Source: Parcubacteria group bacterium
Lineage (GTDB): Bacteria; Patescibacteriota; Microgenomatia; UBA1400; PJMF01
Assembly (NCBI GenBank): GCA_943350175.1
Contig: CALQZX010000001.1
Coordinates: 97,702-161,701, forward strand
Reading direction: 5' to 3'
DNA: 64,000 nt
Shown: positions 1 through 64,000 of the stretch, in pieces
Layout: every line of letters starts with the position of its first letter
Numbering within the stretch: position 1 is the first letter of the stretch
Translations under genes and position numbers: made by a program
Notes under the pieces: generated by a model
What the model was told of the DNA's origin: nothing
Database searches by the model: none
Seen by the model: only the letters and a program-made list of their open reading frames with translations

Positions 1-369
1 GAATTGATGAACTCTTTGGCGAGCGGAGTAACGATTTCTTCGTGACTTTGGCCAAGAGCATAATCTTTGTCTGTTCTGCTCTTAAGCTTAAAAAGCACGT
101 CAATTTTGTCCCAACCGCCAGTGGTTACCCAATTTTCTTTTGGCTGCAGAGCTGGCATCAAAATTTCTTGACCACCAATGGCGTTCATTTCTTCACGAAT
201 GATATTTTCGATACTGCGTAAGACCTTGAGACCTAAAGTGGTGTAAGTGTAAACACCGGCCATTAATTGACGAACATAGCCAGCTTGGACTAGTAATTTA
301 TGGTTGACGGTGTCGGCATTGGCCGGAGCGTTTTTACTTACTTGAAAAGCAATTTTGGATAATTTCATA
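1..369 (-). CDS. proS: Prolyl-tRNA synthetase, N-terminal part (gene continues beyond window start)
   Basis: Minus-strand translation from ATG at 369 gives MKLSKIAFQVSKNAPANADTVNHKLLVQAGYVRQLMAGVYTYTTLGLKVLRSIENIIREEM..., the typical bacterial ProRS N-terminus. No stop before position 1. Confidence 0.8.
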
Positions 370-404
370 GTTTATTTTCTTTTTTATTGTAACAAAGGGA
401 TTAT

Positions 405-1325
405 TTAAATCCAGTCGGCTAAGCCAGCAGCAAATAAAGGAGCTAATTGTACATATTTTATTTTATCTGAAGTCTCTTTTTGTAAGATTGAGTCGCTGAT
501 TAAGACGAGATCAGCTTCGCTTTGATTGATGGTGTCTATTCCATTTTTACAAAAAATGCCGTGAGTGGCGATAAAAATGACTTTAGCGGCGCCTTCCTTT
601 TTGAGCAAGGCTGCAGTTTTGACCACAGTATCTCCAGACATAATGGCATCATCAAAAACAATGGCGTTCTTGCCATTTATACTGCCGCCATGCAGACCAT
701 TGGCTGTCACTTCGCCAGTGTATAAATCACGACTTTTATCAATGTTTAATAAAGGTAAATTTAGCTGATTGGCAAAAACGCGAGCTCTCTTAAGTCCACC
801 AAAATCCGGGCTAACCACAGAAGCATTTTCCAGAAGGTTATTGTTTTTTAGATATTCAACGAAAAGATCTTTGGCTGACAAATGATAAGTAGAAACTGAG
901 AAAAATCCAGGAATGCTGTCATTGTGTAGATCTAGTAGAAAGACTCTACTGATTAATTTGCTGGACATGAGACTAGCAACGACTTTGGCAGCAATGGCTT
1001 CTCCATCACGAAAAACCTTGTCTTGGAAAGAATAGCCCATCCAAGGAATGATCAAAGAAACCTCTTTGGCACCCAATCTCTCTAGAGCATCGATAATGAG
1101 CAGGGTTTCAATGATATTTTCGTCAACTGGCTTGGAAAATGATTGAACTAAACAAACTTTTTGCCCGTGAACTTTATTTTCATCTTTAATCCAAATCTTT
1201 TTCTCATCATTGGCAAATTTTTCAATTTGGCAATCAATCAGAGAAATTTGAGGATTTTTTTCTTGAAGAGTTTTGACTAAGTCTTGAGCTAGCTTCAGGT
1301 TGGAGGAACCAGAGATGATGTTCAT
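405..1325 (-). CDS. prs: Ribose-phosphate pyrophosphokinase (PRPP synthetase)
   Basis: 306 aa. PRPP-synthetase-like N-terminal domain plus phosphoribosyltransferase motif (VFDDAIMSGDTV), full length. Confidence 0.9.
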   Translation of the reverse strand: MNIISGSSNLKLAQDLVKTLQEKNPQISLIDCQIEKFANDEKKIWIKDENKVHGQKVCLVQSFSKPVDENIIETLLIIDALERLGAKEVSLIIPWMGYSFQDKVFRDGEAIAAKVVASLMSSKLISRVFLLDLHNDSIPGFFSVSTYHLSAKDLFVEYLKNNNLLENASVVSPDFGGLKRARVFANQLNLPLLNIDKSRDLYTGEVTANGLHGGSINGKNAIVFDDAIMSGDTVVKTAALLKKEGAAKVIFIATHGIFCKNGIDTINQSEADLVLISDSILQKETSDKIKYVQLAPLFAAGLADWI

Positions 1326-1406
1326 GGACCTATTATATTTCGGACCCAGTCTATTTGCAATTTATTGCAAATAGCTGCAGGTACGAAAGATGCTGCGCAT
1401 AGCAAA

Positions 1407-1919
1407 TTAAATTGGCTTTTCAGCAATGCTCTTCTCTTTCTTTCTTGCTTTTGCTCTTCTGATGAGTAGCGCTGCACTGAGAGTGCCGCCGATGGCTCCG
1501 GCAAAACCTAAACTGACGTCTCCAGTGAATTGATTGTTTGGCGTGAATGATTCTATGGCAACATTAAGAACAGATATTAATGCAACTAATCTCATCAAGA
1601 ACTTAGGGCTAATTTCTTTTTTAAATTGAGTGATTAAATCGAAACTGTGTTTGGCAAAAACAGCGGCAGTAGCTAGACAAGAACTAAATCCGTAGTTGCC
1701 GATGTATTTGGCTAGATCACCAATTACTAATTCAAGTATTTTCCTTCTCTCTGGATCAGCCAGACCTTGGTGAGGATGGGAGTAAAGGTCTAGTAAAATG
1801 AGGCTTATATTCAAAAGAATCAGAGCTGCAACGGCTATATCGGCAGGAAGAGCTGTTCTTTTTTCTGGTGAATTAATTAGTTCTGACGCAACTGCGTTTT
1901 TTAAACGGATTTTTTCCAC
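1407..1919 (-). CDS. Hypothetical membrane protein
   Basis: 170 aa ORF with several hydrophobic segments. No recognisable motif. Confidence 0.45.
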   Translation of the reverse strand: MEKIRLKNAVASELINSPEKRTALPADIAVAALILLNISLILLDLYSHPHQGLADPERRKILELVIGDLAKYIGNYGFSSCLATAAVFAKHSFDLITQFKKEISPKFLMRLVALISVLNVAIESFTPNNQFTGDVSLGFAGAIGGTLSAALLIRRAKARKKEKSIAEKPI

Positions 1920-2016
1920 AACGTGATTATATATTAGTGATACTAATTAATGCATTATGATTATATGTGAGTCAGGTGGAGACGCTGAGCGTGCTACGCC
2001 GCCTCAGATTACTCCG

Positions 2017-2061
2017 CATAATGCGCCTCGCTATGCTCGTGTGCATTATTTAGCTCAATAA
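2017..2061. repeat. Conserved hairpin element (CATAATGC-N19-GCATTATT), copy A, 3' of tRNA-Lys(CTT)
   Basis: cataatgcgcctcgctatgctcgtgtgcattatttagctcaataa is ~85% identical to 24225..24267. It contains an 8-bp inverted repeat CATAATGC/GCATTAT(t). Confidence 0.6.
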
Positions 2062-2100
2062 CGCGAACCATGAGTTTTCATCCTTACCTGCTTCATTTAT

Positions 2101-2130
2101 AAAAAAAGACTCAAGAATGAGTCTATTTTT
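2101..2130. terminator. Bidirectional rho-independent terminator 3' of tRNA-Lys(CTT)
   Basis: aaaaaaAGACTCaagaatGAGTCTattttt: a 6-bp stem with an A-run upstream and a T-run downstream. Confidence 0.55.
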
Positions 2131-2136
2131 ATAAAG

Positions 2137-2210
2137 TGAGTCAGGTGGGACTCGAACCCACGACACCCTGCTTAAGAGGCAGGTGCTCTAACCGACTGAG
2201 CTACTGACCC
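2137..2210 (-). tRNA. tRNA-Lys (anticodon CTT)
   Basis: The reverse complement folds as a cloverleaf: acceptor GGGTCAG/CTGACTC, anticodon stem CCTGC/GCAGG, loop CTCTTAA, T-arm GTGGG-TTCGAGT-CCCAC. Confidence 0.85.
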
Positions 2211-2246
2211 GATTTAACTTAAGGACATATTATAGCATTGTATAAA

Positions 2247-3770
2247 TTATTTTATTAAGCTTTGTCCTGTCATTTCTTCTGGTTGCTGGATAGCAAGGGC
2301 TTTAAGAATTGTCGGAGCGATGTCTGCAAGTTTCTCATCACCTTCATGGTCCTCAAGTTCCCAAGATTGGCCCTTTGGCTGTACCATGATGAAGGCAACT
2401 GGATTAGTGCTATGCTCAGTTAAGGTTTGCCCATTTTCATCAATCATTTCGTCACAATTGCCGTGATCGGCGGTAATGAAGAGCAAATATCCGTTTTCTT
2501 GGGCGGCTTGTGTTATTTCGCGCAGAGCCTGATCAACAGCTTTGACAGCTTTCTTGGCAGCTTCAACATCACCAGTATGACCAATCATATCTCCATTACA
2601 AATGTTTGCAATGATAACCTGTTGTTTGCTGCCAATCATTGCCTTGATTATTGCTGCTTTTATTTCAGCAGCTTTCATTTCCGGCATTTCAGCGTGAGAT
2701 CTGAGTTTATTGGATGGTATTAAAACTCTTTCTTCTCCATTGTGAGGTTTTTCTCTTCTATTGTTCATGAAAAAAGTTACGTGAGCAAACTTTTCTGTTT
2801 CAGTTGTCTTCAAAATTGTTATTTCATTCTTTTCTAAAACAATTCCAAGGGTATTATCTATAGTTTGATGTTCAAAAGCAAAATCCAGCTCAAATTCATC
2901 ACTATAGTTGGTTGCTGTCACGAAGGAAATATCTTCCAATCCTTCTTCTATAAAAGCTCTAGTTAATTGTTTGGTGCGATCATTGCGGAAATTAGTAAAA
3001 ATAACACCATCGCCAGCTTTGATTTTTGCTGATTCTTCATCAACAACACTAATTGCGCATGGGATTATGTGCTCATCTCCGTCACCGGTCTCATATGAGG
3101 CTGCAATAGCTTCTTGATAAGATCCAAATTGCCTAGCTTCTCTATTCCTGATAGCATCATAAGCAGGTTTAATTCTATCTGCATTATTGTCTCTATCCAT
3201 GGCGTAAAAACGACCTGAAATAGTGGCAAGTTCTGCGCCTGTTTCTGCACAAATAGCAGCTAATCTTTCAAAACTTTTAGTGCAGCTTCTTGGTAGAACA
3301 TCTCTCCCGTCAGTGATGGCGTGAATATAAATTTTTTCTATTCCAGTTTGTTTGGCTTCTCTGATTAGTCCAAAAATATGTTCTTCATGAGCGTGTACTC
3401 CTCCGGGACTGAGTAGACCCATGATATGAAGAGCCCCATTCTTGGATTTTACATGTTCAAAATTGTTTGCAATGGCTGGATTTTCATGAAATGTTCCTTG
3501 CTGAGCGCACTCGTCCATTTTTAGACACTCTTGTTCTATAATTCTGCCTGCGCCAATTGCTTCGTGGCCGACTTCACTGTTGCCCATTTGACCAGGTGGC
3601 AAGCCAACGGCTTCGCCAGAAGCTTGTAGTAATATATTTGGATAGTCTCTGAGTAATTCTTCCCAATATTCAGGATGAGCTTCGGTAATTGCATTACCAG
3701 CATAAGACTTGTTGATTCCCCAACCGTCTAAGATAAGCAGACAAACTTTTGCTTTGGTTTCTTGATTCAT
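2247..3770 (-). CDS. gpmI: 2,3-bisphosphoglycerate-independent phosphoglycerate mutase (copy 1)
   Basis: 507 aa. LLILDGWG, GQMGNSEVGH and TADHGNCDEM motifs of iPGM. Confidence 0.9.
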   Translation of the reverse strand: MNQETKAKVCLLILDGWGINKSYAGNAITEAHPEYWEELLRDYPNILLQASGEAVGLPPGQMGNSEVGHEAIGAGRIIEQECLKMDECAQQGTFHENPAIANNFEHVKSKNGALHIMGLLSPGGVHAHEEHIFGLIREAKQTGIEKIYIHAITDGRDVLPRSCTKSFERLAAICAETGAELATISGRFYAMDRDNNADRIKPAYDAIRNREARQFGSYQEAIAASYETGDGDEHIIPCAISVVDEESAKIKAGDGVIFTNFRNDRTKQLTRAFIEEGLEDISFVTATNYSDEFELDFAFEHQTIDNTLGIVLEKNEITILKTTETEKFAHVTFFMNNRREKPHNGEERVLIPSNKLRSHAEMPEMKAAEIKAAIIKAMIGSKQQVIIANICNGDMIGHTGDVEAAKKAVKAVDQALREITQAAQENGYLLFITADHGNCDEMIDENGQTLTEHSTNPVAFIMVQPKGQSWELEDHEGDEKLADIAPTILKALAIQQPEEMTGQSLIK

Positions 3771-3811
3771 AATTTGTAATTCAAATCAACAAAATTCAAG
3801 GATCGATTGTA

Positions 3812-5200
3812 TCACAATAGATCAATAAGGACAGTCATATCCTTCATCTTTTCAATGTTTTTAACCATTCTAATTATTGAGGATAATTCTTCAGTTTTAT
3901 ATTTTTTAATTGAATATTTTGCACAGTCAAAAAATTTATTTTCTAAATCTTCATTGCTGAGAGGATTCAGACAATTACCCTTTGGTTGATTGATTTGTTT
4001 TTCTATTGTTTCTCCACCTTTCAAATAGGCGACCATTTTGATAGGGGTTAAACTAGGCTCATTTTTAAAGTGTTCTATTACAGTTATTTTTTTGGCTAAT
4101 TTTTCAATATCTTTTCTCATAAAAATATTTATATTTTCAAAATCAACTATGCTTATCTTTCCTTCGATTAAGATTAAGGCAGTTGTGTATTGAGCACTGA
4201 ATTGAGCATCAACTTGTGGGTTTTCTCTGATTTTAAATTTTTGGCCAATTTGTCCAAATGATTTTGGCGGCAAATAAATTTCAAGTTTTGAAAGTTTATT
4301 TAATTTAAATTGTGGGTTTATTTTTAATGAAAGAGCAGCATCAATAACAGGGTGAGTACATCTGCAAGATGGATATGGCTTTATGCTAATTTTTTCAGTT
4401 TCATAGCTCTTGCCAAGTTCATTAATATTTTCTAAATCCATTTTGCCATTGGTAAATAGATTGGCGATGGAATAATCTCCCTCGAACACTCTCTGAGCTC
4501 CAACAATGTTTTTTTCTGCCATAAACAAGGCATTAAATGAAGCTTGCGTGGCAAAAGCTGGCTGAATCCTTTTTGCTAATACACCGTCAATTAAAACCTG
4601 GCGATTACCATTAATTTGCGAATAGGCGAGTCCAAGACCATTTAGAATTTTTTCATCAGAAAAATTCATGATTTTTGCACCTGCGGCAATACAACCAAAT
4701 GGTCCCCAGAGTGTGGTTGGTAACCAGCCAGTATGCAGATATTTAATAAATGACAATCCAATTTTATTTGAAACTTCCAAGCCAATAATCAAAGACAATA
4801 AAAAATCTTTACCACTTATTTTTTTGTTATTTATTTTCAAATATTGTGTCAGTGCAAATAAAAATGGAAGCAGAGTAACGCAGCCATGATGGATTGAACC
4901 ATCATGAGTATCATCAAAGTCTCTAGCATGGCACATAACTGAATTTATAAATGCAGAATTAACAACAGAGTTTTTTTGGTCAAAGCCAATGATGTTGGCT
5001 TGCTGATTTCCACCTAAATTATCAAAAATTTCTTTGACTTCTTTAACTCCAGCAGCACTGCTGCCTGCCATAATGCAAGCCAATGTATCGATTATTAAGT
5101 TTTTTGCTTGTTTAATTGTTTCAATTGGCAAGTCTTCAAAACTGATATTTTTTGTGAAATTAACAATTTTTTGTGAGGTTTTATCTTTATTTATTTGCAT
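3812..5200 (-). CDS. MmgE/PrpD family protein (2-methylcitrate dehydratase-like)
   Basis: 462 aa with overall MmgE/PrpD-like N- and C-terminal domain organisation (ARDFDDTHDGSIHHG region). Confidence 0.65.
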   Translation of the reverse strand: MQINKDKTSQKIVNFTKNISFEDLPIETIKQAKNLIIDTLACIMAGSSAAGVKEVKEIFDNLGGNQQANIIGFDQKNSVVNSAFINSVMCHARDFDDTHDGSIHHGCVTLLPFLFALTQYLKINNKKISGKDFLLSLIIGLEVSNKIGLSFIKYLHTGWLPTTLWGPFGCIAAGAKIMNFSDEKILNGLGLAYSQINGNRQVLIDGVLAKRIQPAFATQASFNALFMAEKNIVGAQRVFEGDYSIANLFTNGKMDLENINELGKSYETEKISIKPYPSCRCTHPVIDAALSLKINPQFKLNKLSKLEIYLPPKSFGQIGQKFKIRENPQVDAQFSAQYTTALILIEGKISIVDFENINIFMRKDIEKLAKKITVIEHFKNEPSLTPIKMVAYLKGGETIEKQINQPKGNCLNPLSNEDLENKFFDCAKYSIKKYKTEELSSIIRMVKNIEKMKDMTVLIDLL

Positions 5201-5202
5201 AT

Positions 5203-6027
5203 TTAAACCTTATAAGATTCAACAATTTCCCATTTACTTTTTCCATCAAAATTTAATTTAAACATAGTATTTCTTATGCTAATCTTTCGCCATTTTTGCT
5301 TTTCTTCTTGGCTAAAATTGCCAAGAAGTGTGGCAGCAATTACTCTGATGGTATTGGAGTGGCCGATGTGCAAAATGTTTTTTCCATTTCTAAGCTCTTC
5401 TTTAATGAGTTCTAATTCTGGAGTGGCTCGATCCCTAACCATTCCGTAGTTTTCAGCATATTGGTGTCGATTTTCTCCAGATGGCGGCAAATAGTCTGAA
5501 TTATCGCGTAAATTCCTATATATTTCATTGCTTTCTTCTCTTATATCTTCCCTTGGTCGTCCGGCATAAATTCCATATCCTTTTTCGACTAAAGCTGTTG
5601 TAGCGATAATCGGAGCTACAATAGTATTATTTAATCTAAAGATTTTTCTTTCAAGAATAGGCTTATCTTTATCAGAAATAACTTCTGGCAAAGCATTATG
5701 GAAAATTTGAGTCGATAAAGACAAAACTTCTTCAAAGAATCTTCTTAATTCTTCATCATCAACTTCTTGATAGTAAGTTAAGCAAAGATTGAATAAAGTT
5801 TGCAGCGATCTTTTTTGTGTTGAGCATTCAAATAAATTAAAACCAATTCTATTTTGACGAAGTAATTTTCCCATTGCTTGTGCATCTTTTTCACCTTCAG
5901 TAGTTAAGCCAGGGTTTTCCCATCCAGAAAAAACATTTCCAAGATTGTTTTCTGATTGTGTGTGTGGAAATAGATAAAGCTTGCCTATTTTCTCAGTCAT
6001 TACAAATTTCTCCAATTTGTTCCTCAT
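5203..6027 (-). CDS. Histidine phosphatase superfamily protein (phosphoglycerate mutase-like), divergent
   Basis: 274 aa. N-terminal FPHTQSENN...GW..PGLTTEGE resembles the RHGxxxxN phosphatase motif but with the Arg replaced (P-H-T). A second His motif is present (HIGHSNTIRV). Confidence 0.55.
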   Translation of the reverse strand: MRNKLEKFVMTEKIGKLYLFPHTQSENNLGNVFSGWENPGLTTEGEKDAQAMGKLLRQNRIGFNLFECSTQKRSLQTLFNLCLTYYQEVDDEELRRFFEEVLSLSTQIFHNALPEVISDKDKPILERKIFRLNNTIVAPIIATTALVEKGYGIYAGRPREDIREESNEIYRNLRDNSDYLPPSGENRHQYAENYGMVRDRATPELELIKEELRNGKNILHIGHSNTIRVIAATLLGNFSQEEKQKWRKISIRNTMFKLNFDGKSKWEIVESYKV

Positions 6028-7984
6028 TTACTAATGACGCAAAGAATTCTTTGATTAATGCAAAAATAGGATATTCATCTTTTTCTTCTTCGTAGACTGG
6101 TACTTTGAAACCAATAGCTCTTTGCGTGGCGTTAATTGGATTGGCTTGTCCATTGCCGCTCGGATCTTGGAATCTTCTCGCATACCACTCTGGTTCTAGG
6201 ATCGGTTCTATAATGCTATTTGAAGAATGATCTTCTGTCCAATCTAGCATTGATTGTGTGTACTCTATATCAAAAAACTTACAAACATTTTTTAACATTG
6301 ACTCACTATTATTTATTAATTGTTCTTGAAAAATTGTTTGATAGGAAATGCCTTCTACTTGCAGAGAACCAATCAGATCTTTAATGTAGCTCCAAGAAGC
6401 AAAGAAGATTTTCTCTGAGGCTGGACTCATTTCAAAAGTTTTCCCCCATGATTTGTAAGTAATTTTTGGATCTCTTAGAACTACAAGTACTTTTATTTTA
6501 TCTCTTGGACAACCGGCTTCTAATAAATCTTGGATTGGATTGAAAATTTCGCTTGGAGTGTATGGTCCAAGAGTTTCTTTTAAGATTATCTTTCTTGACT
6601 CATTTGCGCTCGGAACCTGCCAATTTGCATTTATACCAACATCATCATTTCTTCTTAAATGCTTTAGAACCTGATAGAAAGAAGGGTCTCCACCTGGAAG
6701 AAGAGCTCTTTGGAGAGCAGTTGTCCCAGTTCTGCATGGCCCAACAATCAAATTAATTTCAGGCCATTCTCCATTCTCTGGCGGAGTAATATGTTCTTTA
6801 GGATCATATGATTGTATTCCATCAATTTCTTTATACCTTCTCTTTTCGGCTCTACCTGAAATTTCTAAATAGTTGGCAAAAGCTATTTTTCTGTTTTCTT
6901 GAAAATCAGCTAATAAGTTAGGATCATTCTCAGCAATAAATTTTTCTATTTGGTTGGTAATTTCTTCTAAGTAAAAACATTTTAGAGAATTTGGAATATT
7001 CAATGTAAAAACAATACTCCCAAGCTCCAGTGCCAATTTAGAATAAATACCGCTTTTTTTAATTAGTCTTTCGTAAAAGTATTTCCAAGCAATGTCTCCA
7101 TCTGCCTGATCCAAAAATCTTCTTATAAATGGAGTGGATGGTTCCTGATCACGATTTCCTGGCGCAAAGATGTCAATAAACCAAAGAGATGCTTTTCCAA
7201 GTTCGTCGAAATGTATGACAAAATTATTTGGTTTTAGATCTAAAGCAAATGGTAATTCACCTTCTTTTGGAATAGCTTTAAAAACTTTATCTTTTGCAGA
7301 AACTTTGTAATCAATAATTTGTTTTAAGTATTGAAGCATGCTTTCTACAAGCATGCTGACTATTTCTAAAACTTCCGAATCGCAGGCTAATTTGAAAATA
7401 TCCTCAAAGTTAAATCCTTCTATAAACTCTTGATCGTAGCTAATCAAATGTTGTTTTGATTCTTTTTCTGTTACTTTTGTTTTTTTTAGTTTAAGTAATC
7501 TTGGCACATTTACTCCAATGGCCTCTAGCTGTCTTTGATAAATTGAAAGATCTGCTAGTGTTGCCTTTGCCATGCTTGAGTCCATTTCATAAGAATGACC
7601 TTGTGGGACTGGTATTTGCCCATCTGCTCTTCTTCCCCCTGCTTCAGGAGCATTTCCATAAGTTTTTCTAATTGCTGAGAGCTGTCCTGCTTCAGTGAAA
7701 AGTCCCTCCATGACGCTTGATTTTGATGGATGAGGAACTGGTGGTAATATTCCAGGAAACAACTTTTTGTCTTTTTTGGTTGGGAGATTAGCTCTTGAGC
7801 CAGAGACGGATATCTCTTCAGCTTCAATTAATAGATTAAGTGCTTCTCTAACAGGTTCGTTTGTTTTTTGTTCAAAGCTCGCAGCAGAGGATGGACACGT
7901 TTGTTCTTCTATTGTCTTCTTTGTCTTCTTTTCTTTTTCCAACATACTCGCTGTCGACATCTGCAAAACAGCAAACGCCAACAA
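5993..7984 (-). CDS. Large protein with C-terminal sulfotransferase domain
   Basis: 663 aa. The C-terminal third carries PAPS-binding-like motifs GPCRTGTTAL (5'-PSB) and VLVVLRDPKITYKSW (3'-PB). The N-terminal ~400 aa is unknown. The start may be the internal Met (MSTASM). Confidence 0.5.
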   Translation of the reverse strand: MLAFAVLQMSTASMLEKEKKTKKTIEEQTCPSSAASFEQKTNEPVREALNLLIEAEEISVSGSRANLPTKKDKKLFPGILPPVPHPSKSSVMEGLFTEAGQLSAIRKTYGNAPEAGGRRADGQIPVPQGHSYEMDSSMAKATLADLSIYQRQLEAIGVNVPRLLKLKKTKVTEKESKQHLISYDQEFIEGFNFEDIFKLACDSEVLEIVSMLVESMLQYLKQIIDYKVSAKDKVFKAIPKEGELPFALDLKPNNFVIHFDELGKASLWFIDIFAPGNRDQEPSTPFIRRFLDQADGDIAWKYFYERLIKKSGIYSKLALELGSIVFTLNIPNSLKCFYLEEITNQIEKFIAENDPNLLADFQENRKIAFANYLEISGRAEKRRYKEIDGIQSYDPKEHITPPENGEWPEINLIVGPCRTGTTALQRALLPGGDPSFYQVLKHLRRNDDVGINANWQVPSANESRKIILKETLGPYTPSEIFNPIQDLLEAGCPRDKIKVLVVLRDPKITYKSWGKTFEMSPASEKIFFASWSYIKDLIGSLQVEGISYQTIFQEQLINNSESMLKNVCKFFDIEYTQSMLDWTEDHSSNSIIEPILEPEWYARRFQDPSGNGQANPINATQRAIGFKVPVYEEEKDEYPIFALIKEFFASLVNEEQIGEICND

Positions 7985-8074
7985 GAAAACGCTAATTATA
8001 ACCCTGAAGTCAAGTTAATTGTTGGTGAAGAATAATGTGAAGATATTTTAAATATCAAATTTCTTTATGTGATG

Positions 8075-8149
8075 TGCACCTGAGAGGGCTCGAACCTCCA
8101 CAAACCCAGTTCCGAAGACTGGTGCCCTATCCATTAGGCCACAGGTGCG
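8075..8149 (-). tRNA. tRNA-Arg (anticodon TCG)
   Basis: Revcomp GCACCTGTGGCCTAATGGATAGGGCA-CCAGT-CTTCGGA-ACTGG...GGTTCGAGCCC...CAGGTGC-A. Confidence 0.8.
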
Positions 8150-8280
8150 TATATTGCATTTTACCACTTCAAATAGCTTATTTAATCAGAACTACAAAAG
8201 AGCTGCAAATTAAAACTACAACTTAAAAAATGTGCTAAAATCCTCTCTGTCGTTTGTTCCTTAAAATTCTCAAAAAATTA

Positions 8281-8362
8281 GCCGAGATGGCGGAATTGGT
8301 AGACGCGCACGTCTCAGAAGCGTGTGGAGCAATCCTTGGAGGTTCGAGTCCTCTTCTCGGCA
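8281..8362 (+). tRNA. tRNA-Leu (anticodon CAG), type II with long variable arm
   Basis: GCCGAGATGGCGGAATTGGTAGACGCG...CACGT-CTCAGAA-GCGTG...GGTTCGAGTCC...TCTCGGC-A. Confidence 0.85.
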
Positions 8363-8398
8363 CGAGGTTTTTCGCGTATAATGGCAATTTGAAAACAC

Positions 8399-8479
8399 GC
8401 CCGGGTGGCGAAATGGTAGACGCGCAGTCTTGAGGTGGCTGTGGAGCAATCTGTGGAGGTTCAACTCCTCTCCCGGGCA
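8399..8479 (+). tRNA. tRNA-Leu (anticodon GAG)
   Basis: GCCCGGGTGGCGAAATGGTAGACGCG, anticodon arm CAGTC-TTGAGGT-GGCTG, T-arm GGTTCAACTCC, acceptor CCCGGGC-A. Confidence 0.85.
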
Positions 8480-8505
8480 CGTTCTTTGAAAAAGGTTGCA
8501 ATAAA

Positions 8506-8579
8506 GGGCAATTAGCTCAGTTGGTTAGAGCGCATCGTTTACATCGATGAGGCCACAGGTTCGAGCCCTGTATTGCCCA
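8506..8579 (+). tRNA. tRNA-Val (anticodon TAC)
   Basis: GGGCAATTAGCTCAGTTGGTTAGAGCG, anticodon arm CATCG-TTTACAT-CGATG, T-arm GGTTCGAGCCC, acceptor ATTGCCC-A. Confidence 0.85.
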
Positions 8580-8673
8580 CGACGGTGAGAGCGAAGCTCC
8601 CACCTAGTCCCCTTGGGGACCTGGTGGTAGTAATTTCAGAGAAATTAGTTAAAATATAAAAGCGTTAAAAAAC

Positions 8674-8746
8674 GCCAAGCTAGCCAAGTTGGTCACGGCA
8701 CATGTCTGAAAAACATGGGATCTAGGTTCGATTCCTAGGCTTGGCA
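8674..8746 (+). tRNA. tRNA-Phe (anticodon GAA)
   Basis: GCCAAGCTAGCCAAGTTGGTCACGGCA, anticodon arm CATGT-CTGAAAA-ACATG, T-arm GGTTCGATTCC, acceptor GCTTGGC-A. Confidence 0.85.
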
Positions 8747-8964
8747 CGTTCATTAAAAGATTATTTACCTAAGAAGGAAAAAAGCAGATCTTTCAGAAAG
8801 CCTAGGATGGCTTTGAAGATGTCGGCACCAATCATAACTGCTTTGGTGGCGGCTTTTTCAGCAGCTTTGGCGTAGATTTTGTTTTTTTGATCTTGGAATT
8901 CAGAGTAATTAGGCATGCTGTAATTATAAGTCCTCTCTGGTAAAATAATAGTGTAAATTAACAA

Positions 8965-9037
8965 GCGAGAGTAGTTCAGTGGCTAGAATGTTTCCTTGCC
9001 AAGGAAAAGGTCGCGAGTTCGAATCTCGTCTCTCGCT
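8965..9037 (+). tRNA. tRNA-Gly (anticodon GCC)
   Basis: GCGAGAGTAGTTCAGTGGCTAGAAT, anticodon arm TTTCC-TTGCCAA-GGAAA, T-arm GAGTTCGAATCTC, acceptor CTCTCGC with discriminator U. Confidence 0.85.
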
Positions 9038-9226
9038 CAGAAAATATTTTTCATATGTGCAAACTAATCGAGTCTGGCGGTGGCTTAGCTGCTGGCGAAA
9101 ATGTAGAAGCGGCTGCTTTAGCTGGAACTTCTTTTTACTTAAAGAAGAAATATAAACGCCGTCTTCCCCCAAGCGAATAAAATTCTCAGTTTTTTCTAAG
9201 CTAGCAATGTTGTAATATGTATTCAT

Positions 9227-9679
9227 ATGAGGAAGTCTGCTGTCTTTATTCTAATTTTTACGGTAATTGTTTTATTTTACTTTTATTCATATAGCGGTAA
9301 CAAAGCGAGCCAAGGCAAAGCCTCTTCCAATTCTTACCCGACTCCATTTCAAAATAATAAGCCATCAAATGCCGTGGCAAAACCAACGGTGACCGGAACC
9401 TCTACGAGAGTCGTGTCGCCTATTGCTGTCACCGCGACTCCAGCTAGCGGCAATGGCAAAATGACTATGAGCGATGTTTCCAGCCATAATAAAAGAAATG
9501 ATTGTTATTTGGTTATCAAAAATAATGTCTATGACGTTTCTAGCTATATTTCTAATCATCCTGGCGGACAAGGAAAGATTATTAGCAACTGTGGCCAAGA
9601 AGTAACTGGTATTTTTGCTGATATTCACTCTAATTTTGCTTGGGATTTATTAAAAAATTATAAAATTGGCCAAATTTAA
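9227..9679 (+). CDS. Membrane-anchored cytochrome b5-like heme-binding domain protein
   Basis: 150 aa. N-terminal TM helix, Ser/Thr/Pro-rich linker, then cyt-b5 motif ...CYLVIKNNVYDVSSYISNHPGG.... Confidence 0.7.
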   Translation: MRKSAVFILIFTVIVLFYFYSYSGNKASQGKASSNSYPTPFQNNKPSNAVAKPTVTGTSTRVVSPIAVTATPASGNGKMTMSDVSSHNKRNDCYLVIKNNVYDVSSYISNHPGGQGKIISNCGQEVTGIFADIHSNFAWDLLKNYKIGQI

Positions 9680-10946
9680 TATGTATCTTTTTCTAGCCAT
9701 TTTTTTCTCGACATTGCCTTTTCTTTGGTTGTTTACGCAAGTTTCAATTATGGGTAGTTTTACGGCTGCTTTTGCCAATATTGCTGGTTTAGTTGGTGTC
9801 GTTCTAATGATGTGGCAAATAATTTTGGGCAATCGTTTTATTGTCAGAAATTTGACCAGAGATTATGTTTCCATGATCAAGTTGCATATCTTTTTAGGGA
9901 TTTATAGTCTGTTTTTGGTATTAGCTCACCCATTTTTAGAAATGATTTCCTATGGTAAAACTTTTACTTTCTTGCTGATTCCAGATCTTAGTTCTGAGCT
10001 AGGAAGTCATGTGGCCTTGGGTATCGTGGCAATTTATCTTTACTTATTTGTTTGGCTCAGTAGTGCTTTAACGAGAGACAAAATTTCTTACAGAATCTGG
10101 CGCTATTTGCATTATTTAGCCTACCCGATGCTGTTCTTTGCCTTTATTCACGCTGTAGAAATAGGAACTTTCCTAAGTAGTTTCATTTTGCTCAAAGCCT
10201 ATTTCATAATCTTGATGGTCGGTTTCGCGGCTGCTGTGCTCTACAGATTTAGCCAATTACTTGATGTTGGTAAATTTCCCTATGTTTTGTCTAGTAAAAA
10301 ACAAAGTAGCACTGGCGTAACAGCTTACACTTTTCGACCGATGGCTATTTCTTTAACTCCGAAAATCGGCCAATTCTTTTTTATTAAGCCAAGTGTTTTT
10401 GCTGAGAGTCATCCTTTTACGGTCATGAATTTTGTCGAGGAAAGTGGTGAATTAACTTTTGGGATTAAAGCTGTCGGTAAATTTACCAATCAACTAGAAG
10501 GCATCAGCGTTGGTCAAACTGTTTTTCTTGATGGACCATATGGGGTTTTTACCAGTGAAGCGCATAATAATAAGCCCAAGGTGATTATTGCTGGTGGCAT
10601 CGGCATCACGCCTTTTGTGGAGCTGGTTAGCCGCTTTGGTGACCAAAATACCAAGCTTTTCTACGCTAATAAATACCTCAAAGAAGCTGTTTCTCGTGAG
10701 CAATTTAAGGCGCAACTTGGAGCTAATTATTTTGATGTGATCTCTAGAGAAGAGATCAAAACAGAGACCGTAATTCAAGGAAGATTAAATGAACAGGTTT
10801 TTACGCAAAATCTAACTGCAGACTTTATCAAGCAGGCCAATTTTTTCATTTGTGGAAGCCCAGGTTTTATGGGTGGCGTATTAATGAGTTTGCATAAACT
10901 CGGCATCGATAAAAAAAGAATCTTTACTGAGGAGTTTTCTTTTTAG
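9666..10946 (+). CDS. Ferric-reductase-like transmembrane domain fused to FAD/NAD(P)-binding (FNR-like) oxidoreductase
   Basis: 426 aa. N-terminal ~200 aa polytopic with conserved His in helices (FRE/NOX-like). C-terminal HPFTV (FAD), GPYG and IAGGIGITPF (NAD) motifs. Confidence 0.7.
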   Translation: MAKFNMYLFLAIFFSTLPFLWLFTQVSIMGSFTAAFANIAGLVGVVLMMWQIILGNRFIVRNLTRDYVSMIKLHIFLGIYSLFLVLAHPFLEMISYGKTFTFLLIPDLSSELGSHVALGIVAIYLYLFVWLSSALTRDKISYRIWRYLHYLAYPMLFFAFIHAVEIGTFLSSFILLKAYFIILMVGFAAAVLYRFSQLLDVGKFPYVLSSKKQSSTGVTAYTFRPMAISLTPKIGQFFFIKPSVFAESHPFTVMNFVEESGELTFGIKAVGKFTNQLEGISVGQTVFLDGPYGVFTSEAHNNKPKVIIAGGIGITPFVELVSRFGDQNTKLFYANKYLKEAVSREQFKAQLGANYFDVISREEIKTETVIQGRLNEQVFTQNLTADFIKQANFFICGSPGFMGGVLMSLHKLGIDKKRIFTEEFSF

Positions 10947-10955
10947 GAAGAAACA

Positions 10956-11969
10956 TTAATCTTTTAGGTATCTTTTCCAGGTAGAGAAAACTGTGCGAGC
11001 TACGATGAAGATAGGTACAGCTAATAGTGCGCCAATCACTCCAAATAATTCTGCTCCGATTAAAATACCAAGAATGGAAACTAGTGGATTGATATCCACA
11101 TTAGTCTTCATAATTTTTGGCACAATTAAGTTGTTTTCTAATTGTTGAATGATCAAATAAAGCACGGCAGTAGTCATTGCTCCTGGCCAACCAAAGGTCA
11201 AGAAGGCAACGGCGATGGCAGGAATAGCTGAGAAAATTGGTCCGATGTTTGGCACGATTTCGAGAATGCCAGCAATAATTGCCAACGGCAAAGCATAAGG
11301 TATTTTGAGAACGATTAATCCCAAGAAGGTCATCAGGCCAATGGCAGACATGAGAATAATCTCGCCTCTAATCCAGTTGCCGAGCTGATTGTCTACTTCA
11401 TGAAAAAAGCTTTTGATGGCTTCTTCTTTGCCGTGATCTAGAAGTTTAGCTAGGTCTTTGATTAATCTTGGTTTTTCAAGAGAGAAATATAGAGAAACCA
11501 CCATTGTAGTGATAGCGACAAAAGCACCTGAAAAAGTAGTGCTAATAATGGTAAAAGCAGTGTTGACTGAAGTGCCGAAAGTATCAAGTAAACCCTTGAT
11601 ACTACTGAAATTAACTTCAAAATTTTCTAATTCACTTTGGAAAACTGATGGCAGCTGAGCATTTGTAAATAAATTGGAGATTTCTTTTATAAGTGGCGGG
11701 AAAATAAAAGCCAGGAAAAGTGAAATTGTCGAGATAAACAAAGAATAGACAATCAACACTCCAAAAATTCTGTGAAGTTTAAATTTGCTTTCTAATTTAT
11801 CAATACCTTTATTGAGGCCAACGCTAATAATATAAGAAATAAAAGTCATGAAAATAATGGCTTGAATTTGCATAGCCAACCAGATGGAAGCGATGAATAG
11901 AAAAGTGAAGATTACAATCGAAGGAGAAATTTTAACTAAAAGTTCGCTTTTGGATGATGTATCTGACAT
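10956..11969 (-). CDS. AI-2E family transporter (PerM/UPF0118)
   Basis: 337 aa polytopic, with characteristic GNWIRGEIILMSAIGL...IPYALPLAIIAGILEIVPNIGPIFSAIP region. Confidence 0.8.
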   Translation of the reverse strand: MSDTSSKSELLVKISPSIVIFTFLFIASIWLAMQIQAIIFMTFISYIISVGLNKGIDKLESKFKLHRIFGVLIVYSLFISTISLFLAFIFPPLIKEISNLFTNAQLPSVFQSELENFEVNFSSIKGLLDTFGTSVNTAFTIISTTFSGAFVAITTMVVSLYFSLEKPRLIKDLAKLLDHGKEEAIKSFFHEVDNQLGNWIRGEIILMSAIGLMTFLGLIVLKIPYALPLAIIAGILEIVPNIGPIFSAIPAIAVAFLTFGWPGAMTTAVLYLIIQQLENNLIVPKIMKTNVDINPLVSILGILIGAELFGVIGALLAVPIFIVARTVFSTWKRYLKD

Positions 11970-11990
11970 AGCTTAAATATAACAGGCCTC

Positions 11991-12935
11991 TCAAAATTTT
12001 TCTGCAGCAATTTTTATTAGGTTGGTTCTTTTTTTCCACCAAGTGTCTTGCCTCTTTGCGTATTGGATTTCGGCTGTTTGCCATAGATTTAGACATTCTT
12101 GCTCATTAATTTCACCAGTAATGAACTTCTGCAATTCTGTAAAACCGGTGCTGGAGAAAGCTGACCAGTCACTTTTAATATTCTTGCTGAACGCCAGCTG
12201 TTTCTGGACTTCTTCTTTGGCCAAAGCAAAACGATCCAAAACTCTTTGACGAATTTTCTGCTCACGAAGGTCTTTCGGCATTTGCAAATAGAAAATTGGT
12301 AAGCTATTTTTGCTCTGAGTAATTATTTTAGAATAGGACAAAGCTATTTCGATGGCTCTAATTAGGCGACGTGGATTGTTGACGTCGGAATTATTCATTT
12401 TTTCTAATTTGGCTTGGTCTAATTTTTGCAGTTCTTTTTTGAGTTCTTCTATGCTTAGCTTATCCAGACGTTCACGTAGCTCTTTGTTCTGAGGAACAAT
12501 GATGGTTTCGGCAGTTTGCAGAATTTGTTGTTGGTAAAAGCCTGTGCCACCGACCACGATTAAGAAATCTTCTTTGCCTAGGTTTTCCTTGACATTCTCA
12601 AATAGTTTTTTGAAATGTGCCACCGACCACTCCTCTTTCGGACTGATGATAGAGACGCCGTGTAGGAAAATATTTTTGGCAGAATTTTGGAAAAAAGGAT
12701 GGTTTAATTTTTCGCTTTTGGCGGCCACAAAATCACTTGGCAAATCAGCGCCAGTTAGATTTTCTAAACCACAGTAAACTTGTCTAGAGTCAGCGGAAAG
12801 TAAATGGACTTTTTGGAATCGTTTCTCGCTAATCAAGGTAGCAGCTAAATCAAGGGCAAAGGCAGTCTTGCCTGTCGCGGTGGCTCCGACTATTGAGACT
12901 ATTTGATTTTCTTTGATATATTTTGATATGTTCAT
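11991..12935 (-). CDS. miaA: tRNA dimethylallyltransferase
   Basis: 314 aa. P-loop IVGATATGKT at the N-terminus and MiaA-like downstream motifs. Adjacent to miaB. Confidence 0.85.
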   Translation of the reverse strand: MNISKYIKENQIVSIVGATATGKTAFALDLAATLISEKRFQKVHLLSADSRQVYCGLENLTGADLPSDFVAAKSEKLNHPFFQNSAKNIFLHGVSIISPKEEWSVAHFKKLFENVKENLGKEDFLIVVGGTGFYQQQILQTAETIIVPQNKELRERLDKLSIEELKKELQKLDQAKLEKMNNSDVNNPRRLIRAIEIALSYSKIITQSKNSLPIFYLQMPKDLREQKIRQRVLDRFALAKEEVQKQLAFSKNIKSDWSAFSSTGFTELQKFITGEINEQECLNLWQTAEIQYAKRQDTWWKKRTNLIKIAAEKF

Positions 12936-13027
12936 TTTTGTTAAATTTAAGCTTGATGTATCAGTTAAAAATTTTAAGAGCTCAAATTAGCAGAATCATC
13001 TCTTGTCTGCTAAAAAGCAGTGCCAGG

Positions 13028-14182
13028 CTAAACGACTTTTGGTCGCTCTTGCAAATGATCTTTGTTAATAATTTGGTCCAGAGCATCCCAGCGAGCTTTT
13101 TTAACGACATATGGCACATCATCTTTGTAAATTTTCTCAGACATAGTGCCAGGGCGAGGTGAATAAATGTTGACGAAGCCGACGTGCCAGTTGGCCTCTT
13201 TCGCAAGCTCCAAAGTATCGGCAAATTCTTCATCGGTTTCCCCAGGAAAGCCAACAATGATGTCAGTGCCGAGGGTAATGTCTTTGACTTTTGCGCGTAA
13301 TTTTCTGACGACTTCCAAATAGTCTTCACGAGTGTAGCCACGGTTCATGCGGTGCAGAACACTGTTGCTGCCCGACTGAACGGGGAGGTGAACGAAGCGA
13401 TCGATTTTTGGGTTGCGAGCAATTTCTTCAATTAGTTCATCATGGAAATCCCATGGATTGCTACTAATGAAACGAATGATTTTAATGTTTTCAAAACGGC
13501 TAACAGCCTGCAACAATTCCACAAAAGGTGGAGTGCCTTCAACATTTAAATATTGTGATTGATTGCTTGGCAAGTCTTCTCTTTTGAGATCGCCACGCAA
13601 CATCATTTTGCGGGAACTAATACCCATTTTTTCCAAACCCCAGGAATTGACGTTCTGACCAATCAAAGTAATTTCGGTGTAGCCATCTTTGGCGAGTTGG
13701 GCGACTTCTTCCAAAATGTCCTCCTTACTGCGAGAGGCTTCACGGCCACGGGCAAAAGGCACAATACAAAAAGTACAAAAAGAATTGCAGCCAGTCGAAA
13801 TTGGGACGAAGGCGTGATTTTTATCTTTGCGGACCGCTCTTTTGGCGAAAGCCATTTTATTAGTTGGCATGAATTCATCGACCATAGGCAACATTTTGTG
13901 CAAACGCTCCACTCCGTGATGTAGCATGCAGCCAGAAAAAACTACTCTTGGAGCAATTCTCTCTTCTTCTTGAAAATAGCTTTGGATTTTGTGTAAAAAA
14001 GCGCGGACACGATCCTCAGCTCTTTTTCTAATACTACAAGTAACCAGAATTAGTTCATCGCAAGTTTGCCAATCCTTTGCCTCCACGAAGCCGTTGTCTA
14101 GGTACATCGCAGCTAGGCGTTCAGCATCGCTTTTATTGGCTTGGCAGCCGTAGATTTGGATAAAGAATGTTTTTGCGGACAT
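13028..14182 (-). CDS. miaB: tRNA methylthiotransferase (radical SAM, MiaB-like; possibly lacking TRAM domain)
   Basis: Start taken at MSAKTFFIQIYGCQANKSDAE (MTTase N-domain). Radical-SAM CxxxCxxC (CNSFCTFC). The ORF-track 5' extension to 14356 is probably non-coding. Confidence 0.75.
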   Translation of the reverse strand: MSAKTFFIQIYGCQANKSDAERLAAMYLDNGFVEAKDWQTCDELILVTCSIRKRAEDRVRAFLHKIQSYFQEEERIAPRVVFSGCMLHHGVERLHKMLPMVDEFMPTNKMAFAKRAVRKDKNHAFVPISTGCNSFCTFCIVPFARGREASRSKEDILEEVAQLAKDGYTEITLIGQNVNSWGLEKMGISSRKMMLRGDLKREDLPSNQSQYLNVEGTPPFVELLQAVSRFENIKIIRFISSNPWDFHDELIEEIARNPKIDRFVHLPVQSGSNSVLHRMNRGYTREDYLEVVRKLRAKVKDITLGTDIIVGFPGETDEEFADTLELAKEANWHVGFVNIYSPRPGTMSEKIYKDDVPYVVKKARWDALDQIINKDHLQERPKVV

Positions 14183-14266
14183 GACAGGGGTATTGTAACA
14201 TTTTGTAACTGGTTTTATGGTCGAAAACACAAAGCAAAAACACAAATTGTGTTTTAGAATAGGAAT

Positions 14267-14695
14267 ATGACGATTAACTATTTTTTCACTGATAATCCAA
14301 ACATAATTAAACAAGCTTATGCCTTGCGCAAACTGGTTTTTGTGCAAGAACAACAAGTTCCAGAAGAAATGGAGTTAGATGAATTTGATGCAACTGCTTT
14401 GCATGGTGTGGCGCAAATGGATGGCAAGGTCGTTGGAGTTTTACGTTTATTAGTTGAAGGCAACAAAGGTCATTTGGGTCGTTTGGCAGTAAGTAAAGAA
14501 TTACGTGGTCAAGGGATTGGTCAACAGCTGGTGATCCTAACTGAAGCAAAAGCCAAAGAATTGAATTTAGCAGAAATCTACTTTCATGCTCAAACTCACG
14601 CTATGTCTTTTTATGAAAAATTAGGCTATGAGACCAGAGGTGAGGTTTTTTCTGAGGCGGGCATCGAACACATCGAAATGTATAAAGATTTGTAA
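14267..14695 (+). CDS. GNAT family N-acetyltransferase
   Basis: 142 aa. Acetyl-CoA-binding motif RGQGIGQQLV. Confidence 0.75.
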   Translation: MTINYFFTDNPNIIKQAYALRKLVFVQEQQVPEEMELDEFDATALHGVAQMDGKVVGVLRLLVEGNKGHLGRLAVSKELRGQGIGQQLVILTEAKAKELNLAEIYFHAQTHAMSFYEKLGYETRGEVFSEAGIEHIEMYKDL

Positions 14696-14745
14696 ACTAG
14701 ACTTCTTTTCCATCAAAAATCTATTAGAATACAATATAAATATTA

Positions 14746-14818
14746 GGCGCGATACCAGAGTGGTCCATGGCGAGGTCTGCAAAACCTTCGTTCGCGGGTT
14801 CGAATCCCGCTCGCGCCT
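14746..14818 (+). tRNA. tRNA-Cys (anticodon GCA)
   Basis: GGCGCGATACCAGAGTGGTCCATGGCG, anticodon arm GAGGT-CTGCAAA-ACCTT, T-arm GGGTTCGAATCCC, acceptor TCGCGCC with discriminator U. Confidence 0.85.
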
Positions 14819-14836
14819 CAAGAAATAAGTTCAACT

Positions 14837-15631
14837 ATGATCGAGTTGTCAACAAAAACCACTTTGATGAAAGATGGAGATTTTGGAGCTAGTTTTGAGC
14901 TCAATGAAATTCAGCACGCCTACGATATTAATTTTGCCATGGATGTCGCTAGATTAGCGTCAACAGAAGAAAAAGACCTACAAATTGTTGATTTTGGTTG
15001 TGGAAATGGTGACAAGATAAGTGGTTTATTGTCAAAAATGGCAGGGGGGGGCGAAGTAGAGGTTCATTATCTAGGAGCAGATATAGATGAAAAAAATGTA
15101 GTTGTTGCGAGAGACAGAGTTGGCAAGGAGAAGGGTGTCAAATCTTCGGAAGTTTTTCAAATAGATTTAAAAGATTTGCACAATCTACAAGCACTAATTT
15201 TAAACAGGCTCGACGCTTCTAGAATCAATGTTTATTTTTTTGATAATTCTCTTCATTTTTTAGATCCAAATTCTATTAATGAACTACTAAAAATTTGTTG
15301 CAAATTTGCACCTCCACAGACGCAAGTATTGGCAACAGTGTGTTCTATTTGGAACAAAACTTCGATAGGAGATGTGGGCAATAAAAATCAACTCTACCGT
15401 ATAAGGGAAACTCTATTGGCCACGGAGCATGATCAGTCAGAAATTTTATGGAGAGAGTCAGATGAAATTGAACATAAAGTTTCAATGTCTCATTTCACTA
15501 GAGAAGCTATGATAAATGTATTTTCTAAGGCTGGTTTTGTTGTGCAAGATTGTGTTTGGTGGAACAATGTGATTTACCCAAATGGAATTAGTGGTTTAAA
15601 AGAAAATATAAAATTAAGAGCAACTAAGTAG
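14837..15631 (+). CDS. Class I SAM-dependent methyltransferase
   Basis: 264 aa. Motif I VDFGCGNGDK. Contains an 8-G homopolymer at 15044..15051. Confidence 0.7.
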   Translation: MIELSTKTTLMKDGDFGASFELNEIQHAYDINFAMDVARLASTEEKDLQIVDFGCGNGDKISGLLSKMAGGGEVEVHYLGADIDEKNVVVARDRVGKEKGVKSSEVFQIDLKDLHNLQALILNRLDASRINVYFFDNSLHFLDPNSINELLKICCKFAPPQTQVLATVCSIWNKTSIGDVGNKNQLYRIRETLLATEHDQSEILWRESDEIEHKVSMSHFTREAMINVFSKAGFVVQDCVWWNNVIYPNGISGLKENIKLRATK

Positions 15632-15640
15632 AATTCAATT

Positions 15641-16069
15641 TTATTGAATTACTTTTATCTTATGGCTTAGCATTACGCCGTAAGTAAAAGCATCGTCAGC
15701 TAAAAATTCTTTTTTGTAAATTGTTTTTGAATCGATAATTGTAAAGAGATTGGCGATTTTTTCTAGCAAATTTTTTATTTTTTCTGACAGTTCTCTCTCT
15801 TTCAACACTTGTAAAGCTTCATTTAATTTTCCTGCAAATTGCTCGACTCGCTTCTGTTTATCTTGCAGTGCAAAATTACCAACCCTAGATAAATCAGTGG
15901 TCATATCCAATAAAATGGCTTTGGTACTTAAATTTTCCATGGTTCTCATAGTAGAATTAACATCGAGAGTAGTATAAACTTCTTCCGATAAATAAGCTCT
16001 TAATTTAGCAAATTGTAAATAATTATAAAAAAATGCACCGAGTGTGCAAAATAAATATAGAAAGGTCAT
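15641..16069 (-). CDS. Hypothetical protein (N-terminal TM helix)
   Basis: ORF of ~140-150 aa divergent from eno. No motif recognised. Confidence 0.35.
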   Translation of the reverse strand: MTFLYLFCTLGAFFYNYLQFAKLRAYLSEEVYTTLDVNSTMRTMENLSTKAILLDMTTDLSRVGNFALQDKQKRVEQFAGKLNEALQVLKERELSEKIKNLLEKIANLFTIIDSKTIYKKEFLADDAFTYGVMLSHKIKVIQ

Positions 16070-16073
16070 ACCT

Positions 16074-17360
16074 ATGACTATCAAATCTATCAACGCTCAA
16101 GAAATTTTGGATTCTCGTGGCAATCCAACCGTCGCCGTAGTTCTACGTTTAGCTGATGGCACAGAAGTTTTCTCTGCTGTTCCTTCTGGTGCTTCAACTG
16201 GTATTTATGAAGCTTTGGAATTACGCGACGAGGACAATGGTCGCTATCTTGGCAAAGGCGTTTTGAAAGCCGTCGCCAATATCAACGATGTCATCGCTCC
16301 AAAATTAGTTGGCATGGACGTGACCAAACAAGCTGAAATTGATCAAATGATGCTCGATTTAGACGGCACCAAAGGCAAAAGCAAATTAGGTGCTAATGCT
16401 ATTTTGGCTATTTCGATGGCTTGTGTCAAAGCTGCTGCTCTATCCAAGAAAATGCCTCTTTATGCTTACATTGCCGAGTTATTTGGCAATAGTACAGAAG
16501 AATTCACCATGCCTATCCCAATGTCCAACGTTCTAAACGGTGGCAAACACGCCTTGGGTGGTGCAGATATGCAAGAATTCATGATTTTCCCAGTTGGTGC
16601 TCCTTCTATCGTTGAAGCTGTGCGCTGGAATGCTGAAATCTTCCATAACTTGGGTAAATTGCTCAAGAAAAGAGGTTTTCAACAAACTGTCGGCGATGAG
16701 GGTGGTTACGCTCCAAAACTAGACTCTAACGAAGCTCCTTTAGATTTGATTCTTGAAGCAATTGCTGCTGCTGGCTACAAAGCTGGTGAACAAATTTGTA
16801 TCGCTCTTGATCCAGCTTCTAGTGAATTCTACGCCGACGGTCTTTATGATCTGAAGATGGAAGGCAGAAAACTCAACAGCCAAGAAATGGTCGAGCTCTA
16901 TAAAGTTTGGACTCAAAAATATCCAATTGTTTCTATTGAAGATGGCTTGTCTCAAGATGATTGGGATGGTTTCGCGATGATGGAAAAAGAAATTGGTAGT
17001 AAAGTCCAAATTATGGGCGATGATCTTTTCGTCACCAATCCAGAGAGAATTCAAACTGGTATCGAGAAAAATGCTGCTAATTCAGTTTTAATCAAATTAA
17101 ATCAGATCGGTAGTGTTTCAGAAACCATTGCTGCCATCAAATTAGCTCAAAGTGCTGGTTGGACCTGTATCGTTTCTCATCGTTCTGGTGAAACTGAAGA
17201 TGCCTTCATTGCCGACTTCGTCGTCGGTGCTGGCACTGGTCAAATCAAAACTGGTTCGATGTGTCGCTCTGAGCGCGTTGCTAAATATAACCGTTTGATG
17301 ATGATTGAGCGTGAATTGGGAAGTAAAGCCAAGATGGCTTCATTTCCATATAAACGCTAA
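16074..17360 (+). CDS. eno: Enolase (phosphopyruvate hydratase)
   Basis: Start at MTIKSINAQEILDSRGNPTV. Canonical SHRSGETED...KTGS.CRSER motifs. Confidence 0.9.
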   Translation: MTIKSINAQEILDSRGNPTVAVVLRLADGTEVFSAVPSGASTGIYEALELRDEDNGRYLGKGVLKAVANINDVIAPKLVGMDVTKQAEIDQMMLDLDGTKGKSKLGANAILAISMACVKAAALSKKMPLYAYIAELFGNSTEEFTMPIPMSNVLNGGKHALGGADMQEFMIFPVGAPSIVEAVRWNAEIFHNLGKLLKKRGFQQTVGDEGGYAPKLDSNEAPLDLILEAIAAAGYKAGEQICIALDPASSEFYADGLYDLKMEGRKLNSQEMVELYKVWTQKYPIVSIEDGLSQDDWDGFAMMEKEIGSKVQIMGDDLFVTNPERIQTGIEKNAANSVLIKLNQIGSVSETIAAIKLAQSAGWTCIVSHRSGETEDAFIADFVVGAGTGQIKTGSMCRSERVAKYNRLMMIERELGSKAKMASFPYKR

Positions 17361-17415
17361 AATTAGAGCGGTACGTCAACAAGCTAATAAGAATAATAAT
17401 GGGTAAAGTATTGTT

Positions 17416-18195
17416 ATGATTGATGCTGATTCTAAAAGAGAAAATAGCTATCGTCTTTGTCAAATACCAGAGGAAGATGAAATATCAGAGTATCAAAAGG
17501 AGAACTTTGATCAATTTTTTGATCCAGATCTTTTAGAAGACGAGTTGAAGGATTGGAAAGATATTATTATCATCGATAGGCCTGAAGACGGAAAATCTGA
17601 TGAAGAAATTGGGTTTCTTTACGAACAGAACATAACGCGAGCCGTAGAATTTATCACCAAAGAACTTCTTCTTATTTTGGTTGAGTTGAGAATGTTGCCA
17701 AATTCTGATCCGCTTATGAATCTGTTTGATCTTGGCATGCTGTTTGTTAACCTTAAAAAATTTGTCGATGAGGATCAAGCTGGAGATTCTATAACTGACG
17801 ATGATGGTGTCACCATAATTAACTTGTCAACGGATTGCATTCTACCTCTACTCACTTTGACTCAGGAAGATCCTTTATTTCATAAAACCAAAGCATCAAT
17901 TGTTAGAACGCTGTCGCATGAACTTTTTCATAGATATCTTGATGAACGCTATAAAGTTGCCGCAGCAAAAACTGAGGCTGCAAGCAAGGATCCAGAAAAA
18001 GATTTCGCAGCTTTCACGAAATACCTAAAGGATAGGGGTGAAATTGCGGCAAATTTGTATGAAGTTAAGCATTTGTGTGAGCGGGCTAAACAGATAAAAA
18101 ATAGTGATGCAAATCTATCATTAGCGCTTAATCAGGAGGCTGAACTTAGTCGAGAAGAAGCTGAATTCCGTACTAATGCAAAGATTAATAATTAA
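17416..18195 (+). CDS. Hypothetical acidic protein with HExxH motif (possible metallopeptidase)
   Basis: 259 aa, Asp/Glu-rich. TLSHELFHRYLDERY contains HELFH. Confidence 0.4.
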   Translation: MIDADSKRENSYRLCQIPEEDEISEYQKENFDQFFDPDLLEDELKDWKDIIIIDRPEDGKSDEEIGFLYEQNITRAVEFITKELLLILVELRMLPNSDPLMNLFDLGMLFVNLKKFVDEDQAGDSITDDDGVTIINLSTDCILPLLTLTQEDPLFHKTKASIVRTLSHELFHRYLDERYKVAAAKTEAASKDPEKDFAAFTKYLKDRGEIAANLYEVKHLCERAKQIKNSDANLSLALNQEAELSREEAEFRTNAKINN

Positions 18196-18216
18196 ATGTT
18201 AAATATCTAAAAAAAG

Positions 18217-19734
18217 GTGAAACATATGTCGAATTTTAGCAAAAAAGTCGCCCTAATTATTCTTGATGGCTGGGCCGTCAATAAAGATTACGCTGGCAAT
18301 GCCATTAGTCAGGCCAAAGCTCCATTTTGGAAACATTTGTGGGCTGATGAGCCTCATGCTTTGCTAGAAGCTTCTGGCGAAGCCGTCGGCTTGCCAGATG
18401 GCCAAATGGGTAACAGCGAAATAAACCACGCTGCTATTGGTTCTGGAAGAGTGATTTATCAGGATTTGGTGCGCTTAAACAAAGCTGCTCGCGAAGGTGA
18501 CTTCGCTCGCAACGAAGTTTTTGTCAAAGCTTTCCAAAAAGCTAAAGAAGAAAATTCGAGTTTGCACGTCATGGGACTTCTCAGTCCTGGTGGCGTGCAT
18601 TCTCATCAAGACCATGTTTTTGCCTTGCTGAGAGCTGCTCATGAATTTGGTTTGAGTAAAGTTTTTGTTCATGCTTTCACTGACGGTCGTGACGTTATGC
18701 CACAAAGTTGCAGCGATAGTTTTGTGCAATTGGCTAAAGTTTGTCAGGAAACCGGCGCTCAATTAGCCACTGTTGGCGGACGTTATTACGCCATGGATCG
18801 TGATCATAATTGGGAGCGTATTGATCTGGCTTATCATGCAATTAAAGATCGCATCGGCCAAGCTTTTACCAGTGCTGATGAGGCGATTCAAGCTTCTTAC
18901 GCTGATAGTAAAAATGATGAATTCATCGTGCCTTGCTTGATCAAGGTAAGCGACGAGCAGGCTGCCAAAGTACAGGACAAAGATGTGATAATCTTTGCCA
19001 ATTTCCGCAATGATCGTCCTCGTCAATTAACAGAACGCTTCTTGGAGCAGGGACCAGAAAACATCACTTTTTTGACAATGACTCTTTACAACACTGATTA
19101 TAAGAAAGCCATTGTGGCCTATGGTCCACAATCTGTAGATCAGACTTTGGGTCAAGTTTTATCAGCTAATGGTATTCATCAATTGAGAGTCACTGAAACT
19201 GAGAAGTTTGCTCATTTAACTTTCTTTATGAATTGCAAACGTGAAGAGCCTTGGGCTATGGAAGATCGTTTCATGTTTGATTCCAATAAGGTGGCGAGCC
19301 ACGATATGATACCAGAGATGCGAGCCCTAGATATTGCTGGCAAAATTGTCGAAGAGATGAGGTCTGGTTTGCACGAGGTAATTTTATCCAACATTTGTAA
19401 TGGTGATATGGTTGGCCATACTGGCAATATTCCAGCTGCCATCGCTGCTGCTGAAGCAGTTAGCAAAGCTTTGGAGATGATTGTCCAGGCTGGTCAAGAA
19501 AATGGCTACATAGTGATCGTTACAGCTGATCATGGCAATTGTGATGAGATGCTGAGTGACAAGGGTGAGGTTTTAACACAACATAGTCTCAATCCAGTAC
19601 CTTTTATTGTGATCAGTGAGCAATACAAAAAACTCAAGAGAGATCAGGGTATTATGGCCGATGTAGCGCCCACAATTTTAACAATGCTCGGCATTGCAAA
19701 ACCACAAGAAATGACTGGCGAGAGTTTGGTCTAA
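18217..19734 (+). CDS. gpmI: 2,3-bisphosphoglycerate-independent phosphoglycerate mutase (copy 2, ~50% identical to copy 1)
   Basis: 505 aa. LIILDGWAVN, GQMGNSEINH, TADHGNCDEM. The start may be the Met at 18226. Confidence 0.9.
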   Translation: MKHMSNFSKKVALIILDGWAVNKDYAGNAISQAKAPFWKHLWADEPHALLEASGEAVGLPDGQMGNSEINHAAIGSGRVIYQDLVRLNKAAREGDFARNEVFVKAFQKAKEENSSLHVMGLLSPGGVHSHQDHVFALLRAAHEFGLSKVFVHAFTDGRDVMPQSCSDSFVQLAKVCQETGAQLATVGGRYYAMDRDHNWERIDLAYHAIKDRIGQAFTSADEAIQASYADSKNDEFIVPCLIKVSDEQAAKVQDKDVIIFANFRNDRPRQLTERFLEQGPENITFLTMTLYNTDYKKAIVAYGPQSVDQTLGQVLSANGIHQLRVTETEKFAHLTFFMNCKREEPWAMEDRFMFDSNKVASHDMIPEMRALDIAGKIVEEMRSGLHEVILSNICNGDMVGHTGNIPAAIAAAEAVSKALEMIVQAGQENGYIVIVTADHGNCDEMLSDKGEVLTQHSLNPVPFIVISEQYKKLKRDQGIMADVAPTILTMLGIAKPQEMTGESLV

Positions 19735-19783
19735 ACTTGGTTGATTTGCTAGTTTGCATGTCTGGTGCTAAACTGAAATTATT

Positions 19784-20164
19784 ATGTCAGGATATAGCAT
19801 TCAACTTGAACAAGCCACTTTAGCAAATAATAACTTTAGAAAAGTTCTTTACACTGCTCCTCATTCGCAGTTGGTTTTGATGTGTTTGCAGCCTATGGAA
19901 GAAATTGGCCTGGAAACTCATGCTGAGCACGATCAATTTATTCGTGTCGAAGCTGGTGAGGGTAAAGCCATCATTGGTGGTGAAGAATTCTTTTTGGCTG
20001 ATGGTGTGGCAATAGTTATTCCAGCTGGCAGCGCTCACAATGTGATTAATACTTCAGCCACTGAGTTTATGAAACTCTATACCGTTTACACTCCACCAGA
20101 GCATAAAGACGGCACCATTCATGCTACCAAGGCTGATGCGCTAGAGAATCCAGAGCATTTTTAA
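19784..20164 (+). CDS. Cupin domain protein
   Basis: 126 aa. Two-His/Glu cupin-like motifs (HAEHDQFIRV...IPAGSAHNVIN). Confidence 0.55.
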   Translation: MSGYSIQLEQATLANNNFRKVLYTAPHSQLVLMCLQPMEEIGLETHAEHDQFIRVEAGEGKAIIGGEEFFLADGVAIVIPAGSAHNVINTSATEFMKLYTVYTPPEHKDGTIHATKADALENPEHF

Positions 20165-20172
20165 ATTAAAAT

Positions 20173-20649
20173 ATGAGTAGTCTTAAAATTTCTTCCAAAG
20201 CTCCTGATTTCAAATTACCAGATCAAACTGGCAAAATTCATCAACTGTCAGACTATCAAGGCAAGTGGCTATTGCTCTATTTTTATCCCAAAGACAATAC
20301 TCCTGGTTGCACTGTTGAGGCTTGTTCTCTCAGAGATAGCTGGGCTGATTTTGGCAAATTAAACGCTAGTGTTTTGGGAATTAGTGCTGATTCGGTAGTG
20401 AGTCATCAGAAATTTGTTGATAAATTTAATTTATCTTTTCCAATTCTGGCCGACGAAGCTAAAGAAATGATCAAAAGTTACGGAGTTTTGGCAGAAAAAA
20501 GCATGTTTGGCAAGACTTTTCTTGGGATTAAACGTAGTTCTTTTTTGATTGATCCTCAGGGTAAAATCGCTAAGATTTATGAAAAAGTTAAGCCAGTTGA
20601 GCATGCTGCACAAGTTTTGCAGGATTTAGCAGGACTAGCTTCCAAATAG
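20173..20649 (+). CDS. bcp: Peroxiredoxin (Bcp / thiol peroxidase, AhpC-TSA family)
   Basis: 158 aa. YFYPKDNTPGCTVEAC peroxidatic Cys motif. Confidence 0.8.
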   Translation: MSSLKISSKAPDFKLPDQTGKIHQLSDYQGKWLLLYFYPKDNTPGCTVEACSLRDSWADFGKLNASVLGISADSVVSHQKFVDKFNLSFPILADEAKEMIKSYGVLAEKSMFGKTFLGIKRSSFLIDPQGKIAKIYEKVKPVEHAAQVLQDLAGLASK

Positions 20650-20652
20650 GGA

Positions 20653-21249
20653 TTATTTAATTGGACAAGTATCAGCTTGCCACAGGCCTTTTCCTTTACT
20701 TCTCGCCTCTTCTTCTGCAGCTTTGAATTTTTCCTGATATTTTATATCTGGTGGATATTTGGAAGATACGGCGTAGCCCTCTGTTACGAGCTGCTCGTTG
20801 ACGGAAATATCGCTTGATTCCAGATAAATATAACGCAGCAGTCGGCCATATTTATCCACCTCCGAAACATCTTTCTCTAGATAAATTTCTTGGCCTTGTA
20901 CTAATTCTTTGTTTTTAGCTGAGGCTTCTTTGCCAAAACATTGCTCACTGCGACGTGGATCAACAGTTTCTGGAGTGTCGATGCCGATGTAACGAACTTT
21001 CTTAGCTACTTTCTCAGCATCTTCTATTTCAATGGTGTCGCCGTCGATAACGCGCAAGACTTTGACTTTTTGTAAATTGCTTTTGGAAATAGTGGCGGAA
21101 GTAGTCGCATCAAGAACTTCATTTTGAGCTTGCTCTATTTGCACTTCCTTCGGTTCTTCTTGACCGACATCCTTGGGTACAAAAATTGTCCAGATGAGTA
21201 CTATTACCAGGCTAATAAGCAGGCGCTGATTCTTTTTACTGAGGATCAT
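20653..21249 (-). CDS. Membrane-anchored thermonuclease (SNase-like) family nuclease
   Basis: 198 aa. N-terminal TM anchor, then VIDGDTIEI...VRYIGIDTPE...YGRLLRYIY SNase motifs. Confidence 0.8.
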   Translation of the reverse strand: MILSKKNQRLLISLVIVLIWTIFVPKDVGQEEPKEVQIEQAQNEVLDATTSATISKSNLQKVKVLRVIDGDTIEIEDAEKVAKKVRYIGIDTPETVDPRRSEQCFGKEASAKNKELVQGQEIYLEKDVSEVDKYGRLLRYIYLESSDISVNEQLVTEGYAVSSKYPPDIKYQEKFKAAEEEARSKGKGLWQADTCPIK

Positions 21250-21274
21250 GATGATTCATTATATAATGTAGACA

Positions 21275-21997
21275 ATGCACTTGTTGAAACGAATCTGGCC
21301 ACTATTTTTACTGACTGTTTTTTTGGCTACTTTTGCTTTCTTTTTCAATTCCATCAATGAAAAAAACCTAATTGCGCAGAGAATTACGAAAATTTTTAGT
21401 GCTGCTGTTTCCAAAAGAAAAGTTGAAGTGATCACTCCAGTTCAGATTATAACTCTCGCTCCTACTGTAGTTGTTACTCTCACTCCTACGCCAACTCCAA
21501 CCAAAATTCCTACCCCAGTTGACCCTTATAGAAATGATCCAGATCTCAAGGATGCAGAATGGGGCAAAGCAGTTCAAGTGAGTGAAACTGGTTATCGAAT
21601 GAAGATCGGCTATGACTCGGTGATGGCTACTCCAGACGAAACTTTTAAGGCCTTGAATCTTTACCGTTATACCAAAGGCAAATCAAACTTAACTTGGGAT
21701 GATCGCCTGGCTAAATATGCCTTAGAGCGGGCCACCTTTGTCTGTAAAAACGGCTCGGATGGTCATGCTGGGTTTAGTGATTATGTTGAGAAACAAGAGG
21801 GCTATAAAACACTAGGCTTTTATAGTCTTGGTGAAAATATGAGCACACACATGAAGTTTACTGGCACTCACTTGATTGAATGGATGTATGCGGGTGATGA
21901 GGCACACGATGGCAATCAGCTTGGTGATTGGAGTCATGTGGGTGTGGGAATTTTTGAGGACTGCTCTTCGCTTATCTTTGGCAATAATATGATTTAG
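21275..21997 (+). CDS. Secreted CAP (SCP/PR-1/YkwD-like) domain protein
   Basis: 240 aa. N-terminal TM/signal, Thr/Pro-rich linker (TLTPTPTPTKIPTP), C-terminal CAP-like domain (HAGFSDY...GENM...). Confidence 0.6.
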   Translation: MHLLKRIWPLFLLTVFLATFAFFFNSINEKNLIAQRITKIFSAAVSKRKVEVITPVQIITLAPTVVVTLTPTPTPTKIPTPVDPYRNDPDLKDAEWGKAVQVSETGYRMKIGYDSVMATPDETFKALNLYRYTKGKSNLTWDDRLAKYALERATFVCKNGSDGHAGFSDYVEKQEGYKTLGFYSLGENMSTHMKFTGTHLIEWMYAGDEAHDGNQLGDWSHVGVGIFEDCSSLIFGNNMI

Positions 21998-22011
21998 GAA
22001 TTTTAATTGAG

Positions 22012-22587
22012 CTAGAGGTCTTTGACGTCTAAGTAGCCAATTTCGACATTCTGTGCGAATTCTCTGTCTGAAATGCTGTCGCCGATCATTAGATATTGGC
22101 TCTTATCGATTTTATCTGAGGCAATTAATTTAAAAGGAGCTGGACTTGGTTTAACATTTTCTACGTCATCGAGAGTGATAATTTTATCGAAATGATCAGC
22201 AATCTGTAGTTCTTTTAAGATGGGTGAAACAACTTCTCTAGAGTTGGAAGTGAGTAAATATAAGTTTTTGCCTTGTTGATAAAAAGTTTGTAGCAAGTTG
22301 AAGGTTGTCTCGATTAATTGGTATCCTTGATAGTTTTCTTTTTCCATTTTTAATTCAAACTGAATATAATCATCGCGAAAAGCTTTTCCATATTTGTTGA
22401 TAAATTGATGAATAGCGTACATGTGAAAATCAGTATTTTCATCAAAATTTGGTTCGAATCTCTTTATTATAGACATGACGCCAGGATACCAAGATGACCA
22501 GTCCATGATAATGGTGGCCAGGGTTTGATCAAAGTCAAAGATGACATTTTTATACGGCTTAAAGTCCATAAACATATATGCTACCAT
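22012..22587 (-). CDS. HAD superfamily hydrolase
   Basis: 191 aa. Motif I VIFDFDQTLA, motif II LLTSNS, motif IV GDSISD. Confidence 0.6.
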   Translation of the reverse strand: MVAYMFMDFKPYKNVIFDFDQTLATIIMDWSSWYPGVMSIIKRFEPNFDENTDFHMYAIHQFINKYGKAFRDDYIQFELKMEKENYQGYQLIETTFNLLQTFYQQGKNLYLLTSNSREVVSPILKELQIADHFDKIITLDDVENVKPSPAPFKLIASDKIDKSQYLMIGDSISDREFAQNVEIGYLDVKDL

Positions 22588-22600
22588 GAATTAAAAGGTC

Positions 22601-23422
22601 GTGATTATGAAAAAATCCATGGACATTCTCATTTGGGCATTTTTACTTTTTCTAATTACTCCTAGCGGTATGGCTTTGGCCTCATGGAATGCCGTCCCAG
22701 GAGATAGCACTTATGCTTGGAAGTTGTCTCTGGAGAGAGTTTTGCTCGCAGTACTTAGTCCTTCAGATAAACTTCAATCTAGTACTCAGGTCAAGCTTGC
22801 CGAAAGACGCTTTGGAGAAATGGAACAGGTTCTTGATAGTCAGTATGCTGTGGAAGGTTTGGATAATCTAAATAAGCAATTAGCTGCGACTTCTACTAAT
22901 ATTCAAAAAATTAACAAAGAAACCTCTCGTAGCGAGGTGACAGATCAATATATTGTTTCACTAAAGAAAATGTCTGCTTCCCTCGATGAGCAAAAGACTA
23001 AGGCTAAAACTGGAGAAATCGCTATTGTGGCACAGAAAAACAATGTGAATAAATCAGCTGACGAGCCAACGGCTAAGCCGACTACCAAACCTGTTGTTAA
23101 TAATCCTGTTGTTACAGTCACTCCTGTGATTCCAGGTACTCCAACCACTCAAGTGAGTGCTGCTCCATCGCCAGCTAGTGAACAGCAGGAAGATACGGCA
23201 GAAGTGATTGATGCTATTGAGGAAACTCAAGATGCAATTAACGATGCCATTGAGATATTAGAGCAAAACCAACAAAACAATCCAATTCAGGAAATGAAAG
23301 GCGAATTGAAAAAAAATAAAGGTGGAGATGATAATGAAGATAATAAAAAGGATTCAAATAAAGAATTGCTAGAGAAACTGGAAGAAAATAAAGGTAAAGG
23401 GAAAAATGATAGAGAAGATTAA
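22601..23422 (+). CDS. Secreted low-complexity protein (signal peptide; Thr/Pro-rich and Lys/Asp/Glu-rich tail)
   Basis: 273 aa. Hydrophobic N-terminus. No enzymatic motif. Confidence 0.45.
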   Translation: MIMKKSMDILIWAFLLFLITPSGMALASWNAVPGDSTYAWKLSLERVLLAVLSPSDKLQSSTQVKLAERRFGEMEQVLDSQYAVEGLDNLNKQLAATSTNIQKINKETSRSEVTDQYIVSLKKMSASLDEQKTKAKTGEIAIVAQKNNVNKSADEPTAKPTTKPVVNNPVVTVTPVIPGTPTTQVSAAPSPASEQQEDTAEVIDAIEETQDAINDAIEILEQNQQNNPIQEMKGELKKNKGGDDNEDNKKDSNKELLEKLEENKGKGKNDRED

Positions 23423-23497
23423 GTAACGACACAATTTTATTATTTGGTTTAATGTTTATTTTCTAAAATAGATTTATAATTTCATTGCTGTGTTTTT

Positions 23498-24109
23498 TTG
23501 ATACAATTATTATGCCTTATAAGTTTTGGTAGCAATGAAAGGTGGTTTATTATGGTAGAAAAAATTTTAGAAATTCAAAGTGAAGATCATTTGGAGAGTA
23601 TGCTGAGAACGAATGGAGTGCCGCTGGACGAATGGGACTCTTTTAAGGGAATATCTGACTTGTGGAAAGAGATAAAGTCTGGTGAAACACAGATGGTCCA
23701 AGAAGGAAAAGAGGTTGTTCGCCAAGTTGGAGTGGTAAGAATTCATGTATTTTATGAAAAAGGAAGAGTGAAGCTTAAGCTTATAGAAGAAAAGCAAGTA
23801 AGAAATGATGGAGAAGAAAGAGTTAGGGGTTTCGATTATGTTGCAGAAAAACAAAAAAAAGGTGAAGATCCAAATCGAGCTGGTGCAAGAGGTGTTCAGG
23901 AAGAACTAGGAATTTTTGTCAATCCAAGATCTTTGTCTAGTTTGGGCGCTAAAACTGAGGAGAGAGATAGTCCAAGTTATCCAGGGCTGAAATCTAGATA
24001 TAAAACGTATAACTTTGAGTTGCATCTGGAAGATTCTCAGTTTAATCCGGATGGCTACGTTGAAGAAGATGAAAAGAAAAGAACTTTTTTCAAATGGATT
24101 CCGGCATAA
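23498..24109 (+). CDS. Hypothetical protein (weak Nudix-box-like segment)
   Basis: 203 aa. ARGVQEELGI resembles the RExxEExGU part of a Nudix box, but a full box is not evident. Confidence 0.35.
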   Translation: MIQLLCLISFGSNERWFIMVEKILEIQSEDHLESMLRTNGVPLDEWDSFKGISDLWKEIKSGETQMVQEGKEVVRQVGVVRIHVFYEKGRVKLKLIEEKQVRNDGEERVRGFDYVAEKQKKGEDPNRAGARGVQEELGIFVNPRSLSSLGAKTEERDSPSYPGLKSRYKTYNFELHLEDSQFNPDGYVEEDEKKRTFFKWIPA

Positions 24110-24224
24110 AGGAATTTAAGGCTTATTCATGGGGAATATGAGCTTGCTCGCTTCACAAGAATAACTTTCACTAATCGTTACAGTTATTTTTCTTGTTCTC
24201 GCTGTGCTTCCTCATATAATTGAA

Positions 24225-24267
24225 CATAATGCTCCTCGCTTGCGCTCGCGTGCATTATTAGCTCAAT
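24225..24267. repeat. Conserved hairpin element (CATAATGC-N19-GCATTATT), copy B, 3' of tRNA-Glu
   Basis: cataatgctcctcgcttgcgctcgcgtgcattattagctcaatta aligns with 2017..2061. Confidence 0.6.
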
Positions 24268-24313
24268 TATCTGGACCTAAAATGATAGATTCTCTCATTG
24301 AGATCTTAAAACA

Positions 24314-24346
24314 TAAAAAAAGACGCTTGTTAGCGTCTCTTTTTAT
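24314..24346. terminator. Bidirectional rho-independent terminator 3' of tRNA-Glu
   Basis: aaaaaaAGACGCTtgttAGCGTCTcttttt. Confidence 0.55.
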
Positions 24347-24352
24347 GTTTTG

Positions 24353-24424
24353 TGACCCCATGGGGAATCGGACCCCAGTTATCTGGATGAAAACCAGATG
24401 TCCTAACCACTAGACGATGGGGCC
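24353..24424 (-). tRNA. tRNA-Glu (anticodon TTC)
   Basis: Revcomp GGCCCCATCGTCTAGTGGTTAGGAC, anticodon arm ATCTGG-TTTTCAT-CCAGAT, T-arm TGGGG-TCCGATT-CCCCA, acceptor TGGGGTC-A. The T-loop is unusual (UCCGAUU). Confidence 0.8.
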
Positions 24425-24450
24425 GTCTAGATTTGTAACAAATCTTTATT

Positions 24451-24810
24451 TTAAAGCCAGGTGACATTTTCGAAATGCTCTACTCTAGGCTTAGTCAAAT
24501 TACCAACGACTGATATGATATCAAATCTATGGCTTTTTTTAAACTGCTTTTTTCTTAAGTAGCTGTTGGCTACTCTAATCATGTTTTTTAATTTTTTTTG
24601 ATCGACTGCTTGGCTAGCGTCGCCGAAATCATCTTTGGCCAAGTATTTGACTTCGATGAAAACTATTTCATCAAATTGTCTGTCTAGTGCGATGATGTCT
24701 ATTTCGCAATTTCCAAGTCGCAAGTTCTTTTCCAAAAGCACATAACCCTTATTTTCAAGAAAGGCTAAGGCAAGTTCTTCGGCTTTAATTCCTTTGGAAA
24801 AATTAGGCAG
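24451..24810 (-). CDS. yraN: YraN family (UPF0102) predicted endonuclease
   Basis: [39 protein letters not shown]...IVFIEVKY matches the YraN fold. The true start is uncertain: there is no ATG near the family N-terminus, so a CTG at 24810 is assumed. The ORF-track GTG start at 24912 would overlap rplS by 110 nt. Confidence 0.55.
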
Positions 24811-25156
24811 TCTTTTTTGCTTGAGCGAAAAGACTTTTTTCTTTAACTCTACTGGCGGCTTTACCGACTTTGTCACGTAAGTAATATAACTTACTACGTT
24901 TAACTTCACCACGGCGTTTGACTTCGATTTTTTTGATGCTAGGCATCATCAAAGGGAAGATCTTCTCAACACCAACACTGCCAGAGGCAATTTTGCGAAC
25001 GGTAAAGGTTTTGTTGACTTCACGATTTTTGATAGCAATCACTAGACCTTCAAAAACTTGAACTCTAGTTTTTTTGCCTTCACTAATTTCTTGGTGAACA
25101 CGCACGGTGTCGCCAACATTAATTTCTAGATCGTTGTAAGTAAAATTCTGTGCCAT
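24803..25156 (-). CDS. rplS: 50S ribosomal protein L19
   Basis: From [21 protein letters not shown]...QVFEGLVIA...KLYYLRD, canonical L19. Confidence 0.85.
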
Positions 25157-25215
25157 AACAAGCGAGTATTGTACCAAAGGAAATCACAAAAGTACAAGGT
25201 CAAAAACCAAATATC

Positions 25216-26934
25216 TTAATTTTTGCCTTTTTTGGCTTTCTCTTCCCAAATAGCGCGTAAATATTCAATAAAGATTGGATGTGGCTTGAGCGGAGCAGAT
25301 TTGTATTCTGGATGAGCTTGAGTTGCCAAGAAGAAAGGATGCATTTTTCTTGGTAATTCAATCATTTCTACAAAGAAGTCATCTGGACTGGTGCCGGAAA
25401 TAACAAAGCCTTTATCTTCCAAAGCTCTTCTGTATTCATTATTAAATTCAAAGCGATGGCGATGTCTTTCAGAAATGAGATTTTGTTTTTCATCTTTGAA
25501 AGTGCTGTGTTTTTTATAAATCTCGTGAGCCAAGGTACCTGGTTTCAAAATACAGTCATAAGCACCAAGTCTCATGCTGGCACCATCACCTTTGATTTTT
25601 TGGTATTTTGCTTCAAATGGAATCGAATGAATGATCTGGTATTTGGCTTTAGGATCGACTTCTTCGGTATTGGAATCTTTAAGTCCAGCTACGTTACGAG
25701 CAAATTCTATGGAAGCCAATTGCATACCATAACAAAGTCCTAGATAAGGAATTTTATTTTCACGAGCATAGCGAACAGCGTCAATTTTACCTTCGACTCC
25801 TCTACCACCCCAGCCGATTGGCACGATGATGCCGTCTACTGCTTTTAGATCTTCTAAAGCTTTTTTCTCTTTTTTCTCTAAACTCTCAGCATTGATAAAG
25901 ACGATTTCGACCTCAATTTTTTCATGCCATGAAGAGTGATTGATAGACTCTAGGAGCGAAGTGTAGGAGTCTTTGAGCTCGTAATCACCAGTGGCAATGT
26001 ATTTGGCAACGATGCCGATTTTGACCTTATTCTCCTTCTTAGCGTAGATGTTTGCGACCATGGCTCGCCAGTCTGTTAGGGCAATCTTCTTGGATTTGAG
26101 GCCAAGCTTTTTGAGCACTTTTTGACTGAAGTTTTGACGATCAAAAATAAGTGGAATTTCGTAGATGGATTTGCAGTCAGGATTAGAAATAATATCTTCC
26201 TGATTCATGGTACAAAAGTAAGCGACTTTTTCTTTACGCTTGTCATCAATTTCTAATTCACCACGCCCGACAATGAAATCTGGTTGAATGCCCATGGAAT
26301 TCAAAGCTTTGACAGAAAGTTGGGTTGGCTTGGATTTGAGTTCATTAATGTGAGAAGGAGCTGGGAAATAAGTGACGTGCAATAAAATGACATCTTTTGG
26401 CAAAGTCATTTTCATGATGCGATAGGCTTCGTAATAAACGATGTTTTGGTATTCCCCGGCTGTGCCACCGAGCTCGATCAAAACAACGTCATAATCCATA
26501 GAAGCTTCGCGAATACGACGAATCACTTCTTCTGGTACATAAGGAATAGCGTCAACAGTGGCGCCACCGTATTCGAGATTTTTGGTACGTTCAATGACGG
26601 TGCTGTAAATCTGACCCATGGTAGTGAAATTTTTGAAGCCTACTTCTCTACCTAAGAATCTCTCGTAAGAGCCAAGATCTAAATCAGCTTCCAAGCCGTC
26701 TTCACAAAGAAAGACGTCGCCGTGTTCAACGGGATTGATGTTTCCAGAATCAAGATTTAGGTAATTTTCACACTTAATATTGGTGACGTTGTAACCTTGC
26801 TCTTTGAGCAGCACACCCAAAGATGCGGCTGTAACGCCCTTTCCAAGTCCTGAAAGTACACCACCAGAAACGAAAATGTACTTCGTTGAGCTTTTACCTT
26901 TTGTTTGTTTGAGGAATCCGCGTATGTCTATCAT
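25216..26934 (-). CDS. pyrG: CTP synthase
   Basis: 572 aa. N-terminal synthetase domain (KYIFVSGGVLSGLGKG) and C-terminal glutamine amidotransferase (GLCYGMQ, HPE). Confidence 0.9.
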   Translation of the reverse strand: MIDIRGFLKQTKGKSSTKYIFVSGGVLSGLGKGVTAASLGVLLKEQGYNVTNIKCENYLNLDSGNINPVEHGDVFLCEDGLEADLDLGSYERFLGREVGFKNFTTMGQIYSTVIERTKNLEYGGATVDAIPYVPEEVIRRIREASMDYDVVLIELGGTAGEYQNIVYYEAYRIMKMTLPKDVILLHVTYFPAPSHINELKSKPTQLSVKALNSMGIQPDFIVGRGELEIDDKRKEKVAYFCTMNQEDIISNPDCKSIYEIPLIFDRQNFSQKVLKKLGLKSKKIALTDWRAMVANIYAKKENKVKIGIVAKYIATGDYELKDSYTSLLESINHSSWHEKIEVEIVFINAESLEKKEKKALEDLKAVDGIIVPIGWGGRGVEGKIDAVRYARENKIPYLGLCYGMQLASIEFARNVAGLKDSNTEEVDPKAKYQIIHSIPFEAKYQKIKGDGASMRLGAYDCILKPGTLAHEIYKKHSTFKDEKQNLISERHRHRFEFNNEYRRALEDKGFVISGTSPDDFFVEMIELPRKMHPFFLATQAHPEYKSAPLKPHPIFIEYLRAIWEEKAKKGKN

Positions 26935-27015
26935 TACGGGATTTTATTCTAAGCGGGAGCTTCGGTTTTGGGTAGGGGGAGTTTTTTCTTATTTAAAACA
27001 AGCATTAATAGTGTC

Positions 27016-27321
27016 TTATTTTTTTCGACGCTTTGCAATTTCTGTTCGTATGTTATTTGCTGTGTATTCATATCCCAATTCTCTACCTTGCTCTATTAAT
27101 GCCTCAACTTCTTCCAATGATGTGGGTACACCTGCATCTTCTGTTGATGCAAATGAAGACAATAGAACAGAAAATCTATTTGCGTCTTCGGGGTTTTTTA
27201 CAATACGTTGAAGCACCCCTTCTTCATCTCTGAATTCAGCGGATCCGTATTTAATTTTAGAAAAATACTCTACGGCTTCTCTTCTGTTTTTAAAAAGTTT
27301 CTCTGTCATGTGAAAAGTCAT
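27016..27321 (-). CDS. Small hypothetical protein, Nif11-like domain suspected
   Basis: 101 aa. ...LEEVEALIEQGRELGYEYTANNI resembles the Nif11 hallmark (..AkeaGFeFtaeel). Preferred over the overlapping plus-strand 66-aa ORF. Confidence 0.35.
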   Translation of the reverse strand: MTFHMTEKLFKNRREAVEYFSKIKYGSAEFRDEEGVLQRIVKNPEDANRFSVLLSSFASTEDAGVPTSLEEVEALIEQGRELGYEYTANNIRTEIAKRRKK

Positions 27322-27372
27322 TTTACTACATTGTTTTGTTGTAGTAAAAGCATGGTGCTAAAATAAATTCAT

Positions 27373-27930
27373 ATGCTCAAAAAAATCTATACCAAAACTG
27401 GTGATCAGGGTAAAACAGCTCTCATCAGTGGTGAGCGTTTGCCAAAAAACAGTCTGGTTTTTGAAGTTCTTGGTACTTTGGATGAGTTTAATGCAAGCTT
27501 GGGTTTGGTTGTGTTGAAGTTCGGAAATTTGTTGAACGATAAAGTATCTTTACGCGAAAAAGCTTTATTAATAGACCTACAAAACGAACTATTTAAGCTT
27601 GGCGCAGAAATTGCTGCTTCTCCCAGAGTCAAGCTTGATGATAATTTTGTAAAAAAACTAGAAAAAGAAATTGACTTTTTACAAAACGATCTTGGAGAGA
27701 ATTGGCGCTACAAATTTGTTTTGCCAGGAGGCTCAGAAATAAGTGCTTTTCTAGATCTCTCCCGCACGATTTGTCGCCGTTTGGAGCGCCGCTTCGTCAC
27801 ACTTGATAACGAGAGAGACGTTCGCGAAGTAGTTCTGCAATTCGTCAACAGAATTTCTGATTATCTCTACACTCTACGAACTTGGGTCAATAAAGAGTTG
27901 AAGACGGAAGAAATTGAATTCAAGCTTTAG
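27373..27930 (+). CDS. ATP:cob(I)alamin adenosyltransferase, PduO-type (MMAB family)
   Basis: 185 aa. N-terminal IYTKTGDQGKTALISGERL....LGTLDEFNASLG matches the PduO-type motif. Confidence 0.7.
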   Translation: MLKKIYTKTGDQGKTALISGERLPKNSLVFEVLGTLDEFNASLGLVVLKFGNLLNDKVSLREKALLIDLQNELFKLGAEIAASPRVKLDDNFVKKLEKEIDFLQNDLGENWRYKFVLPGGSEISAFLDLSRTICRRLERRFVTLDNERDVREVVLQFVNRISDYLYTLRTWVNKELKTEEIEFKL

Positions 27931-28001
27931 TCTATCGCTCAAAAGCACAATACAAATATTCTTATTATACTTTAAGCTTGTAAAGTATAATAAGATATGT
28001 T

Positions 28002-29159
28002 ATGTTTACAGTAATTATGAAAAATTTTATTGCTGGTCAACATAGGACTATTAGGGCGAATACTGCTCTCGAATACCAGAGTTTTCTCCCAAATTTAATT
28101 AATAAGCCTTTTATTGCTAATAATCAATCAACTATAATTCTTCTTGAAGAAGCAACTCGTTTATTGGGAGAGTTAAATGCTTATTCCCGCTTAGTGCCAA
28201 ATATTGATTATTTCATTCAAATGCATGTGAAAAGTGAGGCTGTTAGTTCTTCTAAAATTGAAGGAACGCGCACTGAAATAGATGAGGCGCTACTGCCTGA
28301 AGAAGAAATCGACCCAGAGCGTCGCGATGATTGGCGAGAAGTGCACAATCATATTGAAGCTATGAATTGGTCTGTCTCTGAATTGAATAGACTACCAGTA
28401 TCTTTGCGTTTAATTAAAAAAACACACAAGCGACTGCTGAGTGGAGTGAGAGGCAATTACAAGATGCCTGGAGAAATTCGTACGAGTCAAAATTGGATTG
28501 GTGGATCGTCAATTCGTACAGCTCATTTTGTTCCTCCTGTGCCAGAAGAACTTGGAATTTTACTATCTGATTTTGAAAAATTTTGGCACAACACGGAATT
28601 AAATATTCCAGTTCTGATTAAAATTGCCATTATGCATTATCAATTTGAGACGATTCACCCATTTCTAGATGGAAATGGTCGCTTGGGTCGTTTGTTAATT
28701 ACTTTGCAGCTCATCGAACGACAGTTTTTATCTAAGCCAGTTCTATATATTTCTGATTATTTTGAAGAATATCGTCAATCTTATTATGAAACATTGGATT
28801 TTGTGCGCAAAACCAACGATTTGGAGAGTTGGGTGAGATTTTTTTTGGAAGGAATAGTGATGACCAGCAACAAGGGTAAACAAAAACTAGAAAATATTAT
28901 TGCTTTACGCGAACAATACGAATCTAAAATTGCTACCTTAGGACGTAGAGTGCCTACAGCAAGAAAGCTACTCATTCATCTTTTCTCTCAGCCCATTACT
29001 AACGTTAAGAATATCGCTGAAGTCCTCGATTTGAGTTTTAGAGCTGCCAATGATTTAGTTGACAGCATGACTAAAATTGATATTTTGCAGGAAAAAACAG
29101 GCTATTCTAGAAATCGTTTGTTTGAAATGAAGGCATATTTAATGTTGTTCAGAAGGTAA
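28002..29159 (+). CDS. Fic family protein (AMPylase-type, with N-terminal inhibitory motif)
   Basis: 385 aa. Fic active-site motif HPFLDGNGRLGR, upstream inhibitory-helix motif SSSKIEGT ([ST]xxxE[GN]). Confidence 0.85.
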   Translation: MFTVIMKNFIAGQHRTIRANTALEYQSFLPNLINKPFIANNQSTIILLEEATRLLGELNAYSRLVPNIDYFIQMHVKSEAVSSSKIEGTRTEIDEALLPEEEIDPERRDDWREVHNHIEAMNWSVSELNRLPVSLRLIKKTHKRLLSGVRGNYKMPGEIRTSQNWIGGSSIRTAHFVPPVPEELGILLSDFEKFWHNTELNIPVLIKIAIMHYQFETIHPFLDGNGRLGRLLITLQLIERQFLSKPVLYISDYFEEYRQSYYETLDFVRKTNDLESWVRFFLEGIVMTSNKGKQKLENIIALREQYESKIATLGRRVPTARKLLIHLFSQPITNVKNIAEVLDLSFRAANDLVDSMTKIDILQEKTGYSRNRLFEMKAYLMLFRR

Positions 29160-29161
29160 TT

Positions 29162-29782
29162 TTAATACCTAAACTTCCTAATCAATCCCACTACTCTGCC
29201 TTGAATCTGGACATTGGTGGCATAGATAGGACTCATACTGGAGTTAGCTGGTTCTAGACGAATACGCGTGACTTCTTTGTAGAATCTTTTCAAAGTAGCT
29301 AGTCCGTTGTCTAGTAAAGCCACCACAATGTCGCCATTACTAACTTCTGGAGTTTCTTCGATGACAACATAGTCGCCGTCATCAATGTGGTCTTCAATCA
29401 TGGATTTGCCACGAACTTGTAAGACATAGGCTCTCTTCTTGCCAGTAATCATTTCTGGAGAGACTTTGAAGCTAGCATTCGGGTCAGTGTGGGGTTCAAT
29501 TGGTGAACCAGCAGCGATAAAACCTAAGAAAGGCAAATCGACGCTATCGGTGATGTTGAGAAAAGTGCGATCAACTAATTCGATACCGCGCACTGCACCT
29601 TCGTGCTTACGAATGACCTTTTTACGTTCCAAAGCCTGCAGATGTTCATGAACAGTGGCGAGAGAAGAAACGCCAATCGATTCGGCTATTTCCTTGAGGG
29701 TTGGTGAATAGCCATTCTTCTGGACATATTGAGCGATGAAGTCGACAATTTGACGCTGTCTTTTGTATAAAGTGACTGCCAT
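29162..29782 (-). CDS. lexA: LexA repressor (S24 peptidase)
   Basis: 206 aa. N-terminal wHTH (SPTLKEIAESIGVSS..TVHEHL), Ala-Gly cleavage region, Ser (GKSMIED) and Lys (LATLKRF) catalytic dyad. Confidence 0.85.
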   Translation of the reverse strand: MAVTLYKRQRQIVDFIAQYVQKNGYSPTLKEIAESIGVSSLATVHEHLQALERKKVIRKHEGAVRGIELVDRTFLNITDSVDLPFLGFIAAGSPIEPHTDPNASFKVSPEMITGKKRAYVLQVRGKSMIEDHIDDGDYVVIEETPEVSNGDIVVALLDNGLATLKRFYKEVTRIRLEPANSSMSPIYATNVQIQGRVVGLIRKFRY

Positions 29783-29918
29783 AGACTGGTTCCTTTTCTC
29801 GTTAAAAGTAATTCAAATAAATAACGAAGATTAACCATAAAATAAACGAAAAAAAGGCAAAGGTCAACGGGTAATTTTCGGTTTTTGGGAAAGAACTCAA
29901 GCGCTAGCCAATAGAATA

Positions 29919-31175
29919 CTAAGCAGCAGTCTGAGTTTCTCTATAAATTTCCATGAGACGATTGTATTTGACAACCCGTTCTCCCCTGTTGATTGGGCCA
30001 AATTTGACGTAGTTGGCACCCACAGCGACTGCTAGGTCAACGATGAGCGTTTCGTTGGTTTCACCGCTACTGTGAGAGATGACGAGATCCAACTTAGAAT
30101 CCTTGACCAGCTTAATACTTTCCATGGTTTCACTGATAGTGCCCAATTGTTTTGGTTTGATGACGACGGCGTTAAAATCTTGGTCTTTGATGCCTTTGCT
30201 GATCAGAGAAGCTCTTGAGGAAACGCTGTTGCAGGCTGCAATGGTGGTGGTTTTACCAATTTCACGGACCAATTCTTCCCACTTATTGGTTTCACTGTCC
30301 ACAAAAGGATCTTCAATGTAAATTAACTTATAGCTTTCTCGCATTTTTTTGTACAAATTAATCAAATCATTGGCATTCATACTTTCGTTGCTATCGCGAA
30401 CGCGATATTTAGAAGCTTCAAAAATATCATAGGCTGCAGCGTTGAGGCCAAAAAAAAGATCTTGAGCAAAATTGTAGGGGCTTTGTCTAATAGCCTCAAT
30501 CATCAGCTCAAAAGCATCGGTATTTTTGTAGAGATTTGGACTATAGCCACCTGTAATGCCGACCGAGTGAATAGCTCCTTTGGAAATTAATAAATCTTCT
30601 ATTTTTTGTTTAAGGACCACGGCCATTTCAATTGATTTATCAATCGACATGTGACTGGCTGGAATAATGAAGAATTCACGGAAGTCTAAATTTTTGCCGC
30701 CATGAGCACCACCGTCCAAGGCAGTGATAATGCAGTTTGGCATGCTAATTTCACTCACGAGCTGGTATTTTTTCTGGATGTATTGGTATAAAGGCAAGCC
30801 GACGCTTAAAGCTCCAGCTTTTAGCACTGCTTGCGAGACTGCTAAAATAGCGTTAGCACCAAGCTTTTTTTTATTGGGAGTGCCATCCAAATTAATCAAA
30901 AGTTGATCAATGTCTCTTTGCTTGAGCACGTCCTTGCCTACCAATTGAGGGGCGATAATTTGATTGATGTTGTCGATGGCTTTTGATACGCCAAGGCCAC
31001 CCATTCTTTGATCCCCATCACGCAGTTCAAAGGAGTCGTGGCTTTTTTGAGAAATGGTAGTTGGAACAGTGGTGATTACTGAAAAACCATTATCTAGCCA
31101 CAAGATAAGTTCAATCGTTGGCCAACCACGACCATCAAGAATTTCTCGAGCCTGCAAAGCATAAATTAAAGCCAT
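29919..31175 (-). CDS. Enolase-family paralog (divergent second enolase)
   Basis: 418 aa. N-terminus ALQAREILDGRGWPTIE and C-terminal SHSSGETNETLIVDLAVA...KFGPINRGERVVKYNRL align with enolase but are diverged from the canonical copy at 16074. Confidence 0.7.
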   Translation of the reverse strand: MALIYALQAREILDGRGWPTIELILWLDNGFSVITTVPTTISQKSHDSFELRDGDQRMGGLGVSKAIDNINQIIAPQLVGKDVLKQRDIDQLLINLDGTPNKKKLGANAILAVSQAVLKAGALSVGLPLYQYIQKKYQLVSEISMPNCIITALDGGAHGGKNLDFREFFIIPASHMSIDKSIEMAVVLKQKIEDLLISKGAIHSVGITGGYSPNLYKNTDAFELMIEAIRQSPYNFAQDLFFGLNAAAYDIFEASKYRVRDSNESMNANDLINLYKKMRESYKLIYIEDPFVDSETNKWEELVREIGKTTTIAACNSVSSRASLISKGIKDQDFNAVVIKPKQLGTISETMESIKLVKDSKLDLVISHSSGETNETLIVDLAVAVGANYVKFGPINRGERVVKYNRLMEIYRETQTAA

Positions 31176-31199
31176 AACTAAAGTATAGAGAATTGCCGT

Positions 31200-32282
31200 C
31201 TACTTTTCTAGCTCTGCTTTAAACCAATCCACCATTGGAATTGGGCACGGATCCATACCTTCCAAATAAGCCAAATAAAGATTGGTGAAAGTGTTGAGAG
31301 TGAGCAATTCAAAGGCCTGCATTAGCTTGGTTTCAGAAACAAGATGGATTATTAGGCTTTCGAGACCAGCTTTTTCCACAGCTTTTTGAGTCAAATCTAT
31401 GCGTTTTTGAATTTCACTGCGGTATAGATTGGATTGAAAAAAGACAAAGAAATGGTTGAGAGCATTGCTTTTTGGAAAAGTTAAGCCTTCCAACAAGTGG
31501 TGATTGATCTCTGGAATAATTTTGTAATCGCCATAAATCTTGGAGTTTTCATTGAGTTGATTGGCGCCGATGTGCAGAGCACCTTCTAGGAAAGAGGCGC
31601 CAACTAAGATTGGTCTTCTCTCCAAGAACATGTAGGCCAAAAGCTTGGCTTGGTTTTTGTCCTGAGCGACTTCGATGACGCAGTTTTGAGTGGTTTTTTC
31701 GATGGCAAAAATTACTTGATCAAAATCTTCTTCATCAAATTTAATCAAACCTAATTTTTTGAGCATGACGATGATCGCCATGATGTTGTAGGCAGTGGCC
31801 ATGCGTGGTTGATTGGATGGATTGAACTTTGGATTAATGAAGTAACTTGGATAGTTTTTTTCTTTTGCCAATTGTCCAAGCTTTCCACCAGAGGCAATGA
31901 CGGCAATCATCGCGCCTTTTTTATTAGCTTCTGCTGCGCAATTTAAAGTTTCTTCAGTACTGCCGGAGTAGCTACTTAAGATGACAAAAGTGTTTTGGCC
32001 AACATAATTTGGCAACTCGTAATCTTTGCAAATTTCCAAGGAGACTGGCAATTCTTCTTTGTAAAGATTTCTCACCAAATCAGCGCCAAGGGCTGAACCA
32101 CCCATACCAGCAACAACAATGTTTTGGATATTTTTGTAGGCACTGACGTCAATCTGATCTTGTTCTTCCCAGACTTGTCTGACTTGATCAGTGATGCTCT
32201 CTGCCGAGGCTAGAGCGCCATCAGGATCAATTTCTTTAATTTTGCTGCGATCATCTAAGATTGCGGTAAGTGACATAAACAT
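31200..32282 (-). CDS. Bifunctional phosphoglucose/phosphomannose isomerase (SIS-domain, archaeal-type PGI/PMI)
   Basis: 360 aa. Two SIS-like halves (VVAGMGGSALGADL...ILSSYSGSTEETL). Confidence 0.7.
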   Translation of the reverse strand: MFMSLTAILDDRSKIKEIDPDGALASAESITDQVRQVWEEQDQIDVSAYKNIQNIVVAGMGGSALGADLVRNLYKEELPVSLEICKDYELPNYVGQNTFVILSSYSGSTEETLNCAAEANKKGAMIAVIASGGKLGQLAKEKNYPSYFINPKFNPSNQPRMATAYNIMAIIVMLKKLGLIKFDEEDFDQVIFAIEKTTQNCVIEVAQDKNQAKLLAYMFLERRPILVGASFLEGALHIGANQLNENSKIYGDYKIIPEINHHLLEGLTFPKSNALNHFFVFFQSNLYRSEIQKRIDLTQKAVEKAGLESLIIHLVSETKLMQAFELLTLNTFTNLYLAYLEGMDPCPIPMVDWFKAELEK

Positions 32283-32336
32283 TCGTAATTTAACCTTCCT
32301 CGTCAGATTAAATTACTCCTTTCTTTATAATATTTG

Positions 32337-33758
32337 TTAATCTAAAGCGTGAGTATTAGTGCCTTTTTCTAAGTCAATTTCTGAATATTTACTCAAAATA
32401 CCTTTGATAGTTTTTTTAAGAGATTCGTAGTCAGCTTGTGTTTTGGCCTCGAACTTTACAGTGGCGTATGGGCCATTTTGTGAAGCACGAATGATGGCCA
32501 TTTGATCTGGCAGATCCATTCTAATACCATCGATATCGATGTACTCTGCTGTTGGCCAGTTCTTCTTAAATTCAGCGGTGATGACTTCGGCAATAAACTT
32601 GAATTTTATATTATCTGCCAGGCCAAATTTAATTTCTGGACTACTGATGTATTTTGGTAATTTCTCCACCAATTGACTCAAAGTTTGGTCTTTTCTCTCT
32701 AGGTAAGATAAGAGACGCAAACAAGCGTAGGCGCCATCATCATGTCCGAAGAAATTGTCCATAAAGAAAATGTGGCCAGAAAGTTCGCCACCAAAAGGAG
32801 AGCGGGCTTCTTTGACTTTGGCTTTGATGAAAGAATGGCCGGTTAGCCACATCACTGGTTTGCCGCCAGCAGCAACGATGCTTTCGGTAACTTGTCTGGA
32901 ACAAAGGGTGTTGTAGACAATTGGAGCACCTGGCATAGTTTCGAGAACATCCTTGGCAAACAGCGCGACGATAACATCCATCCAGAGGATTTGACCCTTA
33001 TCATCGACCACTGACATGCGGTCGCCATCGGCATCAAAAGCAAAACCAAGATCAGCGCCATGTTCTTTGACGCCAATAGCCAGGCGTTCAAGAACTTTGC
33101 TCTCGGTTGGATCTGGATCGCCTAGTGGATAGCTGCTATCAAGATTGGTATTTTGCTCGATGATAGTGCAACCAGCTTCTCTAAAGATTCTTGGATAAAA
33201 CATGCCACCGGTGGCGTTACAGGTATCAATAACTATTTTCCAATTTTTCTTGAGTGAAAATAATTTTAATAAAGTTTGTAAATAAGCCGGGAAAAGATCG
33301 TCGCTTCGATTGCTGCCGTGACCTTCACTGAAAATACCTTTGGCAGCGATGTTACGCATCTCGATAATTTCTTCAGAAACCATAGTGTCAGAATAACCGA
33401 CGCTCAATTTCAAACCGTTGTAGTTGCCTGGATTGTGAGAGGCAGAAATCATCACTCCACCCTTGGTTTTATATTCATAAGAGGAATAATAGACGATTTG
33501 ACTCATGCTAAGGCCAATATTGATGGTATCGATTCCGCCATCATTGAGACCAGCGGTGACTGCTTTGGCGTAGGATTCGCCATTGCGGCGATTATCTCGG
33601 CCAACAGCAGCTTCTTTGATTCTTCTGGCAGCGAGAAAAGTAGCGTAAGCGCGACCGAGAGTGTAATAAACATCGTCATTAAGATCTTCGTCAATAACGC
33701 CACGAATATCGTATCCACGGAAGATATTTGGGTTAATGTTTTTAACGATGTTGTGCAT
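32337..33758 (-). CDS. Phosphomannomutase/phosphoglucomutase
   Basis: 473 aa. Active-site ISASHNPGNYNGLK, metal-binding DADGDR (FAFDADGDRM). Confidence 0.85.
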   Translation of the reverse strand: MHNIVKNINPNIFRGYDIRGVIDEDLNDDVYYTLGRAYATFLAARRIKEAAVGRDNRRNGESYAKAVTAGLNDGGIDTINIGLSMSQIVYYSSYEYKTKGGVMISASHNPGNYNGLKLSVGYSDTMVSEEIIEMRNIAAKGIFSEGHGSNRSDDLFPAYLQTLLKLFSLKKNWKIVIDTCNATGGMFYPRIFREAGCTIIEQNTNLDSSYPLGDPDPTESKVLERLAIGVKEHGADLGFAFDADGDRMSVVDDKGQILWMDVIVALFAKDVLETMPGAPIVYNTLCSRQVTESIVAAGGKPVMWLTGHSFIKAKVKEARSPFGGELSGHIFFMDNFFGHDDGAYACLRLLSYLERKDQTLSQLVEKLPKYISSPEIKFGLADNIKFKFIAEVITAEFKKNWPTAEYIDIDGIRMDLPDQMAIIRASQNGPYATVKFEAKTQADYESLKKTIKGILSKYSEIDLEKGTNTHALD

Positions 33759-33799
33759 AATTGTTTCCTTTCAATGCTAGTTAGACTAGCTACGCTAAT

Positions 33800-34486
33800 C
33801 TACATATTAAGTAGTAAAAGGTCAAGTTCAGCTGCCAGGCTCAGCAGACTGGCAGATTGTTTTTGTTTCTGATCGATTTGATAAAGCTGCTGGTGGATTT
33901 GGAGGAGTTTTTCTAGAGTAAATTCTCTAGCCTGTGATCTGAGTTTGCTCAGCATGAAAGGAGCCATTTTAAGTGTTTGTTCTTCTTTGACTTGAATCAG
34001 CATTCTGATTTGGCGCAGAATCATCAAAAAAACAAATTCAGCTCCATCGCTCTCCACACTTTCTTTGAGAAGTTTAAGTATGGCATTTTTATTTTTTGGA
34101 TTAGTGCTTAGGTGGTCCAAAAGTGACCATAATTTAACGGTAATTTTGAATTCAAAAACGGGAGCTGTGCTTGGCAATTTTTTGAAATCAGTTTTAGTGA
34201 GGAGTTTTTTTTCCCAAAGAATTATGTCAATTGATGCGGATGATATTAGATCTATAAATTCGTCTTTTTTCTTTGATTTGGGTAATGAATGTAAGCACTC
34301 AATAACCAGGATTTTTGAGCCGCCAAAGAGACTGTCGCTAAGCAGAGTTGATTCTAATTTAGCACGATCCATTTTTTCAGCTTCTAAGCTGACGATCTCT
34401 TGATTTTGTTTTTTGGCTTCACTGACAAGCTCACTTAATTTTTTTCTGGAAGCAACTTGATTTTCACCGTGAATGATTTTTAGCAT
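33800..34486 (-). CDS. holA: DNA polymerase III delta subunit-like (short HolA)
   Basis: 228 aa. N-terminal MLKIIHGENQ... (HolA-like 'iyl.yGed') and a helical C-terminal domain. Assignment by pattern only. Confidence 0.45.
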   Translation of the reverse strand: MLKIIHGENQVASRKKLSELVSEAKKQNQEIVSLEAEKMDRAKLESTLLSDSLFGGSKILVIECLHSLPKSKKKDEFIDLISSASIDIILWEKKLLTKTDFKKLPSTAPVFEFKITVKLWSLLDHLSTNPKNKNAILKLLKESVESDGAEFVFLMILRQIRMLIQVKEEQTLKMAPFMLSKLRSQAREFTLEKLLQIHQQLYQIDQKQKQSASLLSLAAELDLLLLNM

Positions 34487-34668
34487 GTTTCCATTTTTAT
34501 TTATGATAAGAACAATACGCTTTAAGAAGTCCGTAGAAGGCGCTGCAAACTAATTTAATTTAAATAGTTTGTTTTGAATCAGCGACTTCTTCGAGGTTAA
34601 AGAAGATTAATGGCTAATTTAAGCAATAATTTTAGTTAACCGTGACTTATTAAAGTGTGATGTTTGGT

Positions 34669-35325
34669 TTAATTATAGCGTTTTTTACGCAATTGACCTT
34701 TGTGAATTAAATATTCACTGTCGTATTTTTTGACGATTTCCCAGAACTTCTTGGAGTGATTCATTTCCAGGCGATGAGTTAATTCATGAATAATCACGTA
34801 ATCAATAATGGCCGGAGAGTAATGGACTAAGCGCCAATTAAAGTTCAGATTGCCATAAGAACTGCAACTTCCCCAACGACTGCTCTGCTCTTTGAGTGAA
34901 ATTCTTTTGTAGCTAATTTCCATTTTTTTTGCCAACTCTTGAGTTCTGGTTGATATATATTTTGAAGCTGTTTTCTTGAGGAATTCTTCGATTTGTTGCT
35001 GGATTTTGGCGGCTGTTTTGATTGACAGATTATTGACATGAATCTGACCATCTTTGACCGCCACCCCCATTTTGTCAGCAGCACTATTAATGACAACTTG
35101 GTATTTTTTGTCAAAAATATAGAGCTCGTCTGTTTTGACTTGGACTTGGTTTTTTTTGACTTTGGCTAGATTGTTTTCAATCCAATCCTTTTGACCTTCG
35201 ACAAATTTGCGAATTATGAATTCAGGAATCAACTTTGGAGCACTTACAATCACTTCTGCTTTGGCATTGATGCTAATGCGCAGCGACAGGGATTTACTTG
35301 ATCTTTTGATTTGGTAATTAATCAT
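34669..35325 (-). CDS. YgjP/DUF45 (M48/WLM-like) metal-dependent hydrolase
   Basis: 218 aa. HELTHRLEMNHSKKFW zinc-binding motif near the C-terminus. Confidence 0.75.
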   Translation of the reverse strand: MINYQIKRSSKSLSLRISINAKAEVIVSAPKLIPEFIIRKFVEGQKDWIENNLAKVKKNQVQVKTDELYIFDKKYQVVINSAADKMGVAVKDGQIHVNNLSIKTAAKIQQQIEEFLKKTASKYISTRTQELAKKMEISYKRISLKEQSSRWGSCSSYGNLNFNWRLVHYSPAIIDYVIIHELTHRLEMNHSKKFWEIVKKYDSEYLIHKGQLRKKRYN

Positions 35326-35394
35326 TGTCTGGTTCGCTTTGCATCTTTGACCGAGCTCCAGCGAGGGAATGTCCGAAGTGGAGGCGGAGGACGC

Positions 35395-35605
35395 ACATCA
35401 TTATAAATATAAGGTCCGAAATTCGCTTTGCATCTTTCGTACCAGCTGCTTTTTGCTTCAGCATCATCTTTCTTGCGAAAGCTGTTGCTGGGGTCCGAAA
35501 TTCGCTTTGCATCTTTCGTACCGCTTGGTCCGAAATTCGCTTTGCATCTTTCGTACCAGCTGCTTTTTGCTTACTGCAAAAAGACAGGGTCCGAAATATA
35601 ATACC
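35395..35605. repeat. Tandem hairpin direct repeats upstream of tRNA-Leu(TAG)
   Basis: 31-nt unit GGTCCGAAATTCGCTTTGCATCTTTCGTACC at 35413..35443, 35492..35522 and 35527..35557. Partial copies at ~35325 and 35588..35605. Units 1 and 3 are followed by AGCTGCTTTTTGCTT. Each unit is an imperfect hairpin (GGTCCGAAA/TTTCGTACC). The ORF-track ORFs here are spurious. Confidence 0.65.
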
Positions 35606-35614
35606 ACCTAATAA

Positions 35615-35695
35615 GCCCGGGTGGCGAAATGGTAGACGCGCATGTTTTAGGAGCATGTGGAGCAATCTATGGAGGTTCAAGTCCTCTCCCGGGCA
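35615..35695 (+). tRNA. tRNA-Leu (anticodon TAG)
   Basis: GCCCGGGTGGCGAAATGGTAGACGCG, anticodon arm CATGT-TTTAGGA-GCATG, long variable arm, T-arm GGTTCAAGTCC, acceptor CCCGGGC-A. A paralog of tRNA-Leu(GAG) at 8399. Confidence 0.85.
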
Positions 35696-35715
35696 CAAGA
35701 AGAGATATCAATGAT

Positions 35716-36225
35716 ATGAAAAAACGAATATATAAAAAATGGATTTATTTCTTAATTTTGCTATTCGTAGCAGGTTTTTTATTTCTAAGCAAGCTTGATA
35801 CTACGATACCCACAGTTAAATTGAAATTTGTGTCACGTGACCCGTTAAAAGAACAGCAACTAGAATATTCATACTCATATCAAGGTGACGACTTGATGAG
35901 AGGTAATAAATTTGGTGGTTATGGTTATTCGGAAATTAAAACTGCCATAACAGGTCAGATTGTTGAAATTCCAACAAAAAGAATTATTAGTTACTGGCCA
36001 TTTTCTAAATTTACCTATTTATTGATTAACGGTGATCAAATCGAGACATCTCAAGGATATTGTTCTTGGGCGGCAAGTATATGGGCTGATAAGCATAAAT
36101 CTTTACTAGATCAAGACAATAAAATTAAAGAAAATGTTGGAAGGCATCTTTATCTTATCAACACTAGTAGTGAATTTATTTTTGATAATGTGAAAGATAA
36201 AGTTATCGAGGTTAAGTGTCTATAA
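35716..36225 (+). CDS. Hypothetical membrane-anchored protein
   Basis: Start at MKKRIYKKWIYFLILLFVAGFLF (after the tRNA). ~169 aa. No motif. Confidence 0.4.
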   Translation: MKKRIYKKWIYFLILLFVAGFLFLSKLDTTIPTVKLKFVSRDPLKEQQLEYSYSYQGDDLMRGNKFGGYGYSEIKTAITGQIVEIPTKRIISYWPFSKFTYLLINGDQIETSQGYCSWAASIWADKHKSLLDQDNKIKENVGRHLYLINTSSEFIFDNVKDKVIEVKCL

Positions 36226-36449
36226 GAGTTTGTAGCGTTTAATCTTCTGAAAAAATGAACATGGTGTTTGGAAGATAAATTTAGAAATGGTTCGAAATTA
36301 AAATTATCTTCACACTAAAAGAGACAGCACTGTTATTAGGCGTGTAAATAGATTGATGTAGATTTTAAAACCTGAATAAGTCGCGATACATATTGCACTC
36401 CTAACAAGTAGTTCTATGTCTTCAGATATTCCCTCATTAAGATATGTAT

Positions 36450-37201
36450 TGTCCAATTTTCATCATGGGTATACTGCCATTTCGTCTCCATGTATTGGAG
36501 AATGATAAGGAGTATGGAGTGCAATCAACGCTCTCTGCTTTTGGGGTAAGCAGAAAAACATACTTTTACTGGCAATTACCCTCATGCAATCACGGGGGAG
36601 AATTGCCTCTCTTGTTCCCTTGAGTACTCGTCCTCATCACACTTGTCGTATGGTGATTGATAAGCTATTGCTTGCCTTCATTAAATTTATTCAAGAAACC
36701 TACGTTAGGATTGGGAAAGAAAAATTAGTGATTCTGGTCTCTGCCTATGCCAAATCACTGGGTGTTGGTGAGTATGGCGCTTCCAAGATGGGTGCGATCA
36801 TCACGAGCAACCACTACTTCTTTGATCCTCCCAAAAAAAGGAGGCAACCAACCTTTTTCAAATCAAGAGTAAGGAGGGTGGAAAAAGATATTGCGCCAGG
36901 ATACGTTGAGTAAGAGTTCTTCTTAAATTTTCATGAATATTTGGAAAAAGAAAATATTAAACACCAATTTACTTATCCAAGATCACCAAAGATTAATGGC
37001 GTGGTTGAAAGATTCAATGAAACCATTCAAGAAGAGTTTCTTCAAAGAAATGATGAGATCTACTTTGACTTAGAAGGATTTGAGGGTAAACTAACAAAGT
37101 ATTTAGATTGGTACAACACCAAACGACCACACATGGCACTTAATTATTTATCTCCAATGCAATTTATTCAAAGGAGTATTCCGGAAAGTATGTGCCTATA
37201 A
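36450..37201 (+). pseudogene. Degraded IS481/IS3-type DDE transposase (integrase-core, rve) remnant
   Basis: Frame-broken. Around 36500, ...GVSRKTYFYWQ resembles the transposase HTH 'vSRsTyyrW'. 36941..37201 encodes YPRSPKINGVVERFNETIQEEF...YNTKRPHMALNYLSPMQF, a typical rve-domain C-terminus. No intact ORF spans the element. Confidence 0.55.
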
Positions 37202-37265
37202 CATAAACCTTGACACTATATAGTTTATGTGCTAAACTATTCACATAATAAACAATATTTATATT

Positions 37266-37700
37266 ATGAATAATATCAACACAAAATTACTATCTGAATT
37301 TTTAAGCAAAGCAGTTAAAGTCCGCAGATTGATCGAACAGACGAGTTCGTTTGAAGATAAGGCGATCACACTACTTCAAGTTCAAGCACTTACTTACATT
37401 CACACCCATCCCAAAACTCCCGTAGGTTCACTAGCGGATGAGCTATCTATGTCACTGTCAGCAGTAGCGCAGCTTACCAATCGCCTAGCTGATGCAGGTT
37501 ATATTCAAAGAGAAGATAGCTTAACAGATCGCAGGATAATATGTCTTTCCATTACTCAGGAAGGTGCAAGGCAAATGGCAGTCTTTAAAAAACAATTAGA
37601 GAAAAATCATTTTAAAGTTTTATCAGCGATTCCGGAAAATGATCTTAAGGAATTAGTCCGCATATTTACCAACATTTTAGAGGTTCAAAACCAAGAATAA
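37266..37700 (+). CDS. MarR family transcriptional regulator
   Basis: 144 aa. wHTH LSMSLSAVAQLTNRLADAGYIQREDSLTDRR. Confidence 0.8.
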   Translation: MNNINTKLLSEFLSKAVKVRRLIEQTSSFEDKAITLLQVQALTYIHTHPKTPVGSLADELSMSLSAVAQLTNRLADAGYIQREDSLTDRRIICLSITQEGARQMAVFKKQLEKNHFKVLSAIPENDLKELVRIFTNILEVQNQE

Positions 37701-37701
37701 T

Positions 37702-38655
37702 ATGAAAATTCCTAAAATATATCCAATAATAGTCCTAATCATAGTTTTGGCGGTTGGATTTAAAACTGTCGTGTTGCGTAAACCTGATACTCGTCTTTTA
37801 TACACGACCCAAAAGGAAACATTTCTTGAAACTATTCAAGTAAGTGGTATCTACCATAAAACGGCTACGGAAACAGAAAAAGCCACTACCTATGCGACCT
37901 ATCAAAGCGCCCTTAGCACTATTGTGATATCAAGGCAAAATAAGGAAGCGGCAGATGCCACGATGTGGCTGAAAAGACAAGCTGTTTTAGATGCAGAGAA
38001 CGGCGTCGATTACAAAGATGACAACACAACAAATCCTGCTACCAAAGAAGATTACACTGATCTAGAAAAACTAAGCATAGATTCAAAACTTGTTCAGGCA
38101 GAGAAAGATTTTCTCTCATCAGAGACTAAGTATAAAGAGGCAGGTATTTCTATTGCCGCCGCTCAAGCACAAGTGAATCTGTCCAAAATTGCCTATGAAG
38201 ATACCTTGGAAAACGAGCCACTGTTAACCGTATATGTAAATGAAGTTTATGCTCCCAAAGTCTCACTTGGGCAAAAAGTGAATGTCACTTTTGATGCGCT
38301 CAAAGATGTGGTTTTTGCTGGAAAGATCTCCTCCATTGATTCGGTAGGCACTGTTACTGGTGGAGTTACCACTTTTGAAGCGAAAATTGAAATCATTGAT
38401 TTGCCAGCTGAGATCAAACCCAATATGACAGCGATTGCTACCATTGAGTTAATTCGTAAAGAAAATACCATTGCCATACCAATGAGCGCGATAATTTACC
38501 AGGATGGAAAAGCATTTATCCAAAAAGCCAGTAGTGATGATGGAGTTTTGACACCGGTGGAACTTGGAGAAAAGGGATTTGTCAAGGTGGAAGTAATCTC
38601 TGGTTTGGATAGTGGAACAGAAGTGCTGGTCAGACCAAACAGTAAAAGTTTATGA
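37702..38655 (+). CDS. Efflux transporter periplasmic adaptor (membrane fusion protein, MacA/HlyD-like)
   Basis: 317 aa. N-terminal TM anchor, coiled-coil, beta-barrel region. Operonic with the ABC permease and ATPase. Confidence 0.7.
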   Translation: MKIPKIYPIIVLIIVLAVGFKTVVLRKPDTRLLYTTQKETFLETIQVSGIYHKTATETEKATTYATYQSALSTIVISRQNKEAADATMWLKRQAVLDAENGVDYKDDNTTNPATKEDYTDLEKLSIDSKLVQAEKDFLSSETKYKEAGISIAAAQAQVNLSKIAYEDTLENEPLLTVYVNEVYAPKVSLGQKVNVTFDALKDVVFAGKISSIDSVGTVTGGVTTFEAKIEIIDLPAEIKPNMTAIATIELIRKENTIAIPMSAIIYQDGKAFIQKASSDDGVLTPVELGEKGFVKVEVISGLDSGTEVLVRPNSKSL

Positions 38656-39926
38656 AAATACAAGTGAGTTTTAACAAACTTAAAAAAGATCTGACAGTAG
38701 GGCAATTTTTAGCAGTTCGCGAACTGAAACGTAATAATCCCTGGTCAACAGCCCTTATTATCTTCGTGATGTCTCTGACATTTTTTAATATGGTGTTAAT
38801 GGGTGGTATTCTCATTGGATTGGCTGACGGAATGATGAACTCATTCAAAACGTATTACTCTTCAGACATTTTAATCAAGCCGATCAGTCAAAATACCTCA
38901 ATATCTCAAGTTAGCATGCTCGACTCCGTTATTAAAAGCTTACCTTCCTACAAGTCTTTATCAAAACGATATACCGTGCCTGCAATTCTAGAGAACGAAG
39001 GTAAGATAAAAATTAAAGATACAGAAATTGGCCAACGAGTAAGTAGTACACTGGTCGGAATTAATCCAAGCGAAGAAGATGCAGTTACTGGATTATCCTC
39101 TCAATTAATTTCTGGGGAATTTTTAAGCGATTACGACACTGATGGGATTATTGTAGGGAAGAGTTTATTATCCGAATACTCCAAAGGTTCTTCCACGGAA
39201 TCACGCCTAGAAGGAGTGGTAATCGGATCTAGATTAAAACTGATGATTGGCAAAACGGAGACAGAGGCTATTGTCAAAGGGATCATTGATACCGGCAATA
39301 GCACCGTGGATAGCCGCATCTTTATACTTGAGAGTACTATGCGCGCACTAACAAATAATCAAAGTCTTGATGTTAACGAAATAGCTGTATTGCTCAATCA
39401 AGGTTCTGATAACAAAGAAGCCAAGGGATATATAGTAGACAATTTCTCTTATAGTACCGACGTTATTGTCGAAACGGCTGAAGAAACCTTGCCAAAGGCC
39501 ATTTCAGATATGAAAAAAACATTTTCAATGCTAGGTAATATTGTGGGTGTAATTTCACTTATTGTCGGAGCAATTACGATTTTTATCGTTATCTTTGTTA
39601 ATGCCATCACCAGGAGAAAATATATCGGCATTATGAAGGGAATTGGAATATCCGCACGCGCCATTGAGATCTCGTATGTCATTCAATCATTATTTTATGC
39701 ACTTTCTGGGATACTATTTTCGAGCCTGATTATTATTTGGTTTCTTGCCCCCTGGTTTGATCTCCACCCTTTACAATTTCCCGTCACCGAAGGGAGATTA
39801 GCGATCACTACAAACGGCCTTATCATTCGCGGCCTTATCTTGACTGTTACAGCCTTCATCTCTGGCTATGTTCCAGCCTGGATGGTGACCAAACAAAATA
39901 CATTAGACGCAATTTTGGGTAGATAA
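38652..39926 (+). CDS. ABC transporter permease, FtsX-like (MacB-type)
   Basis: 424 aa. N-terminal TM, large periplasmic domain, C-terminal FtsX-like TM bundle. Confidence 0.8.
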   Translation: MKIQVSFNKLKKDLTVGQFLAVRELKRNNPWSTALIIFVMSLTFFNMVLMGGILIGLADGMMNSFKTYYSSDILIKPISQNTSISQVSMLDSVIKSLPSYKSLSKRYTVPAILENEGKIKIKDTEIGQRVSSTLVGINPSEEDAVTGLSSQLISGEFLSDYDTDGIIVGKSLLSEYSKGSSTESRLEGVVIGSRLKLMIGKTETEAIVKGIIDTGNSTVDSRIFILESTMRALTNNQSLDVNEIAVLLNQGSDNKEAKGYIVDNFSYSTDVIVETAEETLPKAISDMKKTFSMLGNIVGVISLIVGAITIFIVIFVNAITRRKYIGIMKGIGISARAIEISYVIQSLFYALSGILFSSLIIIWFLAPWFDLHPLQFPVTEGRLAITTNGLIIRGLILTVTAFISGYVPAWMVTKQNTLDAILGR

Positions 39927-39931
39927 AAAAT

Positions 39932-40618
39932 ATGATAAAAGCTAGTAATCTGACAAAGATATTTACAATCGGTGACAATACGCTTACTGCGCTAAAGAAA
40001 ATTAGCTTTTCAGTGCCATCTGGCCAATTCTTAGCCATCACTGGCATGTCTGGATCTGGTAAAAGCACACTTTTATACCAACTGAGCTTATTGGATCATC
40101 CTAATCAGGGCACTATTGAGATTGAAAACGTCAACACATCCCTATTAACAAGTGATGAAAGAATCTCCTTTAGATTGAAAAATTTGGGCTACATCTTTCA
40201 GGACTATGCCATCCTACCTATGCTGACAGCCAAGGAAAATGTCATGATGCCTCTTCTAATGCAAGGAGTTGATGAAAAAATAGCTCAAAAAAAGGCAGAA
40301 GAAGCACTTGAAAAAGTCGACCTTCAAGACAGACTAGACAACCTGCCAAGCCAGCTTTCTGGTGGTCAACAGCAGAGAGTCAGTATTGCACGGTCAATCG
40401 TGCATAATCCAAAAATTCTTTTTGCCGATGAGCCAACCGCCAATTTAGACACAGAGTCATCAGAAAAAGTCTTAGATATTTTCTTGAATCTCCATAAGCA
40501 AGGTCAAACCATTATTATGGTTACTCATGAACCTGAATACGCTAAATTAGCAGAGCGGAACATCGAACTCAGAGATGGATCAATAATAAATGAAATAATC
40601 CAAAAACATAGTAAGTAA
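39932..40618 (+). CDS. ABC transporter ATP-binding protein (MacB/LolD-type)
   Basis: 228 aa. Walker A GMSGSGKST, signature LSGGQQQRVSIAR, Walker B ILFADEPT. Confidence 0.9.
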   Translation: MIKASNLTKIFTIGDNTLTALKKISFSVPSGQFLAITGMSGSGKSTLLYQLSLLDHPNQGTIEIENVNTSLLTSDERISFRLKNLGYIFQDYAILPMLTAKENVMMPLLMQGVDEKIAQKKAEEALEKVDLQDRLDNLPSQLSGGQQQRVSIARSIVHNPKILFADEPTANLDTESSEKVLDIFLNLHKQGQTIIMVTHEPEYAKLAERNIELRDGSIINEIIQKHSK

Positions 40619-40768
40619 GAATATTTTTACTCTTTGTGCGTTGTTTATGAATCTGTATTATTGGCTTTTATCTTTTTGTGACTGGTGCTAGTTTTTTGGT
40701 AAACCGCAGACAAAATATCAAAAAATGATTCTAGTAGCAACTATCTCGATTAGTTGTATAATGCCAAT

Positions 40769-40972
40769 ATGAGTTTAGAAGATCAAAAGCTAGCCAAAAT
40801 CTTTAGAGACGCCAGAGAAGAGTCTGGACTAACCCAGGCTGGCCTAGCTAAGAAGGGTGGCTTTAATGCTAACTATTACGCCAGAGTAGAACGAGGCGAA
40901 GTTACCCCGCGTATAGATATTGTCGAGAAAATCGCCAAAGCCCTCAACATAAGTCTCAGGTTTCCACTCTAG
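40769..40972 (+). CDS. XRE-family helix-turn-helix transcriptional regulator
   Basis: From MSLEDQKLAKIFRDAREESGLTQAGLAKKGGF..YYARVERGEVTPRIDIVEKIAKAL, a Cro/C1-type HTH. Confidence 0.65.
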   Translation: MSLEDQKLAKIFRDAREESGLTQAGLAKKGGFNANYYARVERGEVTPRIDIVEKIAKALNISLRFPL

Positions 40973-41417
40973 GAATAATCGCGACTATTTTTATTAGCCC
41001 TTTTGTATCGTATAATACCCATGGGAACCCTGATGAATGGAGGCGGAAACTAGTTTATTCGGTTTCGCTTTGGACTTCATCATATGCGAGCATTATTTTC
41101 TGAATCCAAGGCAGAAAGTGTTCAAATAAAGATGCATCAGGGGCACATTTCTTTTAACATGCCGTTAGGCATGATAAAAGAAATGTTGTTCTATATAAGC
41201 AGCACTTGAACCGTAGGCGCCGGCAGCTAGCTGCCTAGTCCCTAAGTCCAAAATTTAAAATGAAATGGATGAAAGTCGCACATCGAGTCCCTGAAAAGGG
41301 ACGCGAGAAATGCGTCCAGACACGAAGTAGTCTGGGACAGCTCTCCCGGGCACATTTTTAGATTTAAAATCTAGTAATCAATGGTTGATGCTAAGTAATT
41401 GGCTTGAAAGCCTATTC

Positions 41418-41807
41418 TTACATTTCTTTGATGTCGCTTATTCTGCTCAGCAATAAATAAATTTTGCCATTACTTTTCTGATTGCCATTTTCGTATTTCA
41501 CAGTGGCATCTATTAAATAAGGACCAGCTTCATCAGATCCAAAGATTCCTTGAGCGGCTGTGACATTTTGGCCAGATTGGTATTCAACTGGCTGTAGGTA
41601 GGTTATGGAATATTGCTTGCCAGGAATTAGCTCTTTTCCAGATGCTTTTTCATTAGAGTTTCTAGCTTTGTCGAAATGTGAAAGGATTCTTACTCCTTTT
41701 CCGTGCTTTGCGGGGATGGTGTCGTAAGATCTTGCAACAACATCTCCCACACCAAGATCTTCCGGATGGTAGTCGTCTGATGGTAGCAAAAAAAGAGGTT
41801 CATTCAT
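41418..41807 (-). CDS. Hypothetical protein
   Basis: 129 aa ORF. No motif recognised. Confidence 0.4.
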   Translation of the reverse strand: MNEPLFLLPSDDYHPEDLGVGDVVARSYDTIPAKHGKGVRILSHFDKARNSNEKASGKELIPGKQYSITYLQPVEYQSGQNVTAAQGIFGSDEAGPYLIDATVKYENGNQKSNGKIYLLLSRISDIKEM

Positions 41808-41840
41808 ATATTTATTTTTTTATTTATTTAGTATTTAGAC

Positions 41841-41881
41841 AAAAAAACCCGTCCTATTTTTTAAAACAAGACGGGTGTTTT
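41841..41881. terminator. Bidirectional rho-independent terminator
   Basis: aaaaaaACCCGTCctattttttaaaacaaGACGGGTgtttt. Positioned 3' of the minus-strand gene ending at 41988. Confidence 0.5.
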
Positions 41882-41987
41882 GGTCTCAGAACGTAATCCC
41901 GGTGAGGAATAACCTTCTGAGTTAATAGGTATTATAGCAAATATTATAAGATAGTCAACTCTGGACCAGTTTTTGGATGATTATTGG

Positions 41988-42653
41988 TTACTTATTTTCT
42001 TTAGCAAATTCCATCACGTTCGCATTGTTCTTCATTTCTCTACCCATTTGGCGATCGTCATAACGCATTTCTGCCATCCATTGATTGACAGAACTTGCCC
42101 AAGATCCATTGCTGGAAGGGGTGTATTTGCTTTCAATTTGCTCAACGGTGACCAGGCCTCTGTCGATGTAATAAGCCTTTAGTTCACGACCGGCTCTTTC
42201 GAAGCCATCTTCATAACTGTCAAAATCCAAGGTGCCTGATTTATGAATGCCGAATCCAAGACAATTGTGTGGTGCGTTTGGATTTTGGTTTTTACACAGG
42301 CCAGACTCCTGCATGGCAATGGCTGGCAAAAGTCTAAAATCTATCCCATAACGATCGGCGATTTCAACAATTTTTTTGCCATAAAAGTCATACGGCTTCA
42401 TTGGCGAATTATATCTTTCCAGAAATTTAGCGATGATTTGGCCTCTAGCATCTTCACTTTCAATCACTGTGGTGACGAGTTGAGCTTGTCCCTTGGAATC
42501 CTGCGGACTTTGAATCTTTGGAAGTTTAGCAACTTCAAATTTGGAGGGTGAATTATCTTTGGCAATGAAGTAAAAACTATAGGCAGAGCTACCCAGTAAA
42601 ATAGCTGAGGTGGATAACAAAAACCAACTAAAAACAAAAAAGAATTTTTTCAT
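41988..42653 (-). CDS. Secreted protein, putative peptidoglycan hydrolase (glucosaminidase/lytic-transglycosylase-like)
   Basis: 221 aa. Signal/TM N-terminus. LLPAIAMQESGL resembles the catalytic-Glu region of SLT/glucosaminidase domains. Confidence 0.4.
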   Translation of the reverse strand: MKKFFFVFSWFLLSTSAILLGSSAYSFYFIAKDNSPSKFEVAKLPKIQSPQDSKGQAQLVTTVIESEDARGQIIAKFLERYNSPMKPYDFYGKKIVEIADRYGIDFRLLPAIAMQESGLCKNQNPNAPHNCLGFGIHKSGTLDFDSYEDGFERAGRELKAYYIDRGLVTVEQIESKYTPSSNGSWASSVNQWMAEMRYDDRQMGREMKNNANVMEFAKENK

Positions 42654-42720
42654 CTCTGTTTATTAGTATAACATTAGTAAAGAGCTGGGCCGTTTGATTG
42701 TGTTAAAATGAGCCAAGAAA

Positions 42721-43704
42721 ATGCCCATTATTTTTGCCTTTTTATTATTTGTTTTTAGTGCTTTTTTTGGCGGTGCCAAAGCTCAGGCAATTAACAGTCA
42801 AAAGCTAGGTATTCACATCCTTCACACTGGCGAGTTGGACAAATTTAGGCAAGTTTACCCTGATGAAGAATGGCGCTTCGCGACCATTCCTTTTACTTTG
42901 GATGATCTGGAAAAATATAGCGAGTGGCAAGGATTTTTCGATCACGCTTACAAACTAAAAGTCATTCCCATTTTGCGTTTGACCACGCGTTTTGATCCAA
43001 AAATTAATGCTTGGATTATTCCTAGTCGTAAAAATATTATTGATATGGCCAAGTTTTTATCTAGGCTGGATTGGCATCAAAATGAGAAATTCATCATTGT
43101 TTTTAACGAAGTGAATCATGCTGCTGAATGGGGTGGCAAGATCGATCCTCTGCTCTATGGTAGTATTTTGAAATTTACTAGCGATTGGTTTCATAGCGAA
43201 AATTATAATTATCGAATTTTGCCGGCAGCCATGGATTTGGCTGCCAATAGTAGTGGCGAGACGAGGGAGGCTTTTGGCTATTTGCAAAGTCTCTATGATT
43301 TTGACAACCAAATTTTTGACAGCATTGATTATTGGAATTCTCATTCCTATCCAAATCCAGATTTTGCGGCTTCGCCAAAGAAAGTTGGTCAGAATTCCAT
43401 GCGCGGATTTCTCTACGAACTGAACTGGCTGAAAAGCAAAACAGGTAAAGATTTCGAAGTTCTTATTACTGAAACTGGTTGGGCTTCTTCTTATCTCACC
43501 AACTACTATCTAGATGATTACTATTTGTATGCATTAAATTATATTTGGAGCGATTCAAGGGTTAGAGCAGTGACGCCTTTTATTATGAAAGGCAGTCCCG
43601 GTCCCTTCGCTTCTTTTAGTTTTTTTGACGCCGCTGGCAACCCGACAGTACAACTCTTTTCACTGCAAAAAGCGCTGCGATCTTATGATGCTTTGACCTT
43701 TTAA
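42721..43704 (+). CDS. Secreted glycoside-hydrolase-like protein (clan GH-A-like)
   Basis: 327 aa. Signal peptide. VFNEVNH (acid/base Glu) and LITETGW (nucleophile Glu) spaced as in GH5/GH53-type TIM-barrel hydrolases. Confidence 0.5.
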   Translation: MPIIFAFLLFVFSAFFGGAKAQAINSQKLGIHILHTGELDKFRQVYPDEEWRFATIPFTLDDLEKYSEWQGFFDHAYKLKVIPILRLTTRFDPKINAWIIPSRKNIIDMAKFLSRLDWHQNEKFIIVFNEVNHAAEWGGKIDPLLYGSILKFTSDWFHSENYNYRILPAAMDLAANSSGETREAFGYLQSLYDFDNQIFDSIDYWNSHSYPNPDFAASPKKVGQNSMRGFLYELNWLKSKTGKDFEVLITETGWASSYLTNYYLDDYYLYALNYIWSDSRVRAVTPFIMKGSPGPFASFSFFDAAGNPTVQLFSLQKALRSYDALTF

Positions 43705-43817
43705 TTAATGTTTTTGGAAGGCTTCAGATGCAACTTTATTTTGAATCAAGTATGGGTTAAACTATGGGGGTTGCTTGGCAGTTGTGAAGTGGCCATCAAA
43801 AAGTTAAAATCAAAAAC

Positions 43818-43888
43818 GCGGGTGTAGTACACCGGTAGTATGTCTCCCTTCCAAGGAGAAGAAGCCAGTCCGATTCTGGTCACCCGCT
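43818..43888 (+). tRNA. tRNA-Gly (anticodon TCC)
   Basis: GCGGGTGTAGTACACCGGTAGTATG, anticodon arm TCTCC-CTTCCAA-GGAGA, T-arm GCCAG-TCCGATT-CTGGT, acceptor CACCCGC with discriminator U. Same unusual UCCGAUU T-loop as tRNA-Glu. Confidence 0.8.
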
Positions 43889-43892
43889 CAAA

Positions 43893-43930
43893 TAAAAAAA
43901 GAGACCATAATTTGGTCTCTTTTTTTATTT
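43893..43930. terminator. Bidirectional rho-independent terminator 3' of tRNA-Gly(TCC)
   Basis: aaaaaaAGAGACCataatttGGTCTCTttttttatttg. Confidence 0.55.
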
Positions 43931-44108
43931 GAGACTGGTGGCTACAGATTAGAACTCTTGAGCGAAGTGAAAAAGTCCTGCCGCCAAGTGCGATTAGCAC
44001 CTGGGTAATACCCGTAGGGTGGATTCTGGTGATGAAAAAAGGCAAAGAAAAATCCTCTCTAAACGTAATAAAATGTACATAAAGCTGATCAGAAGTTATA
44101 ATTAAACC

Positions 44109-44576
44109 ATGATCAAAGCAATTGTTAGCGATTTTTCAAGAGTTTTGCTTTTTCCAAAAGATAGAAATTATCTAGCGAGCTTAAATGTTTTACACAAGGA
44201 GTTGTCTCAAAAACCTGACTACAATGCTCTTGACCATTTTGAATTAAATATTGAACTTTTAAATTTTTATAAATCCTTGAAAGATAAGACTCCCATCTAC
44301 ATCTTTACCAGTGACTCCATTCAAGATGCCGTTGAATTTCAACCATATTTACAACCAGTTTTTAAAGATATTCTATCTGCTAAAAAAATGGACACAGATA
44401 AGAAAATCTCCGCAGCCTATAAGCTAGTTGCGACTCATCTCAATTTAAATGTAAATGAAATACTTTACATTGATGACGCTATTGAAAATATTATGGCAGC
44501 AAAAAAAGCTGGCCTAAATACACTTTTATATGAAAATTTTCAAAAGCTAACCAATCAAATGATGGAAATTTTATGA
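44109..44576 (+). CDS. Hypothetical protein, HAD-like
   Basis: 155 aa. C-terminal ILYIDDAIENIMAAKKAGLNTLLY resembles HAD motif III/IV. N-terminal motif I is degenerate. Confidence 0.4.
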   Translation: MIKAIVSDFSRVLLFPKDRNYLASLNVLHKELSQKPDYNALDHFELNIELLNFYKSLKDKTPIYIFTSDSIQDAVEFQPYLQPVFKDILSAKKMDTDKKISAAYKLVATHLNLNVNEILYIDDAIENIMAAKKAGLNTLLYENFQKLTNQMMEIL

Positions 44577-45025
44577 CCTCATTTCACCACCTCTTCCTCC
44601 TCGCCTTCTCCATCTTCAACTTTCTCATCTTCCTCAAAGGCTTCTACGAATCCAAATACAAAAACAACGCCTTCGGCCTGACTCGCCCACTAGTCTTCAT
44701 TGGCGTTTTCGTCTGGGCCGACGCAGTCATTTTTGGACTATTTTGGGTCATGGCATCTCTAATCACCTACTTCCTCCAAGATTGGTATTTATTTTTGCTA
44801 ATCACCTCAATTTTCTGGGTAGTTAGAAGTCTTGGAGAAGTGATCTATTGGCTCAACCAACAATTCTCCACCCTCAAGCGCAACCCTATTGAAAATCTGC
44901 CTTGGCAATCCATCTTTCACAACGACTCAGTGTGGTTTGTTCACCAGATTATCTGGCAGTGCGTGATGGCGATTTCACTCGTCTTCACCATCTACCTGTC
45001 CCATATGTGGTTACAAACTTTTTAA
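44573..45025 (+). CDS. Hypothetical integral membrane protein
   Basis: 150 aa with 4 predicted hydrophobic helices. Confidence 0.45.
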   Translation: MTSFHHLFLLAFSIFNFLIFLKGFYESKYKNNAFGLTRPLVFIGVFVWADAVIFGLFWVMASLITYFLQDWYLFLLITSIFWVVRSLGEVIYWLNQQFSTLKRNPIENLPWQSIFHNDSVWFVHQIIWQCVMAISLVFTIYLSHMWLQTF

Positions 45026-45033
45026 ATTTTAAT

Positions 45034-45306
45034 CTAAGGATTAATGTTTATTTGAAAAGAAGTGCCCAAGGCTTTAGCGGCTTTTTTTATGAAAGCCATG
45101 GATGGGAGAGTTTTGGCGTTTTCTACTCTTGAAATGACTGATTGTTTGGTGTGAAGTGCTTCCGCTAGTTTTTTTTGAGATAAACCATTGTTGATTCTTG
45201 CTTCAATGATTGCTCTGGCAACTTGGATCTCTGGTGAAACCTCTTCAAGAGCTTTTTTGAAAATTGGGTTTTTTAGTAGTTGTTTCTTATGTGTTTTCCA
45301 GTTCAT
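45034..45306 (-). CDS. XRE-family HTH transcriptional regulator
   Basis: 90 aa. LSQKKLAEALHTKQSVISRVENAKTLPSMAFIKKAAKALG. Confidence 0.6.
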   Translation of the reverse strand: MNWKTHKKQLLKNPIFKKALEEVSPEIQVARAIIEARINNGLSQKKLAEALHTKQSVISRVENAKTLPSMAFIKKAAKALGTSFQININP

Positions 45307-45336
45307 ATTAAAATAATATCACATATTTGTTATATT

Positions 45337-46134
45337 TTAAACTGAATTTTTCACGCTCACCACTCCAAAAATCCCCAGCGACACAATCACAATCGCTGCT
45401 CCAGCAGGCAAATCCAGGTAAAAAGCTCCAAAAAGCCCAACTAAAACGGCTAAAACTGCAAATAAAATTGCATAGAAGAAACTTTGTCTAAAACTCTTGG
45501 CAACCTGCATGGCAGTAACGCTTGGAATTACCATCAAAGCTCCAATGAGCAGAATTCCCACCACTCTCATGGCTAAAGAAACGGTGATGGCGGTTAGCGT
45601 CATCAAAATATAACTAATCAATCTAACATTAATTCCACTCAGTCTCGCGCCCTCTTCATCAAATGAAGAAAACAGCAGCTTTTTATAAAGCAAAATGACT
45701 GTGCTAATAGTCACTAAACCAAGAATAAGCATCGGCCAAATCTCGGCACTAGTGACGGTGCTAATGCTGCCAAAAAGATAGCTAAATAAATTAGAATTAA
45801 AGCCGTTGGCTATGCTAATCAAAATAACCGACACGGCCAAGCCTCCAGGCAAAAACATCGCCAAAACTGTATCTCCGGCAATTTTTTGGTTGGAGCGAAT
45901 TTTTTCAATCAGAATAGCGATGACAGTCGTTAAAATAGTAGTCACCAAGATGGGTTGAGTATGAGTCAAAAGGCCAATAGCTACTCCAGCTAAAGCGATG
46001 TGAGACAGCGTGTCGGCAACCATAGAAAAACGACGAATCAATAAAAAATTTCCGATGAGCGGGGCAATTGCAGCCACGATCAAACCAGCGATGAGAGCGC
46101 GAATCATGAAGCTGTATTGAAAAATTTCTAACAT
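45337..46134 (-). CDS. znuB: Metal (Zn/Mn) ABC transporter permease
   Basis: 265 aa ABC-3 family permease. Operon with znuC, znuA and zur. Confidence 0.8.
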   Translation of the reverse strand: MLEIFQYSFMIRALIAGLIVAAIAPLIGNFLLIRRFSMVADTLSHIALAGVAIGLLTHTQPILVTTILTTVIAILIEKIRSNQKIAGDTVLAMFLPGGLAVSVILISIANGFNSNLFSYLFGSISTVTSAEIWPMLILGLVTISTVILLYKKLLFSSFDEEGARLSGINVRLISYILMTLTAITVSLAMRVVGILLIGALMVIPSVTAMQVAKSFRQSFFYAILFAVLAVLVGLFGAFYLDLPAGAAIVIVSLGIFGVVSVKNSV

Positions 46135-46135
46135 A

Positions 46136-46822
46136 TTAGTGATGATGGGCGATCAATCTTTGGTTTTTACCATATAATTTTTCGATCAAATCAGTTTCCA
46201 ATAATTCCTGCGGCTGTCCGTGATAAATGAGATTTTTATTGATGCAGGCCACACTCGAAACTTCTTTGGCTACCACGTCTAATTCATGAGAAACCAAGAT
46301 TAGAGTCAGGCCATTTTCTTGGTTCAATTTCTTTAGTAATTTGTAGAAATTATTTTGAGACTGGCTATCAATGCCAACAGTTGGTTCGTCCAAAATTAAT
46401 AATTCTGGATTGTGCAGCAAAGCGCGAGCGATAAAAACTCTTTGTTGTTGCCCTCCAGAGAGCTCATTGAGCAGTCTTTTCTTTTTGCTAGCAATATTGG
46501 TTAGTTCCAAGACTCTTTCAATTTCTTCCTGACTTCCGCCGGCCATGGAAATAACCTCTTCGACAGTAATGGGAAAACCGATGGCATTAAAGCCGGCTTT
46601 TTGAGCGACATAACCAATCTTCTTAGTCATCAACTCTGCCCTGCCACTGGTTGGCTGTAAAAGGCCAAGAATAATTTTAAGCAAAGTGGTTTTGCCGCTG
46701 CCGTTCGGTCCAATTAGGCCAAGAAAATCACCCTCTTTAACTGTCAGAGAAACTTCATGCAAAATAACTTCGCTTTTGTATGAAAAGCTTAGATCAGTGA
46801 TTTTAATAATTTCTTTTTTCAT
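46136..46822 (-). CDS. znuC: Metal ABC transporter ATP-binding protein
   Basis: 228 aa. Walker A GPNGSGKTT, signature LSGGQQQRVFIAR, Walker B LILDEPT. Confidence 0.85.
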   Translation of the reverse strand: MKKEIIKITDLSFSYKSEVILHEVSLTVKEGDFLGLIGPNGSGKTTLLKIILGLLQPTSGRAELMTKKIGYVAQKAGFNAIGFPITVEEVISMAGGSQEEIERVLELTNIASKKKRLLNELSGGQQQRVFIARALLHNPELLILDEPTVGIDSQSQNNFYKLLKKLNQENGLTLILVSHELDVVAKEVSSVACINKNLIYHGQPQELLETDLIEKLYGKNQRLIAHHH

Positions 46823-46825
46823 TTT

Positions 46826-47773
46826 TTATTGACAGTTTAGAGCTAAGCGCAAGCTAGTTAAATTTTCTCTTTGGATGGAAAAGTAGTTCTCACCACTTTG
46901 TTCTTCCTCATCGCTCAAGCCTTCAATAGGATTAAAAACCAGAGTTCCTGCGCCAATTTCCTTGGCTATGGTCTCGGAAATTTTTGGACTGACTAGAGTT
47001 TCAAAGAAAATGTAACTGATGTTATTTTCTCTAGCTAATTTAGTGGTGGCAGCGATTTTTGCTGGCGATGGATCTTCATCAGGATTTAAGCCTTGTATAG
47101 CAATTTGTTCGAAGCCATATCTTTTAGCTAAATAGGCAAAAGCGGCGTGAGAAGTAATAACTTTATCATTTTGACAATTGGCCAAGCCAAGCTTAAATTC
47201 ATTATCTAGTTCAGCTAGTTTTTGCAGCAATTTTTCGGTATTTTCTTGATAATTTTTGGTGTTGTTTGGGTCAATTTCTTTTAATTTTTCATTAATTAAC
47301 TCGACTTCCTTTTGAGCTAAAACAGGGTCTAGCCAGACGTGAGAGTCGGTTTCTAAGATTCCATCTTCTTCGAATTTTAAGTCGGCCAGATTTTCTGCAA
47401 CTTTTAGAATTTGTTTGTTGTTGGTATTTATTTCATTATCAAATTTTCCAAGCCAGCTTTCAAAAAAAGCGCCATTTACGATTAGAAGTTGGCTATTTTC
47501 AATAGTCATAATATCTTTTGTGCTTGGTTCATAATCGTGAGGCTCGCCCCCGGTTTTGGTAAGGTTAATTACTTCTGCTCTGTCCCCAGTTATTTCCTTG
47601 GTGAGAAAATATAAAGGATAGAAAGATGTTGTAATTAATGTTTTGTTATCTTGTGTTTGTTTTTGAGATGGTTGATTTCGGAGCGAAAAACCATAGAGAG
47701 CTTTTCCAGCTAAAGCAGCAAAAAGAAAAATGAGGCCGCTAATTGTGGCTTTTTTTAATGACATTTTTTGCAT
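46826..47773 (-). CDS. znuA: Metal ABC transporter substrate-binding protein (ZnuA/TroA family)
   Basis: 315 aa. Signal peptide and a TroA-like two-lobe SBP (GEPHDYEPS, HAAFAYL). Confidence 0.8.
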   Translation of the reverse strand: MQKMSLKKATISGLIFLFAALAGKALYGFSLRNQPSQKQTQDNKTLITTSFYPLYFLTKEITGDRAEVINLTKTGGEPHDYEPSTKDIMTIENSQLLIVNGAFFESWLGKFDNEINTNNKQILKVAENLADLKFEEDGILETDSHVWLDPVLAQKEVELINEKLKEIDPNNTKNYQENTEKLLQKLAELDNEFKLGLANCQNDKVITSHAAFAYLAKRYGFEQIAIQGLNPDEDPSPAKIAATTKLARENNISYIFFETLVSPKISETIAKEIGAGTLVFNPIEGLSDEEEQSGENYFSIQRENLTSLRLALNCQ

Positions 47774-48156
47774 AGGCCGAAAAATTCCAAGTGGTGACTC
47801 TTAATTTGAAAAGAACTGTTTTTCTTCGCTGCTTGAATGAGCAGTTTTTCATCAAGGCAAATGTCTTCAATCTTGCCACATTTTTCACACTGCACATGGT
47901 GGTGGTGTTGATGATCAGCTAATTCATAAACTGAAATTTTATTTTTGAACTGAGTTTCTTCAATTAGTTTCAATTCGACAAAACTAGCTAAAGTTCTATA
48001 AACAGTGACTTTATCGATTTTAATATTTTTCTTTTTTAATTTTTCAATGATTTGAAGAACGCTCTGCGGCTCGTGATCTAGGCTCGCAAAGATTTCCTGA
48101 CGTGGTTTGGTCAGGCGATAGCCTTTGGCAGCGAGTTGTTTTTTGATTTCAACCAT
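47755..48156 (-). CDS. zur: Fur family transcriptional regulator (likely Zur)
   Basis: Start at MVEIKKQLAAKGYRLTKPRQEIFASL (Fur N-terminal DNA-binding helix). C-terminal HHHHVQCEKCGK...C..C metal sites. The ORF-track N-terminal extension to 48405 is probably not translated. Confidence 0.75.
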   Translation of the reverse strand: MVEIKKQLAAKGYRLTKPRQEIFASLDHEPQSVLQIIEKLKKKNIKIDKVTVYRTLASFVELKLIEETQFKNKISVYELADHQHHHHVQCEKCGKIEDICLDEKLLIQAAKKNSSFQIKSHHLEFFGLCKKCH

Positions 48157-48163
48157 TCTTATA

Positions 48164-48186
48164 TTATTGCAAATGAGTTGCAATAA
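48164..48186. promoter_or_regulatory. Perfect 9-4-9 (spacer ATGAG is 5 bp) palindrome, candidate Zur/Fur box in the zur / antiporter divergent promoter
   Basis: TTATTGCAA-atgag-TTGCAATAA, a perfect inverted repeat immediately upstream of the zur start. Confidence 0.5.
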
Positions 48187-48256
48187 GTCAAACGCTTCAT
48201 CTACTAGCAAATTACTCCAACTATCCTTACTTGGTGAAATTTGCTTTAATAATGTC

Positions 48257-49216
48257 ATGCCTTCTTTTGATATTATGGTTTTTGTTTCAGCTTTGTTGCT
48301 CTTGTGGCTGGGAGCTAATTTCGTTACTAGCTCTGCTTCTCGTTTAGCCAAGTCATGGGGCATGTCAGAGGGTTTCGTGGGCATGACGATCGTTGCTCTG
48401 GGCACAAGTTTTCCAGAAATTACTCTGGCGATTACTGGCGCCTTTCAAAAATTGGCAGGTCAGGACACTTCGGACATTGTGATTGGTAATACCATCGGAG
48501 CTTCAATGAATCAGCTGATTCTGATTGTGGCAATTTCTGGATTGCTCAAAGCAATTACCTTTAAAAAGAAAAATGTTTTTTTTAATGCAACTTTTGTTAT
48601 AGCAGCTGCCGCTGTTTTTTATACTTTTAGTCGTGATGCTGTAATATCTCCAATTGAAGGAGTTTCTCTCCTTGGATTTTATGCTGTTTATCTTCTCTAC
48701 CTCAGTCGTCAAAATTTTTTGGAACAAATCGCCACAAAAATTAAGAATAAATTGCCTAGAAAAAAGATGAAGTTTAAAGATATTCTTTTGCTGCTTTTTG
48801 GTTTGGTAGTTATTGTTAAGTCTTCACAAATTGTTCTAGATAAAGGTATCGATTTGGCCATGCAACTCGGCATTAGCGAGACGACAGTAGGCATTGTTTT
48901 GCTTGGTTTTGGCGTGAGTTTGCCAGAGCTGGTGATTGCAATCACCGCGGCGATGAAAGGATCCAGAGATCTTTCGATCGGAAATTTGGTGGGTGGAACG
49001 GTGGTTAATATTTGTGTGGCGATGGCTGCTGGAGCATCGATTAGTGGCTGGAACGTGGATCGAGGCTTGATGCAGTTCGATATTCCTTACTTGCTTTTTA
49101 GTGTTATCATTGTCGTTCTGTTTATAGCTAGCAGAAATAAGCTGGATAAGAAGGAATCAATTCTCTTGCTTTCTCTTTATCTAATTTACCTTTCGCTCAA
49201 AGCAATTAATTTATAA
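48257..49216 (+). CDS. Ca2+/Na+ antiporter (CaCA family, YrbG-like)
   Basis: Start at MPSFDIMVFVSALLLLWLGANF. Two alpha-repeat regions (GMTIVALGTSFPE and GIVLLGFGVSLPE). Confidence 0.75.
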   Translation: MPSFDIMVFVSALLLLWLGANFVTSSASRLAKSWGMSEGFVGMTIVALGTSFPEITLAITGAFQKLAGQDTSDIVIGNTIGASMNQLILIVAISGLLKAITFKKKNVFFNATFVIAAAAVFYTFSRDAVISPIEGVSLLGFYAVYLLYLSRQNFLEQIATKIKNKLPRKKMKFKDILLLLFGLVVIVKSSQIVLDKGIDLAMQLGISETTVGIVLLGFGVSLPELVIAITAAMKGSRDLSIGNLVGGTVVNICVAMAAGASISGWNVDRGLMQFDIPYLLFSVIIVVLFIASRNKLDKKESILLLSLYLIYLSLKAINL

Positions 49217-49219
49217 TTT

Positions 49220-50290
49220 ATGAAGAATTGGCAACTAATTAAGAGTAATCCGCTTCTTAAAGAGCGTTTTTTACTTCGTGAAAAGGTAACTGATTCAATT
49301 CGTTTATTCTTCAAAAGTAATGGTTTTCATGAAATGGAAACACCACTTATGGTTGCTGCACCAGGCGCCGAACCATACTTAAATCTCTTCGAAACTTCCT
49401 TGCAATTGCCTGATGGTCAGGCCAAGCAAGCTTATTTTCTAACCAGTCCTGAGTATGCCCTTAAAAAATTATTAGCAGCTGGCTTTGGTAGTATTTTTGA
49501 AATTTGCAAAACTTTTCGAAATCGAGAAAGTTTGGGCGGTACTCATAATCCAGAGTTTACCATTTTAGAGTTTTATCATAGTCAGGCTAATTATTTAGAT
49601 GTGATGAATGATTTTGAAAAAATGCTCTCTTTTATTTGCCAGACTTTAAAAATCGATGCTAAGAATTTTGTTTATCAAGGCAGGACTTTTGATTTAAGCT
49701 CTCCTTATTTAAGAATGAGCGTGGCTGAATTATTTCAAAAATATTTAAATTTGAACGCTGATGAGCTTTTGAATCTCGCAGCTCTTAGAAATAAAGCAAA
49801 AACTTTGGGTTATGATTTATCTGGTGTTGAGAACTTGTCTGCAGATTTAGCTTGGGAAGAAATTTACAATCAGCTCTTCCTGAACGAAATTGAGTCAAAA
49901 TTGGCAGAATTCAATCAGCCAGTCATTGTCTGTGATTATCCAGCTCCTCAGGCAGCTTTGGCTAGAAAAAAGACAGACGATCCTCGTTTTGCCGAACGCT
50001 TTGAAGTTTATCTGGGCGGCATGGAACTGGGCAATGCTTTTGGTGAATTGATTGATGCGGATGAGCAAAAAAAACGCTTAGAAGCTGATTTGCAGTTGCG
50101 CAAGGAACTTGGCAAAAAAGAACAAAAAATAGATCAGGATTTTATTGCTGCTTTGGAGTCAGGTTTGCCAGAATGTAGCGGTATGGCGGTTGGTATTGAT
50201 CGCTTAATTATGCTTTTTGCTGATGTAAGTAATATCGATGAAGTTTTACTTTTTCCAGCCAGTGAGTTATTTTCCCCCTTCGGGGACTAG
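49220..50290 (+). CDS. epmA: Elongation factor P--(R)-beta-lysine ligase (EpmA/PoxA, truncated class II LysRS paralog)
   Basis: 356 aa. Class II aaRS catalytic core without an anticodon-binding domain (FRNRE motif 2, GMAVGIDRL motif 3). Immediately upstream of efp. Confidence 0.75.
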   Translation: MKNWQLIKSNPLLKERFLLREKVTDSIRLFFKSNGFHEMETPLMVAAPGAEPYLNLFETSLQLPDGQAKQAYFLTSPEYALKKLLAAGFGSIFEICKTFRNRESLGGTHNPEFTILEFYHSQANYLDVMNDFEKMLSFICQTLKIDAKNFVYQGRTFDLSSPYLRMSVAELFQKYLNLNADELLNLAALRNKAKTLGYDLSGVENLSADLAWEEIYNQLFLNEIESKLAEFNQPVIVCDYPAPQAALARKKTDDPRFAERFEVYLGGMELGNAFGELIDADEQKKRLEADLQLRKELGKKEQKIDQDFIAALESGLPECSGMAVGIDRLIMLFADVSNIDEVLLFPASELFSPFGD

Positions 50291-50372
50291 GCGGGCGTGT
50301 CAAGCTTCGCTTGATCCACGACTCGCCGTCGTTGACTAAATCGAGTAGCTTGGCGTAGAATAGCAGAATCTT

Positions 50373-50942
50373 ATGTCAACAACAAAAGCCGGTAATATCA
50401 AAAAAGGTTCTTATATCCTCTATAAGGATTTGCCTCACTACGTCATCAAGACCCAGTTTGTCTCTCCAGGTAAGGGTTCAGCTTTTACCAGAGTTAAGAT
50501 GCGTGACATGCGCAATGGCTCTACTCTAGAATTTAACTTCAAATCTCATGACAACATTGAAGAATTAGACGTTGAAACCAAAGAAATGCAATTTCTCTAT
50601 CTTGATGGTGGCGACGTTGTTTTCATGGATCCACGTACTTACGAACAAATGACCGTTCCTGGTCATATTTTGGACGACAAAGTTCAAATGCTCACTTCTG
50701 AAATCAAAGTTTATTTAACTGTTTATGATGAAAAAGTGATCGGTGTGGTTTTGCCACCAAAAGTCAGAATGGTTGTCGCTGATGCTCAAGATGCTATCTC
50801 TGGTGATCGTCAAACTGCTGGCAAAAAACCAGTGACTATGGAGAGTGGATTGATCGTGCAAGCTCCTCTATTTATTCATACTGGTGATACTCTTTTGATT
50901 GATACAGAAACTGCTGATTACGTTTCTAGAGTTAATGATTAA
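50373..50942 (+). CDS. efp: Elongation factor P
   Basis: 189 aa. The KOW-like N-domain with the SPGKGSAF loop (modifiable Lys) and OB domains II/III. Confidence 0.9.
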   Translation: MSTTKAGNIKKGSYILYKDLPHYVIKTQFVSPGKGSAFTRVKMRDMRNGSTLEFNFKSHDNIEELDVETKEMQFLYLDGGDVVFMDPRTYEQMTVPGHILDDKVQMLTSEIKVYLTVYDEKVIGVVLPPKVRMVVADAQDAISGDRQTAGKKPVTMESGLIVQAPLFIHTGDTLLIDTETADYVSRVND

Positions 50943-51074
50943 TTGGAGGCTATCAAAAGTTTATTTTTTGATATGCACAGCATCTTTCATACCAGCTCCT
51001 TTTTTGTTTTGCAAAAAAGTAGGGTCTGAAATATAATATCGCTGGTCTCGCGAGAGATTTTGTATTTTTAACAA

Positions 51075-51147
51075 GGGTCCGTAGCTCAGTCGGTAGAGCA
51101 GAAGCCTTTTAAGCTTTGTGTCGTGGGTTCGAGTCCCACCGGACTCA
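51075..51147 (+). tRNA. tRNA-Lys (anticodon TTT)
   Basis: GGGTCCGTAGCTCAGTCGGTAGAGCA, anticodon arm GAAGC-CTTTTAA-GCTTT, T-arm GTGGGTTCGAGTCCCAC, acceptor CGGACTC-A. Confidence 0.85.
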
Positions 51148-53037
51148 CAAGTTAGCAGCATTTGCCCCGAACTGTTTCAGTTCGTCTTCATGCAAAACCT
51201 TTTTTCTTGCCATGTTGATAAGGATTTGCTGCGGCAGTCGCAGATAAATATCAATTTCGTACGGAACCATTTGTTCTCGATCATTTAGTCCAATTGTCCC
51301 TGCTGTGTGGAGAGTCATTCCAGATATCTGCAGTTTATTCTCAGGCCTATTACTGTAATTGCCGGTTTTTCTTCTTCCTGGAATCTTGTCAGAAGGATCG
51401 GGTCTTCTAGAATGAACAACAATGCCATCGATAATCATGTGAAGAATCTCAAAGATTTTTTCTCTGTCCTCTTGGATATCATTGAGTTTGTCGACATATT
51501 TTTGAGAAAATAGCTCAAGTGAAATCTCATAGGCTTGAAGATTTGCTTTTTGACCAATTTGTAATTCCAACTTTTCTTGTTCCTCGGACAACCTTTTTTG
51601 TTCCAAGTCATAATCTTTCACTTTAGCAAGCATGGTGTCGGTATCAATAATTCCAAACTCATGCTGTTCTTTGACTCTACTAATCATGTTTGGAAGTGCA
51701 TTTAGCAACCTACGGAGTTCATCTCTTCTATCTCTGAGTCTGGTGAGCTCAATTTTATTGGACTCAAGTTCCCTTTGATAGTCAAATACTGACTTTGGAT
51801 CTAGCAAAAGATTTCGCACATACTCAACAACAAATTCCTCAATTTTATCTGCTGGCAAGGGCAAAACATTGCATGGATAGCTTGTCTTTCGAGCATTTCT
51901 GTTGCCACATTTGTAATAATGACTAAACCGACCAGTTGATTTGACTTTTTTTCGATCGCCGACCCATGTAGAAAGATCTCTCATTAGCATGGTTTTTCGA
52001 CAATGACTGCATCTAAGCAATCCGCCAAGTAAATAAACATTTTTACTGTTTTGAGGTAAAGCTATAACCTTGTTGTATTTTGGTTTCTCCTTGAGAGAAT
52101 TTGCTGCCATTTTGAACAAATAATCATCAATGATAGCCTGATGTCTATGTGGAGATAGTTTCCATTTACTTGGTTCAACTCTTTTGCCATTTTCATTTTT
52201 CCCATAGTAATATTTGCCAAGATAGACCTCATCTTGAAGAATCTTTGCGACTACATTCGCTCGCCAAAAATATGCGGTGTTTTTCTTTTGACTTGTTCCT
52301 CGTCTTTTTTTGTAAAAAACAGCGGAGGCCTCTGGTGAAAGAACTTTTTTGGACGCTAAGTGATCAGCGATTTGTTGCTCAGTGTAATTCTGGGTAACAA
52401 ACATGTCGAAGATATTGCGTATAACTAGAGCTTCTTCTTCTAAAATCTCTATTGTTCCATCCAACTTCTTTTTGTAACCAAAAGGAGGGGCACTTCCCAT
52501 CCACACACCTTGCTTTACCGCTTCTCTTCGCCCATCTTGTGTTCTTAGTTTTGTGGTTTCAATTTCAAGCTCAGCAATGACTCCAATAATTCCAAGCATG
52601 GCTTTACCAAAAGGAGTTGATGTATCAATACTCTCATTTGCCGATAAAAACTCAACCTTATTTTTCTCAAGATAGCCAATAATATTGAGCAGTTCCTGCA
52701 ACCTTCTGGCAAAACGATCAATTTTGTACACAACTACTAGATCAAAAGGCTTTTTGTCGCTGTTGGCTAGTTCTTCAGTGAGACGGCGAAATGCTGGACG
52801 CTCAAGCATTGGGGTAGTTCCACTAATGTCGTCCTTGAAGATAAACTTATCATCAACTATATATTTATCTCTGCCATCGGGAAATTTCTTTGATTGAACA
52901 AGACTCCTTATGGCTTGCTCTTGTAAGTCCAGACCATACTTTTCCTTCTGATCCTCAGTAGATACCCTCAAGTAAAGGGCTACTCGCTTCTGCTCATTAT
53001 CTTCATTATTCATTTTTTGCATTCTTCTAATAAACAA
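51145..53037 (-). CDS. Large serine recombinase (site-specific integrase/resolvase family)
   Basis: 630 aa. N-terminal resolvase catalytic domain VALYLRVSTEDQ (Ser nucleophile), recombinase domain, Cys-rich zinc ribbon (CSHCRK...CGNRNARKTSYPC), coiled-coil. The stop codon overlaps the last 3 nt of tRNA-Lys(TTT). Confidence 0.85.
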   Translation of the reverse strand: MFIRRMQKMNNEDNEQKRVALYLRVSTEDQKEKYGLDLQEQAIRSLVQSKKFPDGRDKYIVDDKFIFKDDISGTTPMLERPAFRRLTEELANSDKKPFDLVVVYKIDRFARRLQELLNIIGYLEKNKVEFLSANESIDTSTPFGKAMLGIIGVIAELEIETTKLRTQDGRREAVKQGVWMGSAPPFGYKKKLDGTIEILEEEALVIRNIFDMFVTQNYTEQQIADHLASKKVLSPEASAVFYKKRRGTSQKKNTAYFWRANVVAKILQDEVYLGKYYYGKNENGKRVEPSKWKLSPHRHQAIIDDYLFKMAANSLKEKPKYNKVIALPQNSKNVYLLGGLLRCSHCRKTMLMRDLSTWVGDRKKVKSTGRFSHYYKCGNRNARKTSYPCNVLPLPADKIEEFVVEYVRNLLLDPKSVFDYQRELESNKIELTRLRDRRDELRRLLNALPNMISRVKEQHEFGIIDTDTMLAKVKDYDLEQKRLSEEQEKLELQIGQKANLQAYEISLELFSQKYVDKLNDIQEDREKIFEILHMIIDGIVVHSRRPDPSDKIPGRRKTGNYSNRPENKLQISGMTLHTAGTIGLNDREQMVPYEIDIYLRLPQQILINMARKKVLHEDELKQFGANAANL

Positions 53038-53063
53038 GGATGCAGTACCTAGAACTATATGAA

Positions 53064-53453
53064 CTAGTGCTGGTCGACTTGTTTATAGAGGTGATAAAGG
53101 AGCCTGTCGTTCTCAGTCTTCGCCGATTTGACGAAAACTCCAATTTGCTGATCCTTACCCCTGTAATCTCTATATCTCAAAGGCTTTTCTGTATCAATTT
53201 GCATAGAGACAACCTCAAACTTATCAAAATCAAAGATCTGTTCTTTGCTCTCAAGTTTGGATTGAAGCTCAATTATTTCTTCCGTCTCAAAGTCAGTTTG
53301 ATCTTTCTTAGCAATTACCAGTGAATCAAAGTTTTCGTATGCTGATTGATGAAAGTAAGGATAAATCTCAATCCTCTGTTTGAGAGGATTAGCCATGATC
53401 TTCAGTAGCTTTGGTTTTACCACAATCTTCGGCAGCTTAGTTTTTGCCTTCAT
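53064..53453 (-). CDS. Hypothetical protein
   Basis: 129 aa, Lys-rich N-terminus. No motif. Confidence 0.4.
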   Translation of the reverse strand: MKAKTKLPKIVVKPKLLKIMANPLKQRIEIYPYFHQSAYENFDSLVIAKKDQTDFETEEIIELQSKLESKEQIFDFDKFEVVSMQIDTEKPLRYRDYRGKDQQIGVFVKSAKTENDRLLYHLYKQVDQH

Positions 53454-53599
53454 TGTGCCAATTATAACTTTTCAATCAAACTTCTTCTTGGGCAAACTAG
53501 CACGATAGTGCGAAATTGCATTTGGGTAGTGAAACCTACGGAAGTATAATGGTAAGAATCGCATAAAAAGCGGGAATACAAGAATGTAAGAATAACGCC

Positions 53600-55969
53600 A
53601 TGGACAAGTCAATCTTTTCAGAACGAGATATTTGCACAAAATATATAGCCCCCGCTTTGGTTCGTTCTGGATGGAATGTTGAAACTCAAATTCGTGAAGA
53701 AGTTTTTTTCACTAAAGGAAGAATTATTGTCCAAGATAAAGTGGTAAAGCGAGGTCAGCCTAAGAGAGCCGACTATATTCTCTACCATAAACCAAACCTA
53801 CCACTTGCCATAATTGAGGCTAAAGACAACAATCATTCGGTTGGTGCAGGCATGCAACAAGGCCTTGAATACGCTGAAACTCTCGATATTCCATTTGTTT
53901 TCAGTTCTAACGGAGACGGCTTCATTTTTCATGACAGGACCGGCTTATCAAGTGAGATTGAAAAACAACTGAGTCTTGATGAATTTCCAACTCCTCAAGA
54001 ACTCTATCAGAAATTTCTTCGTTGGAAACACATTACCCCTGAAGAGGAAGCTATCGTCACTACAGACTATCATGTGGATATTCGTGGTAAGGGACCTCGT
54101 TATTACCAGCAAATAGCCATCAACCGCACGATTGAGGCTGTTGCCAACGACCAAGACAGGATTTTATTAGTCATGGCTACCGGCACAGGTAAAACTTACA
54201 CCGCCTTTCAAATCATGTGGCGACTTTGGAAGTCACGATCAAAGAAACGCATTCTTTTCTTAGCTGATCGTAACATTCTCATTGATCAAGCAAAAAACAA
54301 CGACCTCATTCCTTTTGGTGACAAATTGACTAAGATTACCAATCGTCATGTTGATAAATCTTATGAAGTTTACATGTCACTCTATCAAGCTGTCACTGGC
54401 ACTGAGGAGGAAAGCAATATCTACAAACAATTTAGTCCTGACTTCTTTGACCTCATTATTATTGATGAGTGTCACCGAGGTAGTGCCAGAGCTGACTCGG
54501 CTTGGCGAGAAATTCTTGAATACTTTGGCAATGCAACTCAGATCGGCCTGACTGCTACACCAAAGGAAACCAAAGATGTCTCAAATATCGATTATTTTGG
54601 TGAGCCAATCTACACCTACTCACTCAAGCAAGGTATTGATGATGGCTTTTTGGCCCCTTACAAAGTCGTCCGAATTACCATTGACCGAGATGTTGAGGGT
54701 TACAGACCTGAAAATCATAAAGTTGATGTCTACGGGCGTGAAATTCCTGACGAAGTCTACTACGGTCCTGACTTTGATCGAACGCTCATTATTGATGATC
54801 GCACTAAATTAGTGGCCAAAAAAGTAGTTGAATATCTGCGAGAAACAGATCCCTTCTCCAAGACAATCATTTTTTGTATTGATGTGGAACATGCGGAACG
54901 CATGCGGCAGGCTCTTGTCAATGAAGCTCAAGATTTGTATCAGCAGAATCCTCATTATGTGATGAGAATTACTGGTGATGATGAGGCCGGTAAGGCTGAA
55001 TTAGACAACTTTATTGATCCAGAAAGTAAATATCCCGTTATTGTTACCACTTCCAAACTTTTGACTACTGGCGTGGATGTTCAGACCTGTAAAGTAGTCG
55101 TGCTCGATGCCAATATCAACTCAATGACTGAGTTCAAGCAGATTGTTGGTCGAGGCACTCGCCTGAGAGAAGACTTTGGTAAATATTTTTTCACCATTAT
55201 GGATTTCCGCAACGCTACTGATAATTTTGCTGATCCGAACTTTGACGGTATGCCTGAATCAATTTACGAGCCAGTGATGCCCGCTGAAATCGAGGGAAAA
55301 TTGAAAGAGGAAGCATCTATCTCTACCGCAAGTGAAATCCTATATGATCCAACTGAACCAGCAGATCCACTGGTACTCAGGGAGAATGGCCAGCCATATA
55401 CAACCAGTCGTAAATATCAAGTTCGTGATGTTTTAGTCAAAGTTACAGGTGAACAAGTTCAATTTCTTGATGAGCAAGGTAAGTTGATTGCTCAGAATTT
55501 GGAAGAGTTTTGCCAGAGTAATCTCAAGAATGTCTATCCTGAGCCAGAAGATTTTGTTCATGCTTGGAACCAATCAGATAACAAGAAGTTCTTACTATCA
55601 GAACTTGAGGTTCAAGGTATATTTGTTGAAGAACTGCTTGATAGCATAGATAAAAAACTTGATGAGTATGATTTGATTCTCAAGGTGGGATATGGGAAAG
55701 AAGCCAAAACTCGACAACAAAGAAGAACTAAAATCAATCTTTCTCAGATTCTGCCAAACCTTTCACCTTTGCAATCAAATCTAATCGAAGTTCTACTTGG
55801 AATCTACGAGGCTGAAGGTGTTTCTCATATTGAGGATGTAGCGGTTCTAGAAGTCGGAGCTTTTGCCCAATTTGGTCGTCCTTACGAGATTCTCACTCAA
55901 GTGTTTACCAATCGTGAAGAGTATGCTGAGGCGGTTCAAACAATTATCAAAGCACTCTATCAGGAATAA
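53600..55969 (+). CDS. hsdR: Type I restriction enzyme R subunit
   Basis: 789 aa. N-terminal PD-(D/E)xK nuclease (ADYILYH...IIEAKD), SF2 helicase motifs (ATGTGKT, DECHRG, LTATP, QIVGRGTR). Confidence 0.9.
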   Translation: MDKSIFSERDICTKYIAPALVRSGWNVETQIREEVFFTKGRIIVQDKVVKRGQPKRADYILYHKPNLPLAIIEAKDNNHSVGAGMQQGLEYAETLDIPFVFSSNGDGFIFHDRTGLSSEIEKQLSLDEFPTPQELYQKFLRWKHITPEEEAIVTTDYHVDIRGKGPRYYQQIAINRTIEAVANDQDRILLVMATGTGKTYTAFQIMWRLWKSRSKKRILFLADRNILIDQAKNNDLIPFGDKLTKITNRHVDKSYEVYMSLYQAVTGTEEESNIYKQFSPDFFDLIIIDECHRGSARADSAWREILEYFGNATQIGLTATPKETKDVSNIDYFGEPIYTYSLKQGIDDGFLAPYKVVRITIDRDVEGYRPENHKVDVYGREIPDEVYYGPDFDRTLIIDDRTKLVAKKVVEYLRETDPFSKTIIFCIDVEHAERMRQALVNEAQDLYQQNPHYVMRITGDDEAGKAELDNFIDPESKYPVIVTTSKLLTTGVDVQTCKVVVLDANINSMTEFKQIVGRGTRLREDFGKYFFTIMDFRNATDNFADPNFDGMPESIYEPVMPAEIEGKLKEEASISTASEILYDPTEPADPLVLRENGQPYTTSRKYQVRDVLVKVTGEQVQFLDEQGKLIAQNLEEFCQSNLKNVYPEPEDFVHAWNQSDNKKFLLSELEVQGIFVEELLDSIDKKLDEYDLILKVGYGKEAKTRQQRRTKINLSQILPNLSPLQSNLIEVLLGIYEAEGVSHIEDVAVLEVGAFAQFGRPYEILTQVFTNREEYAEAVQTIIKALYQE

Positions 55970-55971
55970 TT

Positions 55972-57396
55972 ATGTCACTCGGAAGCAAAGTCAAAACAAT
56001 TCAAAACATTATGCGTCAGGATACTGGTGTTGATGGTGACGCTCAGCGTATTTCCCAACTTGGTTGGCTAATATTTCTCAAAATCTTTGATGACCGAGAA
56101 AAAGAGCTGAGTACCATGAACCTCGGCTATGTTTCTGCCGTGCCTGAGGGCTTGAAGTGGCGAGATTGGGCGGCAAATCCAGAAGGCATGACTGGTGATG
56201 AGCTACTCAATTTCATCAACAATCAGCTATTCCCAAAACTCAAGAACCTAGAGGTCAGAGAAAATGACAAAAGGACCCTGATTTTACAAGCAGTGTTCTC
56301 TGATTCTTTCAATTACATGAAATCAGGCACTCTGCTGAGACAGATCATCAATGAACTCAATGATATTGATTTCAAGTCATCCAAAGATCGTCACATGTTC
56401 AATGATGTTTATGAACAAATTCTAAAAGACTTGCAAAGTGCTGGCAATGCCGGTGAGTTTTATACACCCAGACCAGTAACTCAATTTATTGTGGAGATGA
56501 TAAATCCACAGCTTGGTGAAAAAGTTTTTGATCCAGCTTGTGGTACTGGTGGATTCTTGACCTCAGTAATTGACCACCTGAGAAAAGATCAGATCAAAAC
56601 TGCTGAAGATGAAAAGATCTTAGCTGAGAGTCTGTATGGCATTGAGAAAAAGCCCCTCCCTCACTTGCTTTGCACAACTAACTTGATTTTACATGGGATT
56701 GATGACACTTCTAACATTATCAGGGGTAATTCACTAACTAGACCACTTAGAGATTACACAGAGTTAGATCGCATGAATGTAGTAGTAACCAACCCACCAT
56801 TTGGTGGTGTTGAGGAAGATGGTATTGAACTCAACTTCCCTAAGAAATTCCAGACTAAAGAAACGGCTGATCTTTTCTTGGTCCTAATTATTCATTTGCT
56901 AAAGAATGGTGGTCGAGCTGGCCTAGTTCTTCCTGACGGAACACTCTTTGGTGAGGGCGTAAAAACCGCCATCAAGGAGAAACTGCTTGAAGAATGTAAT
57001 CTGCACACTATTATCCGTCTGCCTGAAGGCGTTTTCTCACCTTACACAGGTATCAGAACAAATCTCTTGTTTTTTACCAAAGGTGAGCCAACTAGTGAAG
57101 TGTGGTTTTATGAACATAAGTATCCAGAAGGATATAAATCCTATTCAAAAACCAAACCAATGTCACTCAAGGAGTTTGATGCTGAAAGAGAATGGTGGAA
57201 TGATCGCTTGGAGGGTGAAAATAGCTGGAAAGTCAGTATTGATGAGCTGCGGGCAAGAGATTTCAATTTAGATATCAAGAATCCAAGTAAATCAATGCGG
57301 CATAGCTCAAAGAATCTAGAGGACATATTGTCTCAATTTGAGGAGAATCTTGACGAGATTCACAGTATTTTTGACTCATTAGTAAAGGAACTATAG
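55972..57396 (+). CDS. hsdM: Type I restriction-modification system DNA methyltransferase subunit
   Basis: 474 aa. N6-adenine MTase motifs DPACGTGGFL (motif I) and NPPFG (motif IV). Confidence 0.9.
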   Translation: MSLGSKVKTIQNIMRQDTGVDGDAQRISQLGWLIFLKIFDDREKELSTMNLGYVSAVPEGLKWRDWAANPEGMTGDELLNFINNQLFPKLKNLEVRENDKRTLILQAVFSDSFNYMKSGTLLRQIINELNDIDFKSSKDRHMFNDVYEQILKDLQSAGNAGEFYTPRPVTQFIVEMINPQLGEKVFDPACGTGGFLTSVIDHLRKDQIKTAEDEKILAESLYGIEKKPLPHLLCTTNLILHGIDDTSNIIRGNSLTRPLRDYTELDRMNVVVTNPPFGGVEEDGIELNFPKKFQTKETADLFLVLIIHLLKNGGRAGLVLPDGTLFGEGVKTAIKEKLLEECNLHTIIRLPEGVFSPYTGIRTNLLFFTKGEPTSEVWFYEHKYPEGYKSYSKTKPMSLKEFDAEREWWNDRLEGENSWKVSIDELRARDFNLDIKNPSKSMRHSSKNLEDILSQFEENLDEIHSIFDSLVKEL

Positions 57397-57398
57397 CT

Positions 57399-57947
57399 AT
57401 GAAATACAAATTAGGCGACTTCTTCAAACAGAGAAAAGGGTTCATTCAAATTGAAGATACTAAGGAGTATAAACGCTGCCGTTTGCAGGTTAGAGCTCGA
57501 GGTATTGTCTTGAGAGATATTGTCCCCGGATCAAAAATAAAAACAAAAAAGCAGCAGGTTTGTCTAGCTGGTGATTTTGTTGTGGCTGAGATCGATGCAA
57601 AAGTTGGAGGTTTTGGTTTTATCCCAAATGAACTTGATGGTTCTATTGTTAGCAGCCATTACTTTATTTTTGAAATAGATGAAAGCACCGTCTTAGCAGA
57701 ATATTTTGCTCTAATAATAAAATTAGAAGCTTTTCAAAGCAAATTTCGTGCAAGAGGTTCAACAAATTATGCAGCAATCAGGCCACATGACTTTTTGAAC
57801 ATTGATGTGGAAATTCCCAATCCAACAAAACAAACTGAAATAGTAAACAAGTACAAAAAAGCATCCAAACTAGAAGAAAAAATAAAAAACCAACTTGAGC
57901 TTCTTGATGAATTGAAAGAGAAAATTATCATCTATGAACAGGAATAG
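57399..57947 (+). CDS. hsdS: Type I R-M specificity subunit, half-size (single target-recognition domain)
   Basis: 182 aa, about half the usual HsdS length. One TRD followed by a conserved coiled-coil region (EIPNPTKQTEIVNKYKKASKLEEKIKNQLELLDELKEKII). Confidence 0.7.
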   Translation: MKYKLGDFFKQRKGFIQIEDTKEYKRCRLQVRARGIVLRDIVPGSKIKTKKQQVCLAGDFVVAEIDAKVGGFGFIPNELDGSIVSSHYFIFEIDESTVLAEYFALIIKLEAFQSKFRARGSTNYAAIRPHDFLNIDVEIPNPTKQTEIVNKYKKASKLEEKIKNQLELLDELKEKIIIYEQE

Positions 57948-59685
57948 GGTAAAAAAAATATTTATCAGAAATTTCAGAAGTATTGGTCCAGAAGGTATAT
58001 GGATTGATTTGAATCATATTGTTGTTCTGGTTGGTCAAAATAACAGCGGAAAAAGCTCAATTCTTCGTGCCTTGAAGGTTATTACAGAAGGTGAAGGATC
58101 ATCTAAACTCACAATTGAAGACTTCCACCAAAACAAATTGGATAATTGCCCTGAGGTAATTTTGGAAACTTATGTTTTTGATCCAGCACTTCCAGGTACA
58201 GAGTGGATTATCACCGAACCAACAGGTGAACAATTTGTTAGAGAACGATGGCTTTGGGCTCTTCCAGATGTCTCACCAGTGAGAGTTGGTTGGAATCAGT
58301 CAAAAAATGGTTGGGCTTCTGCAGATACTAAGGAAGAAAAGTACCCATGGGGACCAGACAATATCGCTATGGCTCGAAGACCAGAGCCTCACGAAGTAAA
58401 CCCATTTGATGATCCAGAAAAGCAAGCTAATGAGATTGTAAAAATTCTCAATGCCCTGGTAAAAAGCAAGATATCTGCTCTTATATCTGACGACCAACTA
58501 AAACAGGAAAGAAAATACCAACAAATTGTTGATGAATTGAAGGTTCTAAGAAAAAGCGTGGTTGATGATGCCAAAGTTGAAATCGAAGAAATTGAGACGA
58601 AGCTCAATGATCTTGTTTCATCAGTTTTTGCTGGAAATAAAATTGAATTTGATCCACAACCTGAAGAAAAAGTTGAGGATGCTGTTCAAGCTGCACTAAT
58701 CAACATGAATGCTCAGCTCAAAATGGGGCCAGAAGGTGGTTATAAAGGAACGATTGAAAAACAAGGAAGTGGAGCTCGAAGAACATTGCTGTGGATTGCA
58801 TTGAAATTGACAGTCGAATTAGGTGGCGGAAAGAAAAAATCGAGAGGCAAAAAAGCTGAAACGAGTGTTGTTGAAGATCGTCCTCATGTTCTTTTGTTGA
58901 ACGAGCCAGAGATTTGTTTGCATCCAAGTGCGGTTAGAGACGCAAGAGATACTTTATACAAACTACCAGAGACCGGTAATTGGCAAGTTATGGTCACATC
59001 TCATTCGCCAATATTTATTGATATATCAAAAGATAATACAACCATCGTTAGAGTAGAAAAAGATATTACTGGAAAAGTATCAAGTGAAACAGTATTTCGT
59101 CCTGACTCAGCTCAGCTGACAGACGAAGAAAAGCTTCAATTGAAGTTGCTAAATATTTTTGATCCATATTTTGCAGAATTCTTCTTCGCGAAGCACATTA
59201 TTGTTGTAGAGGGTGATACTGAATACTCAGCATTTCGCTACCTACTTCAAGAAAAAGGTAATAGCTCAGTTCATATTCTGAGAGCGAGAGGTAAGGCCCC
59301 AATTGCTACGATTATAAAAATTCTCAATCATTTCAAATCAAGTTATGCTGTTTTGCATGATAGTGACACTCCAAAGTTAGATTCAGGAAAGAAAAACCCA
59401 GCTTGGACCGTAAATCAGTCTATTTTAGATGTGTTCTCTTCAAGAGAGTCTGGAACAAAAGCTCGGCTAGTAGCTAGCGTTCCTGATTTTGAACGAGCAT
59501 GTTTTGGTAGACAAGTGGAAAACGACAAGCCATATGAAACCATTACTGAACTATCTAATAGTCCAACTATGAAAGCTAGAACTGAACAGCTGCTAGACGC
59601 ATTGATTCAATTTGATAAGCCTTTGCCTGTTGGATTTATTGAATGGGGAAATCTTTCTGATCTTGAAAAGCAAGCTACAAAATAA
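57934..59685 (+). CDS. OLD-family nuclease (N-terminal ABC ATPase + C-terminal TOPRIM)
   Basis: 583 aa. Walker A VLVGQNNSGKSS, signature-like QGSGARRTL, Walker B/D-loop HVLLLNEPE, H-loop MVTSHSP. C-terminal TOPRIM with IIVVEGDTEYSAF (Glu) and VLHDSDTPK (DxD). Confidence 0.75.
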   Translation: MNRNRVKKIFIRNFRSIGPEGIWIDLNHIVVLVGQNNSGKSSILRALKVITEGEGSSKLTIEDFHQNKLDNCPEVILETYVFDPALPGTEWIITEPTGEQFVRERWLWALPDVSPVRVGWNQSKNGWASADTKEEKYPWGPDNIAMARRPEPHEVNPFDDPEKQANEIVKILNALVKSKISALISDDQLKQERKYQQIVDELKVLRKSVVDDAKVEIEEIETKLNDLVSSVFAGNKIEFDPQPEEKVEDAVQAALINMNAQLKMGPEGGYKGTIEKQGSGARRTLLWIALKLTVELGGGKKKSRGKKAETSVVEDRPHVLLLNEPEICLHPSAVRDARDTLYKLPETGNWQVMVTSHSPIFIDISKDNTTIVRVEKDITGKVSSETVFRPDSAQLTDEEKLQLKLLNIFDPYFAEFFFAKHIIVVEGDTEYSAFRYLLQEKGNSSVHILRARGKAPIATIIKILNHFKSSYAVLHDSDTPKLDSGKKNPAWTVNQSILDVFSSRESGTKARLVASVPDFERACFGRQVENDKPYETITELSNSPTMKARTEQLLDALIQFDKPLPVGFIEWGNLSDLEKQATK

Positions 59686-59698
59686 TGAAAGGATTCAA

Positions 59699-59911
59699 AT
59701 GCAAAGAATACCAGTAAATTCATCAAATATCGCTGCGATAGGTTACGATCCAGACTCAAGTATTTTAGAGATTGAATTCAATGATGGAAGTATTTACCAA
59801 TATTTTGGGGTTCCTGAGTTGGTCCATCAAGAATTGATGGATGCTGGATCACATGGAAAGTATTTTGCCCAGAATATCAAAAATGATTATGAATATAAAA
59901 AGGTAAACTAA
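59699..59911 (+). CDS. KTSC domain-containing protein
   Basis: From MQRIPVNSSNIAAIGYDPDSSILEIEFNDGSIYQYFGVPELVHQELMDAGSHGKYFAQNIKNDYEY, matching the KTSC consensus. Good RBS (AAAGGA) 8 nt upstream. Confidence 0.6.
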   Translation: MQRIPVNSSNIAAIGYDPDSSILEIEFNDGSIYQYFGVPELVHQELMDAGSHGKYFAQNIKNDYEYKKVN

Positions 59912-59915
59912 TCTT

Positions 59916-60962
59916 ATGCCAAACATCATCTCTCTTGATCAAAAAACCAAAAGAACAAAAGTCAGTCAGTTTGAATTAGACAATGAAATTGTCTTCAATT
60001 ATTTCGATCGGTTATCCTCTGATCAGCGAGATGAGGCCTTTTTTCGGGCAATATACATTGGCGTTTTAGCATTGATGGAAGATAGATTATCTGCATTCTT
60101 GGCTAAAACTCAAAACGAACTGGGCACGCAGCTTGAAAGTCTCAAAATGATCTTTGAGATGAAGAAAGAAATCTTCTTCAAAACTGCTGTCAAAGGTATG
60201 ATTGCTGAAGACGACATTGCCAATTACTTGAATAGCTATTTTCTGGACAAGAAACTTCGTGACAAAGCAGAACTCACAGGAACCGAGGCTGGCGTAATTT
60301 CAGGCAATAAAACAGGTGATATTGTTTGTTCGGTGGATGGTGACGAGAAAAAACGAGTGGCCATTGAAATCAAGTTCGATAAGTCTATGAAGCTTGGTGA
60401 TATTAGTGACAAGGATATTTTTACTAAAAAACAAGATACTGCTTGGAGTCAGCTAATTGAGGCTTCTGCTAACAGAGGCACACAAGTCGCAATTATTGTT
60501 TTCGATAGGTCCTTAGTTGATGGGAGTATCCTCAAATTCACTGATTCCGTTGGTTTTATCTCTGGTGTTGGGTTTGTTGTGGTTGTTGATTCTCAAAAAG
60601 GTGATTATTCAAACTTAGTTGTTGCCTATAACTTGGCTAGAGACATAGTTCTTCATGCCAAGCAACTTGATTTGGATGATAAGGTGCTAACCATGCTTTG
60701 TAAACGAATGATCAGGGATATTGACATGCTGCTTGGTATTCGCCAGCTTGTGGTCCAAAACATCGAAACAAGCCAAGAAATAATGGCAAGAGTTCAAAAA
60801 TCATTACTACTAATGGAATTCAATCAAGAGTACCTAAGCAAATTCCTAAAGGATGGCAAGCTGTCTCAAACTGATTTACTGGCTTTTTACTCAGGTGAAG
60901 ATGTGAAAGCTAAGTACAGTGCGATTCAGCCTGAAATTGATTCCTTGCTCAGCAGTAACTAG
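59916..60962 (+). CDS. Hypothetical protein with predicted PD-(D/E)xK nuclease motif
   Basis: 348 aa. Central GDIVCSVDGDEKKRVAIEIKFDK has the D...(E)xK arrangement of restriction-endonuclease-like folds. Helical N- and C-terminal regions are unknown. Confidence 0.45.
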   Translation: MPNIISLDQKTKRTKVSQFELDNEIVFNYFDRLSSDQRDEAFFRAIYIGVLALMEDRLSAFLAKTQNELGTQLESLKMIFEMKKEIFFKTAVKGMIAEDDIANYLNSYFLDKKLRDKAELTGTEAGVISGNKTGDIVCSVDGDEKKRVAIEIKFDKSMKLGDISDKDIFTKKQDTAWSQLIEASANRGTQVAIIVFDRSLVDGSILKFTDSVGFISGVGFVVVVDSQKGDYSNLVVAYNLARDIVLHAKQLDLDDKVLTMLCKRMIRDIDMLLGIRQLVVQNIETSQEIMARVQKSLLLMEFNQEYLSKFLKDGKLSQTDLLAFYSGEDVKAKYSAIQPEIDSLLSSN

Positions 60963-61213
60963 CGAGCTTCCCAAGAGAAGCCGCATTTTTGACAGACATA
61001 TAGATTCTTAGGCTTTTTGACCCAAAGCACCCTGACAAAAAACAGTGCTGTCATAGCATTTCTACGAAAAGCATCACCTGTTGATTCTTTGACTATGCTG
61101 AGATCCTTACTACCGCATTTTGGGCATGGTGGATTCTTGTAGGTCAATGACCAGTGCAGATACCATTTGAAGAATTTTTTGATTTTTTCCATCATACATT
61201 TGTCCCTTTCCAA
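60959..61213 (-). CDS. Small zinc-ribbon protein
   Basis: 84 aa. CPKCG...(~34 aa)...CQKCG, a four-Cys zinc ribbon. Confidence 0.45.
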   Translation of the reverse strand: MERDKCMMEKIKKFFKWYLHWSLTYKNPPCPKCGSKDLSIVKESTGDAFRRNAMTALFFVRVLWVKKPKNLYVCQKCGFSWEAR

Positions 61214-61310
61214 ACTACTTTGTTGAGTAGTCTATTTAGTTTGAAACACGAGCAATATTATATCAAAACTCTACGAGTTGTGCGTTTACGATTTGTCACA
61301 AATCTTCAGA

Positions 61311-61562
61311 ATGGGATCTATGCTGTCAAAGCAAAGATTTACCATTATCTTAGGAAAGAACATTCGCCGAATTCGAGAAGAAAAAGGCATGACTCAGGAT
61401 GAGCTATCAGCTGAATGTGGTTTTTATCGGACCTATATCAATTTGGTAGAAACAGCTAAAAGGACACCTTCAAGCTTTTCACTATACAGAATTGCTAGAG
61501 GCCTGAAGATTTCTGTATCAGAGCTTTACCCAAAGACAGTGGGCTCTGACTTAGAAGATTAG
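61311..61562 (+). CDS. XRE-family HTH transcriptional regulator
   Basis: From MGSMLSKQRFTIILGKNIRRIREEKGMTQDELSAECGFYRTYINLVETAKRTPS. The ORF-track start at 61278 is upstream of the family N-terminus. Confidence 0.6.
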   Translation: MGSMLSKQRFTIILGKNIRRIREEKGMTQDELSAECGFYRTYINLVETAKRTPSSFSLYRIARGLKISVSELYPKTVGSDLED

Positions 61563-61588
61563 TTTTTTGATAACAATTATCTTTGATT

Positions 61589-61612
61589 GCCGGTATTCAT
61601 ACCGGTTTTTTG
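61589..61612 (+). terminator. Rho-independent terminator after the XRE gene
   Basis: gCCGGTAttcaTACCGGtttttt. Confidence 0.55.
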
Positions 61613-61619
61613 TTTTATT

Positions 61620-61772
61620 GGGTAAAGGGGTGGGTAAAAGTTGGGTAAAAGCTAGGGGAAATTGCCTTTACTGGACTTTTTATGATTGTAATTGCAGGTA
61701 AAGGCTGGGTAAAATTCGACTTTTAGGAATTTATTGTTCGGTGAAAGGTCGGTGAAAGATCGGGAAAAACGG
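61620..61772. repeat. Iteron-like direct-repeat array (GGGTAAAAG-type, 11-bp period) upstream of the Panacea-domain gene
   Basis: GGGTAAAGGGG|TGGGTAAAAGT|TGGGTAAAAGC|TAGGGGAAATT, then GGTAAAGGCTGGGTAAAATT, then GGTGAAAGGTCGGTGAAAGATCGGGAAAAACGG. At least 7 copies of a GGKDAAAR core. Confidence 0.55.
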
Positions 61773-61883
61773 ATATTTCCTATTTTTGAATTTATACAAT
61801 CAGACTCTAGTCACTTTCATGAGATACACTTTGATGTAGTAGAATACATCCACATTAGCCCAATAATGGTCTATATTGTATAT

Positions 61884-62387
61884 ATGACAACTTTATCTGT
61901 AAAAAACACCAGTAAAGTTTTTCAAATTGCCAACTACTTCATCAAGAAGGCTCAAGAGGAAAACAAAGAACTAACAAATAAAAAGTTGCAAAAACTTTTA
62001 TATTATTCTCAAGCTTGGTCGGTTACTTTGAGGGACAAATCAATCTTCGAAGACAATATCGAGGCTTGGGTTCATGGTCCAGCTATTCGCTCTGTTTATC
62101 ATCGATTCTCAGATTTTGGGAGAGAAAACCTTGCTTCAAAAGTTGATGTCACTAGTGCTCATTTCGATGAAATAACTACTGATGACAAAGAGTTGCTAAA
62201 TAAAATCTGGGAAATTTATGGAAAATATACAGCTAATGACTTAGAGGTCATTTCGCACTCCGAATCCCCTTGGCAGGATGCTAGAGAAGGCTTGGAGCCT
62301 TACGAAGCTTCTGCAAATATAATCACAATTGAATCCATGAAACAATATTATGGGCAAAGACAAAAAGAAGCGAAAAGCTCTTCGTAA
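61884..62387 (+). CDS. Panacea (DUF4065, SocA/PanA-like) domain protein, putative antitoxin
   Basis: Start at MTTLSVKNTSKVFQIANYFIKK. KLQKLLYYSQAWSVTL...EAWVHGPAIRSVYHRF matches the DUF4065 consensus closely. Confidence 0.7.
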   Translation: MTTLSVKNTSKVFQIANYFIKKAQEENKELTNKKLQKLLYYSQAWSVTLRDKSIFEDNIEAWVHGPAIRSVYHRFSDFGRENLASKVDVTSAHFDEITTDDKELLNKIWEIYGKYTANDLEVISHSESPWQDAREGLEPYEASANIITIESMKQYYGQRQKEAKSSS

Positions 62388-62862
62388 AGATAAAGCTCAA
62401 GAGTTTCATCAAATTCAAAATACTATTCACGAAGAGAATGTTGAGAGAAGCATTAGGTCTAAATATAAAATTCCTGGCAGTGTCGCTATTCCAACTATTG
62501 AAGAAGATCTATTACAAAAGATTGGCCAGTCTTCATTTTCTCTAATATTTCATTATTACAATCATAATATTTGTGCCCTTACTAAGGTAAACACTACCTC
62601 TCAAGCTGAACAAATTGTAAAAATACTAGACAACCTATCAAAATCCACGCCAAATAATGTGCATGATTTGATTAGGGATAGTATCCACAGAAAAAATGCT
62701 CAGGGAGACTATGCTCGTCTTTTTAGCAGTTTGCCGGAAGATACTGAGATTATTCATGAGTCAAGTTTTTGTGATGAAGGAAGAGTTTTCTTTTTCACCA
62801 TAAATGGCATAAAACAAAATTTTGCCTGCGTAGTCTCAATCAACCCACTGCATCTTTCATAA
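62350..62862 (+). CDS. Hypothetical protein overlapping the Panacea gene 3' end, candidate toxin partner
   Basis: 170 aa. Single Met start with 38-nt overlap onto the upstream gene. Basic N-terminus (MGKDKKKRKALRKDK). No recognisable motif. Confidence 0.4.
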   Translation: MGKDKKKRKALRKDKAQEFHQIQNTIHEENVERSIRSKYKIPGSVAIPTIEEDLLQKIGQSSFSLIFHYYNHNICALTKVNTTSQAEQIVKILDNLSKSTPNNVHDLIRDSIHRKNAQGDYARLFSSLPEDTEIIHESSFCDEGRVFFFTINGIKQNFACVVSINPLHLS

Positions 62863-62946
62863 CAATTTATTTTATTTTCAGACGGTCTATCCCCTCACAT
62901 CTGAGCACGAGCTGTGCTTCTTGATTGACAGATAGTTCTGGTCCGT

Positions 62947-64000
62947 TTACGCTATCCCACCAATTGGGACTGAAGAAGTCTCAAAGTGAGGTTTTAGCCC
63001 TAAATATGGGGCTAATTTAGTTGTTCCAGAAGTTAAATCTGCATAGGTCGGCATACTATCAAAAATGAGTCCAAAGAAGGCTGCTCGTTTGAGTGGATTA
63101 GCTTGATCTATCAGTAATTCCTCTATGTGTTCCAGAAAATATCCAATGTGCTCCATGACATTACTCATATTGACTGATTTCTCGTCACTCTTGCGTCTTA
63201 ATTTTTCCTGTTCCAGTTCCTGAACATCTGTCTCTGCTTTAACTAAATCTGTCTCAAGATATTTAATTGCCACTTCGGATGTCAGATACCTAATTTTGTC
63301 TGCTGTAGCCTGTGCAGTGGCCTTTAGCTCCCGTATTTTGGTATCTATGATAGATTCATCCTCTTGTTTACTTTCAACCCGCTCATGCCATAGAGTTATG
63401 ACATATTTTTTAAGATCGTCGATATATTGCTGATCAAAGTTAAGGTTTCGCACAAATGTCTCAACAGCCTCTTCGAGCTCTTTTGAAGGTACTCTAAAAT
63501 AGTGTCCGCGTTTATTGCAGTGGTAAGCAGGATAATAGGCGCCGCTATGTCCCCGCGAGGCACTGCCAAATAAAGGTTTGCTACAATGAGGGCACATGAT
63601 TACCCGCTTGTATGGGAACTTGGGATTATTAATTAGCTTCTTGGTCATCCATTCAGGTAATTTCTTTTTCCATAACTTTACCTCGCCATCATTCTCAGAA
63701 AGTGTGAGTTTACCTTTATTCGCCTTATTAAACACTTCAATTGAAATAAGTCCGTCAAACTTACCTTTTACCACATTCCCTTCCGTCCACTTTTCACTAT
63801 TTATCCCAGCATAAATCGGGTTTTGAATATATCGCCAAAACTGCTTTATTCTTAGTCCTTTTCCTCCCCGCTCTCCAAGAACCTTAGTTCTATCTTGTGG
63901 GTTTCTGATATATCTCTTACGCGTTTTGTAGCCCATCGCATTTATTTCATCAACGATTTCCTGATCTGACAAAGTGCCACGAGCACGTAGCTCAAACATT
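62947..64000 (-). CDS. Large serine recombinase, C-terminal ~350 aa (N-terminus beyond window end)
   Basis: Recombinase domain, zinc ribbon (CPHCSKPLFGSASRGHSGAYYPAYHCNKRGH) and coiled-coil, the same architecture as the 51145..53037 protein. The reading frame runs to the window edge. Confidence 0.75.
   Translation of the reverse strand, partial: MFELRARGTLSDQEIVDEINAMGYKTRKRYIRNPQDRTKVLGERGGKGLRIKQFWRYIQNPIYAGINSEKWTEGNVVKGKFDGLISIEVFNKANKGKLTLSENDGEVKLWKKKLPEWMTKKLINNPKFPYKRVIMCPHCSKPLFGSASRGHSGAYYPAYHCNKRGHYFRVPSKELEEAVETFVRNLNFDQQYIDDLKKYVITLWHERVESKQEDESIIDTKIRELKATAQATADKIRYLTSEVAIKYLETDLVKAETDVQELEQEKLRRKSDEKSVNMSNVMEHIGYFLEHIEELLIDQANPLKRAAFFGLIFDSMPTYADLTSGTTKLAPYLGLKPHFETSSVPIGGIA

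What the first reader, a model, noticed from the sequence alone, without database searches (positions are those of the whole stretch)
57934..60962. OLD-family ATPase/TOPRIM nuclease + KTSC-domain protein + PD-(D/E)xK protein directly downstream of a Type I R-M operon: candidate uncharacterised defence module
The 583-aa protein has the complete OLD/GajA-type architecture (ABC ATPase + TOPRIM with Glu and DxD). The partners known for OLD-type nucleases (a UvrD-like GajB helicase, a retron RT, or a PARIS AriB DUF4435 protein) are absent. Instead it is followed, co-directionally and tightly spaced (overlap with hsdS, then 13-nt and 4-nt gaps), by a KTSC-domain protein with a strong RBS and a 348-aa protein with a central D...EIK restriction-endonuclease-like motif. 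This three-gene set, embedded between hsdS and a zinc-ribbon/XRE pair inside a recombinase-bounded island, looks like a defence cassette whose composition does not match the OLD-family arrangements I know.
Basis: partly seen in the sequence, partly recalled or inferred. Interest (0 to 1): 0.8.

Follow-up and report, generated by a model that had tools for sequence, protein, structure and literature searches.

The report
OLD nuclease plus conserved KTSC/nuclease tail module
The three genes are real, but the OLD enzyme is an ordinary stand-alone type, and the interesting part is the last gene: an unnamed, very conserved DNA-cutting enzyme that closes the operons of at least six different anti-phage systems in several bacterial phyla.

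Summary
There are three co-directional, tightly spaced ORFs: OLD (57934-59685), KTSC (59699-59911) and a 348-aa PD-(D/E)xK protein (59916-60962, "P348"). They follow hsdR-hsdM-hsdS in a tRNA-Lys-linked island of a Candidatus Woesebacteria genome.

The OLD protein is Class 1 by sequence: PADLOC 'Old' E=6e-77, and the best solved relative is T. scotoductus OLD. In about 75 of 80 metagenomic loci its subfamily has neither KTSC nor P348 nearby.

KTSC and P348 are conserved neighbours, but not of OLD in particular. In 80 genomes, P348 homologues (mean 76% identity) lie directly downstream of SIR2-HerA (29), diverse OLDs (20), AAA_13/PDC-S06 (9), PDC-S46 (7) or LmuB-like SMC ATPases (8). They are co-directional in 77/77 loci, with a median gap of 2 nt. 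KTSC lies upstream in 54/69 loci.

P348 does not co-vary with its partner. Copies 96-98% identical follow four different ATPases. In one type I R-M backbone the homology breaks exactly at the KTSC stop codon and the P348 start codon.

KTSC matches the C-terminal 66 residues of the experimentally studied Paenibacillus HerA.

I read P348 (± KTSC) as an undescribed, partner-agnostic terminal nuclease module of defence operons. Its mechanism is inferred, not shown.

The parts
53600..55969 (+). hsdR, type I restriction subunit (789 aa), first gene of the co-directional gene string
   Evidence: ORF. The 85%-identical homologue in L084 carries HSDR_N, ResIII, Helicase_C and EcoEI_R_C.
55972..57396 (+). 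hsdM, type I methyltransferase (474 aa)
   Evidence: ORF. The 86%-identical homologue in L084 carries HsdM_N and N6_Mtase.
57399..57947 (+). hsdS, half-length specificity subunit (182 aa, one target-recognition domain); overlaps the OLD start by 14 nt
   Evidence: Pfam Methylase_S 6.5e-9. PADLOC Specificity_I 1.9e-17. Relatives encode 385-393 aa.
57934..59685 (+). Class 1-type OLD: ABC ATPase + TOPRIM nuclease (583 aa); the variable 'ATPase slot'
   Evidence: PADLOC Old 6e-77. Best solved relative is 6p74. Catalytic motifs are intact except Walker B, which reads LLLNEPE.
59699..59911 (+). KTSC-domain protein (70 aa)
   Evidence: PF13619 9e-28. Matches residues 630-695 of Paenibacillus HerA 8wiv at E=2.4e-19, and the stand-alone KTSC structures 7x8c and 4rgi.
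59916..60962 (+). P348: coiled-coil-flanked PD-(D/E)xK nuclease (348 aa); the highly conserved terminal gene
60959..61213 (-). Zinc-ribbon protein (84 aa), convergent with P348; conserved in the related islands but not in other P348 loci
   Evidence: Weak zinc-ribbon hits. 88-89% identical in L084-L086.
61278..61562 (+). XRE/HTH_3 regulator (94 aa); conserved in the related islands
   Evidence: HTH_3 1.2e-11. PADLOC Control_protein 3.5e-14. 88-89% identical in L084-L086.

Best explanation
The locus is a composite defence operon carried on a serine-recombinase island next to tRNA-Lys. It has three parts: a type I R-M system (hsdR-hsdM-hsdS), a Class 1-type OLD nuclease, and a two-gene terminal module (KTSC + P348).

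Shown:
- P348 is a PD-(D/E)xK-fold protein with an intact E...D...ExK motif and long helical arms.
- It is very conserved and almost entirely cellular rather than viral.
- It is the last, translationally close-coupled gene of operons whose preceding gene is one of many interchangeable P-loop defence ATPases: SIR2-HerA, OLD, AAA_13/PDC-S06, PDC-S46 or LmuB-like SMC.
- The ATPase cassette is exchanged precisely between the KTSC stop codon and the P348 start codon.

Inferred mechanism:
- The upstream ATPase/nuclease senses infection and nicks or opens DNA. Here that is OLD, which in studied Class 1 members nicks and degrades DNA 5'->3'.
- P348 is a Mg2+-dependent DNA endonuclease that does not recognise its partner protein. 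It acts on a generic product such as nicked, end-exposed or otherwise non-self DNA, as a common second-stage executioner co-expressed with whichever first-stage system sits upstream.
- KTSC is a small nucleic-acid-binding or assembly domain. In HerA it is part of the C-terminal arm. It accompanies the module but is not strictly required.
For: Fold and motif.

Conservation and spread:
- 2524 word-indexed homologues at 58-100% identity across Patescibacteria, Bacteroidota, Ignavibacteria, Spirochaetes, Aminicenantes and a Paracoccus plasmid.
- Only 336 clusters at 50% identity.

Operon coupling:
- The upstream neighbour is co-directional in 77/77 loci, with a median gap of 2 nt and 70/77 gaps of 20 nt or less.
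- The downstream neighbour is co-directional in only 58/75 loci, with a median gap of 32 nt.

Partner identities.

Partner-agnostic behaviour:
- Within-type identity is 76.8% and between-type identity 76.7%, p=0.43.
- Copies 96-98% identical sit behind four different ATPases.
- Breakpoints fall at the KTSC stop and the P348 ATG.
- Some operons are stacked as SIR2-HerA-KTSC-c5-OLD-P348.

Other points:
- The OLD partners keep intact TOPRIM sites, so P348 adds to a nuclease rather than replacing a dead one.
- The same order is conserved in related CPR islands, even where OLD is only 58% identical but P348 is 89% identical.
- P348 is rare in viruses: 3 viral contigs and no phage-database hit.
- Class 1 OLD activities are taken from PMC10568477.
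Against: - No experiment or interaction prediction links P348 to any partner.
- The lack of co-variation with partners fits an autonomous gene equally well.
- The Paenibacillus sp. 453MF SIR2-HerA construct used for phage challenge ends 486 nt after HerA, too short to hold a full-length P348 gene, and the paper treats that system as a working two-gene defence (PMC11472057). The upstream system therefore does not need P348. Whether a P348 gene exists in that genome is unknown.
- A few loci have larger gaps and, by eye, non-ABC partners: BrxL with a 138-nt gap in L003 and GmrSD with a 37-nt gap in L060.
- Divergent family members sit in defence islands with other neighbours and no KTSC.
- The N-terminal part of the model is of low confidence.
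Confidence: 0.5

Rival explanations
1. These are three independent systems packed together. A type I R-M system, a stand-alone Class 1 OLD and an autonomous P348 (± KTSC) nuclease work alone, for example as an Mrr-like modification-dependent or structure-specific restriction enzyme. P348 simply borrows the 3' end of other defence operons for expression and joint transfer.
For: - P348 shows no co-variation with partner type, and near-identical copies sit behind unrelated systems.
- The OLD subfamily is stand-alone elsewhere.
- The SIR2-HerA(KTSC) construct used for phage challenge ends too soon after HerA to hold a P348 gene.
- The best viral structural matches are giant-virus proteins annotated as carrying a 'type IV Mrr domain' (E=5e-7).
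- Divergent family members occur in defence islands next to other genes.
Against: - An independent gene would be expected on either side and either strand of varied neighbours. Instead it is co-directional and immediately downstream in 77/77 loci, with a median gap of 2 nt.
- In nearly all loci the upstream large gene is a P-loop ATPase of the ABC/SMC/HerA classes.
- No reader domain for modified bases is evident in the model.
Confidence: 0.3
2. KTSC and P348 act mainly as conserved flanks of a recombination hotspot. Their sequence conservation supplies homology arms that let defence ATPase cassettes be swapped between genomes. P348's nuclease may itself promote that exchange.
For: - Homology breaks exactly at the KTSC stop codon and the P348 ATG in three loci that share one type I R-M backbone but carry S46, OLD or AAA_13.
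- P348 is far more conserved (76%) than its neighbours (29-53%).
- In L085/L086 the OLD is 58% identical while the flanks are 81-89% identical.
Against: - No terminal repeats or recombinase are tied to the module.
- The conservation is at the protein level, with invariant catalytic residues. This indicates selection on an enzyme, not merely on DNA homology.
- Many loci lack KTSC.
Confidence: 0.12
3. One reading: OLD, KTSC and P348 form one dedicated, obligate three-component OLD-family system, a new OLD 'class' comparable to Gabija or PARIS.
For: - The order OLD-KTSC-P348 is conserved in three related islands.
- 20 of the 80 P348 genome loci have an OLD immediately upstream.
- DUF2130, another coiled-coil PD-(D/E)xK protein, sits next to the same OLD subfamily in L088, L096 and L114.
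Against: - About 75 of 80 loci of this OLD subfamily have neither KTSC nor P348.
- OLDs next to P348 are only about 29% identical to one another and correlate weakly with P348 (r=0.32).
- 60 of the 80 P348 genome loci have a non-OLD partner or none that could be assigned.
Confidence: 0.06

Closest known systems
Class 1 OLD family nucleases (P2 Old; Thermus scotoductus OLD, PDB 6P74; V. cholerae Class 1 OLD)
   Same: Single polypeptide with an N-terminal ABC ATPase and a C-terminal TOPRIM carrying Glu and DxD. About 580 aa. No adjacent UvrD-like helicase, reverse transcriptase or AriB. The best PADLOC model is 'Old', and the best solved relative is 6p74.
   Different: Class 1 is defined as a lone gene not next to other defence genes (PMC10568477). 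Here it lies inside a type I R-M operon and is followed by KTSC and P348. Walker B has Asn instead of Asp.
SIR2-HerA (Gao 'Her') system of Paenibacillus sp. 453MF (PDB 8WIV; PMC11472057)
   Same: The most common partner of P348 is this SIR2-HerA type. The L009 HerA-KTSC fusion matches 8wiv over its full length (E=4e-209). The window's KTSC matches HerA residues 630-695.
   Different: It is described as a two-gene system, and no PD-(D/E)xK gene is part of it. The window has OLD instead of SIR2-HerA. The paper does not name the C-terminal arm as KTSC.
Defence genes embedded in type I R-M operons (e.g. PrrC in EcoprrI; from my own knowledge)
   Same: An ATPase-based abortive or defence gene is placed co-directionally next to hsdS inside a type I R-M operon. 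In L019, L028, L030 and L051 the module lies between hsdS and hsdR.
   Different: PrrC is an anticodon nuclease kept silent by the R-M complex. No such link is shown here, and the embedded set ends with a conserved PD-(D/E)xK nuclease.
Modular defence systems with one constant and one swappable component (e.g. Lamassu LmuB with variable LmuA effectors; from my own knowledge)
   Same: One highly conserved component is combined with interchangeable partners through clean cassette exchange.
   Different: Here the constant part is a predicted nuclease and the variable parts are complete, separately recognised defence systems. There is no co-variation that would suggest a shared interface.
Coiled-coil PD-(D/E)xK proteins DUF2130 / RmuC and Mrr-type type IV restriction nucleases
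   Same: A PD-(D/E)xK core flanked by long helices. DUF2130 lies next to the same OLD subfamily in three loci. Giant-virus proteins annotated as Mrr-domain proteins are the best viral structural matches.
   Different: No sequence relationship to DUF2130 was found (hhalign probability 0.2%). There is no Pfam RmuC or Mrr hit.

Membership tests
OLD family, Class 1 | N-terminal ABC-type ATPase with Walker A, Walker B, signature motif and H-loop | tested here: met
   AAA_15, AAA_21 and DUF2813 hits. Motifs are aligned. Walker B reads LLLNEPE: Asn where 27 of 32 relatives have Asp, with the catalytic Glu kept.
OLD family, Class 1 | C-terminal TOPRIM with a conserved Glu and a DxD metal-binding motif | tested here: met
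   OLD-like_TOPRIM 7e-13. E426, D476 and D478 are invariant.
OLD family, Class 1 | Closer to Class 1 than to Class 2, 3 or 4 proteins; no Class 2 TOPRIM helical insert | tested here: met
   PADLOC Old scores 258 bits, against 92 for the best GajA model and 102 for the best AriA model. In the PDB search 6p74 gives 8.8e-16, GajA about 4e-5 and Eco8 OLD 6e-4. The insert itself was not examined structurally.
OLD family, Class 1 | Occurs as a single gene, not next to other defence genes | tested here: not met
   It overlaps hsdS and is followed by KTSC and P348. Most members of its subfamily do meet this feature.
Gabija (Class 2 OLD) | Adjacent UvrD/PcrA/Rep-like GajB helicase | tested here: not met
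   Apart from hsdR, none of the ORFs scanned with Pfam or PADLOC in 53-63 kb is a helicase.
PARIS (Class 4) | Separate AriA ATPase and AriB DUF4435/TOPRIM genes | tested here: not met
   The ATPase and TOPRIM are fused in one 583-aa protein, and there is no DUF4435 gene.
Retron-associated OLD (Class 3) | Adjacent reverse transcriptase and msr/msd non-coding RNA | tested here: not met
   No reverse-transcriptase domain in the neighbouring ORFs. NCBIfam retron_eff_Eco8 scores 47 bits against a cut-off of 250. No RNA-family scan was run.
KTSC domain (PF13619) | Match to the Pfam model above the gathering score | tested here: met
   96.3 bits against a cut-off of 25, covering the full 58-position model.
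PD-(D/E)xK nuclease superfamily (P348) | alpha-beta-beta-beta-alpha-beta core fold | tested here: met
PD-(D/E)xK nuclease superfamily (P348) | Catalytic Asp at the start of strand 2 and (D/E)xK on strand 3 | tested here: met
   G134-D135 and E151-I-K153, plus E98 in helix 1, are invariant in 35 homologues. They map onto strands 136-140 and 143-153.
PD-(D/E)xK nuclease superfamily (P348) | Metal-dependent nuclease activity | not testable with these tools
   Needs biochemistry.
Pfam PDDEXK_15 (PF24608) | Score above the gathering cut-off (27 bits) | tested here: inconclusive
   The window protein has no hit even at E<=10. Homologue P0063 scores 30.0 bits, P0080 scores 26.0 and P0100 scores 24.7.
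Type I restriction-modification | HsdR, HsdM and HsdS all present | tested here: met
   HsdS is half-length (182 aa against 385-393 aa in relatives).
Known defence systems in PADLOC-DB v2 (P348) | Any model match for P348 | tested here: not met
   There are no PADLOC families for P348 or for its divergent relative. There are also no NCBIfam hits.

The most novel reading that the evidence does not exclude
P348 (with KTSC as a frequent companion) is a universal 'plug-in' executioner nuclease. A single, nearly invariant enzyme is wired, without any partner-specific interface, behind many unrelated sensor or first-strike ATPase systems: OLD, SIR2-HerA, RloC/PrrC-like AAA_13, PDC-S46 and Lamassu-like SMC. 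It is triggered by a generic DNA lesion that they all create or expose. That would define a two-tier defence architecture. The KTSC|P348 junction would be a dedicated slot for capturing new first-tier cassettes.
Probability: 0.25. Interest if true: 0.85.

Novelty: new variant of a known kind. Interest (0 to 1): 0.62.

Why it matters
Class 1 OLD proteins are thought of as lone genes, and SIR2-HerA as a two-gene system. This locus led to a very conserved nuclease that is unnamed in Pfam, NCBIfam and PADLOC. It has thousands of homologues in several phyla and systematically closes the operons of both systems and of several candidate systems.

If P348 works with them, published reconstitutions of these systems may be missing a component. 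One enzyme would also link mechanistically unrelated defences through a common DNA intermediate.

If it works alone, it is a new, widespread single-gene or two-gene defence candidate.

In either case, the exact cassette swapping between KTSC and P348 is a clear example of how defence operons are assembled from modules. The module could also serve as a genomic 'bait' for finding new ATPase-based defence genes.

Tried and rejected
- **DUF2130 relationship.** DUF2130 is the PD-(D/E)xK neighbour of this OLD subfamily in L088, L096 and L114. hhalign gave a probability of 0.2%, so no relationship was detected.
- **Co-evolution of P348 with partner type.** None was found (permutation p=0.43). Mantel correlations with OLD, HerA and KTSC are weak (r=0.21-0.32), whereas HerA and KTSC correlate at r=0.92. 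I therefore dropped the idea that KTSC is a P348-specific adaptor.
- **A KTSC-P348 fusion in L082.** The 415-aa ORF is an artefact of ORF calling. KTSC is in another frame and ends one base before the P348 ATG.
- **P348 as a phage gene.** It occurs in only 3 of 2.9 million viral contigs and has no hit in the phage collection.
- **P348 replacing a degenerate TOPRIM.** All 19 partner OLDs keep the TOPRIM Glu and DxD.
- **The small protein c5 as a KTSC relative.** The evidence is weak (hhalign E=1.4e-3, probability 17%). c6 shows no relation to KTSC. c58 is a WYL protein.
- **Literature.** 'KTSC' appears only in passing. One remark from the Aravind laboratory cites unpublished HerA + KTSC + endoDNase variants (PMC9503650). 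Searches for PDDEXK_15, PF24608 and DUF2130 found nothing relevant.
- **AFDB fold search.** The library was not available.
- **Promoter and terminator scan.** The counts are not above those of shuffled sequence, so the scan says nothing about operon structure.


Full report
**What is in the window.**
- hsdS (57399-57947) overlaps the OLD gene (57934-59685, 583 aa) by 14 nt.
- A 70-aa ORF (59699-59911) follows after 13 nt, with AAAGGA upstream of its ATG.
- A 348-aa ORF (59916-60962, here 'P348') follows after 4 nt.
- The string starts with hsdR (53600) and hsdM (55972). It lies between a serine recombinase that abuts tRNA-Lys(ttt) (51075-51148) and a second recombinase fragment at the window end.
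- P348 is 100% identical to a hypothetical protein of a Candidatus Woesebacteria genome.

**The OLD protein.**
- Pfam gives AAA_15, AAA_21, DUF2813 and OLD-like_TOPRIM.
- The PADLOC 'Old' model matches nearly end to end (E=6e-77, 258 bits). The best GajA model scores 92 bits and the best AriA model 102 bits.
- The best solved relative is the Class 1 Thermus scotoductus OLD, 6p74.
- Walker A, the signature motif, the H-loop, TOPRIM Glu426 and D476xD478 are invariant in a 32-member family alignment.
- One oddity: the Walker B Asp is Asn (LLLNEPE) in this protein and its four closest relatives, while the other 27 have Asp.
- No helicase (other than hsdR), reverse transcriptase or DUF4435 gene is nearby.
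- By sequence this is therefore a Class 1 OLD. The class is defined by the absence of partner genes (PMC10568477).

**Is this OLD normally alone?** I took 80 metagenomic loci encoding the same OLD subfamily (44-50% identity).
- Almost none has a conserved neighbour. The adjacent ORFs are singletons, and the gaps are often 50-400 nt.
- Only L090 and L133 carry P348. Three other loci (L128, L133, L151) carry a KTSC gene. L096 and L114, plus the genomic locus L088, carry a DUF2130 PD-(D/E)xK protein next to OLD.
- A Paenibacillus homologue stands alone.
- In the closest relatives, which sit in the same kind of recombinase island, the order hsdR-hsdM-hsdS-OLD-KTSC-P348-(Zn-ribbon)-XRE is kept.
- In L085 and L086 the OLD is only 58% identical, while P348 is 89%, KTSC 81% and hsdR/hsdM 85-87% identical.

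**The 348-aa protein.**
- It has no hit of its own in Pfam, NCBIfam, PADLOC or the PDB sequence search.
- Close homologues just reach PF24608, PDDEXK_15.
- An AlphaFold model built on 35 homologues has a confident core (pLDDT 80-92 for residues ~100-250) flanked by long helices.
- E98, G134-D135 and E151-x-K153 are invariant and fall on helix 1, strand 2 and strand 3.

**The unexpected part: P348 is the constant gene.**
- The word-indexed search found 2524 homologues, and the best 120 are 61-100% identical across phyla.
- An exhaustive profile search found only 336 clusters at 50% identity.
- I fetched 80 genomic loci from Patescibacteria, Bacteroidota, Ignavibacteria, Spirochaetes, Aminicenantes and others and clustered the neighbouring ORFs.
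- The gene upstream of P348 is co-directional in 77/77 loci. The median gap is 2 nt, and 70/77 gaps are 20 nt or less. The downstream neighbour is co-directional in only 58/75 loci, with a median gap of 32 nt and no recurrent identity.
- The nearest large upstream gene falls into these groups:
  - SIR2 + HerA: 29 loci.
  - OLD: 20 loci (PADLOC Old).
  - AAA_13 / PDC-S06, which is PrrC/RloC-like: 9 loci.
  - PDC-S46: 7 loci.
  - LmuB-like SMC ATPases: 6 + 2 loci.
- By eye, two exceptions follow BREX PglZ-BrxL (L003) and a DUF262/GmrSD gene (L060).
- A KTSC gene lies upstream on the same strand in 54 of the 69 loci with at least 3 kb of upstream sequence, and it directly abuts P348 in 29 of them.
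- Small companions also recur: c5, c6 and a WYL protein.
- Some operons are stacked as SIR2-HerA-KTSC-c5-OLD-P348 (L055, L064, L071).
- An annotated Paracoccus plasmid has SIR2 - DUF87 - KTSC - 'hypothetical protein' with 2-nt gaps. A high-GC viral contig has the same four genes.

**P348 is indifferent to its partner.**
- Mean identity among P348 copies behind the same kind of partner is 76.8%. Behind different kinds it is 76.7% (permutation p=0.43).
- Copies 96-98% identical follow HerA, OLD, PDC-S46 and LmuB-like genes.
- In L028, L030 and L051, which share one type I R-M backbone (hsdM-hsdS-KTSC-[X]-P348-DUF6998-PDDEXK_4-hsdR), X is PDC-S46, OLD or WYL+AAA_13.
- In those three loci the DNA homology stops at the KTSC stop codon and resumes at the P348 ATG.
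- P348 is much more conserved (76% mean pairwise identity) than KTSC (52%), HerA (53%) or the partner OLDs (29%).
- Its distances correlate only weakly with theirs (r=0.21-0.32), whereas HerA and KTSC correlate at r=0.92.
- The partner OLDs keep intact Walker and TOPRIM motifs, so P348 is an addition and not a replacement.

**What KTSC is.**
- The window's KTSC matches residues 630-695 of the 696-aa HerA of Paenibacillus sp. 453MF (PDB 8wiv; E=2.4e-19). It also matches two stand-alone KTSC structures.
- The 699-aa HerA-KTSC fusion in L009, which is followed by P348, matches 8wiv over its full length (E=4e-209).
- In that paper residues 576-696 are the 'C-terminal arm domain', which contacts the neighbouring subunit (PMC11472057).
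- The phage-challenge construct ends 486 nt after HerA, too short for a P348 gene, and the paper treats SIR2-HerA as a working two-gene defence. That system therefore does not need P348.
- PIN_8-KTSC fusions also occur next to P348.
- The only literature trace of the arrangement is a remark about unpublished HerA + KTSC + endoDNase variants (PMC9503650).

**Divergent members of the P348 family.** Some carry C-terminal SAP-like tails, judged by eye. They keep the GNKTGD...ExK core. They also sit in defence islands (GmrSD, SLFN-like helicase, methyltransferases, SNF2/PLD, SMC), but with other neighbours and no KTSC. Often the neighbour is an unannotated 647-659-aa protein downstream.

**Interpretation.**
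It is better described as a Class 1-type OLD sitting in the variable ATPase slot of a wider, undescribed arrangement. The constant element of that arrangement is P348, usually with KTSC.
- My best-supported explanation (confidence 0.5) is this. P348 is a partner-agnostic PD-(D/E)xK DNA endonuclease. It is co-expressed as the terminal gene of ATPase-based defence operons and acts on a generic DNA intermediate, as a second-stage effector.
- The shown steps are the fold, the motif, the conservation, the operon coupling and the cassette exchange. The activity, the trigger and any cooperation with partners are inferred.
- The main rival (0.3) is that P348 (± KTSC) is an autonomous defence nuclease that merely rides at the 3' end of other systems.
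- A recombination-hotspot role for the conserved flanks (0.12) and a dedicated OLD-specific system (0.06) are less likely.

**Novelty.** OLD, KTSC, type I R-M and PD-(D/E)xK nucleases are all known kinds. What is new is the P348 family itself and its rule-like position behind many defence ATPases. I rate this a new variant of a known kind, of moderate to high interest.

Noticed in passing
window 57399-57947: HsdS is half-length: 182 aa with one target-recognition domain and a C-terminal helix, ending inside the OLD start. Related islands encode 385-393-aa HsdS proteins that are only 29-33% identical. It is either a natural half-S subunit that would dimerise or a truncation made when the downstream cassette was exchanged.
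   Followed up: partly
window 58891-58911 (OLD residues 320-326): Walker B reads LLLNEPE. Asn replaces the Mg-coordinating Asp in this OLD and its four nearest relatives (P0122-P0125), while 27 other family members and all 18 other P348-linked OLDs have Asp or Glu. This may slow ATP hydrolysis.
   Followed up: partly
window 61734-62862: A SocA/Panacea-domain protein (217 aa, PF13274 1e-22) overlaps a 170-aa ORF with no family hit. This looks like a PanA-type antitoxin with an uncharacterised toxin.
   Followed up: no
L084 2613-3032 and L085 600-1019, compared with window 53454-53599: Related islands carry a 139-aa DpnI-domain ORF directly upstream of hsdR. The window has only 146 nt there. L084 also has two extra genes (DUF3800 and a 165-aa ORF) inserted right after P348.
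   Followed up: no
L088 7760-9016; L096 576-1838; L114 6754-8025: A 418-423-aa DUF2130 protein lies immediately next to OLDs of the window's subfamily, with gaps of 3-22 nt. It has a zinc ribbon, a long coiled coil and a PD-(D/E)xK domain. This is a second, unrelated coiled-coil PD-(D/E)xK partner for Class 1-type OLDs.
   Followed up: partly
L009 3896-5995; PDB 8wiv: The 'C-terminal arm domain' of the structurally studied Paenibacillus sp. 453MF HerA ends in a KTSC domain (residues 630-695) that the paper does not name. In most Bacteroidota loci this domain is split off as a separate 69-73-aa gene that co-evolves with HerA (r=0.92).
   Followed up: yes
L039 3254-4219; L021 938-1909; L031 5030-5995: PIN_8-KTSC fusion proteins of 321-323 aa occur next to P348. 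They lie directly upstream of P348 in L021 and L031, and before the OLD gene in L039.
   Followed up: partly
L170 8156-10099; L171 3232-5175; L173 3119-5098: Divergent P348-like proteins (337-352 aa) in GmrSD-containing and other defence islands are followed by a 647-659-aa protein with no Pfam hit and at most one weak PADLOC hit (PDC-M33A, E=2e-4). This may be another unnamed two-gene unit.
   Followed up: partly
L030 7023-8625 (also L028, L051, L019): In Flavobacteriaceae type I R-M operons, DUF6998 and a PDDEXK_4 protein lie between P348 and hsdR. The space between hsdS and hsdR there holds five or six embedded genes.
   Followed up: no
L064 7026-9061; L078; L027; L058 7038-10001: Wadjet (JetA/DUF3375 followed by JetB- and JetC-sized genes) or a TOTE-system AEP-helicase lies directly downstream of P348 in several loci. 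This confirms a dense defence-island context.
   Followed up: no

Follow-up and report, generated by a model that had tools for sequence, protein, structure and literature searches.

A conserved, probable PanA–PanT toxin–antitoxin module with a predicted RelE/ParE-like toxin in a genomic island of a Parcubacteria group bacterium

A Panacea (DUF4065) gene that is overlapped at its 3' end by an open reading frame without a recognisable domain raises two questions: whether the two genes form a toxin–antitoxin pair, and what kind of toxin the second gene would encode. The locus lies in a 64,000-nt stretch of contig CALQZX010000001.1 (assembly GCA_943350175.1, Parcubacteria group bacterium), which is referred to here as the window. 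The first-pass annotation, made from the sequence alone, had proposed a PanA-type antitoxin paired with a possibly undescribed toxin. The locus was found to be a conserved two-gene module, most probably a PanA–PanT toxin–antitoxin pair, and its predicted toxin a diverged member of an already catalogued group of RelE/YoeB-like, Panacea-associated proteins predicted to cut mRNA.

The gene pair and its conservation

The upstream gene, panA (61884..62387, + strand, ATG at 61884), encodes a standalone Panacea/DUF4065 antitoxin of 167 aa (given as 168 aa in the first-pass annotation) without an N-terminal accessory domain. Its assignment to the Panacea group was confirmed by Pfam PF13274 (SocA_Panacea), which was matched over the full profile (positions 1–113 of 113) with a score of 82.6 bits, well over the gathering cut-off of 25.7 (E 4.9e-23). 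The product also matched phrog_1281 (E 5e-48) and, over residues 14–164, the NCBIfam model SocA_antitoxin (68.8 bits, E 4.6e-19; equivalog cut-off 190 bits), and its start codon occupies the same MTTLS... position in homologues. The downstream gene, panT (62350..62862, + strand, ATG at 62350), encodes a putative toxin of 170 aa, read here as a diverged, PanA-linked predicted mRNase of the RelE/ParE fold. The 3' end of panA and the 5' end of panT overlap out of frame by 38 nt (62350..62387, + strand), a candidate arrangement for translational coupling; no clear Shine–Dalgarno sequence was seen ahead of the panT ATG. No family match to the panT product was found in Pfam, NCBIfam, PHROGs or PADLOC, and the original description of a 170-aa frame with a 38-nt overlap, a basic N-terminus and no recognised family thus stands. 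Matches to DUF6043 (14.4 bits), MrpORP (16.5 bits) and phrog_2738 were rejected, all three being far under their cut-offs.

Homologues of the panT product were collected by an exhaustive profile search of 50% identity clusters. At E<=1e-3 this returned 135 cluster representatives; with the spurious match P0134 (1159 aa, repetitive) set aside, the family comprises about 134 clusters. The closer homologues are full-length and 51–55% identical. Values of dN were 0.07–0.46 with saturated dS and dN/dS <=0.3, and the panT frame is under purifying selection. Nothing was found by tblastn of the panT product against phage and plasmid collections; a search with the family profile did recover an unannotated family member on a Pontibacter plasmid (hhalign Prob 96.6% against the panT family), where the same panA-then-toxin arrangement occurs. 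Pattern scans (family alignments) of genome and metagenome contigs contributed only loci L010 and L011.

At all 11 loci examined, a panT homologue was located directly downstream of a Panacea gene. The two genes overlap by 23–38 nt at ten of these loci and lie 2 nt apart at the eleventh. The set includes toxins only 18–21% identical to the window toxin, and covers Woesebacteria as well as one Saccharibacteria MAG. Pairwise identities of PanA and toxin were found to co-vary (r=0.95, 55 pairs), and a fused PanA–toxin protein of 306 aa exists. Because the other neighbours vary between loci (flanking genes were compared for L001, L002, L003, L004, L007 and the window), the conserved unit is taken to be two genes. 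The adjacent serine recombinase was considered as a further gene travelling with the pair and was set aside, the recombinases of the window, L001 and L002 being only 22–23% identical. When the in silico definition of a PanAT pair used by Kurata et al. 2022 was applied, the Panacea match lay over the gathering cut-off, the genes stood within 100 nt of one another (38-nt overlap in the window), and the conserved neighbourhood stayed within three genes, the flanking genes being different between L001, L002, L003, L004, L007 and the window. The proposal that panT is the cognate partner of the Panacea gene is borne out by this linkage together with the purifying selection on panT; the co-occurrence check suggested with that proposal, which could have failed on homologues lying away from Panacea genes, returned a Panacea neighbour at every one of the 11 loci.

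Predicted structure of the panT product and its known relatives

The structure of the panT product was predicted with AF2 from a 100-sequence alignment (pLDDT 91.9); six close homologues alone gave an unusable model (pLDDT 48). The model contains a RelE/ParE-like core at residues ~60–170 (62527..62859, + strand) in the order beta-alpha-(beta)-alpha-beta-beta-beta, comprising a strand at residues 63–66, helices at 83–98 and 120–124, and strands at 134–139, 145–152 and 157–165. Foldseek searches of the PDB returned RelE/ParE-superfamily toxins as 18 of the top 20 matches, among them YoeB (6n90, 7v6w), YafQ, RelK and HP0894 (prob 0.38–1.0, target-normalised TM 0.46–0.66), with the core aligned to YoeB and YafQ over ~106 columns at a target-normalised TM of 0.58–0.66. 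E-values were 0.02–0.6, none <=0.001, and rmsd was 4.5–6 Å. At the sequence level, none of 100 family members matched a RelE/ParE Pfam family (YoeB_toxin PF06769, ParE_toxin PF05016, YafQ, HigB, Gp49 and others) at E<=0.01, hhalign of the panT family against E. coli YoeB and YafQ gave no signal (Prob <1%), and no profile signal was obtained against a 123-sequence YoeB alignment of low diversity. Because profiles and Pfam give no signal, the RelE/ParE assignment rests on one predicted model; by that model the core looks most like the RelE/ParE-superfamily fold, nearest to YoeB and YafQ, a likeness at fold level only.

With YoeB/Txe, YafQ and RelK (6n90, 7v6w, 2a6q, 4mmg, 3oei) the panT product shares the predicted core topology, and these are its best structural matches. 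It differs from them in the lack of sequence or profile similarity, in being ~60 residues longer at the N-terminus, in carrying additional elements that separate the first strand from the sheet, and in having Panacea rather than YefM/Phd or DinJ/RelB as its partner. Three near-invariant residues of the core are candidates for the active site: E137 (codon GAG, 62758..62760, + strand; E in 97 of 100 members) and R145 (AGA, 62782..62784, + strand; R in 98 of 100), the latter opening the second core strand, as candidate catalytic residues, and H168 (CAT, 62851..62853, + strand; H in 98 of 100), near the C-terminus, as a candidate general acid. Y121 is kept in 96% and D131 in 90% of the 100 members. 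E137 and H168 align to a glutamate and a histidine both in WP_004293874.1, a member of PanT cluster T1, and in the Pontibacter frame, and R145 is kept as GR in WP_004293874.1. An arginine beginning the second core strand and a histidine just ahead of the C-terminus have parallels in YoeB; E137, R145 and H168 may be the counterparts of YoeB E46, R65 and H83, a mapping made by secondary-structure order and not by superposition.

Two elements lie outside the RelE-like core. A basic N-terminal helix at residues 1–38 (62350..62463, + strand; helix at 5–38 in the AF2 model) belongs to an N-terminal region that reaches at least 50 aa in 61 of 100 members, with a mean net charge of +6.6 over the first 40 aa, and is shorter in the rest. 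It is followed by an IPxxVA motif at residues 41–46 (62470..62487, + strand), situated in a flexible linker (mean pLDDT ~59 over residues 41–50) and conserved among the 100 members at P42 (71%), V45 (71%) and A46 (67%); the motif is a candidate PanA docking site. The helix and motif are decorations present in ~60% of family members. For the N-terminal region, a weak profile match to ribosomal protein bL9c (E 0.0037) was lost with a deeper profile and was discarded as compositional.

Comparison with catalogued PanTs placed the family near cluster T1. Against WP_004293874.1 the panT family gave an hhalign Prob of 72% (E 3.4e-5, 106 columns, ~20% identity), with F67, LP128-129, E137, GR144-145 and H168 among the matched positions. 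In the portion of Dataset S1 searched (Kurata et al. 2022, PNAS 119:e2102212119, PMC8832971), this protein is assigned to T1 with a gene overlap of 32 nt, and T1 pairs include the Bacteroides/Parabacteroides pair WP_004293873.1 and WP_004293874.1, the C. cadaveris pair WP_074844973 and WP_074844970, and the M. agalactiae pair WP_013022262 and WP_013022263. The one T1 representative tested proved toxic in E. coli, and its predicted mode of action is given as 'mRNase'; its PanA did not neutralise it in that host (Kurata et al. 2022, PMC8832971). The window pair resembles T1 in its standalone (noNTD) Panacea antitoxin, encoded first, in the overlap of its genes (by 32 nt for the Bacteroides pair and by 23–38 nt at 10 of the 11 loci here) and in the shared F67, LP, E137, GR144-145 and H168, T1 having the predicted mode of action 'mRNase'. 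It differs in its low identity (~20%), in the basic N-terminal helix and IPxxVA motif of its toxin, and in lacking the ~95-aa C-terminal extension of WP_004293874.1.

A second link was obtained through NCBIfam NF046006 ('MAG6450 family'), which gave sub-threshold matches in 23 of 100 panT family members (best E 1.5e-7) and a similarly weak match in WP_004293874.1; the alignment covered profile positions 1–99 of 103 in P0068 and only 63–102 in WP_004293874.1. All matches lay under the 40-bit cut-off, and the window panT product itself gave none. In Mycoplasmopsis agalactiae, MAG6450 adjoins the 'prophage ps3 protein' MAG6440, a name that Panacea homologues carry in phage records; the setting would be the same if the name denotes Panacea there also. 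At the sequence level panT does not fall within T1 or MAG6450, its relation to the T1 member being at profile level; by such comparison the panT group is remotely but detectably related to T1. The suggestion of an undescribed, novel toxin is therefore not upheld, given the RelE/ParE-superfamily fold of the model, the remote link to T1 WP_004293874.1 and the NF046006 matches in 23 of 100 members. Pairs of an HTH-type PanA with a T14 toxin from Saccharibacteria are already present in the portion of Dataset S1 searched, and no Woesebacteria pair was found in that portion (Kurata et al. 2022, PMC8832971).

Proposed mode of action and alternatives

The reading that we favour, with reasonable though not high confidence, is a bicistronic PanA–PanT module with type II neutralisation and an RNase toxin that arrests translation. 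PanA would bind the product of the overlapping gene and neutralise it by direct protein–protein contact, as validated standalone PanAs suggest: a standalone Panacea protein neutralised its toxin directly where tested (Ernits et al. 2023, PMC10440598), and validated PanATs formed complexes in the manner of type II systems (Kurata et al. 2022, PMC8832971). Y121, D131, E137, R145 and H168 may form the RNase active site, and the free toxin would cleave mRNA, probably on the ribosome, with arrest of translation as the outcome. The 38-nt overlap may couple synthesis of PanA and PanT, and the basic N-terminal helix and IPxxVA motif could serve in RNA or ribosome binding or in PanA docking. Toxicity of PanT, its neutralisation by PanA and its RNase activity are all predicted on these grounds.

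A bolder version, which we consider unlikely, is that the N-terminal helix and IPxxVA motif, neither of which occurs in classical RelE/YoeB toxins or in the T1 member used for comparison, together add a new function to a RelE scaffold. They might be an arm that directs the toxin to ribosomes or RNA and alters its substrate specificity, or the part through which Panacea detects a phage trigger and sets the toxin free. On this view the family would be an abortive-infection system in its own right, with enrichment in CPR/Patescibacteria, rather than a routine TA variant.

Within the same PanA–PanT module, the toxin might instead be ParE-like and poison DNA gyrase or another non-RNA target. RelE and ParE folds are indistinguishable at the resolution of this comparison, and ParE2 (5cw7, 5czf) is among the Foldseek matches; the ParE matches ranked low, with a prob of 0.13–0.25, against 0.99–1.0 for YoeB. 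RNase-type members such as YoeB typically carry an acidic/Arg/His set near the C-terminus, which ParE toxins are not known to have, and the panT family has a near-invariant set of this kind ending 2 residues from the C-terminus. ParE also appears among the CDD matches for PanTs, while the related T1 toxin is labelled 'mRNase' (both Kurata et al. 2022, PMC8832971), and a ParE-like target is held to be distinctly improbable.

The panT product could alternatively be a non-toxic partner of PanA, for instance one in which a degenerate RelE scaffold serves nucleic-acid binding or regulation, or else an effector acting only on phage. Eight tested PanTs, three of them labelled 'mRNase', were not toxic in E. 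coli (Kurata et al. 2022, PMC8832971), Panacea has been proposed as a possible sensor (Ernits et al. 2023, PMC10440598), and the locus sits in a defence island with a restriction–modification system and an OLD nuclease. The strict two-gene linkage with overlap, the co-variation of the partners and the near-invariant polar residues fit an inhibitor-restrained enzyme better, and a related T1 member is toxic (Kurata et al. 2022, PMC8832971); there is little probability that the panT product is non-toxic or acts on phage only.

Still less probable is a type VI arrangement as in Caulobacter SocAB, in which PanA would be a protease adaptor delivering the toxin to ClpXP without inhibiting it by binding. 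The window pair has in common with SocAB the Panacea domain of the antitoxin, SocA being the founding Panacea protein, and SocA_antitoxin aligns over most of the panA product (residues 14–164, as above). In that system the DNA sliding clamp is the target of SocB, with SocA serving as a ClpXP adaptor; neither role is expected here. The 68.8 bits obtained are far under the 190-bit equivalog cut-off, and the panT product has no similarity to SocB, which forms a separate PanT cluster (T10; Kurata et al. 2022, PMC8832971). The complexes formed by validated PanATs and the direct neutralisation by standalone Panacea, both cited above, likewise speak against an adaptor. The notion that panT is a chance or mis-called overlapping frame without expression, which could appeal to its lack of a library family match, its overlap with the upstream gene and the lack of a clear Shine–Dalgarno sequence, is already refuted by full-length homologues in ~134 clusters, purifying selection, a confident AF2 fold and synteny at 11 of 11 loci.

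Island context and significance

The pair had also been described as lying behind an XRE regulator and a repeat array. Its position is as described, with an XRE/HTH_3 gene (61311..61562) and a GGGTAAA repeat array (61618-61768) upstream of panA; membership of these elements in the module was rejected. An intrinsic-terminator-like hairpin (61589-61616) intervenes between the XRE gene and the panA–panT pair, and neither the XRE gene nor the array recurs at other loci, as judged from upstream DNA at seven loci (short or partial; the array was absent from all seven) and called genes at nine (L010 was represented by a 138-nt promoter alignment only, and the flanks of L011 were left out). A weak sigma-70-like promoter match was located just ahead of panA (61849..61877, + strand; TCCACA-17-TATATT, 9/12 matches); it is of low confidence, matches of this grade being enriched only about twofold over shuffled sequence. 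The defence/mobile island that carries the module is associated with tRNA-Lys and also holds two large serine recombinases, a type I restriction–modification system and an OLD nuclease; the module is likely to serve in maintaining this island and/or in abortive-infection defence.

In practical terms the gain is modest, and neither a new mechanism nor a new toxin fold is involved. A family of ~134 clusters that is annotated as 'hypothetical' and has no Pfam model now receives a predicted fold and candidate active-site residues (E137/R145/H168, together with Y121 and D131). Its link to the widespread PanT T1/MAG6450 group makes annotation transfer possible, as 'PanA-associated RelE/ParE-like toxin'. 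PanAT systems are extended to further uncultivated CPR lineages (Woesebacteria, Pacebacteria), in which toxin–antitoxin biology has been little explored.

The panA gene and its overlapping partner

The Panacea (DUF4065) gene, panA (61884..62387, + strand, ATG start), encodes 167 aa, one fewer than the 168 aa of the first-pass annotation, whose domain assignment stood: the product matched the full-length profile of Pfam PF13274 (SocA_Panacea) at 82.6 bits (E 4.9e-23, cut-off 25.7) and phrog_1281 in PHROGs at E 5e-48, and carried no extra N-terminal domain. The partner ORF, panT (62350..62862, + strand, 170 aa), lies in a different frame and, as read from the sequence, overlaps panA by 38 nt. 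Its product had been described as lacking a recognisable domain, and searches against Pfam, NCBIfam, PHROGs and PADLOC likewise returned nothing credible.

A word-indexed search located the protein unchanged in a MAG of Candidatus Woesebacteria and five full-length homologues at 51-55% identity, and an exhaustive profile search at E<=1e-3 listed 135 cluster representatives, most of them 130-175 aa long. One listed representative, P0134, is a repeat protein and was rejected as a spurious match. Apart from a fusion in Anoxychlamydiales, the named members are from MAGs of CPR lineages: Woesebacteria, Saccharibacteria and Pacebacteria. Genomic settings were inspected for every member for which they could be reached, 11 loci with the window included: those of the five close homologues (L001-L006), three distant homologues at 18-21% identity (L007-L009), a JGI metagenome locus (L010) and an oral Saccharibacteria MAG (L011). 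A Panacea gene stood immediately upstream of the toxin gene on the same strand in 11/11 loci, overlapping it by 23-38 nt in ten and separated by a 2-nt gap in one; the other neighbours varied from locus to locus. PanA and toxin pairwise identities co-varied (Pearson r 0.95, 55 pairs), which suggests inheritance as a unit. Outside the overlap, panT had dN of 0.07-0.46 with saturated dS, and dN/dS is therefore <=0.3. Representative P0075 (NGX32563.1, Candidatus Anoxychlamydiales MAG), of 306 aa, has an N-terminal Panacea domain and a C-terminal toxin domain in frame; a natural fusion of antitoxin and toxin or, alternatively, an overlap-region frameshift in a metagenome contig would explain it, and under either origin it is consistent with the linkage of PanA to the toxin. 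The two genes thus form a conserved, overlapping, co-evolving unit with a Panacea domain. Adjacency to Panacea genes, conservation and constraint uphold the first-pass view of the 170-aa ORF as the cognate partner of panA, and that it is spurious, its empty domain searches notwithstanding, is not favoured.

Upstream DNA and the surrounding island

The left 51 kb of the window holds housekeeping genes and eleven tRNA genes, and includes EF-P (50373..50942), with a class II aminoacyl-tRNA synthetase-like gene just upstream. A genomic island (51075-64000), of the same G+C as the rest of the window, opens at a tRNA-Lys (51075-51148); a large serine recombinase gene (51145..53037, - strand) terminates there, its stop overlapping the 3' end of the tRNA gene. 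Type I R-M genes hsdR (53600..55969), hsdM (55972..57396) and a short hsdS (57399..57947) are followed by an OLD-family ATPase/TOPRIM nuclease gene (57934..59685; PADLOC Old, E 6e-77) that overlaps hsdS by 14 nt. Closely spaced behind it come a KTSC-domain gene (59696..59911) and an ORF of 348 aa (59916..60962) for which Pfam, NCBIfam, PADLOC and PHROGs gave no family; the nuclease gene and these two may constitute a defence-system operon with an uncharacterised component. The right part of the island comprises, in order, an 84-aa double-CxxC zinc-ribbon ORF (60959..61213, - strand), the XRE/HTH_3 gene divergent from it (61311..61562; best PADLOC match the R-M 'Control_protein', E 2.5e-14), the repeat array, the PanA-toxin pair and a further large serine recombinase gene (62947 to beyond 63999, - strand), which runs off the window end, leaving its 3' portion inside. 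Large serine recombinases also lie just upstream of panA in the close-homologue loci L001 and L002; they are only 22-23% identical to the one beside the pair in the window, and the association of panA and the toxin is therefore with mobile elements at large and not with any single one.

The pair does lie behind an XRE regulator and a repeat array, as first annotated; a part for these in the module was not supported. A terminator-like hairpin (61589-61616) follows the XRE gene. In the array, about nine GG(G/T)(T/G)AAA units, phased at 11 nt (helical), are grouped in three clusters (61618-61661, 61697-61714 and 61738-61768); the window as a whole holds eight exact copies of TGGGTAAA, where about two would be expected, and four of the eight fall in the array. 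The array was not found in the upstream DNA, short or partial in extent, of seven other panA loci. Five related loci (L002, L003, L004, L005 and L010) instead share a direct repeat, TTGATAT(N3-5)TGATA(G/T)A(A/C)T, a candidate operator or promoter that lies some 50-70 nt ahead of panA. Because of the hairpin, the absence of the array and this shared repeat, the XRE gene and array were treated as neighbours with no part in the PanA-toxin module; the array could represent iterons or regulator-binding sites. Upstream of panA the window lacks the TTGATAT..TGATA repeat and has two CACTTT(C/G)ATG copies at 15 nt spacing (61812-61836).

Other neighbours were recorded in passing. In L003 a HepT/MNT (nucleotidyltransferase) toxin-antitoxin pair (1002-1633) is immediately upstream of the Panacea pair, and in L002 and L003 alike the Panacea pair has a DUF5655 gene immediately 3' of it. 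Among phage-borne PanA homologues the closest is gp097 of Cylindrospermopsis raciborskii virus RM-2018a (L021, 1207-2172); behind it lies an annotated CRISPR array and no toxin gene, and DNA methyltransferase genes flank it.

Predicted fold of the toxin

The AF2 model of the toxin had a pLDDT of 48 from six sequences versus 91.9 from a 100-sequence alignment. The latter, a confident model, predicts a long basic helix (residues 5-38), a flexible linker (lowest confidence at 41-50), a helix (52-61) and a compact alpha/beta core of a strand (63-66), a helix (83-98), a short strand (110-113), a helix (120-124) and three further strands (134-139, 145-152 and 157-165). RelE/ParE-superfamily toxins made up 18 of the 20 top Foldseek PDB matches (probability up to 1.0, target-normalised TM 0.46-0.66), among them YoeB (6n90, 7v6w, 7v5y, 8yxv, 6l8e, 7bwf, 2a6q), YafQ (9lew, 4mmg, 4mmj), RelK (3oei) and HP0894 (4lsy, 1z8m), with ParE2, HigB2 and RelE below them. 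Among 100 aligned members F67 (94%), C75 (96%), Y121 (96%), D131 (90%), E137 (97%), R145 (98%) and H168 (98%) are near-invariant. RNase-type members of the superfamily use an acidic residue, an Arg that opens the second strand of the core and, two residues before the C-terminus, a His; in YoeB the catalytic residues are E46, R65 and H83, onto which the near-invariant acidic, Arg and His residues of panT would map. A ParE-like gyrase poison, which the lower-ranked ParE2 matches would accommodate, is not favoured.

Catalogued relatives and proposed mechanism

In the NCBIfam scan, 23/100 members matched NF046006 ('MAG6450 family protein') below its cut-off of 40 bits, the best at E 1.5e-7, and the match of representative P0068 extended along the full profile. 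MAG6450 of Mycoplasma agalactiae adjoins MAG6440, annotated 'putative prophage protein ps3', a name under which Panacea homologues also appear in phage records. Kurata et al. 2022 (Dataset S1, PMC8832971) enter the M. agalactiae pair under PanT cluster T1, with a standalone PanA, antitoxin first and a 2-nt gap; the window pair has the same order with a 38-nt overlap.

PanA homologues were also taken from annotated plasmids and phages, and the genes downstream of each were scored with the panT family profile. WP_004293874.1, from a Parabacteroides plasmid and itself entered as T1 in the same Dataset S1 (Kurata et al. 2022, PMC8832971), overlaps its own PanA by 32 nt, compared with 38 nt in the window. 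It scored 16 bits (HMM) and aligned by hhalign over 106 columns (Prob 72%, E 3.4e-5) with F67, LP128-129, E137, G144-R145 and H168 identical. An ORF directly 3' of an annotated SocA/Panacea gene on Pontibacter sp. G13 plasmid NZ_CP134697.1 (L018:1654-2139), absent from the PLSDB gene table, clearly belongs to the family (48 bits, E 1.4e-14; Prob 96.6% by hhalign); as Pontibacter belongs to the Bacteroidota, the toxin family is not limited to CPR bacteria. Weaker hhalign matches with the same motifs were found downstream of PanA in E. coli phage EC.P3 (Prob 34%) and a Legionella plasmid (Prob 22%).

The Clostridium cadaveris T1 representative, with a predicted 'mRNase' mode of action, was toxic in E. 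coli, where its own PanA did not neutralise it (Kurata et al. SI Table S1, PMC8832971); a non-toxic or phage-specific effector is not favoured. The T14 and T28 entries of Dataset S1 list HHpred matches to HigB-2/YoeB/ParE, and the commonest recognisable PanT domain is an MqsR-like toxin (Kurata et al. 2022, PMC8832971). Given the T1, T14 and T28 assignments, a Panacea antitoxin with a RelE-fold mRNase-type toxin is already an established combination. A SocAB-like type VI mechanism is likewise not favoured; the panA product scored 68.8 bits against the NCBIfam SocA equivalog, versus 190 required.

The N-terminal region is at least 50 residues long in about 60% of members, with a mean net charge of +6.6 in its first 40 residues, and an IPxxVA motif within the flexible linker is conserved in 67-71%. 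Since a standalone Panacea was shown to neutralise directly through contact with its toxin's N-terminal unstructured segment and short helix (Ernits et al. 2023, PMC10440598), IPxxVA is, by analogy, a reasonable candidate PanA docking site; that the helix and motif form a new functional module is improbable.

The window pair is a genuine PanA-PanT pair. In a type II arrangement PanA would bind and inhibit the toxin, which when freed would cleave mRNA, probably on the ribosome, and halt translation; the 38-nt overlap may couple translation of the two genes. The toxin is not the undescribed one first proposed: its predicted RelE/ParE-like fold with near-invariant polar residues and its profile relation to WP_004293874.1 place it as a diverged branch of the Panacea-linked RelE/ParE-fold predicted mRNase toxins, a group already catalogued.
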